From contig SHMW01000043.1 in assembly GCA_008080735.1 (NCBI GenBank), forward strand, positions 1 to 34,409: a stretch of DNA of 34,409 bases. Direction: 5' to 3'. Source of the stretch: Promethearchaeota archaeon. GTDB taxonomy: Archaea; Asgardarchaeota; Lokiarchaeia; Sigyniarchaeales; SOKP01. Position numbers and translations under genes: made by a program. This document shows, one piece after another, positions 1-34,409 of the stretch (positions within the stretch are counted from its first letter, which is position 1; the number at the start of each line of letters is the position of its first letter). The notes beneath the pieces are model-generated. The model saw only the letters and a program-made list of their open reading frames with translations. It was not told the origin of the DNA and did not search any database.

Positions 1-893
1 AAAATTATATAATCTTTCTCGAGGAAATTATCAAATTTTTCAATGTTTTAGGGCGGTTGGATAAGGTTGGCAATCTCTATAAAGCAAAAATTAAAGAACA
101 ATTACTCAAATTGATCTACACAAAAGCACAAGAAAAGTTCCAGAACGACACCTTAATGATTAAAGAAGTGCGGGATCGTCTATTCGATATGCTTCTTAAA
201 TATAACTATATTATCGAAGACCATCCGAGAAGGGCGAGCGGCTCGCAATCGATTCGGACCTCTTATTCCGTGGGACCACAATATCAAGAATCATTAGATG
301 ATTATTATCGCGCCAAAGATTCCACACCCCTTAAGGTTTCGGTTGAGACCATAGATAAGGAATCAGATTTGAATTATGAATTGGAGGCCCTTTTTCCCTC
401 ATATGATGAAACTAAGAATGAAGATATAGTAGCAATAAATTCAGATTGGGAAAATTCTGATAAAGTATTCGATTCGAAATTTGACAAGAAAGAATTAGAA
501 GAAACTTTTCGTAATTTGTTGATGAAAGAATTTTTTTTCGATCTTACTAGGATCAATTTCCATCTGAAGAAAGAGAATTATGAAGAGGCACTCTTTCTTG
601 AGCGAGAAATATTACGATCCTTTTTGGTTAAATTTTATTGCGAATTTCACAAAAATGAGAGTTGTAAGATCTCTGATACACAAACGCAGAAAGCACTCGA
701 ATTTCTCGATCAGTCCTTGGATCTTCCGGTTTCCACCAAGGAATTTATGGACCATTTAGACTTATCAAAATTAGGTGCTCTCGACCAAAAACAACGAATA
801 GAACGCATCATATATAATTTTGACACCTTATTACAGGTTTTCCATACGCTCCACGACTATTTTATTGCGAAAGATAACGGAGGGAAATTATAA
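1..893 (+). CDS. Hypothetical protein, 5'-truncated by the window edge
   Basis: The frame of the 57..893 ORF is open back to position 3 (NYIIFLEEIIKFFNVLGRLDK...), so the TTG at 57 is probably not the real start. Mostly helical, no recognisable motif. The stop overlaps the next ATG (TAATG). Confidence 0.7.
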   Translation, partial: NYIIFLEEIIKFFNVLGRLDKVGNLYKAKIKEQLLKLIYTKAQEKFQNDTLMIKEVRDRLFDMLLKYNYIIEDHPRRASGSQSIRTSYSVGPQYQESLDDYYRAKDSTPLKVSVETIDKESDLNYELEALFPSYDETKNEDIVAINSDWENSDKVFDSKFDKKELEETFRNLLMKEFFFDLTRINFHLKKENYEEALFLEREILRSFLVKFYCEFHKNESCKISDTQTQKALEFLDQSLDLPVSTKEFMDHLDLSKLGALDQKQRIERIIYNFDTLLQVFHTLHDYFIAKDNGGKL

Positions 894-1261
894 TGTTTAC
901 TCAACCAGAATTAGCTGAGATATTAGAAAAGGTGATCTTTGATGAGAAAGAACTGAAAGCATTAAAAGAGGATCTAAATGCTCTGTCAATTAAGGATCGT
1001 AGTGATGGTACCATCCTTAAACGATTTTTACACTATTTAGCGGGTACCTATGAACAACTTCTCGAGTTTATCCCCTTTCATTATGAACAAATTACCCAAA
1101 GGATGGAAATCTCTACATTTGCCAAAATTAAGAATTCTGCAGATTATTCTTCGCAAGAGATATCACACCTACAGAGCGAACTCGAGGAGAAAGATGCCTT
1201 TTTAGAACAAATAGCTCTCAGAATTCAAGGAATTTATACTAGAATATCCCAAGATAAATAA
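893..1261 (+). CDS. Hypothetical helical/coiled-coil protein (122 aa)
   Basis: ATG overlaps the upstream stop (translational coupling); no motif recognised. Confidence 0.7.
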   Translation: MFTQPELAEILEKVIFDEKELKALKEDLNALSIKDRSDGTILKRFLHYLAGTYEQLLEFIPFHYEQITQRMEISTFAKIKNSADYSSQEISHLQSELEEKDAFLEQIALRIQGIYTRISQDK

Positions 1262-1296
1262 AATGAAAAATACATATAAAAATAGTATTTTTTTAA

Positions 1297-2130
1297 TTAA
1301 TTTATTTTAATTTGAATCGGTTGCATTCTGATATAATCATATCCAACGACATTGGGTGCCAAGACTTTTTTTTTCATATTTAAAATCCCTGCGAAGATGA
1401 TCTCGGTGGCTAAGTAAGACGCGGTCAAATGAACGAAGGATGCCATCGATGGAAAAGATCGTTCTCCTTGTAGTATTTGTTCAATGATTCCTTCTTTTCT
1501 GTCATACATTTCCTCTATTCCCGGAAATTGTAAGAGTTTCGGAAAGAGGTCAGTATATACACTCATCTCATTTTCTTCTAATTCTTCGATGCTAAGGGTA
1601 GTCGTATCGGTATTAAAACATTCCTCATAACTAATCGAATCAGAGGTAAACCACCACGCCCAAAGGTAGGGGATCCCCCATGATTCCACCATTGGAATTT
1701 GCTTTTCTCTACATTTTCTCGCGATAATGATTGAGGCTATAGGATCATCCAAGGAAAGACATACAATATTCGCATTTTCTAATATTATATCAATATTGTG
1801 AGAAGCTATATTTTTCCATTTGCTGACATTCATTTGAGGATCAATAGCTTTTAAGTGGCTTTCGAGATGATCGACCTTATACTTACCTAATTCTTCAGTT
1901 GTGCATAATTGCCGATTGAGGTTTGACTCTTCATAGAGGTCATTATCGCAAATCACGATATTTTGGCAACCGATTCTGGCTAATTGCTCAGTAAGCGATC
2001 CACCTACACCGCCCACGCCCATTATCACGATCTTACTGTTGCGAATGAGTTCTTGCTCTTCGTAGGTTACATGCCCGATATTTCTGCGTGTTCTCTTTTC
2101 ATAAAAATAATCATATTCGTGTATTACCAT
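1297..2130 (-). CDS. ThiF/MoeB/HesA-family (E1-like) adenylyltransferase
   Basis: EEQELIRNSKIVIMGVGGVG (GxGGxG), D..EESNLNRQ, GKYKV and CLSLDD motifs. The Zn-binding CxxC pairs of MoeB are absent. Confidence 0.9.
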   Translation of the reverse strand: MVIHEYDYFYEKRTRRNIGHVTYEEQELIRNSKIVIMGVGGVGGSLTEQLARIGCQNIVICDNDLYEESNLNRQLCTTEELGKYKVDHLESHLKAIDPQMNVSKWKNIASHNIDIILENANIVCLSLDDPIASIIIARKCREKQIPMVESWGIPYLWAWWFTSDSISYEECFNTDTTTLSIEELEENEMSVYTDLFPKLLQFPGIEEMYDRKEGIIEQILQGERSFPSMASFVHLTASYLATEIIFAGILNMKKKVLAPNVVGYDYIRMQPIQIKIN

Positions 2131-2278
2131 TAAAATTCCTCATTTATTAACCTTTTAAGAAGATTGCAGCCACTCTTATTTAAAGAAAAAATCGTATTAT
2201 GTTGATCTGAAATTATTTTTTCTTTATATATTCATCTCATCTATACTGAGTAAATATGAAGAACTATGTGAAATCATT

Positions 2279-3448
2279 ATGCATATATTAGAAATTAAAA
2301 AGTTAAATAGTATAACAGTAAAAAATACCATTACTATTTCAAAGATTCGATACGCATTTAATAAATTACTATACGTACCTGAACCAGAGCTAAAATTTAA
2401 GATTATAGAAGAATTGGTTTCTTATCTTAAAGATAAATTGAATGATGATTCTTATCCACTAAAAGTCTTTATTGCTAAAAATGGAAGAATTATTACTGGA
2501 ATTGTAGTATGCCAAATCGATCCCGATTATCGTAGTTACGGACGGAAATGCGGCACCTTCGGGTGGTTATATACTCTAGATTTTGAATCTTGTAAGAGTT
2601 TAATGGAGCACTGCAAACGATTTATGACCTCACGTGGGATACGAAAATTCCGTGGCCCAATTAATTATCCGAAAATAATTGGCGGTGTAGGATTCCAAAT
2701 TGATGGATTTGACCAAGATATGATGACGGGTGTAACTTATCACGATCCGGAAGCTCTTGAACCTAATTTTCTTAGAAGATTGAGTTTTGTGAGGGAATCG
2801 GAATATTGGTGCGTTAAGGTCACAAAAGATTATTGGAAAAAAGGATCTGCTATTCCAAGCGAGTTGGTCGTGAAATTTCCAAGCCTTCGGCAATTACGAG
2901 AGCTGAAGGGAGAGATCCTCCAACTGGCTTATAATTCCTTTAATGCTGTAATGGCGGATGCGACAGGAGGAGAGGAACGAATGGATGAAATGATTCGAAT
3001 ATACGAAATCTTTACAAATCTTAAGAAAGAGGTTTTTCTTACACAAAGTTCCTATGATCCTAGTAAGTTTACAGATATTCAAGCATTTAGACGGATCGTT
3101 TCACATTTTGATTTTGCCAAACGGTTGCCATGGGTGACACTCATTTTCAACAAGGATAATAGGCAATTAGTCGGTGTCGGATTACTTTTACCAAACATCT
3201 ATCAAGTGTGGGCGCAAAAACCTCTTACTCAAGGAAATGGTGATACAGTGATGATTCATCCCGATTTCATCGGAAAGGGAGTTTTTTCTCTGGGACAAAA
3301 TATCGGTCAGGTGCCCCTAAAAATGTATGGAATCACACACATAGAAGGAACACAGCTTTGGGCGAATAATAAACATGCTGTTGAGGTCATGTTTCCTCAT
3401 ACAGAAATCGTTCGAAAACATATTGTATTTCATAAAAAAATTAGATAA
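2279..3448 (+). CDS. GNAT-family N-acyltransferase, tandem-GNAT (YghO-like)
   Basis: GTFGWL, GIRKFRGPIN, GFQIDGFD segments and a C-terminal acyl-CoA motif VMIHPDFIGKGVF...EGTQLWANN. Confidence 0.7.
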   Translation: MHILEIKKLNSITVKNTITISKIRYAFNKLLYVPEPELKFKIIEELVSYLKDKLNDDSYPLKVFIAKNGRIITGIVVCQIDPDYRSYGRKCGTFGWLYTLDFESCKSLMEHCKRFMTSRGIRKFRGPINYPKIIGGVGFQIDGFDQDMMTGVTYHDPEALEPNFLRRLSFVRESEYWCVKVTKDYWKKGSAIPSELVVKFPSLRQLRELKGEILQLAYNSFNAVMADATGGEERMDEMIRIYEIFTNLKKEVFLTQSSYDPSKFTDIQAFRRIVSHFDFAKRLPWVTLIFNKDNRQLVGVGLLLPNIYQVWAQKPLTQGNGDTVMIHPDFIGKGVFSLGQNIGQVPLKMYGITHIEGTQLWANNKHAVEVMFPHTEIVRKHIVFHKKIR

Positions 3449-3553
3449 TATTTTAAAAATTGATTTTTTTCCATTTTATATGATATAGAAACCAGCAACT
3501 TTTTAAACTTAGATTATCAAATATGAATAGATATAAAAATATGGTTTTTAAAA

Positions 3554-4396
3554 ATGGAAAAAAGAAATAAAATAATAATAGAAATATCTCTACCTTTTAT
3601 TTTTAGTCTTACAGGAATCTTAATGCTTTATTATTTTTTCACAGAGCAAATAATTATAACATTTCAGACATATAAGGAAATTTATGCACTAACAATCGCG
3701 ATTCTCATTAAAATACTAGTTGTTTCTCTCATAGGGCTCTACCTTATTAAAAAATGGTTTAGTCAAGAGGAGCAGTATTTTTCAGATCTTCCTTTTTTGA
3801 CAGGTATTTTTTTTCTAGTCCTGGTTCCAGCGAAGTTTTTAGATCTATTATACTATTATCTTAATTTTCAAATTCCAGCGGATTTTTTGCTATTATTAAT
3901 TAAAATGAGATTTATTCTAGCGATATTAAATTTGCTACCTATGCTTTATTTGAGCATAGAAATGATTTTAATATACCTCTCACTAAATGAACGATTCAAA
4001 TCTATTCGAAATAAGAATAAATTTAAAAAGATACAAAAACTATGCCTAATACTAATTTTAATAATAGAATCAATTGTACTTTTAATCGCTCCTTCATATA
4101 ATGTTATAATAGCAATATATCCCTTCATTTCAGTGATATCATTCTTAATAATTATTTGGATGTTTATATTCGCTCATAGGAGTAACCGCCTTTCTGAAAT
4201 TAATCCAATAACCGTTGCTTGGGGGTTTATTATATTTCTAATAACATCAATATTTCGTGCATTAGGAACTAATTTACTTGACCCTGTTCTCAATTCGATC
4301 ATAACCGAAATCTTTGAAATAGGTGCTTTTATCGTAATATTTTATGGTCTGATTAAAAGAGCGAAGTATTATAAAACTAATAATAGAATGGGATAA
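3554..4396 (+). CDS. Multi-pass membrane protein (about 7-8 TM helices), unknown function
   Basis: Repeated hydrophobic segments; KKWFSQEEQYFSDLPFL loop shared with the decayed copy at 5744-6352. Confidence 0.8.
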   Translation: MEKRNKIIIEISLPFIFSLTGILMLYYFFTEQIIITFQTYKEIYALTIAILIKILVVSLIGLYLIKKWFSQEEQYFSDLPFLTGIFFLVLVPAKFLDLLYYYLNFQIPADFLLLLIKMRFILAILNLLPMLYLSIEMILIYLSLNERFKSIRNKNKFKKIQKLCLILILIIESIVLLIAPSYNVIIAIYPFISVISFLIIIWMFIFAHRSNRLSEINPITVAWGFIIFLITSIFRALGTNLLDPVLNSIITEIFEIGAFIVIFYGLIKRAKYYKTNNRMG

Positions 4397-4418
4397 TGAT
4401 TTTTCTAATTTTGCAAAT

Positions 4419-5636
4419 TTAAATAAATCTTAATAATTCCCTACCTTCCTGAATAAGATTTATTTTATTTATCTTTTCATTATATTTATTAAAGAGTATA
4501 TAATCTTCAAAAAACCCATTTTCTTTATTCAATCGCCAAGCTGGTATATATCCTCGTGGAAAAAAACCATTATCATAAAAAATTTGCTGATGAATCGCAT
4601 TATATCCATTAACATAAACCTCACTATATCTCACATTTAATTTATTAGCCAAAAATTTAAATTTATCAATTAAAATGGTCAATTCAAATGGGTTTTTAAC
4701 TTTATATTCCGTTTTTTCAAAATTTTGAACAGTGGGAGTATAAGTAAATTTAAGATATGAAGATGAGTCCTTCATTTTAAGGTTATAATGGTTATAACCA
4801 AATTTATCGATTTTTTTTTGAACTATAACTTTGTTTGTTTTTTTACAGAGCTTTTTTGGATTTAATTTATTTTGAAATTTGATTATTATTGGAGATTCTA
4901 ATCCATACCTTTTACGTGAAAAAGAATAGGGTCCAAATACACAAGGAATTATACGAGGTTTTTTATTGCTACGGTATCGTCGGAATAAATTATTATTATA
5001 AGATATTATGAGAACATCAGATTCAATATTGTTATAAAACCGATCTTTATTGGGCATTAAAGCTATTGGTCTTAAGCTGCATAAACGATTAATATATTGT
5101 GACTTCACATCAGCAGTACGAGCTTCACCCCACCATAATAAAATCCTACCATTGTATTTCTTAAGGACTTGTAAAAAACTCCCAACGTAAGCCTTTTTGG
5201 CATCCATAAGTCCTAAACTGTCTTTTCGAACAACAAAAGATCGTACGTATCCTTTCTTTTCTTTAAAATCTAACACATAACAAGTAGAACCCATCACCTT
5301 TCCCGAACCATCTAAAAATAGGAAAAACTTATGGTTCCCCCTTTGGATCATTTTCGCTATTTCTTCAGGATCTTCCATCTCTTTATACGGATAGGTTCCT
5401 TCATAATCTTCTTTAACGATATCTGCAATAACATTGGCGTCTTTTGACTCTGCTAATCTGAGTATTGGATTTATCTTATCGTTTGGTTTTCTCCTAATAT
5501 TCACATTTAACCTGTTTTCAATACTCAGATCTTCTATATAATTATTAAATGGAGTTAAAAATTCGTCAATATGAGATGGATGGATGTTATCTAAGAGGAC
5601 TTGAGGAGAGACTGATCCTATTACTCTTTCTACCAT
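4419..5636 (-). CDS. GNAT-fold protein (probably two GNAT domains)
   Basis: LRLAESKDANVIADIVKEDYEGTYPY, GYVRSFVVR, WGEART, and C-terminal QQIFYDNGFFPRGYIPAW. Confidence 0.65.
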   Translation of the reverse strand: MVERVIGSVSPQVLLDNIHPSHIDEFLTPFNNYIEDLSIENRLNVNIRRKPNDKINPILRLAESKDANVIADIVKEDYEGTYPYKEMEDPEEIAKMIQRGNHKFFLFLDGSGKVMGSTCYVLDFKEKKGYVRSFVVRKDSLGLMDAKKAYVGSFLQVLKKYNGRILLWWGEARTADVKSQYINRLCSLRPIALMPNKDRFYNNIESDVLIISYNNNLFRRYRSNKKPRIIPCVFGPYSFSRKRYGLESPIIIKFQNKLNPKKLCKKTNKVIVQKKIDKFGYNHYNLKMKDSSSYLKFTYTPTVQNFEKTEYKVKNPFELTILIDKFKFLANKLNVRYSEVYVNGYNAIHQQIFYDNGFFPRGYIPAWRLNKENGFFEDYILFNKYNEKINKINLIQEGRELLRFI

Positions 5637-5743
5637 TTCTTTAAAACCAATTTTTCTCTTGATATTTCAATATTAGACCCCTTAAATTCTATTTATATTT
5701 AAAGAAAAAAAAAAGGAAATCTTTGTAGAGTTGATTGTTATTT

Positions 5744-6352
5744 ACTTTTCAAGTTTATTATGAAGTTATGCTTCTTGCACTCGTTGTTATTTGAAAAGTC
5801 ATTATTGTAATAAGTTGTGTTATACATTTGCTTAATAAATGGTTTAAACAAGAGGAGCTTTATTTTTCAGACCTTCCCTTTTTAATTAATGTCTCGTTTT
5901 TAATTTTAGTTATAGGAATTATTCGATTTTCTTACATATTTCATAAATGTACAAATCTCCTCTGAATTACTATTGGTTTTAGTAAAAATAAGATATATTA
6001 TCATCATCATAAATTTATTTCCAATGATATATCTAAGTTTGATAATGATCTTTTTTTATATTTTAATTAATAGCAACAAGAGTTCTCCGAAAGAATTCTC
6101 TCTTGTTATTTCGGAGATTTTGGAAGTTATCGCATTTATTATAATTTTTATTGGTTTTACTAAGAAAGTAATATTACTTTAAATCAAATTGGTAGTTTTT
6201 CCAATATTATGAGCATATTGATTCAATAATATTGAATGGAGATTTGCAAAAAAAAGTTTTCTTCTTCAATTTTTCAAATAGGTATATTTATTATTGTATT
6301 CATAGGTCTTCTAAAAAAAGCAAATTACTCAAATCAAGATAAATCTGATTAA
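5744..6352 (+). pseudogene. Degraded paralog(s) of the 3554..4396 membrane protein
   Basis: TFQVYYEVMLLALVVI*KVII...KWFKQEELYFSDLPFL (TGA at 5792-5794), a frameshift, VKIRYIIIIINLFPMIYLS, an internal deletion, SEILEVIAFIIIFIGFTKK, then a second C-terminal remnant IFQIGIFIIVFIGLLKKANY (6269-6352). All align by eye to the intact gene. Confidence 0.85.
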
Positions 6353-6392
6353 ATTAAATAATAAAAAAGAGATAATAAAGAAGTGCTAAATT

Positions 6393-7895
6393 TTATTCTT
6401 TAAGCTTTTTGTGTAAGTCCAAGTCGGGACGACCTTTTCGGTGAATTGCCATTCCAAAAACGTCTTCGGCACCTTCAAGGACCATCTCGCTGATAGTTGG
6501 GTGGCTATGAATTACTTCACTCACATCTTGAATAGTTAAACCATGTTTCATGGCTAGAGCAATCTCAGATATCAATTCTGGAGCTTCAGCACCGATGCAA
6601 GATGCGCCAATGATCTCACCATTATCCTTATTGGCAAGAATCATGATAAAACCCTCTTCCTCGCCCATACATTTAGCCTTACCAAGAGATTGGAATGGAA
6701 ATCTTCCCATCGCCACATCAATTCCTTTATCTTTTGCATCGCTCCTTCTCATACCTACAGAGCCAATGTTTGGACTTGTAAATATCGTGGCAGGTACAAC
6801 GGTATAATCTGTAGTTTCATGATGTGTTGGAAATCCTCCTATACTCGTTAAGGCATTATTAACGGCAACATCACCTTCATAACTGGCTACATGTGCCAGC
6901 ATCACACCACCAGTCACATCCCCGATCGCATAAATTCCCTTACAATCCGTTTCTAATGTGTCTGGATTAACTTTTATAGCTCCGCGTTCTGTACCAATGC
7001 CCATCTCTTCTAAACCCAGATTTGAAGATTCTTTCGCTCTTCCAATGGACACAAGACAATAATCTGCCTCGAATATATTTTTCTCAGCACCCTCAACTTC
7101 GTCTCGTGGGACGTCTGCAGAGCATGTGGTAGCTTTCACGCCATCGCCTGTATTTTCTACGGATAATACATTTTGAGAGACGTGAAGTTCAATGTCTAAT
7201 TCATCAAATTTTTTCTGGAGTTCCCTAATCACCATTCGCTCTTCTGTTGCGATGGGTGAGGGAAGATACTCTAACATCGTAACTTTACTGCCAAATGTCG
7301 CAAAAATGTTTCCGAATTCACACCCAATAACACCCGCACCGATTATTAACAGACGTTCTGGCACTTCTTTAAAATCTGGATGTAGAATATCATCACTTGT
7401 TAAGATTCTTTCATGATCGATATTAAAGGCGGGAATTAATGCTGGAGAGGAGCCCGTTGCAATAATAATTCTTTTTGCTTTAATGGTGGTATTGTCTTCT
7501 CCTTCAATTTCGATATCAAACCCACTATTAGTATCCCCGCCTACTATTTTTCCATGGCCCATAAAGACATCATTTTTCCAACCTTTCTCCAATTGTCCAA
7601 TTCCATCAACCAATTCTCTAACGATTTTATTCTTTCTCTCCACAGCTTTGGCAAAGTCTAATTCTACCGAACATTTTACTCCAAAATCTTCGCCATGTTC
7701 TCTTATTTTTTGTATTAACGCGGATGATGCATATAATGCCTTGGTTGGGATACAACCCCAGTTTAAACATGTTCCCCCGAGGTTTTCCTTTTCTATCAAC
7801 GCAGCTTTAGCCCCAAATTGAGCAGCTCTAATTGCAGAATGATAACCACCTGGACCCGCGCCTATAACGGCTAGATCGTACATTTCATCGCTCAT
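6393..7895 (-). CDS. lpdA: Dihydrolipoamide dehydrogenase (E3)
   Basis: GAGPGG FAD motif, GGTCLNWGCIP redox disulfide, GAGVIGCE NAD motif, AIGDV, HSHPTISE. Confidence 0.95.
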   Translation of the reverse strand: MSDEMYDLAVIGAGPGGYHSAIRAAQFGAKAALIEKENLGGTCLNWGCIPTKALYASSALIQKIREHGEDFGVKCSVELDFAKAVERKNKIVRELVDGIGQLEKGWKNDVFMGHGKIVGGDTNSGFDIEIEGEDNTTIKAKRIIIATGSSPALIPAFNIDHERILTSDDILHPDFKEVPERLLIIGAGVIGCEFGNIFATFGSKVTMLEYLPSPIATEERMVIRELQKKFDELDIELHVSQNVLSVENTGDGVKATTCSADVPRDEVEGAEKNIFEADYCLVSIGRAKESSNLGLEEMGIGTERGAIKVNPDTLETDCKGIYAIGDVTGGVMLAHVASYEGDVAVNNALTSIGGFPTHHETTDYTVVPATIFTSPNIGSVGMRRSDAKDKGIDVAMGRFPFQSLGKAKCMGEEEGFIMILANKDNGEIIGASCIGAEAPELISEIALAMKHGLTIQDVSEVIHSHPTISEMVLEGAEDVFGMAIHRKGRPDLDLHKKLKE

Positions 7896-8032
7896 TTCTC
7901 ATCAACCTTGAAATTAATATTATTCGTTTGTATTAGTTTACTAGTGAAAATTGTGCGATAAATATTAATTTTGATTAATTTTTAGATGCAATAGAAAAAC
8001 TCTGATGGTTCATTTCATTAAAGGTTATATCC

Positions 8033-9448
8033 ATGATCATTAAGAATTATTCTGAACTTGTTAATGATAACTTATCGAATTCGCAGAAAAAACTGCGAAA
8101 GATTGCATTAGAAGCTTTACAAATAGCAATTGAGGCAGTAAAGCCCGGGAAATTAATGAAAAATGCATTAAAAGTTGAACAAGGACGATTAATAATTAAA
8201 AAAGAGAAATATGATATTTCTCAGAACAGTAGAATTTTTGTAATAGGCGGCGGGAAGGCCTCAGTTCAGATGGCAGCATCTTTAGAGAATATTTTTTCTA
8301 ATCATTTCCCTGAGATAAAATTTGAAGGCCTGATAAACATCCCCGAGGGATTGGAGATCGATAAAGATGACCGGCTTTCCAAAATTGAAATAAATTACGC
8401 ATCTCACCCAATACCGAATAAAGATGGATTGAAGGGAGTCAAAAAAATGATGAAACTGGTTGCAAATGCGTGTGAAAATGATTTTATTATTACACTTATT
8501 TCTGGAGGCGGTTCAGCTCTCTTACCTCTTCCTAAAAAACCTCTAAAGTTAGATGAATTAAAGAATATAAATTCCTTGCTTCTGGAATCCGGGGCAAATA
8601 TTCATGAAATCAATGCCGTTAGAAAGCATTTATCGGATTTCAAAGGTGGGAATTTAGCAAGGCATATCTGGAAAACAAGTAGAGCAACATTAATCTCGCT
8701 CATTATTTCTGATGTGGTTGGGAATACTCTTGATTCGATCGCCTCGGGACCTACCGTGCCCGATTCAACCACATTTGAGGAAGCGATTGACATATTGAAA
8801 AAGTATAACTTACTGGAAGAAATACCTCAAAATGCAAGAGAGATACTTGAAGAAGGCTCGAAAACCCCTATATTAGAAAATCCAAAACCCAATGATCCTT
8901 GCTTTGAGCGGATATTTAATTATTTAATAGGGAGTGTGAAAAATTCAGTTGATGAAGTTCGAGAGTTTTTAGCTTACAAGGAATATGAAGTAAAATATTT
9001 TTCAGATTCGATCACGGGAGAAGCTCGAGAATATGCAGCAGATCTCTATAATATTATAAAAAAGGAGACAAAATCAATGAATATAGAAAATATGAATAAG
9101 TTGGCGTTGATAGCTACTGGGGAATTAACAGTAACAATCAGAGGCAACGGAATTGGGGGGAGGAATCAAGAAATGTTGCTCAGTTTCCTTCATAAGACGA
9201 ATAAAAATAATCTGCCCGAGAACTTTTTAGTATTAGGAGCTAACCTAGACGGAATAGAAGGAAATAGCAAAGCGATGGGTGCGATTGTTGATAATAATGT
9301 TATTCAAAAGGCCCAAGACAAAGATATACGAAAATATCTGAAAATGAATGATTCAAATTCTTTTTTTAAGCAGATGGAAACGGAAATTATTTCAGGACCG
9401 ACAGGATGTAATGTAAATGATATCCTCTTGGTTTTAGTTATAAAATAA
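8033..9448 (+). CDS. Glycerate 2-kinase (MOFRL/TtuD family)
   Basis: GGGKAS, ASHPIP, LISGGGSAL, INAVRKHLS..KGG, ISDVVG..IASGPT, GGRNQE, GPTGCNVND. Confidence 0.93.
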   Translation: MIIKNYSELVNDNLSNSQKKLRKIALEALQIAIEAVKPGKLMKNALKVEQGRLIIKKEKYDISQNSRIFVIGGGKASVQMAASLENIFSNHFPEIKFEGLINIPEGLEIDKDDRLSKIEINYASHPIPNKDGLKGVKKMMKLVANACENDFIITLISGGGSALLPLPKKPLKLDELKNINSLLLESGANIHEINAVRKHLSDFKGGNLARHIWKTSRATLISLIISDVVGNTLDSIASGPTVPDSTTFEEAIDILKKYNLLEEIPQNAREILEEGSKTPILENPKPNDPCFERIFNYLIGSVKNSVDEVREFLAYKEYEVKYFSDSITGEAREYAADLYNIIKKETKSMNIENMNKLALIATGELTVTIRGNGIGGRNQEMLLSFLHKTNKNNLPENFLVLGANLDGIEGNSKAMGAIVDNNVIQKAQDKDIRKYLKMNDSNSFFKQMETEIISGPTGCNVNDILLVLVIK

Positions 9449-9676
9449 AATTACTATATGGTTAGTTTTCTTCTCGAGAAATAACCTTCACACTTATTTC
9501 AAAAGTCCTTTATCGTGTTTTTCTGATCTATACCTTTATAGTTCAATTATAACGACAATTTTACAAAATCATTTAAAATATTAATAAAAGGTTTTTTAAT
9601 CAGCATATTTTAAGATTTCATTAGCGATTTCTTAATCGAAAAATTTAGCAATAAATAAAATAGTAGGTCAAATACA

Positions 9677-11923
9677 ATGCCATTATTTGGAAAAGAAGAA
9701 AAGAAAGAAAAAAAGAAAGTAAAAACAATGGGCTGGGATGAAGAAGATAAAGAAGAAGCCTTGGAAGCTGAAGGTCTCAAAAGAGTGGAAATGGACGAAG
9801 GAAGAGTTGAGTTAATTGATAGAGATTCAACTACCCCAGTTATTGAAACTTATGACGAGGATACGGGAAATCTTGAAGGGCAAATCCTCTTAAAAGACGG
9901 GAATCGACAAGGGTTGCTTGCCTTAGTGAAAATAATTGAAGAAGTAAATGTTGAACAAAATCATGAAGCAGATATTGAATCAATTAAGTTTAATGGGAAA
10001 TTAAATGTTGAAAATCCGAGTAAAAACGATAGGATCTGGGATATAGACTTAAAACTGAAAAATATTGATAGCACAGACTTAGAATCAGAAGAAATAGATA
10101 TTGTTGAGTTAGGCACAGACGATGATAACAGCATAGATTCTCGAGATTTTAAATTAACTGGCGAGGTCAAAAACCAACTCATCGTCAAAGAATATATTAA
10201 TACATTACCGAATGCGGACGAAATATTAAATCCTAAAGATATTCGAAATGATTTTGAGAGAATCCAAGCAAAATCTACGGATGCTGATTCAGTCGAGACT
10301 CTTGACGATGAAGAGGAATTGATAGAAGAATTTGAAGTAGATCTGGAAGATGAAGAGGAGGATGAAGAGGAGGATGATGAAATATTCGGCAATGGTGGGA
10401 CTGATGTTGAGGAATATAGTCTTGAGTCCTATGCGATCCCTATTGATAAAGAAAATAGGGTAATGTTTGCAATAGCAATGAAGAGCTTGTTTAAAAAACC
10501 AATTAAAAAGGTCACTATTACCAAAAAAATTCCTCCTGATTTTTCGAATATCTCAATCATAGACAATACACTCGGTCGAGCCGAGAGAGACGGTGATAAA
10601 ATAGTATGGACTATTGATTCATTAAAACCTGAAAATATCGAAATCCTAAAATTTACCGCCAATGTACTTGCCAGAACTATTGATTCTAAAAAGACAGGTA
10701 AAATTGAAGCAACGTATGAAGGAACTTCATCTTTTGCAGAAGGATTAGAAGTAGATAAATTCGATGCTTATACTCGGAATAAATTCTATGTGGAAACTAT
10801 AGAACGCGATGAAGAACCCGAAGTTTGGGATTGTAAGCTTGTTTTTGAAAACACTTCTGATTTCATCTTGCATCTCTTAAATGCCGATGTCTACTCACCA
10901 GAGGATGAGGATAAAAAATTGGTTGATGTTGATCCAAAAGATGTGCCTGCTCTTCCATCTGGTGCAAAATGGTTTTCGGAACCCTGGGAATATGAAAGTG
11001 CGGAAATTCCTGAATTTCGAAAAAAGTTGGAATTTCGAGTGATGCCGGACTTTCAGACAATAGTAAACGGGACTATTGCCATCTCTGATGTTGAATTATC
11101 TGTTGCCAGTATTAAAGGTGCTGTCGTATATAGTCTTAAAGACGAATTTCCTGACAAGATACGGGAAGAGGCGTCATCAGGAGTCTCAACTGATTTGGAA
11201 GTGATCAATGTCCCAACATTTCGAAAGAAGGACGTCTTTGCTTCCCTATCTATCCACAATAACGGATCTGCTCCTTTAAATAAGATAACCATTTCTCAAA
11301 GTCGATTCACTGATGAGTTCCAACCACCAGAGAGTGATGAAGTAAAAGTCCTTTGGGATGATGATGAAATCGATATCTCACCAGATGCTATTTCTGTGCG
11401 TAATGATGTATTAGAGATTTCATTTGAAGATCTCAGAGACGCAAATACGGGGATGTTTGAGCCAGATTCTGTCCTTGAGATCCAATATCCGATTCATTGT
11501 GTAAAACCAACCAAAGATGCTCGATTTGAGTCAGATATCACTTATCGTGCAAACACATACCCTCTCAGTCAAGAACTAGAATTTATGCCCGATGTTCCAG
11601 TTATTGAAGCGCTCCATCTCAGGCGTAAGTTCCGGATCGGAAAAGAAGTGATTCCTGTGGGTGGTTTGGGAGATTATAAAATAATTCTCACTGTTGAAAA
11701 CATCGGAGAGATGACACTAGAAAGTCTGGTTCTTATGGATAAAGTTCCCGATTCCTTTGAATATGGAGATTATTCGATGGAACCTGAAATCACCGATGAA
11801 GTTGGTGAAGATACTCTCAAATGGACCATTGATACATTAGAGTCAGGAGAGAAGCTTGAAGTCTCGTATGAAATATCTGGGAAGGGCGAATACCATCCAA
11901 GTGAAGCTCAGCTCGCATTATAA
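9677..11923 (+). CDS. Acidic cytoplasmic beta-sandwich protein: mu-homology-domain-like region followed by Ig/DUF11-like domains
   Basis: LVKIIEEVNVEQNHEADIESIKFNGKLNVEN and KVTITKKIP...IVWTIDSL...ILKF...KIEATY...EGLEV resemble delta-COP/mu-adaptin MHD strands. C-terminal YKIILTVENIGE...DKVPDSF...LKWTIDTLESGEKLEVSY is DUF11-like. No signal peptide; poly-acidic insert. Confidence 0.6.
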   Translation: MPLFGKEEKKEKKKVKTMGWDEEDKEEALEAEGLKRVEMDEGRVELIDRDSTTPVIETYDEDTGNLEGQILLKDGNRQGLLALVKIIEEVNVEQNHEADIESIKFNGKLNVENPSKNDRIWDIDLKLKNIDSTDLESEEIDIVELGTDDDNSIDSRDFKLTGEVKNQLIVKEYINTLPNADEILNPKDIRNDFERIQAKSTDADSVETLDDEEELIEEFEVDLEDEEEDEEEDDEIFGNGGTDVEEYSLESYAIPIDKENRVMFAIAMKSLFKKPIKKVTITKKIPPDFSNISIIDNTLGRAERDGDKIVWTIDSLKPENIEILKFTANVLARTIDSKKTGKIEATYEGTSSFAEGLEVDKFDAYTRNKFYVETIERDEEPEVWDCKLVFENTSDFILHLLNADVYSPEDEDKKLVDVDPKDVPALPSGAKWFSEPWEYESAEIPEFRKKLEFRVMPDFQTIVNGTIAISDVELSVASIKGAVVYSLKDEFPDKIREEASSGVSTDLEVINVPTFRKKDVFASLSIHNNGSAPLNKITISQSRFTDEFQPPESDEVKVLWDDDEIDISPDAISVRNDVLEISFEDLRDANTGMFEPDSVLEIQYPIHCVKPTKDARFESDITYRANTYPLSQELEFMPDVPVIEALHLRRKFRIGKEVIPVGGLGDYKIILTVENIGEMTLESLVLMDKVPDSFEYGDYSMEPEITDEVGEDTLKWTIDTLESGEKLEVSYEISGKGEYHPSEAQLAL

Positions 11924-11925
11924 TC

Positions 11926-11962
11926 TTAATTTATATCTTTTTATTTTTTATTAAAATTTTTC
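11926..11962 (+). terminator. Putative archaeal oligo-T terminator region
   Basis: T-runs (tctttttatttttta...tttttc) right after the stop at 11923. Confidence 0.35.
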
Positions 11963-12059
11963 AAAAATTTCTAAATATAACCATATCTTCTATAAGAGTT
12001 AGAAAGAATCTCAATAATTTTGATTAGAAAAAAATAAATTTCACTCCTCCCATCTCTTT

Positions 12060-13685
12060 ATGATAAAGAAAAGCTATGAACTCAAATGGACTTATGATGC
12101 TCCCGAAGCGATTTTAGCTTGTGATATAATTACCTGCCATGACAAAATATATCTTGTTTTTGGGGGACATGATCGACACCTATATATCATGAATGAAAAT
12201 AAAGAAATCATTAATTCCATGAGATTTGACGGCTGGCTTCGTTGTATCTATACAGCTGATATTGACGGAGATGGATGTGAAGAGATTCTCGCAGGAACGG
12301 GTGATGGAAATTTCCTTGTCGTAAAATATATAGAAGAAGATGCGAAAATGATTGGAGTGAAGCATTATATCACTGATGGAAAAATTCTATGCTGCACTGC
12401 TGGAGATATTACCCGAAATGGAGAATATGAACTAATTTTTGGTGGAGATAATAATAAGTTAGTTATTTTTGCTAATTTTGCCCGTGACTCTCCTCAATTC
12501 GTTCAATACTATGAATCTTGGGTGACTTCATGTACCATAGGTGTTTTGAATCCTAAATTAATAAAATCTGCTATTTTGGGTTTAGTTATAGGTACTAAAA
12601 ATGGATTATTACAGCTTATTCATATCGAAGATCAAAATCTAAAAATCTTATGGCATAGAGATTTAGACAGTAAGATAAATGATCTTTCCATAGCTGATAT
12701 TAACCATGATGGAACAAACGAAATAATAACTTGTTCTGATGATTCGAATATACGCGTTTTTAATAGTGAGGGAGTTTTATTAACTTGTCTGCATATATCT
12801 GAATCAAGACCTCTCAGCTTACTAATTGATGATATTGATGGAGATAATGCAAACGAGCTACTAATAGGGTGTGCAGATGGGAGTTTATTTGTATATCAGA
12901 ATAATCAATTAGATTCTCTGGATTTTAATCTAAAATGGTCTACAAAAATAAAATCTTCTATAGAGGATATCGCAATCATCGCAAAAAATGATCAAAGTAT
13001 TAAACAAATCATATTTGGAGGATATGATAGAACGATTCGAAATGTGGTCGATTATGAATGGGGAAAAAAGAAAAAATTAGAAATTTCCAAGCAGATTGAA
13101 CTGCAAAATGTAAGGGTTAAAGAAGAAAAGGAAGCTTTTAATAGCATCCCAACTAATTTGGAAGAATTTACACAGAATCTTTTAAAAGAAAGAATATACA
13201 TTGATCTCAATACACTTATCGCAGATTTGAAAGAGATCGGTTATAATATGAATATGATTGAAGAAAATCTCGGTGTTCTTAAAGAGGAGGGTCAATTAGT
13301 GACAAAAGAAGAAGAATTGAACGTTTGGCGTTATATTCAAAAGCCAAATGCGAGAGATATTGTAGAGGAGACAACTAAGGAAGACTCTGAGATTAAAATT
13401 AAAAATAAAATAATTAAAAAATCAGAAAGTGATCAAAAAACTGTCGCGCCTCTTAAAAAACTAATATTTGAAACACTGAAGCAAAAGGGTCCTGTTAATT
13501 CAAAAGCAAGCTTAATTGATCTGGTAGCTCAAAAAGGCTTTTCTAAGACAGAAATCCAGTCAGAACTCGATATGTTAAATAATAAAAACCTCATTACTTA
13601 TTCACGTTCCAAACCAAGGGGTTGGATCCTGAATATGAATAAACAAATAAAACAAGAATTAGATGAGAAAAAAGAACCGCGTTAA
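12060..13685 (+). CDS. FG-GAP/WD-type beta-propeller protein (BBS2/ITFG2-like blades) with C-terminal winged-helix-like repeats
   Basis: ADIDGDGCEEILAG, GDITRNGEYELIFG, ADINHDGTNEIITCSDDSNIRVF, DDIDGDNANELLIG repeats. C-terminal LIADLKEIGY...L and LIDLVAQKGF...LITYSRSKPRGW repeats. Confidence 0.8.
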   Translation: MIKKSYELKWTYDAPEAILACDIITCHDKIYLVFGGHDRHLYIMNENKEIINSMRFDGWLRCIYTADIDGDGCEEILAGTGDGNFLVVKYIEEDAKMIGVKHYITDGKILCCTAGDITRNGEYELIFGGDNNKLVIFANFARDSPQFVQYYESWVTSCTIGVLNPKLIKSAILGLVIGTKNGLLQLIHIEDQNLKILWHRDLDSKINDLSIADINHDGTNEIITCSDDSNIRVFNSEGVLLTCLHISESRPLSLLIDDIDGDNANELLIGCADGSLFVYQNNQLDSLDFNLKWSTKIKSSIEDIAIIAKNDQSIKQIIFGGYDRTIRNVVDYEWGKKKKLEISKQIELQNVRVKEEKEAFNSIPTNLEEFTQNLLKERIYIDLNTLIADLKEIGYNMNMIEENLGVLKEEGQLVTKEEELNVWRYIQKPNARDIVEETTKEDSEIKIKNKIIKKSESDQKTVAPLKKLIFETLKQKGPVNSKASLIDLVAQKGFSKTEIQSELDMLNNKNLITYSRSKPRGWILNMNKQIKQELDEKKEPR

Positions 13686-13701
13686 GAGAAAGAAAAGATA
13701 A

Positions 13702-13891
13702 TTGAAAAAGATAATATATCACTATTGAAAAAAAGAAATCTTTTCAAACAAAACCAGAAATAGTAGATGCAATTGCCTCATTGGGTTATAAAAGAGCCTT
13801 TATACAAGATATTATTGAGGATCTTAATGAATGTGGAATAATTGAGTACTCTCGATCTAAGCTTAAAGGATGGAGACTTTTGTCAGCATAA
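13702..13891 (+). pseudogene. Out-of-frame additional winged-helix repeat of the upstream beta-propeller gene
   Basis: KSFQTKPEIVDAIASLGYKRAFIQDIIEDLNECGIIEYSRSKLKGWRLLSA* matches SKASLIDLVAQKGFSKTEIQSELDMLNNKNLITYSRSKPRGW. It lies after the TAA at 13683-13685 in a shifted frame with no good start of its own. Confidence 0.75.
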
Positions 13892-13980
13892 GGTGATTAT
13901 TTTATTCTCGCATAAAAAATAGAAATACTTAAATATTTTTGCAGAAAAGTAGAGATATCAAATTTAAAATTAAAAAATAC

Positions 13981-14904
13981 ATGTCAGAAAATTTAATCAA
14001 TCTCTTACTAGGATTAATGGATGGAAGAGTCATTCATTTTATACTTCCAAATGAAACAAGCAAACCGACCATCAAAGAATTAACTCCAAAAACGAATAAT
14101 ATCAACACCTCCGCATTACGAATTATTAAGGCGGCAGATTTCTATTGCATCCCTTCAGAAAATGGAAGTGTAAATATTTGGACGAGCAACGGAGAGCAGC
14201 TCCAAAAATATAAAGTTTTAGAATTAAAGGACAAAGATGAATATCGTGGCCATTGGGAAGTACTTTCTATTGCTGCTGACGAAAATTATCTCTATACAGG
14301 TGGTCCAAAAGGATTAATTGAACTATGGGATATCCATAACGAGTTTGAAAAAGTAGATGAGTTTTCAGTCAATAATAATCCTATTCGTGGACTTTTTGTA
14401 AATGATCACATGGTTTTTTTCGGAGCTGGAGAAGCAAATTTTAAGGTTTTAGCCAAGAAGGAAAGAGATGAAATCTATGATGAATCATTTCCTTGGGCTA
14501 AATATAGAATTCACAATATGATTATGAATGAGAATTTTTTCTGTATAGCCTTAACAGGTCGTGTTTTCAGTTATACTTATAATAATCAAAACCTTAAAGT
14601 TGAAAAGCATGCAGCATTTGCGAATACACATAATAAAGTAAAAGGGATGTGTATGTACCACAATTTATGTTATTCGGCAGCTTGGGACGGTAAATTATTG
14701 GCTTGGAATATCCTCAGTAAAAATCCGAATCCAATATTAGGTGTACAGATGGGGTCTCTCGAATCGGTATATGTTGACGATAATTTCTTATACGCAGGGG
14801 GTCATCATGGGGAATTTGTGATTCTGGAGAAAGGAAAAAAGGTACAAGTTAAAGATCGTCACGCATTTGGTAGTCCTATCAAAACCATTAGGCCATATAG
14901 CTAA
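13981..14904 (+). CDS. WD40-repeat beta-propeller protein
   Basis: GHWEVLSIAADENYLYTGGPKGLIELWD, HNKVKGM...YSAAWDGKLLAWN, ENGSVNIW. ATG at 13981 preferred over TTG at 13939. Confidence 0.85.
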   Translation: MSENLINLLLGLMDGRVIHFILPNETSKPTIKELTPKTNNINTSALRIIKAADFYCIPSENGSVNIWTSNGEQLQKYKVLELKDKDEYRGHWEVLSIAADENYLYTGGPKGLIELWDIHNEFEKVDEFSVNNNPIRGLFVNDHMVFFGAGEANFKVLAKKERDEIYDESFPWAKYRIHNMIMNENFFCIALTGRVFSYTYNNQNLKVEKHAAFANTHNKVKGMCMYHNLCYSAAWDGKLLAWNILSKNPNPILGVQMGSLESVYVDDNFLYAGGHHGEFVILEKGKKVQVKDRHAFGSPIKTIRPYS

Positions 14905-14944
14905 ATTTAAAATGGGATAAAAAATAGAAACTAAATTTTTAAAT

Positions 14945-15379
14945 CTAATCAAAAAATTTTTTTAATTCCTCTTCAAATGATTCAAACTTGTTCAATTCCG
15001 TAAAATCTGCCCCTTGGTATGTAGTAATAAAAAACTGTATTATAGGTTCGATTTTTTCTAAAAACTTTTGGACATATTTATCTGGATTACGTTGAGATTC
15101 CATTAAACCATACATGATAATCGGTTCTTTTTTATTGCTATTGTTATCTCCCGCTCTGATTTCATCGATTTTAAATGTGAACAGCAGATCCTTCATTTCT
15201 AAATATTCTAACGACGTATTTATAAATGCTTTCTGGGCGAATGTATTAATTGCTGAAATAAAGGCTCCTCGTAAATCCTCGTCAGTTTCTTTTTCATTAG
15301 ATTTAGGTAATTGTCTAAATTTATGCTTAACTAAGACAAAACCCCGAAAGACAAAACCTGCTTCATATAAGTCCTTCAT
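14945..15379 (-). CDS. Longin-domain protein (stand-alone)
   Basis: Two N-terminal strands (LYEAGFVFRGFVLV), helix DEDLRGAFISAINTFAQK, three strands, then helices KFLEKIEPIIQFFITTY and FESFEEELKKF. This is the longin topology and the typical Asgard 'DxxL.gaFisAIn.Fa' helix. Confidence 0.75.
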   Translation of the reverse strand: MKDLYEAGFVFRGFVLVKHKFRQLPKSNEKETDEDLRGAFISAINTFAQKAFINTSLEYLEMKDLLFTFKIDEIRAGDNNSNKKEPIIMYGLMESQRNPDKYVQKFLEKIEPIIQFFITTYQGADFTELNKFESFEEELKKFFD

Positions 15380-15534
15380 AGCTAAAAACTACATCAAAAT
15401 TTTATTACTGAATTAACGCAAATTATATGCTTACAATAACAATATTATTCCAAATATTTAATTTTATAACTTTCATTTAAAAGCATTTTTTCCTTATCCT
15501 AGATAAGTTCTAAAGAATCTCAGAGGTTCGAAAA

Positions 15535-15732
15535 GTGGGAAAAATATGTAAATGGTATTATTGTTGTCCCATTAAATTTTTTACCGATCAAGGTAAATTA
15601 GATAAGAAATGGGTTGAGAATTATTGTTTAGTGGGAAATAAGGAGTGCGTGCGATACCAGATGGAAGAAAATGGTACCCCCCATCCCGACAACATGCTTC
15701 CCAGCGGAGAGATCAAGGAGGATCTAAAATGA
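15535..15732 (+). CDS. Small Cys-rich putative metal-binding protein (65 aa)
   Basis: GTG start preceded by GAGGT; CKWYYCCP...YC...CVRY...PDNMLPSG pattern. Confidence 0.75.
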   Translation: MGKICKWYYCCPIKFFTDQGKLDKKWVENYCLVGNKECVRYQMEENGTPHPDNMLPSGEIKEDLK

Positions 15733-16407
15733 GATGGTGTCTCCCACACAAATCTGTTTATAATGATTAGGAAACCGTTTTTTTATTGCTTGTATATGAG
15801 AGGTACAATGACATGCTCCTATTATCTCTATTCCCTCAAGATATGAATATTTTCGAAATCCATGAAAACCACCAATAATCCCTTTCAAATTACCCATCGT
15901 ACGTGCTTTTATGATAAATTTTTCAAGTCCTGGATGGGTACATCCAACTATCAAAAAAATTTCTTGGCTCCGATTTTTCAAATACAATGCCTCTTCTTTT
16001 ATTGAGCTCCCAATTTGTCCAGAAGTTATCATATTCTTCTCAATTTCTTCGGCTTGTTCTACACCTATAATTTCTTGCTGGGAAAATTTTCTCTGAAAGG
16101 AGGCTTGGGTTTCTTTGGGTACATATATTTTTATGTTGGGATTATGCCTGACTACCTCGCTAAGACCACCGCTATGGTCAAAATGGGAATGTGAAATGAC
16201 AACATTTTTAATTTGATTGAGATTCACCTCAAATTGGCGAATGTTATGTATTAATACATTACCGTCTCCGCCCGTGTCAAATAAAGAATAGTTATTTGTA
16301 TATGGATTACGAATTAAGGCAGAAAAACCAAATCCCGTTAAAAACCCATTTCTTACACACCTATTATCAAAGACAATATGTATTTTAAACTTAGGTTCAG
16401 TATTCAT
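15724..16407 (-). CDS. Metallo-beta-lactamase-fold hydrolase (archaeal DHPS-like MBL subfamily)
   Basis: GFSALI, LFDTG, SHSHFDHSGG (HxHxDH), GCTHPG, IGGFH, CHCT. Confidence 0.9.
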   Translation of the reverse strand: MNTEPKFKIHIVFDNRCVRNGFLTGFGFSALIRNPYTNNYSLFDTGGDGNVLIHNIRQFEVNLNQIKNVVISHSHFDHSGGLSEVVRHNPNIKIYVPKETQASFQRKFSQQEIIGVEQAEEIEKNMITSGQIGSSIKEEALYLKNRSQEIFLIVGCTHPGLEKFIIKARTMGNLKGIIGGFHGFRKYSYLEGIEIIGACHCTSHIQAIKKRFPNHYKQICVGDTISF

Positions 16408-16517
16408 TTTTTTAAAGAAAAGAATGGGGTTAGACTAATTTTGTTACTAAAGAATAATCATTCATAATTCTTTAATATATCAGATCTAACCAATGGTGAT
16501 AATTCTATAAGAAGGAT

Positions 16518-17209
16518 TTAAAAATGTAAAACATCCCCCACAAATAACGTTTTACTGTGTTCCGGAAATCTGCTCATGAAGTCTTCCTTATATTGAGTAC
16601 AATGGCATGGATAAATACTATCAATGTGTTCTAGTGCCCAGAATTTCCTAAACCCATGGAACCCTCCCACAATTGCTTTCAAGTTTTGTGAATATTTATG
16701 AGCATAGTCTATAATATCATCCAACCCTGGATGAGCACATCCCGTTAATAAAATTACCTCGTCATACGCAGTATGTAAAATTACCGATTGTTCCTTAATA
16801 TACGTTCCCATCTGTCCAGTGGAATAAATCCTCTTATCGATCTCGATTGAACTTCAACCCCAATCACCTCAGCTTTCTGAAACTTTCGGTTATAGGTAAT
16901 ATAATTCTCTCTTGGAACATAAATCTCGATAGAAGGATTCATCTCGTAGATTTTATCAAGTCCAATTATCTGTTCAGGATGGTTGTGAGAGATAATCACT
17001 TTATCTAAATCACTTACATCTAAACCCGCTATTTTGAAATTTTCCATTAAGGTATCTCCATCAGCTCCAGCATCGAATAAGAGATATTTATCACTTAACA
17101 AATTATAAATAAATACAGAAAAACCGAAACCACCTTTGAACTCGCTACCCTCTTTAATAGAATTATCAAATATAACTTGCAATTCAAACGACGAATTGGA
17201 TCCCACCAT
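16518..17209 (-). pseudogene. Frameshifted tandem paralog of the MBL-fold hydrolase
   Basis: N-half (16781..17209) and C-half (16518..16811) align to the neighbour. A 1-nt deficit lies within 16845-16852 (GVE..EIDKRIYSTGQMG vs GVEQAEEIEKNMITSGQIG). The metal motif is altered to SHNHPEQ. Confidence 0.8.
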
Positions 17210-17431
17210 GACATTTTACATTTATGTAAATCAGCATTTAAATCTATTTGTCTGCTCAAATGACACTTTATTTATATTAATACTTTTTTGATTGTTTTAC
17301 AATTAGTTTGAGAAAAGAATATATTGAGTGGATTTCTCTAATTTTTCTCTACACTGTTAATAGAATTGAATGGTGCTATAATATTTGAGTTCATAATTAA
17401 TAGGAAAGAAAGAAAAGAAGAACGAGTGAAT

Positions 17432-18226
17432 TCACTTCTTCTCCAGGGTGATAGCATTATTAGGACAGTTAGAAACGCATATACCGCACCCGAAGCAGAA
17501 ATCAGGTTCAAATTTTAGTTTGTCTTTCTTAATTACTCTCGCACCAAAATGGCACCATCCTTCACATATTCCACAATTCTTACAGTTAGAAAAATCTGTT
17601 TTGGCAATAAAATTGCTTTTAATCATTTGTGGAGAACCCGATTTAAGGAAATTATTTAAAACCACGCAGCAGCAAGGGCAACAATTACAAATTACATAAT
17701 AAAACTCGGGATTTGGAAAATAGATTAGTTGATGAACGAGCCCCCGCTTATCACATTCTTCCAATATCTTGGCAACCTCTTCTTTTTTAACGCGTTTTAA
17801 GTTTTTTGATTTAAAAGGAATTTCTCTAAGAGACTTGCCAAATCCCACATGAATACAAGTATAAATTGGATGATCGCAGTTAGGTTTATCCAAAGCTCTT
17901 TGAATCGTTCGGCAATAGCAATACGATACGCCTGTGATATTAGAGCGGCTGATAATTTCCATAATTTCTTCAGTCGGACTAAATTGAGCACTTATCTGAA
18001 TGTTTTTATTTAAAGGCACGACTCTCCCACCCCATCGTCCTCGCAATAAAGATTTACTAAGTATTTCCATAGTATGAAAATTGAACCTTTGATCAATCCT
18101 TCTAAAAAATTCCAAAATGGGCAATTCTAATAATCCGAATATAGAAGCTGATAATTTGCCAAGCAATGGAAACCGTCTTAGTAGCTTATCTATAAACCGT
18201 CCTAAACTTCTCTTTTTCGAGATCAT
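17432..18226 (-). CDS. 4Fe-4S dicluster-domain protein
   Basis: CYCR...C..C, ICNCCPCCC, and ferredoxin motifs CKNCGICEGWC and CFGCGICVSNCP. Confidence 0.9.
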   Translation of the reverse strand: MISKKRSLGRFIDKLLRRFPLLGKLSASIFGLLELPILEFFRRIDQRFNFHTMEILSKSLLRGRWGGRVVPLNKNIQISAQFSPTEEIMEIISRSNITGVSYCYCRTIQRALDKPNCDHPIYTCIHVGFGKSLREIPFKSKNLKRVKKEEVAKILEECDKRGLVHQLIYFPNPEFYYVICNCCPCCCVVLNNFLKSGSPQMIKSNFIAKTDFSNCKNCGICEGWCHFGARVIKKDKLKFEPDFCFGCGICVSNCPNNAITLEKK

Positions 18227-18322
18227 GTGGAAATTAAATACTTATTAAGTGCCTTGAACATATTAGTATTAAAAAGAACTAATAATTTCTCTTTCCTTAC
18301 AAAAAACAATATTGTGATAGGT

Positions 18323-18835
18323 ATGACAAACGCTAAAGAAGATATCCTACTTAAAGCGGAAGAATTAGGAAAAAAATATGAGCAGACTTGCACAGGATGT
18401 GCCCAAACCGCGATAGCTGCGATATTTGAAGCCTTAGGGATATGGAATGGGGATGTTTTCAAATCAGCAAGCGGATTGGCTGACGGGCTGGGGTTAACCG
18501 GTGATGGATCCTGTGGAGCATTGGTGGGCGCTTCGATGGTGATTGGCTATCTTTTTGGACGGGAAAAACAAGATTTTAAGGATATGTATAAACCAATGAA
18601 ATCCTATAAACTGGTGAAAGAACTCCATGAAAATTATGTTGCTAATTATGGTACATGCCGCTGCCATGATGTTCAAAAAGCAACGATGGGGAGGAGTTTT
18701 GATTTATGGGCTTCAGATGGAATGAAAGAAGCAATTAAATCAGGAATGCTTCAAAATTGTTCTGCAATCGTGGGAGATGTTGCGAAGATGGCTACGGAAA
18801 TTATCCTTGAAAATGGATTTACTTTGCGGGAATAG
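18323..18835 (+). CDS. C-GCAxxG-C-C family putative redox protein
   Basis: GCAQT, GLADGLG..SCGALVG, GTCRC, terminal C. Probable start is the ATG at 18323 (after GTGATAGGT), not 18227. Confidence 0.85.
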   Translation: MTNAKEDILLKAEELGKKYEQTCTGCAQTAIAAIFEALGIWNGDVFKSASGLADGLGLTGDGSCGALVGASMVIGYLFGREKQDFKDMYKPMKSYKLVKELHENYVANYGTCRCHDVQKATMGRSFDLWASDGMKEAIKSGMLQNCSAIVGDVAKMATEIILENGFTLRE

Positions 18836-18919
18836 GAATATCAACTTAAAATAATTCGAGATGCAACCTATTTTCAATACTCCCTGAAATTATTAGAAAT
18901 TAGAGGTTAAGATAATATT

Positions 18920-19432
18920 ATGTCAGATGATATACAGCAAAAATTTGATAAGAAAATTGAGGAACTTAAAGAAACCCTTCCCACACTAAAAAAAGGAGTA
19001 AATTGCGCAGAATTAACATTTACAAATATCTTAGATGTGCTGGGTGTGGATAATTATATGTTTCATAACCTTGCGATGCCACTCGCAGGAGGATTTGGTG
19101 GCTATAAATCTAAAGATGGTTGGCAAGGGGCCTGCGGAGCTGTTGCGGGAGCATGTGCCGCAATCGGGATAATTTTGGGCGGAAAAAAGAAAATGGACCC
19201 CATCACGATGGCTATGGCATATTTAAAAGCGTCAAAATACTGCTCCGAATTCGAGGAAAAGTGGGGAACAGTGGTTTGTGCAGATCTATGCGGATATGAT
19301 TTTAGCGATCCAAATGGAATGCAAGAATATCAAGAAAATGAAATCTGGAGTAAAAAATGCCATGAATTTGTTGAATGGGCAGTCGATAAAGTTAGAAAAT
19401 TGACTCGCAAAGATCTTAAAAGGAAATGGTAA
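18920..19432 (+). CDS. C-GCAxxG-C-C family putative redox protein (second paralog)
   Basis: NCAE, LAGGFGG, ACGAVAG, GTVVCADLCG, KC. Confidence 0.88.
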   Translation: MSDDIQQKFDKKIEELKETLPTLKKGVNCAELTFTNILDVLGVDNYMFHNLAMPLAGGFGGYKSKDGWQGACGAVAGACAAIGIILGGKKKMDPITMAMAYLKASKYCSEFEEKWGTVVCADLCGYDFSDPNGMQEYQENEIWSKKCHEFVEWAVDKVRKLTRKDLKRKW

Positions 19433-19613
19433 TGAGTCACATTAAAAGGTAAAGTTCTATCTAATTTTTTTAAAATTATTTTAGAATAACTTGTTGCTTA
19501 ATTCTTATTTGAACTTAAATTTAAATTAGGTTATTTCATCATAATTATATATATTGTGTGAATATAATATTCAGAGATAAAATTGTGAATAATATTTCTA
19601 TAGGCTAATTGTT

Positions 19614-19862
19614 ATGTCTGAGAATCATGAAAAAACGGTAGAGTGTCCGTATTGTGGCGTACTTTTGTCGAAACCCTATTGGGCGCATGTACAAGAAAAA
19701 CATCCTGAAGAGTACGAGAAAAAACAAACCTGGATAAGTCTCTTCAAAGATTATAAAGGAATGGGAATGGATGATGCGGTATCACTTCAAGTGATTGGAG
19801 AATTATTTAATGTGGATGCTGAGGAAGTGAGATTCTTTTTAGAACAAAATAATATACTTTAA
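19614..19862 (+). CDS. Small C2H2-type zinc-finger protein
   Basis: CPYC-x10-HVQEKH followed by a short helical domain. Confidence 0.75.
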   Translation: MSENHEKTVECPYCGVLLSKPYWAHVQEKHPEEYEKKQTWISLFKDYKGMGMDDAVSLQVIGELFNVDAEEVRFFLEQNNIL

Positions 19863-19991
19863 GCTCATGGTCGATTTTTACTCTAATTAACTTTTTCTTC
19901 TCTTTGAAATACGGACGGTAATAATGATAATTAGAAATTGAAAATGAACTAAAAAAAATAAGATAAAAAGATACGAACGTATTATATATAC

Positions 19992-20279
19992 TTAAAATTC
20001 TTCTTCTTCAAATTCGTCCTTCAAAAGCCCTGCTTGTTTAAGGAGATCTTCTACTGTATCTCTTGCTTTAATAACTTGTTCGTTATCACTCAGTTTAAGA
20101 TTATCGATCACAGAATCGGAAAATTCCATAAATTTTTTTATACTCTGTGAGGATAGCTCTTTTACTTTCTCGCTGGTTTCTTCGATAAATTCTTTACCCG
20201 ATTCTCCAAATGCACTCTCTGCAAAGTTTAACAAAGCTTCGTTTAACTGGTCCACAATATTCTTTTTTTCTTCACTCAT
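19992..20279 (-). CDS. Hypothetical acidic helical protein (95 aa)
   Basis: Clean ORF with ATG, amphipathic helices, typical codon usage. Confidence 0.7.
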   Translation of the reverse strand: MSEEKKNIVDQLNEALLNFAESAFGESGKEFIEETSEKVKELSSQSIKKFMEFSDSVIDNLKLSDNEQVIKARDTVEDLLKQAGLLKDEFEEEEF

Positions 20280-20409
20280 AATAAATCGCTTCTATGTTGG
20301 TATTTTAGAAATTTAAAGATTAAAATCCTAAAATTGTTTTTAAGTTTATGCTATATTTAAGCATATTTCTTATATGATTTTTAAATTTTGAAAGTAGAAT
20401 TATTGAGGA

Positions 20410-20967
20410 TTATTCATTAAGTAGATTACAGAATTCTTCGGCAAAATTTGTAATTAAATTCCAATCTCTGCCATCATTTTTACCCCCGGGAGTTATATTA
20501 GGGTCATCCTCAGCCATTTTTTCCATGATTTTCTTTGAAAATCCTCCTAAATTCGAGTCTTCTGTTAAATCTAATACGCCTCCGAACGCTTCAAGCATCG
20601 CAACTTCAATCCCATTATCATCTAACACCTTTTTAATATAGTCATCCCTCGCCTTCGGTCGTTCTTCGGGATTGCTTGCCATCATACATGAAATAAAAAT
20701 CCCCAGTGTATTCTTTTTCTGCTTGAGTGTATTTGCAAATTTTGAGAGGAATTTTCTCACGCTTTTAGTCATTTTGCTTATCTTAATACCAGAGCCAATC
20801 AATATCCCATCAAAATCATCTAAGGAGGGTAATTTTTTTAGCTTGGTCTCTTCCAGATTAACTAAGTCTACATCTAAATCATTTTTTTTTAGAATCTCTC
20901 CAATTCTTTCACTAATTTCGGCAGTACTACCATACCTACTTCCATATACTAATATTACTTTTTTCAT
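20410..20967 (-). CDS. Flavodoxin-domain protein (HemG/Flavodoxin_5-like)
   Basis: ILVYGSRYGSTAEI FMN loop, ILIGSGI, EAFGG, DGRDWNLITNFAE. Exact start uncertain (ATG near 20964-20967 vs TTG/alternative at 20979). Confidence 0.88.
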   Translation of the reverse strand: MKKVILVYGSRYGSTAEISERIGEILKKNDLDVDLVNLEETKLKKLPSLDDFDGILIGSGIKISKMTKSVRKFLSKFANTLKQKKNTLGIFISCMMASNPEERPKARDDYIKKVLDDNGIEVAMLEAFGGVLDLTEDSNLGGFSKKIMEKMAEDDPNITPGGKNDGRDWNLITNFAEEFCNLLNE

Positions 20968-21233
20968 TTTTATAATCAACTTGATTTTTTTTCGAAATTC
21001 TTATTCTTTAATCATCACCCTCAAATACTCTCCAACTCATGATTTATTGTCTGTTTTGATATACAAACCGCCATTACTCGACTTCGAGACTAAAATCGGA
21101 ATAGTATATTGAGTAATCATTCAAAATAATTGGTGATTTGATTATTGATCATTTTAATAGTATGATAACGTATTTTTAAGATTTTTTAGATTTAACAAGA
21201 TGATAAAACAATTAAGACAAAGGAACTTCAATA

Positions 21234-21250
21234 GTTTAAATTATTTAGGG
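21234..21250 (+). promoter_or_regulatory. Putative TATA box of esterase 1
   Basis: gTTTAAAttatttaggg; TTTAAA begins 29 nt before the ATG at 21264. The motif and spacing are conserved upstream of the paralog. Confidence 0.5.
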
Positions 21251-21263
21251 TTTTATTTACCTT

Positions 21264-23012
21264 ATGAATGAATTTTTTAAAAACCTTCAATCTGCATTTT
21301 CGACCAGAAATCTGAGCTATCCACTTTTTGTTCTAAACTTGGTAAATATTGTCCTTGGAATTTTCTACATCACTGTGCAAATATCGTCTCTCGTGTGGTA
21401 TGTCTATGGAATCCTTATTTTTATCAGTTTACTTGGGAATTTCTTGTTAATTTTTCTCACTAAAAAAAGAGTTACCAAAAAATCAAGAGAAGGAAGCAGA
21501 ATAAATTATCTATGCTATTTCTATCTAGTTTTATTAAATATCTCAATGCTGTTAATCCTATTTGGGAACTTGTTGATTTCTGTTAGCTATTCAAATGATC
21601 TAACTACTAATTTTGCATATTATTCTATGGTATACTTAGGATTTTTTAGTATTTTCGGTATAGGGACTCTCCTATCATATTTGAATATTAGAAATTTAGA
21701 TAATAGAAACTTGTGGAAACAAAATTCAGAAAAAAGCCATAATAATGATAATAAAAAATCTTTTATCCAGAAGATTGTAAAAATTATATTGGGATTTTTA
21801 GCATTAATAACACTCCTCTTCGGTTCACTTTTGAATTATTCCCTCATATTTGCCCCATTAGATGATTATATCAACTGGTTAGCTGGAATGGTGTTCTTTT
21901 CGTTTTACCTATTTTTATTCTTGATAATGCTTTCTGCTACCACTATCCTGCTGATCATGATAAACCTGGACAAGAATCCCTATTATTTTTATCCTGTCGC
22001 TGTTATTGGGATATTAATTTCCAGCAGTTTTCTGCTTCCCCTACTTTCTACACCTTATACTTCAATCCAAGCAGAAAATGATTTTTCTCAAGCATTTGGA
22101 GAAACTTGGAGATCAAAGATCCCCACTTCTACTGCCCAACAATATTTCCAGACTACCCCTTTCACTATAACAGAATATTTGCTAGGAAATCACCCCAGAG
22201 AATGCAATATTGATATAGATATCCAATATTATTCGAATGTGAGTGAAGGTATTACTTTAGCGTATGATGCATATTATCCTAAAGTGAATGGCAGTTTATT
22301 ACCAGGTAATAATTCAGTACTCATTAATATTCACGGAGGGGCTTGGGTCGCTGGCGATAAAGGGATGTATAATATGTTGCAGGTAAACAAATATTTCGCA
22401 GCTCAAGGATACATTGTGTTTGACATACAATATGGCCTTAAGGAAGGAGGAACTAGTGTCATTCCGACTCCTCCAGACGTAGTGGGGGATTTTTCAATCG
22501 ATGATCAACTCAGACATATTGGCAATTTTACGAAGCAACTAAATACAAGTGAATTTGCTAAATATAATCTCAATTTAGATTCAGTGTTTATCACGGGAAA
22601 TTCGGCGGGAGGCCATCTCTCGTTAGCAACTGCCTTATTAATTGATAATGGAAGCTACACAGATCTTTTTGGTTCCCATCTAAATATTAAGGGAATAATT
22701 CCTTTATATCCTGGGAATCCTTCTGAGAGCCTTATTGGAGGAAGGGACGTATTTAGAAACCCAGAGGACTACTTAATTACTCCCGATAGCCCGCCTTGCT
22801 TGATGTTTCAAGGAACGAAAGACTTTTGCTTATTAGAAACTGAACATATAAAAGAACAATATGATCTCGTAGGGAACGATGACTGTTGTATTATTTGGTT
22901 CCCATTTCAAGGTCATGCAAACGATCTCTACTATTCAGGACATTTTAATCAATACAAACTCTACTACATGGAACGGTTTTTATATCTGTGTACTCATGAT
23001 AAAATTCAATAA
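21264..23012 (+). CDS. Membrane-anchored alpha/beta hydrolase (HSL-like esterase/lipase)
   Basis: About 7 N-terminal TM helices; HGGAW oxyanion motif, GNSAGG nucleophile elbow, QGTKD, QGHAND. Confidence 0.9.
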   Translation: MNEFFKNLQSAFSTRNLSYPLFVLNLVNIVLGIFYITVQISSLVWYVYGILIFISLLGNFLLIFLTKKRVTKKSREGSRINYLCYFYLVLLNISMLLILFGNLLISVSYSNDLTTNFAYYSMVYLGFFSIFGIGTLLSYLNIRNLDNRNLWKQNSEKSHNNDNKKSFIQKIVKIILGFLALITLLFGSLLNYSLIFAPLDDYINWLAGMVFFSFYLFLFLIMLSATTILLIMINLDKNPYYFYPVAVIGILISSSFLLPLLSTPYTSIQAENDFSQAFGETWRSKIPTSTAQQYFQTTPFTITEYLLGNHPRECNIDIDIQYYSNVSEGITLAYDAYYPKVNGSLLPGNNSVLINIHGGAWVAGDKGMYNMLQVNKYFAAQGYIVFDIQYGLKEGGTSVIPTPPDVVGDFSIDDQLRHIGNFTKQLNTSEFAKYNLNLDSVFITGNSAGGHLSLATALLIDNGSYTDLFGSHLNIKGIIPLYPGNPSESLIGGRDVFRNPEDYLITPDSPPCLMFQGTKDFCLLETEHIKEQYDLVGNDDCCIIWFPFQGHANDLYYSGHFNQYKLYYMERFLYLCTHDKIQ

Positions 23013-23194
23013 TAAAAGAAGATATTATATTTACTCCATCTCTTTTTTTTTAACTTTAAATGAGTTTAGTTTTATATTTCACATTTATTCTATTTCATCT
23101 ATAGATTAGCCTAAAAAATCGAAGAGAATCTCATTCATTTAGAGATATTTTAAGTTAAAAGGATATACAAAATTTAAGAAAAATTACTTAAAAT

Positions 23195-23211
23195 GTTTAA
23201 ATTTTGTAGGG
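23195..23211 (+). promoter_or_regulatory. Putative TATA box of esterase 2
   Basis: gTTTAAAttttgtaggg; TTTAAA begins 29 nt before the ATG at 23225. Confidence 0.5.
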
Positions 23212-23224
23212 ATTTACTTTGTAT

Positions 23225-24964
23225 ATGAATGTATTTTTTCAAAAAATAAGAACGAAATTTATATTAAAAAATCTAAGTTATTTCCTATTTTTATTAAATG
23301 TGGTAGATACAATCTTCGCAATCTTCTATATTTCAATACAAATAGCTTCTCTCATATGGTATATCTATGGAATTCTAATATTTATCAATCTCATCGGAAA
23401 TTTTGTATTAATTTATTTCACCAAAATACAACTAGACCCGAGTTCCAGATTGGGAGGAAAGATGAATATTCTATGCTATTTTTATCTGATATTCCTTAAT
23501 ATAGCAATTTTATTGATTCTATTTGGAAATTTAATGAATTCTATGACATATTCAAATACATTATTTGCTACTATTGGATATTATTTTATGATCTATTTTG
23601 GATTTTTTGGTATATTAGGAATGGGAACGCTTCTCTCATATTTGAATATAAAAAATCTTAATAATAGAGATTTATGGAAAGAATATTTTGATAAAGAAAG
23701 CAAAGAGAACAAAAATCATTCTAAGAAAACTCTAAAATCAATCTTATTATTTTTTGGATTTCTGACTCTTGGTCTGCTCTCGTATGTGGGATTTACTTTA
23801 GCATTCTCACCGTTAACCGATATCGCAGCTTGGTGGATTGGAATTATTTTCTTTCAGTTTTCGACATTTCTCTTTTTTATTGTGCTTTCCACGACAATAC
23901 TTTTTTTAATAATGACAGATAGACACAAAAGACCATATACTTTTTACGGAATACTAATTTACGGCCTAATTATGTGTAATATTTTTTTGTTACCTTTATT
24001 TTCTACTCCTTATACATCATTGCAAGCAGAAGAAGAATTTTCTCAAGCGTATGGGGTGAATTGGCGCTCTCATATAGATCCATCAATGAATATGTTTTTC
24101 CAACCCATCCCATTCACGATGACCGAATTTTTCTTAGGAAATTACCCAAAGGATTGTAATATTGATATAGATATTCCCTTTTATTCTAATTCAAGCGAAG
24201 GTATCACACTAGCATATGATGCCTATTATCCTAAAGGGGATGGAAGTTCATTACCAGGGAACAATTCTGTAATTATTAATATCCATGGTGGTGCATGGAC
24301 AATCGGAGATAAAGGACCGGGTAATATGCTGCAAGTTAATAATTATTTCGCTGCCCAAGGATACGTCGTGTTTGATATTCAGTATGGATTAAAGGAAGGA
24401 ACTTTCTTTATAATCTCTACTCCTGAAGGTGTTGGAGGAAATTTTACAATTGATGACCAACTCAGACACATTGGAAATTTTACAAAACAATTGAATACGA
24501 GCGAATTTGACAAATATAATCTAAATTTAGATTCAGTGTTTATCATGGGAAATTCAGCAGGAGGGCATTTAGCATTAGCTACAGCATTATTAATCGATAA
24601 TGGAAGCTACACTGATCTATTCGGTTCAAATATTAATATCAAAGGAATTATCCCAATTTATCCCGCGAATCCTCCCGAAAGTATAATAGAAGGGAGGGAT
24701 GAATTTACAAATCCCGAAAATTATTTTATTACTCCCTACAGCCCACCTTGTTTGATTTTTCAAGGAACGAAAGATTTCTGTCTACTAGAAACAGAAGATA
24801 TAAAAGATCAATATGATCTCGCAGGGAATAATGATTGTTGCGTAATTTTATTTCCATTTCAAGGACATGGGAACGATCTCTACTATTCTGGTCATTTCAA
24901 CCAATATAAACTTTATTATATGGAGAGGTTCCTTTATCTATGTACTCATAATCTAATAGAATAA
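23225..24964 (+). CDS. Membrane-anchored alpha/beta hydrolase, tandem paralog
   Basis: Same architecture and motifs (HGGAW, GNSAGG, QGTKD, QGHGND); catalytic domain highly similar to the upstream copy. Confidence 0.9.
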   Translation: MNVFFQKIRTKFILKNLSYFLFLLNVVDTIFAIFYISIQIASLIWYIYGILIFINLIGNFVLIYFTKIQLDPSSRLGGKMNILCYFYLIFLNIAILLILFGNLMNSMTYSNTLFATIGYYFMIYFGFFGILGMGTLLSYLNIKNLNNRDLWKEYFDKESKENKNHSKKTLKSILLFFGFLTLGLLSYVGFTLAFSPLTDIAAWWIGIIFFQFSTFLFFIVLSTTILFLIMTDRHKRPYTFYGILIYGLIMCNIFLLPLFSTPYTSLQAEEEFSQAYGVNWRSHIDPSMNMFFQPIPFTMTEFFLGNYPKDCNIDIDIPFYSNSSEGITLAYDAYYPKGDGSSLPGNNSVIINIHGGAWTIGDKGPGNMLQVNNYFAAQGYVVFDIQYGLKEGTFFIISTPEGVGGNFTIDDQLRHIGNFTKQLNTSEFDKYNLNLDSVFIMGNSAGGHLALATALLIDNGSYTDLFGSNINIKGIIPIYPANPPESIIEGRDEFTNPENYFITPYSPPCLIFQGTKDFCLLETEDIKDQYDLAGNNDCCVILFPFQGHGNDLYYSGHFNQYKLYYMERFLYLCTHNLIE

Positions 24965-25006
24965 TTTTGTGGGTTAATTCCCTTATTTATTTTTATAAAT
25001 TTCAGT

Positions 25007-26234
25007 CTAAATCATTTTTTCACTTCGGAATTGTTCTAATTCTTCCTTTGAATATCCTAAGAGATCAATATAAATCTCATCATTATGAGCTCCAAATACA
25101 GGTCCTGCGGATTCCACTCTACCACTAACCTCAGAGAATTTAATGAGTGGACCTGGAATAGTCGCTTTCTCAACCCCCCACTCGGAGAAATCAAAATTCT
25201 GGACTAACATTCCTCTTTCATTCAAATTTGGATGTTTATGAACTTCATTCATATGAATAACCTTTCCGCATGGAATTCGGACCTTCTCTAATTGGCGTAT
25301 GGCTTCATCTCGAGTTAAATTTTTACTCCACTTCCTAATGATCTCATCTAACTCGTCAACATGATTAAAACGCTTTATGATATTGTTAAATCTTGGATCT
25401 TCTAATAACTCGGGTTTGTTTAAAATATCGTTCATAAGCCTCTGAAATTGCTTTTCTGTTAAAGTGGTAAGAACGATCATTCCATCTTTTGTTTTATATT
25501 GATTATATACAGGTAAAAATTTTGTTCCCAATTCTAGAGTCTTTGCCATGGAGATGAATTCTCTAGCTTGGGCTCGCATATTAATCGCAAACATGAGATC
25601 ATGCATAGATATATCAATAAATTGTCCCTTTCCTGTTTTTTCTCTATGATACAACGCCTGACTGATTCCGATCGCAGCAACATGTCCCGCTGTATAATCC
25701 GCTATTGGAAGTTTTGGTGGCCCTTCTTTCAAACCTAAAGCATCTAATATTGCCGCTTCGCTTTGAATGATGATATCAAACGCGGTTTTGCTTGTATATT
25801 TCTCGAGCCCCTCATTCCCATATCCTGAAATCTTAGCATAAATTAATCTTGGATTAATTTTATTCAATTCAGGATAACCCAGCCCCCATCTCTCCATTGT
25901 ACCTTTTACAAAATTTTCAATAAGCACATCTGATTTTTTAACCAATTTTTTGAAAATGGGTTTTGTTTCTTCCTTCCGCAAGTTCAATGATATTGATTTT
26001 TTTCCTCGGTTTAAAATTGAAAAGAGTGGAAATATTGATTTATCATATACCGTGAATAATCGAAAGGCTTCACCAAAAGGAGGAGGTTATGGTAAATACG
26101 CGAACAGCGTATTAAATTTCCACCTTGATGACTTCTGCTCCTTGATCGGCAAAAAAGATGCTTGTCCACGGGCCACTAATGAACTGACTGCAGTCTAAAA
26201 CTCTTAAACCATCAAATATTTGTGGCATATTCAT
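25007..26234 (-). CDS. Family III CoA-transferase (CaiB/BaiF); exons 26234..26118 and 26086..25007, 398 aa if spliced
   Basis: Exon 1 reads MNMPQIFDGLRVLDCSQFISGPWTSIFFADQGAEVIKVE. Exon 2 reads PPPFGEAFR...NRGKKSISLNLR...DVLIENF...ISGYG...PIADYTAG (catalytic Asp)...GQFIDISM. The two are separated by a 31-nt insertion. Confidence 0.9.
26087..26117 (-). other. Putative 31-nt BHB-type intron in the CoA-transferase mRNA
   Basis: Minus-strand sequence ATTTAATACGCTGTTCGCGTATTTACCATAA: 7-bp stem AATACGC/GCGTATT, central helix GUGG/CCAU, 3-nt bulges AAA and AAC. Removal restores the frame. Confidence 0.75.
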
Positions 26235-26412
26235 AATGAGTAAATTTTGCTTTTTTGCTATAGATTTAATTCTCTTTGTTTAAATAGATTTTCTAAGCAA
26301 ATTTCCAGTTGCTTTTATGAATATTAAATCGATTGATTCTGAGAAGAAATATTTAATAGAATGAAGATCAAAATACACAATATAAAAATTCAATAAATTG
26401 TATGTGGAAAAA

Positions 26413-28431
26413 ATGAGCGAAGAACGTAAAAAATTATGGGAGCCGAGTCAAGAATGGATTGAAAACGCAAATGTGACCAAATTTATCGAGTTCGTAAATG
26501 AAAACTATGATATGAATATCAAAGGAGCAAAAGATTTATATAAATGGTCTGTGGAAAAGATACCCGATTTTTGGGCTGCTTTCTGGGATTTTGGAGACAT
26601 AATCGCATCTAGGGAGTATGATGAGGTAGTAGACGATCTTGATAAATTTCCGGGAGCGAACTGGTTTCCTGGCGCACGATTAAATTTCGCGGAGAATCTA
26701 CTAAAATATGAAGATGATCAACTCGCCTTTATCTTTCAAGGTGAAATGAAAAAAACAAAAAAAATAAGCTACAAAGAGCTTAATAATGAGGTTGCCCGTA
26801 TCGCAAAATCTCTCCGAGAGATGGGAATCAAGGCAGGTGACAGGGTAGTTTCGTATATCCCCAACTTGATTGAGACTCCAGTCGCAATGCTCGCGACGAC
26901 AAGTATCGGGGCGATCTGGGCCTCATGTGGGGCGGAACTACAAGCACGAGCAGTGATCGATCGATTTGCGCAAATTGAGCCAAGAGTACTTTTTGCCGTA
27001 GACGGATATTTTTATAAGGACAGTGTATTTAGTATTATTCCGAATGTCAAGGAAGTTGTCGATGCGATTCCCTCTATAGAAAAGGTGGTGGTCGTTTCCT
27101 ACGTTTCTGATGATAAACCGGACATTAGTAGCATTCCTAAAGCAGTTCATTGGGATGATTTTATCGCTAAAGAAGATAATCCCGAACTAACATTTGAGCA
27201 ATTGCCGTTCAGCCATCCAGTTTATATTATGTTTTCGTCGGGAACGACGGGAAAACCAAAATGTATGGTACAGAGTGGAGGGGGTGTGCTAATAAATCAT
27301 TTAAAGGAGCTAATCCTGTCCACGGATCTCAAGCGCAACGACGTTATAAATTATATCACCGCGCCTTCATGGATGATAGCTTAAGTAAACCTTAAGCTAG
27401 CCAAAATGTGGAACTGGCTGATCAGTTCCTTAGCTGTTGGCGCAACGATATTTTTATATGATGGTAATCCTCTCTATCCAGAACCCTTAAGAATGTTTGA
27501 GTTGATAGAAAAATATAGAGTTTCAATATTTGGAGTTTCGGCAACTTATATTCACTATCTAATGGGTCAAGGACTAAAACCAAAAGAAAAATATGACGTT
27601 TCATCATTAAGAGAAATCTCTCAAACGGCGAGTGCCCTCAGCCCAGAAGGATTTGAATGGTGTTACAATCAGATAAATAAAGATCTCTATTTCAATTCAA
27701 TTTCGGGGGGTACTGATATCAACGGATGTTTTGCGGGAGCTTTACCTATTCTTCCGGTATATTCTGGAGAATTGCAGGGCCCTGCATTAGCTATGAAAGT
27801 GGAAGCGTATGATGAGAGTGGAGAACCAGTAAGAGATCAGCAAGCGGAGTTAGTATGTGAGGCGCCAGCCCCGTCTATGCCAATCTATTTCTGGGGGGAT
27901 GATGAGAACATGTCGAAATATAAATCGGCTTACTTTGAATATTATGATGAATTAGGTATTAATGTTTGGCGGCATGGTGACTGGATAGTGTATCATAGTG
28001 ACACAGGAGGGATTACATTCTGGGGACGTTCTGATGCCACGCTTAAACCGTCAGGGGTTAGAATTGGAACTTCCGAAATATATAATGTGGTGGAACAACT
28101 TCCAGAGGTTGCTGATAGCTTGGCTATAGGCCATAAGGATGATCAAGGGAATGTGGAAGTTATTCTTTTCGTTGAATTAACTGGTGATGCCGAATTAAAC
28201 GATGAGCTAAGAAATAAAATTAAAACAACTCTACGTGAGAAAGCTTCACCTAGACACGTACCTGCGGTGATTAAGGAAGTACCCGAGGAGACTATACCGT
28301 ACACATTTAGTGGGAAGAAGGTAGAAATTGCCATCACGAAAATCCTTCATGGTATGGATGTATCTAATCGTGGTGCTCTAAGAAATCCTGATTCACTGGA
28401 CTTTTATAAAGAAGTTAAAGATGAACTATAA
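26413..28431 (+). CDS. Acetoacetate--CoA ligase (acetoacetyl-CoA synthetase); exons 26413..27375 and 27406..28431, 662 aa if spliced
   Basis: WFPGARLNFAENLL, YIMFSSGTTGKPKCMV (AMP-binding loop), WM|MWNWL, SISGGTDI, WRHGDW, GRSDATLKPSGVRIGT, YTFSGKKVE, ALRNPDSL. Confidence 0.92.
27376..27405 (+). other. Putative 30-nt BHB-like intron in the acetoacetate-CoA ligase mRNA
   Basis: ATAGCTTAAGTAAACCTTAAGCTAGCCAAA: perfect 9-bp stem TAGCTTAAG/CTTAAGCTA with a 5-nt loop, central helix UGGA/GCCA (one mismatch), bulges UGA and AAA. Contains an in-frame TAA; removal gives WMMWNW. Confidence 0.82.
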
Positions 28432-28481
28432 AGCTAATTTTTAATAAAACTTTATTTATTTTCAAATTCCTCTTTCTTTTA

Positions 28482-30866
28482 TTATTTTGGAAGTGTAAAA
28501 TAAAAGACTGAACCCATATTTCTTCCATCAGAAATCACACCCATATCTCCACCGTGGAAATTTATAATTCTTTTAGAAATATACAATCCAAGCCCCGAAC
28601 CTCCAATTTTCACATCAAATCCTTTTCCAAAGTGTTCTACTTTTCCAAATTGAGTAAATATAATTTCTTTTTCCTCCTCTGTAATCCCAATTCCATTATC
28701 CTTAACATAGACACTCACATAATCTTCTCTATTTTCAACCGATATTTCAATCTTACCGTAGGGCGGAGTAAATTTATAAGCATTAACTAAAAGATTTGTA
28801 AGCACTTCTCGAATCTGGTTTAGATCTATTTTTATCATTATATCTTGCTGGATGCTGATAATTACTTCGTGGTTTCTCAAATCTAACAAGCTTTTAAGGT
28901 CTTTAACGCAATCTTGTATTAATTCTGTCAAATTTTCCTTAGTTTTTTTTAGATCTAATTTTCTTGAACCTAATTTTATGGTTTTAATCACGTTGTTTGT
29001 TATCTGAGTTAACCTATCTGTACCTTCTTTGATGTTCGTGATGAATGTTTCTAAAATTGCGTTCTCCTGCAGCAAATTATCGAATTCCTTAGAGAGGAGT
29101 TCAAGGTATCCATTAATTGAGGTTAGAGGGGTTTTGAGTTCGTGAGAAATTCTGCTTAAAAGTTCTGTTTTCATTCTATTTAATTTAACTAATTCCTCTT
29201 CAGCTTTTTTACGCTTTGTAATGTCAATTTTATTAACAAGGTCTGCTGTCCTTCCATTAAATATGATGGTCCCCGAGATATTGTCTATCCAAATTACCTC
29301 GCCGGACGGTTTTGTTACTCTATATTCATAATGATTAATTACATTTTTTTCTCCTTTTTGTTTTTTTATAGCTTGTTCAAATACTTTTTTTTTATCATCG
29401 GGGTGAACAATTTCAATAAATTCCTTGAGATTCCAATTTTTAACCTCAGAATAAGGATATCCAATGATATTTGCGAATTCCTTATTTATATACACATATT
29501 TATTATCTTGAAGTATTGCTATACCCGAAAGCGATTTTTCAGTGATAATTCTAAACTTTTCTTCTGATTCCCTTAATTTTTTTTCCGCTTTTTTTCGATC
29601 AGTAATGTCTAAGATAATCCCTAGTATTGCTGGTTTAGCGTGATATTCTATTCGATTCGAATATTGTTCTACCCATCGAACTTCTCCATCCTTTTTGAAT
29701 CCTTTATATTGATATTGATTAATTACATCCTTCTCTCCTCTTAATTTTTTGAGCGCTTGGGTCTTTGTAAATTCCCTAAAATCAGGATGGATGATTTTAA
29801 AGAATTCATTGGGTCTCCAACTCAATAATTCTTCAGTTGAATAACCCGTCATATCTGAAAATTTTTTATTGACATATTTATATACTCCATCTTGTATCAG
29901 AAAAATTCCTGCTAAAGCTTGCTCCGCCAGCATTCTAAATCTCTCTTCAGAATCTTTCAATTTTTGTCTTGAAACTATTTTGGGTGTAATATCTCTTTGA
30001 ATAGCGATGAAGGATGATATTTGCCCATCATCACTTAAAAGAGGAGAGATTTTAAAATCACAATAAAAAGTAGTTCCATCTTTTTTCTTATTGAGATGAG
30101 TCCCCGTCCATACGTTCCTAGAAAGGACAGTCTTGTAAATCTCGTTTTGGATTTCCTCAGCCATGGGTTCTGCATTTAAAAAATCTGGGCTTTTGCCTAA
30201 CATCTCAGTTTTTTTATATCCATAGAGTTCTTCTGTTGCCTTGTTTATATAGATTATCTCAAATCGCGTATTGGTAATAATTATCGCATCTTTGACTTGT
30301 TCTGTGATAGAGCTAAGAAATTGCGTTCTCTCTTCTGCTTTTTTATGATCCGTAATATCACGAGAAACAATTAATGCTTTTTTTTCTCCATCTTCATCTA
30401 CAAATGTCTTTCCTTTTGCTTCTACCCAGATCCACCCTCCCGCCTTTTTGTGTAGTCTAATTTGAGCCGAACCATATCCTTTTTTGAATCCTTCTCTTAA
30501 TTCATTCGTCGCTTTTTTCAAATCTTCGGGATGGATATAATTAAGCACACTTTCCCCAAGCAAATCATCCTTATTATAACCTAATGTATGCAGAAATGTA
30601 TTTTCGTTTATATATTCATATTCAAATGCGTGATTTAGTACTCCAATTAAATCATTCACATTTTCAGATATAAGTCTATATTTTTTTTCCGCCTGTTTTA
30701 CTTGTACTATTTTCTTTTTTATCTTATTTTTCAAAAAGGAGATAAATTTATCTGCATCATCATTTTCAATATCAGAATTAGTATACTCTTTGAGTTTTTT
30801 CTTGATTTCTTCAATTTCTTCAACTTTAAATGGATTTTCTAATGGATTAAAAATATTTAACCTCAA
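28482..30866 (-). CDS. Soluble sensor histidine kinase with 4 PAS/PAC domains
   Basis: Four PAS repeats ending in (R/L/I)DIT; ISHELKTPL (H-box), NLLVNAYKF (N), DNGIG (G1), GSGLGL (G2). No TM or receiver domain; start uncertain. Confidence 0.93.
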   Translation of the reverse strand: MRLNIFNPLENPFKVEEIEEIKKKLKEYTNSDIENDDADKFISFLKNKIKKKIVQVKQAEKKYRLISENVNDLIGVLNHAFEYEYINENTFLHTLGYNKDDLLGESVLNYIHPEDLKKATNELREGFKKGYGSAQIRLHKKAGGWIWVEAKGKTFVDEDGEKKALIVSRDITDHKKAEERTQFLSSITEQVKDAIIITNTRFEIIYINKATEELYGYKKTEMLGKSPDFLNAEPMAEEIQNEIYKTVLSRNVWTGTHLNKKKDGTTFYCDFKISPLLSDDGQISSFIAIQRDITPKIVSRQKLKDSEERFRMLAEQALAGIFLIQDGVYKYVNKKFSDMTGYSTEELLSWRPNEFFKIIHPDFREFTKTQALKKLRGEKDVINQYQYKGFKKDGEVRWVEQYSNRIEYHAKPAILGIILDITDRKKAEKKLRESEEKFRIITEKSLSGIAILQDNKYVYINKEFANIIGYPYSEVKNWNLKEFIEIVHPDDKKKVFEQAIKKQKGEKNVINHYEYRVTKPSGEVIWIDNISGTIIFNGRTADLVNKIDITKRKKAEEELVKLNRMKTELLSRISHELKTPLTSINGYLELLSKEFDNLLQENAILETFITNIKEGTDRLTQITNNVIKTIKLGSRKLDLKKTKENLTELIQDCVKDLKSLLDLRNHEVIISIQQDIMIKIDLNQIREVLTNLLVNAYKFTPPYGKIEISVENREDYVSVYVKDNGIGITEEEKEIIFTQFGKVEHFGKGFDVKIGGSGLGLYISKRIINFHGGDMGVISDGRNMGSVFYFTLPK

Positions 30867-30992
30867 ATATTTGATAATTGTAAATTAAAAGAATACAACA
30901 TCTTAATTTCGTTTTATATTCTTAAATTTAATCATTTTTCATTCTATTTATTTAAAAAATCTAGGTTTTTTAATAATGAGGTTTGCAAATAA

Positions 30993-33900
30993 TCAATTAA
31001 TTTGGGGTAATGAAAAATAAAAAGTTGAGCCTTTATTTCTTCCCTCTGATACCATCCAAATCTCTCCTTCATGTAATTCTATTATCTTTTTTGAAATATA
31101 GAGACCTAGACCTGAACCGTCAATATCTATATCGAATCCTTCTCCATAACGCTCGATTTTTCCAAATTGTGTAAATAAATCTTTTTTTTCATCTTCAGTA
31201 AATCCAATTCCCGTATCTTTTATAGAAATTATAATATATTGCTTATTTCTCTCAGAATTGATGAATATTTCTCCTTGCGGGGGAGTATATTTTACTGCAT
31301 TCGAGATAAGGTTTTCTAGAACTGCTAAAATCTTTTCCTCCTCTCCTTTCGTCATTAATTTCTCCTCAATCTCAACAAAGATTGATTGGTTTCGAGTTTT
31401 TGCAATCCCTTTAACAGCATTTACAGCATTTTGTATTATTTCCGACAAATTTAGTTCTTCCTTTTTTAGTTCCATACGACCTGATTGTAATTTTGCTGTA
31501 TTTAAAATATCTTTGATAATATTTCCCAACCTGTCGCATCCATCTTTTATTTCATTAAGGTAATTTAATGCTTCTTGATTTAGTCTGTCCGAGTGGAATT
31601 CCAACAATAAATTCGTAAATCCTCTAATCGAAACTAATGGCGTCTTTAATTCGTGGGAGGTTCTCCTCAATAATTCTGATTTTAAACGATTTAATTTCTT
31701 TAACTTTTTTTCAGATTCTTTTATCTTTTCTTGTGCTAATATCATTCTATTGATATCACTAACAGTTCCTCTAATACCCACGATTTTTCCATTTTTATAG
31801 ATTGGGATGGAATGAACTCGAGCATAAAATGGTGATCCGTCTTTTTTTACCAATAAATATTCGTGAGGTTCAGTTTCTTTTCCAGATAAGACCTTCTGAA
31901 CATTCTTTAAAGCCTTTTCTTTATAGTCCTCTGAAACCAAATCTAAGATATTAATTCCATTTTCTAAATCCTCTTCGCTATATCCAAATTTTCGAAACCC
32001 AGCAGAATTTGTATAGGTAAATCTTCCTCTCATATCACCCTCAAAGATTATATCGGGTAGTAATTCAGCTATATCCCTATACTTTTGTTCTGATTCCTTT
32101 AATTTGCTTTCTGTGAGCTCACTTTCAGTGATATCACGAATAATACCCGCAACTCCAATAATTTTTCCACCATCATTAATTGGGATTTTTCTGGTTTCAT
32201 AAATTCTTTCATTCATCTTTTCTATACTTTTTACAGGTTCTCCTTTTGCTATTGCTTCTAAATCCGTTTCTCGACAACCTTTAGCGGCATTCTCGGACAT
32301 AAGGTCAAAATCTGTTTTTCCAATGATATTTTGTTCTTTTTCTCCAAAAAAATCGGCATTTGCCTTATTTACTAAAAGATATTTCAAATCCTTATCTTTT
32401 AAAAAAAACATATCAGGGCTCGAATCAATAAATAATTTCAGTCTTTTTTCCGATTTCTCCAGCATTTCTTCATATTTTCTTTGTTCTGTAACATCTTCTG
32501 CGGAGCACACGACATATTCTACATCTCCCGATTCATCCAATTTCGGAGTTTTAGTAATAGAATTCAATCTTCTCTCCCCTGATTGATGTGGAACCCATTC
32601 GTCTGTATTAATCTGCTTTTTAGTCGTGAAAACTTCGATATTTCCCTCTTTACACACATCTGCGACATCTTCGGGAAAAATCTCATACAAATTCCTAAAT
32701 GCCATTTGGTCCTTTTCAAATCCATAGAAGTTCGCGTGGGCTTCATTGACCGACCCATATGTTACTGGGTCTGATAAATACCATACTTGTGTTTGAATAT
32801 TGTCTAATAATAATTGTTGTTCTTCGGATTTTCGCTCTAATTTTTCTTTTGATTTTTCTAATCTCTTTTTTGCTTTCTTTTTTTCTGTAATATCTCTTAC
32901 AATTGCCCAATATCCACAGAATTCCCCATTTTTGTCATTTATTTTCCATGTTTTCAAACTTACGGGAAAAACTTCTCCGTTTTTTTTTATGTATTCTTTC
33001 TCATATTCATCCGAATAGCCTCTTTGCTGTACTTGGTTTTGCAGAATATCTTCTTCCATTTTATGATATTTGACAGAGGTTAAATCTTGATAGGTGAGAT
33101 TTTTAACTTCATTTTTAGAATAGCCCACCATGTTGAGAAATGCTTGATTACAATCTGTAACTTTTCCTTGCTGGTCCACCATCGCAATTCCATCAAGACT
33201 GGACTCAAATAAATCTCGGTATCTTCGCTCACTGTTTTTTAGATTTTTTATGACTCTTTTTTCTTTATCGATTTTTCGCATTGTACCGATTATCTGCCTT
33301 TTTTCTCCAAAATCAACGATTTTTCCCTTAGATTTTACCCATACATAATTTCCATTCGCATCTTTCGCTCTATATTCTGCTGAAATACTAATTTTTTTTG
33401 GAAATTCCTTAAACTGTTCTACCACGCGAGCTAAGTCTTTGGGATGAACATATTCAAAAAAACGATGTCCCAATAATTCTTCTTCTCTATATCCAAAATT
33501 CGTGTGGATCTGCGGACTAACAAATTCTATTTTACCTTTTAGATCGAGAATCATTACGACATCGAATAAATTAGTAATAAGATTTCTATACTTTTTTTCC
33601 GACTTAATTAAGCGATTTTCTGTCTCTCGTTGTTTTGTAATGTCTCTTGAGATTACCAAACCTCTGAGTTTTCCATCATAATCTTTAAATGTTTTACCTT
33701 TTGATTCCATCCATATCCAATTCCCTTCTTTATCCTTGAATCGAAATTCGGACATGGCAAAACCCTCGTCAAAACCCTGTTGTAATTTTGTAAAGATCCT
33801 CCGCCGATCCTCTGGATGAAAAAATTCTATGACCGATTTTCCAATTAGATCTGACGCCTCATACCCCAATTTATTCTTGTAAAATTTTTCATTAAGCTCT

Positions 33901-34124
33901 ACAAATTCAAAGGATTGATTCACAACACATATGAAATCATTCGCATTGTCTAAAAATAAGCCAAATTTTTTCGAATCTATTATTAATTCACGGGATTTTT
34001 CTCTAAATATATTCTCAAGGATCTCGATAAATTTATCATGATTTCCCTCAGATTTATTTAATGCCCTCAGAATTTCTTCTCTTTCTTTCGACGAAAGCGA
34101 TTTATAATTAAAATTCGACAACAA
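30993..34124 (-). CDS. Soluble sensor histidine kinase with 6 PAS/PAC domains
   Basis: Six PAS repeats; TSHELKTPL, NLISNAVKY, DTGIG, GSGLGL. Paralog of the downstream kinase; TTG start. Confidence 0.93.
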   Translation of the reverse strand: MLSNFNYKSLSSKEREEILRALNKSEGNHDKFIEILENIFREKSRELIIDSKKFGLFLDNANDFICVVNQSFEFVELNEKFYKNKLGYEASDLIGKSVIEFFHPEDRRRIFTKLQQGFDEGFAMSEFRFKDKEGNWIWMESKGKTFKDYDGKLRGLVISRDITKQRETENRLIKSEKKYRNLITNLFDVVMILDLKGKIEFVSPQIHTNFGYREEELLGHRFFEYVHPKDLARVVEQFKEFPKKISISAEYRAKDANGNYVWVKSKGKIVDFGEKRQIIGTMRKIDKEKRVIKNLKNSERRYRDLFESSLDGIAMVDQQGKVTDCNQAFLNMVGYSKNEVKNLTYQDLTSVKYHKMEEDILQNQVQQRGYSDEYEKEYIKKNGEVFPVSLKTWKINDKNGEFCGYWAIVRDITEKKKAKKRLEKSKEKLERKSEEQQLLLDNIQTQVWYLSDPVTYGSVNEAHANFYGFEKDQMAFRNLYEIFPEDVADVCKEGNIEVFTTKKQINTDEWVPHQSGERRLNSITKTPKLDESGDVEYVVCSAEDVTEQRKYEEMLEKSEKRLKLFIDSSPDMFFLKDKDLKYLLVNKANADFFGEKEQNIIGKTDFDLMSENAAKGCRETDLEAIAKGEPVKSIEKMNERIYETRKIPINDGGKIIGVAGIIRDITESELTESKLKESEQKYRDIAELLPDIIFEGDMRGRFTYTNSAGFRKFGYSEEDLENGINILDLVSEDYKEKALKNVQKVLSGKETEPHEYLLVKKDGSPFYARVHSIPIYKNGKIVGIRGTVSDINRMILAQEKIKESEKKLKKLNRLKSELLRRTSHELKTPLVSIRGFTNLLLEFHSDRLNQEALNYLNEIKDGCDRLGNIIKDILNTAKLQSGRMELKKEELNLSEIIQNAVNAVKGIAKTRNQSIFVEIEEKLMTKGEEEKILAVLENLISNAVKYTPPQGEIFINSERNKQYIIISIKDTGIGFTEDEKKDLFTQFGKIERYGEGFDIDIDGSGLGLYISKKIIELHEGEIWMVSEGRNKGSTFYFSLPQIN

Positions 34125-34330
34125 GAATCAACCTAATACCTTAGTAAAATTATACAAACGAAACTAATATCCTATCTTCATAATCTATTTTTGACTAATA
34201 AATTTACGTAAAAAAATCAGACATTTTCCTCCAATTTGACTCAATTAAAACCCCTCTCCTTAATTATATTCAATATGAGAGTAAGTAGAAAGAACAAAAA
34301 AGGTTAAAATGATTATAATACTTATCTAAT

Positions 34331-34409
34331 CTAATCTCTGGATTCGAATCCTTTAGCTTTCGACTCTTTTACTAATACTTTGAAATTTTTTACTAATTCC
34401 TCGAGATTT
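34331..34409 (-). CDS. Probable 3' end of a gene running in from beyond the window
   Basis: Open minus-strand frame NLEELVKNFKVLVKESKAKGFESRD* ending at TAG 34333-34331. Confidence 0.5.
   Translation of the reverse strand, partial: NLEELVKNFKVLVKESKAKGFESRD

What the first reader, a model, noticed from the sequence alone, without database searches (positions are those of the whole stretch)
26075..26130. 31-nt BHB intron in the family III CoA-transferase, hiding a 5' exon missed by ORF calling
Seen in sequence: the ORF track starts this gene at 25987, but the canonical N-terminus (FDGLRVLDCSQFISGP...ADQGAEVIKVE) lies at 26234-26118 in another frame and is followed by ATT TAA. The minus-strand RNA parses as AG-GUGG-AA^A-UUU-AAUACGC-UGUUC-GCGUAUU-UA-CCAU-AA^C-CU: central helix GUGG/CCAU (4 bp including G.U), bulges AAA and AAC, outer pairs AG/CU and a 7-bp inner stem. 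Cutting after bulge position 2 removes 31 nt and yields GTG GAA|CCT CCT CCT TTT GGT (VIKVEPPPFG), matching the family VIKVEPP motif. An alternative 28-nt excision (VEIPPPFG) would also restore the frame but fits BHB geometry less well.
Basis: partly seen in the sequence, partly recalled or inferred. Interest (0 to 1): 0.92.

Follow-up and report, generated by a model that had tools for sequence, protein, structure and literature searches.

The report
tRNA-type mini-intron in Asgard CoA-transferase mRNA
A CoA-transferase gene of an Asgard archaeon is interrupted by a 31-base insert shaped like the introns archaea cut out of tRNAs; related genomes show it is a conserved, structure-constrained intron that very probably has to be spliced out of the mRNA, which the papers I could search document inside a coding sequence for only one archaeal gene (cbf5).

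Summary
The family III CoA-transferase gene (minus strand) is split into exon 1 (26234-26118), a 31-nt insert (26117-26087) and exon 2 (26086-25007). The insert folds with bulge-helix-bulge (BHB) geometry. Cutting after the second base of each bulge gives exactly the junction seen in intronless orthologs.

- **Orthologs:** twelve carry a 30-31-nt insert at the same codon boundary and eight lack it precisely.
- **Structure:** the stems covary, including one central-helix pair between a synonymous exon site and the intron.
- **Selection:** exon 1 is under strong purifying selection (pN/pS 0.05-0.20), so this is not a pseudogene.
- **Host:** a Promethearchaeota (Asgard, Loki-type) genome with alpha and beta splicing-endonuclease subunits, two RtcB ligases and heavily interrupted tRNA genes.
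- **More cases:** the neighbouring acetoacetyl-CoA-synthetase-like gene (27376-27405), a thiolase-like gene on contig C11, RNase HII on C1 and a Rab-like GTPase gene on C1 carry the same ~30-nt architecture.

No RNA evidence could be obtained for this locus. This scan has already reported the same phenomenon on other Asgard DNA and on other pieces of this genome. The papers I could search document coding-sequence BHB splicing only for cbf5. Verdict: a new member of a known kind, of high interest.

The parts
26118..26234 (-). Exon 1 of the family III CoA-transferase (39 codons, ATG 26234 to GAA 26118)
   Evidence: Pfam CoA_transf_3 profile positions 2-33, E 5e-10. 84-92% identical in orthologs. 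pN/pS 0.05-0.20 against intron-bearing orthologs.
26087..26117 (-). 31-nt BHB mini-intron with an in-frame UAA as its second codon: inner 7-bp hairpin 26113-26107/26101-26095, loop 26106-26102, central-helix 3' strand 26092-26089
   Evidence: Sequence; fold z = -3.0. Present at the same site in 12 orthologs and precisely absent in 8. Covariation.
26120..26123 (-). Exonic 5' strand of the 4-bp central helix (GUGG), followed by the 5' bulge 26119-26117; predicted cut between 26118 and 26117
   Evidence: The third position (a synonymous Val site) is G where the intron partner is C and A where it is U: AU in 9 and GC in 2 of the 11 aligned rows. The closest relative L067, not in that alignment, also has GC. 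The GC state sits in two separate clades of the gene tree.
26084..26088 (-). 3' bulge (26088-26086, predicted cut between 26087 and 26086) and the outer-helix 3' strand (26085-26084)
   Evidence: Cutting after bulge position 2 gives GAA|CCU, matching intronless orthologs. The outer pair G-C is invariant in 11/11 and the second outer pair is kept in 6/11.
25007..26086 (-). Exon 2 of the CoA-transferase (359 codons plus stop)
   Evidence: Pfam CoA_transf_3 positions 36-366, E 3e-80. Orthologs are 67-92% identical.
26398..27375 (+). Exon 1 of the divergently transcribed acetoacetyl-CoA-synthetase-like gene (start at TTG 26398 or ATG 26413, not resolved)
   Evidence: Pfam ACAS_N plus AMP-binding positions 7-208.
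27376..27405 (+). Second BHB mini-intron, 30 nt with an in-frame UAA: central helix 27370-27373 with 27400-27403 (3 bp plus an A.G mismatch), bulges 27374-27376 and 27404-27406, 9-bp stem 27377-27385/27391-27399, loop 27386-27390
   Evidence: Six orthologs have a 30-nt insert here; 17 read straight through as W-M-M-W. 88.9% of cells paired against 27-43% when slid, with 5 pairs showing compensatory changes. RNAalifold recovers the 9-bp stem without being told.
27406..28431 (+). Exon 2 of the synthetase-like gene
   Evidence: Pfam AMP-binding positions 223-372 plus AMP-binding_C. Orthologs are 64-93% identical.

Best explanation
The 31 nt at 26117-26087 are a tRNA-type (bulge-helix-bulge) intron in the pre-mRNA of a family III CoA-transferase of an Asgard archaeon. 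Shown: the transcript can fold so that four exon bases pair with four intron bases, with a 3-nt bulge 3' of each strand and a hairpin on top. This fold is conserved by compensatory change. The insert is precisely present or absent among orthologs. Both exons stay under purifying selection. Inferred: the heterotetramer-type splicing endonuclease (catalytic alpha on contig C72, structural beta on C37) cuts after the second base of each bulge. RtcB then joins the exons to give ...VIKVE-PPPFG... and a 398-residue enzyme, and probably circularises the intron. Unspliced mRNA yields only a 40-residue peptide, because UAA is the second codon of the intron. The same applies to the 30-nt insert in the neighbouring synthetase-like gene and to at least three other genes of this genome.
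For: Split and exact Pfam continuity. Same-site inserts of 30 or 31 nt in 12 orthologs of 67-92% identity from independent assemblies, and precise absence in 8 others whose junction equals the predicted spliced product. BHB structure: 80% of cells paired against 30-51% when slid, 8 pairs with double changes, and an exon/intron central-helix pair AU:9 GC:2. Exon 1 pN/pS 0.05-0.20 with pS 0.6-0.9. The same architecture with covariation at two unrelated genes and at RNase HII, where the cut restores the invariant Arg codon. EndA alpha keeps Tyr/His/Lys and best matches crenarchaeal heterotetramer subunits; beta lacks Tyr/His. Two RtcB genes. PMC5829648 assigns Asgard the (alpha-beta)2 EndA with the L1 loop tied to broad specificity. 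Only 26 tRNA genes are found by ARAGORN, 16 with introns.
Against: The motif is relaxed: the outer helix is only 2 bp (1 bp in 5 of 11 orthologs), there is an extra unpaired U next to the 5' bulge, and 4 of 11 orthologs have a G.A mismatch in the central helix. RNAalifold on the MAFFT alignment prefers a 3-bp exon/junction helix to the BHB central helix. BHB-like shapes that merge ORFs are no commoner than a mirror-image control genome-wide, so the shape alone proves nothing. Orthologs are related, so the covariation counts overstate the number of independent events.
Confidence: 0.88

Rival explanations
1. Translational bypassing (ribosome hopping, as in phage T4 gene 60 or the mitochondrial 'byps' of Magnusiomyces): the insert stays in the mRNA and the ribosome skips it.
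For: There is a stop codon within one to three codons of the upstream boundary and a stable hairpin right after it, in the five genes of this genome that I examined.
Against: No matched take-off and landing codons. GAA is followed at the landing side by UAA, UAG or AAU in the CoA-transferase orthologs, and AAC/AAU by CAA/UAA in the thiolase. In the synthetase an AUG-to-AUG hop would give one Met fewer than every intronless ortholog. Bypassing does not explain covariation between an exon base and an intron base across a 4-bp helix flanked by 3-nt bulges.
Confidence: 0.04
2. Dead or split gene: a small insertion (mobile hairpin element or indel) inactivated the gene, or the enzyme is made without its first 39 residues from an internal start such as TTG 25987, as public annotations call it.
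For: Annotation pipelines-350-aa N-terminally truncated products for many relatives, plus a separate 55-aa ORF in the closest one. 66 of 120 public clusters lack the N-terminal motif.
Against: Exon 1 is conserved with pN/pS 0.05-0.20 while synonymous sites are near saturation, the same as exon 2. The insert has kept its site, size and fold across 12 lineages. There is no target-site duplication or terminal repeat beyond the hairpin. Exon 1 carries profile positions 2-33 of the CoA_transf_3 domain. By my own knowledge of the family fold, not tested here, this is the first strand-helix of the nucleotide-binding domain.
Confidence: 0.04
3. Assembly or sequencing artefact, or programmed frameshift/readthrough.
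For: The window comes from a 140-contig metagenome-type assembly with 7% contamination.
Against: The insert recurs in at least 12 independent assemblies from different projects. Lengths of both 30 and 31 nt, each with in-frame stops, cannot be bridged by one frameshift or one readthrough.
Confidence: 0.01

Closest known systems
BHB intron in the cbf5 (pseudouridine synthase) pre-mRNA of Desulfurococcales and Sulfolobales (Watanabe 2002; Yoshinari 2006; Yokobori 2009, PMC2738675)
   Same: A small intron inside a protein-coding sequence, with an unconventional BHB at the exon-intron borders and cuts between the second and third bulge residues. It is linked to a hetero-oligomeric splicing endonuclease and is patchily gained and lost among relatives.
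   Different: Different genes (CoA-transferase, acyl-CoA synthetase, thiolase, RNase HII) and a different phylum (Asgard rather than Crenarchaeota). There are several per genome rather than one, with a stereotyped ~30-nt layout (1+9+5+9+4+2). Splicing is shown by cDNA for cbf5 but not shown here.
BHB introns of Asgard tRNA genes (bioRxiv 10.64898/2026.10.13.758758)
   Same: Same lineage and same presumed enzyme. Introns were gained repeatedly and sit at BHB motifs. This genome's tRNA genes also look heavily interrupted.
   Different: That study covers tRNA genes only; a text search of it finds no mention of mRNA or cbf5. Here the host RNA is a translated message, so the reading frame and in-frame stops matter.
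46-nt BHB intron in the 5' UTR of Haloferax volcanii HVO_1309 (PMC7714728)
   Same: An mRNA processed by the tRNA splicing endonuclease, shown by circRNA-seq and in vitro cleavage.
   Different: It lies in an untranslated leader, not in the coding sequence, and the host has a homodimer-type enzyme that needs a strict BHB.
HAC1/XBP1 unconventional mRNA splicing (IRE1 cut, RtcB or Trl1 ligation) in eukaryotes
   Same: A very short intron (26 nt in XBP1) removed from a cytoplasmic mRNA without a spliceosome, with RtcB-type ligation and a change of reading frame. This comparison rests on my own knowledge and was not tested.
   Different: The nuclease (IRE1) and the twin stem-loop signal are unrelated to EndA and BHB, and that splicing is a regulated stress switch. 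No regulation is shown here.

Membership tests
Archaeal BHB (EndA-type) intron | Two 3-nt bulges on opposite strands, each 3' of its strand of a 4-bp central helix | tested here: met
   GUGG/CCAU with bulges 26119-26117 and 26088-26086. The central helix is 90.9% paired over 11 orthologs. It is relaxed: one extra unpaired U follows the 5' bulge in the 31-nt versions.
Archaeal BHB (EndA-type) intron | Cuts after the second residue of each bulge yield the functional junction | tested here: met
   The predicted product VE|PPP equals the uninterrupted orthologs in length and register. The same holds for the synthetase (W-M|M-W), the thiolase (G-N|M-D) and RNase HII (the Arg codon is restored).
Archaeal BHB (EndA-type) intron | Flanking helices (outer exon-exon helix and inner helix) | tested here: inconclusive
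   The inner helix is present and covaries (7 of 9 pairs with double changes). The outer helix is only 2 bp here and 1 bp in 5 of 11 orthologs, which is an hBH-like relaxed form.
Archaeal BHB (EndA-type) intron | Structure maintained by compensatory change | tested here: met
   Covariation score 0.284 against 0.148 shuffled (0/500) and 0.04-0.10 slid. A1 and A3 behave likewise.
Archaeal BHB (EndA-type) intron | Host has a splicing endonuclease able to take relaxed BHB, plus an RNA ligase | tested here: met
   Two tRNA_int_endo genes: alpha with Tyr/His/Lys and beta without Tyr/His. Two RtcB genes. I did not examine the L1 loop myself; PMC5829648 reports it for Asgard.
Archaeal BHB (EndA-type) intron | The intron is actually excised from the RNA (spliced junction, circular intron) | not testable with these tools
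The junction pattern gave 0 hits in metagenome contigs. No informative transcript contig was found.
Translational bypass element (T4 gene 60 type) | Matching take-off and landing codons flanking the gap | tested here: not met
   GAA against UAA/UAG/AAU, and AAY against CAA/UAA.
Group I / group II self-splicing intron | Ribozyme core of hundreds of nucleotides | tested here: not met
   The insert is 31 nt, and there is no Rfam family in the window at gathering thresholds.

The most novel reading that the evidence does not exclude
This intron is one of a lineage-wide population of stereotyped ~30-nt endonuclease-type introns in Asgard (Loki-type) protein-coding genes, with several to dozens per genome. 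They include housekeeping genes such as RNase HII and flip between present and absent at fixed sites among close relatives. On this reading, the closest archaeal relatives of eukaryotes routinely depend on cutting and rejoining messenger RNAs, and intron gain or loss in coding genes is an ongoing process there.
Probability: 0.6. Interest if true: 0.9.

Novelty: new member of a known kind. Interest (0 to 1): 0.75.

Why it matters
In the papers I could search, splicing of an archaeal coding sequence by the tRNA endonuclease rests on one gene family, cbf5. PMC7714728 (2020) still calls it the only such example, and PMC2738675 notes that other cases were only predicted.

- **Scope:** finding conserved, structure-constrained introns of this type in ordinary metabolic genes of Asgard archaea extends the mechanism to the lineage nearest to eukaryotes. 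It also shows several such genes per genome.
- **Evolution:** it gives a tractable system for asking how introns enter and leave coding genes. In each of three gene trees, well-supported branches force at least 2 changes of intron state, and up to 4-5 are counted.
- **Annotation:** public annotation truncates these genes. This one is called at 312 aa and its closest relative at 347 aa plus a 55-aa fragment, so gene catalogues and metabolic reconstructions of Asgard genomes are affected.

Tried and rejected
1. **Structure-only genome scans.** I scanned for BHB geometry that merges two ORFs in three versions: loose, compact-hairpin and fixed 30-nt architecture. Each gave the same counts as a mirror-image geometry control (209 vs 179 loci, 31 vs 34, 12194 vs 12192). 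The motif is too low in information in 33% GC DNA, so no census can be claimed from structure.
2. **Loop motif.** Hairpins with the recurrent AUAUC-type loop were tested for enrichment in BHB geometry. There was none (142 vs 134), so I draw no conclusion from the shared loop.
3. **RNA evidence.** A degenerate exon-exon junction pattern found nothing in metagenome contigs. A Logan contig encoding an uninterrupted VE-PPP ortholog (L066) is at most 78% identical to any intron-bearing locus, so it says nothing about splicing.
Rejected, because it adds a residue that no ortholog has.
No direct repeat flanks any of the three introns. The ATG/ATG at the synthetase junction is simply the two Met codons that are also present in intronless orthologs.
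My family search hit a locus where I did not find the described split, so it remains unverified.
7. **Paralog-collinearity scan**. It recovers only genes with paralogs: 21 split loci, of which 4 are intron-type.

Full report
**Observation.** On the minus strand an ATG at 26234 opens 39 codons that end ...ADQGAEVIKVE at 26118. ATT TAA follows, and the remainder of the enzyme (PPPFGEAFR...) continues in a different frame from 26086 to the stop at 25007-25009. Mechanical ORF calling starts the gene only at TTG 25987. Pfam CoA_transf_3 aligns positions 2-33 to the first piece and 36-366 to the second, so the two pieces are one domain separated by 31 nt.

**Geometry.** In a BHB motif each 3-nt bulge lies 3' of its strand of a 4-bp helix, and the endonuclease cuts after the second bulge residue. 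This rule is quoted in PMC2738675 and PMC5829648.
- The central helix is 26123-26120 (GUGG) pairing with 26092-26089 (CCAU).
- The bulges are 26119-26117 and 26088-26086.
- A 2-bp outer helix (26125-26124 with 26085-26084) and a 7-bp hairpin with a 5-nt loop complete it.
- The predicted cuts remove 26117-26087 and join GAA to CCU.
- The motif is slightly relaxed, with an asymmetric internal loop between the 5' bulge and the hairpin.
- The region folds better than all 200 shuffles (z = -3.0).

**Orthologs.** Relatives were fetched by the genome search, the search for related loci and the look-up of encoding contigs.
- Twelve distinct orthologs (67-92% protein identity, independent assemblies titled Promethearchaeota or Lokiarchaeota MAGs) carry an insert of 30 or 31 nt at exactly this codon boundary.
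- Eight others read straight through as VE-[S/P/V]PP-[F/Y/L]G. This fixes the boundary, confirms the 31-nt excision and excludes the 28-nt alternative.
- All inserts contain in-frame stops, and the two lengths differ in frame. No frameshift or readthrough can therefore explain them.
- On the 11-sequence alignment A2 the BHB structure has 80% of cells paired, against 30-51% when partners are slid. Eight pairs show changes on both sides, and the covariation score is 0.284 against 0.148 in shuffles (0 of 500 reach it).
- The third central-helix pair links the synonymous third base of the Val codon in exon 1 to an intron base. It is A-U in nine of the aligned sequences and G-C in two (this window and G015). 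The closest relative L067 (not in A2) also has G-C. In the gene tree this window/L067 and G015 lie in different clades.
- In L067 one change turns the U.U mismatch of this window's stem into U-A.
- Exon 1 has pN/pS 0.05-0.20 with synonymous sites near saturation, the same as exon 2, so it is still translated as part of a working protein.

**More cases.**
- The divergently transcribed neighbour, an acetoacetyl-CoA-synthetase-like gene, is broken by 30 nt at 27376-27405 with an in-frame UAA. Its parse is a 2-bp outer helix, a central helix of 3 bp plus an A.G mismatch, bulges at 27374-27376 and 27404-27406, a contiguous 9-bp stem and a 5-nt loop. The rule-based cuts give W-M|M-W.
- Six orthologs have a 30-nt insert there and 17 read TGGATG|ATGTGG. 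88.9% of cells pair, against 27-43% when slid, and five stem pairs show compensatory changes. RNAalifold recovers the stem unaided. The central helix of this intron never varies, so covariation neither supports nor contradicts it.
- A paralog-collinearity scan of the whole genome independently found a third case in a thiolase-like gene on contig C11 (intron at plus-strand 35417-35446). It has a perfect 4-bp central helix, a 9-bp stem and a 5-nt loop.
- For that thiolase intron, five orthologs have it and seven do not. 94.7% of cells pair, and one central-helix pair occurs as U-A, U.G and C-G, the C being a synonymous Gly change in the exon.
- RNase HII on C1 is split inside its invariant motif by 30 nt carrying TAA TAG. 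Its central helix is a perfect CGGG/CCCG, and the cut restores the Arg codon.
- A Rab-like GTPase on C1 (near 13386) has a 30-nt in-frame insert in its switch motif.
- In all five genes a stop codon lies within the first three codons of the insert.

**Host.** Relatives' records name Promethearchaeota, that is Asgard. The genome (4.15 Mb, 140 contigs, 93% complete) has two splicing-endonuclease paralogs.
- The 200-aa protein on C72 keeps the catalytic Tyr, His and Lys. It best matches subunits of crenarchaeal heterotetrameric enzymes.
- The 205-aa protein on C37 has Phe for Tyr and no His at the matching place.
- This fits the (alpha-beta)2 type that PMC5829648 reports for Asgard, with the L1 loop tied to broad substrate range.
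- Two RtcB genes are present.
- ARAGORN finds only 26 tRNA genes, 16 of them with introns. That is in line with the preprint on heavily interrupted Asgard tRNA genes.

**Evolution.** On gene trees built from exon 2, the intron state needs 4 changes for the CoA-transferase, 4 for the synthetase and 5 for the thiolase. At least 2 are forced by well-supported branches in each. The distant CoA-transferase orthologs of another family lack the intron. Inserts at one site resemble each other across lineages. I therefore favour an old intron with repeated precise loss, but repeated gain at the same site is not excluded.

**What chance can and cannot explain.** BHB-like shapes that would merge two ORFs are equally common in a mirror-image control. 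The shape is therefore no evidence by itself, and I give no genome-wide count from structure. The evidence lies in three things: the predicted cuts agree with homology-defined boundaries in four genes, the structure covaries, and the exons are under selection.

**Rivals.**
- Translational bypassing would need matched take-off and landing codons. These are absent in the CoA-transferase and the thiolase.
- A pseudogene or a truncated enzyme is contradicted by the selection on exon 1.
- An artefact is contradicted by recurrence in independent assemblies.

**Known and new.** PMC7714728 (2020) states that only one additional BHB intron, in cbf5 mRNA, had been reported, and adds a 5' UTR intron in Haloferax. 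PMC2738675 says that introns in other protein genes were only predicted. My searches for Asgard together with BHB or protein-coding introns found only the tRNA preprint, which does not treat mRNAs.

This scan has already reported the same phenomenon in other Asgard genomes. One of those notes claims environmental RNA support. First-reader notes also flag further candidates on other pieces of this genome. I re-derived the thiolase and RNase HII cases myself, and the rest I did not check.

**Limits.** No RNA data were available for this locus. The orthologs are related, so the covariation counts are not counts of independent events. The outer helix is weak.

Noticed in passing
G000 contig C11, plus-strand 35417-35446 (L053:2018-2047, minus strand): A 30-nt BHB intron in a thiolase-like gene (Thiolase_N / Thiolase_C_1), splitting ...LIGN|MDHF.... 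It is present in 5 orthologs and absent in 7, and its central helix covaries with a synonymous Gly site.
   Followed up: yes
G000 contig C1, 84833-84862 (L068:1524-1553, plus strand): RNase HII is split inside its invariant GIDEAG-R-GPV motif by 30 nt carrying TAA TAG. The central helix is a perfect CGGG/CCCG, and the predicted cuts restore the AGA Arg codon.
   Followed up: partly
G000 contig C1, plus strand near 13370-13430: A Rab-like GTPase has a 30-nt in-frame insert with TAA in the TIGV-DF switch motif. Both halves are collinear with 15 paralogs.
   Followed up: partly
G000 contigs C13, C42, C49 (all minus strand; rc-index 42216, 19634 and 13612) and C87 (plus strand, 5331): Four paralogs share a single in-frame TGA at the same place (...DDC[S/A/G]I-TGA-I[L/C]GP...) where an uninterrupted paralog on C19 reads one residue. 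This looks like selenocysteine in HdrA-like proteins rather than a break. Several other single in-frame TGA/TAA splits (C10, C14, C16, C2, C24, C30, C31, C3) were not examined.
   Followed up: no
L014 (G016 contig C53), about 664-1520: This relative's CoA-transferase has a stranded older copy of its N-terminal coding end (664-750). It is followed by an inserted zinc-ribbon-like ORF (879-1181), then a fresh N-terminus from ATG 1329. The fresh N-terminus itself carries a second, 32-nt BHB-type insert between the Gln and Phe codons (about 1372-1403), upstream of the shared intron. It resembles the 'replace the gene end' elements noted elsewhere in this scan.
   Followed up: partly
window 16518-17209, minus strand: A metallo-beta-lactamase-fold ORF (142 aa, Pfam positions 4-79 of 196) overlaps by 28 nt a 97-aa ORF in another frame that has no Pfam hit. 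It may be a frameshifted or otherwise interrupted gene. No good BHB was seen there.
   Followed up: no
whole genome G000: ARAGORN finds only 26 tRNA genes in a 93%-complete genome, 16 of them with anticodon-loop introns of 7-52 nt (one called at 1125 nt). This suggests many tRNA genes are too interrupted to be detected.
   Followed up: no
public protein calls for this gene family (P0001-P0120): 66 of 120 homologous clusters lack the N-terminal motif, with lengths 296-350 aa against about 396 aa intact. The closest relative is annotated as a 55-aa ORF plus a 347-aa ORF. Annotation pipelines appear to mis-call intron-bearing genes systematically.
   Followed up: partly
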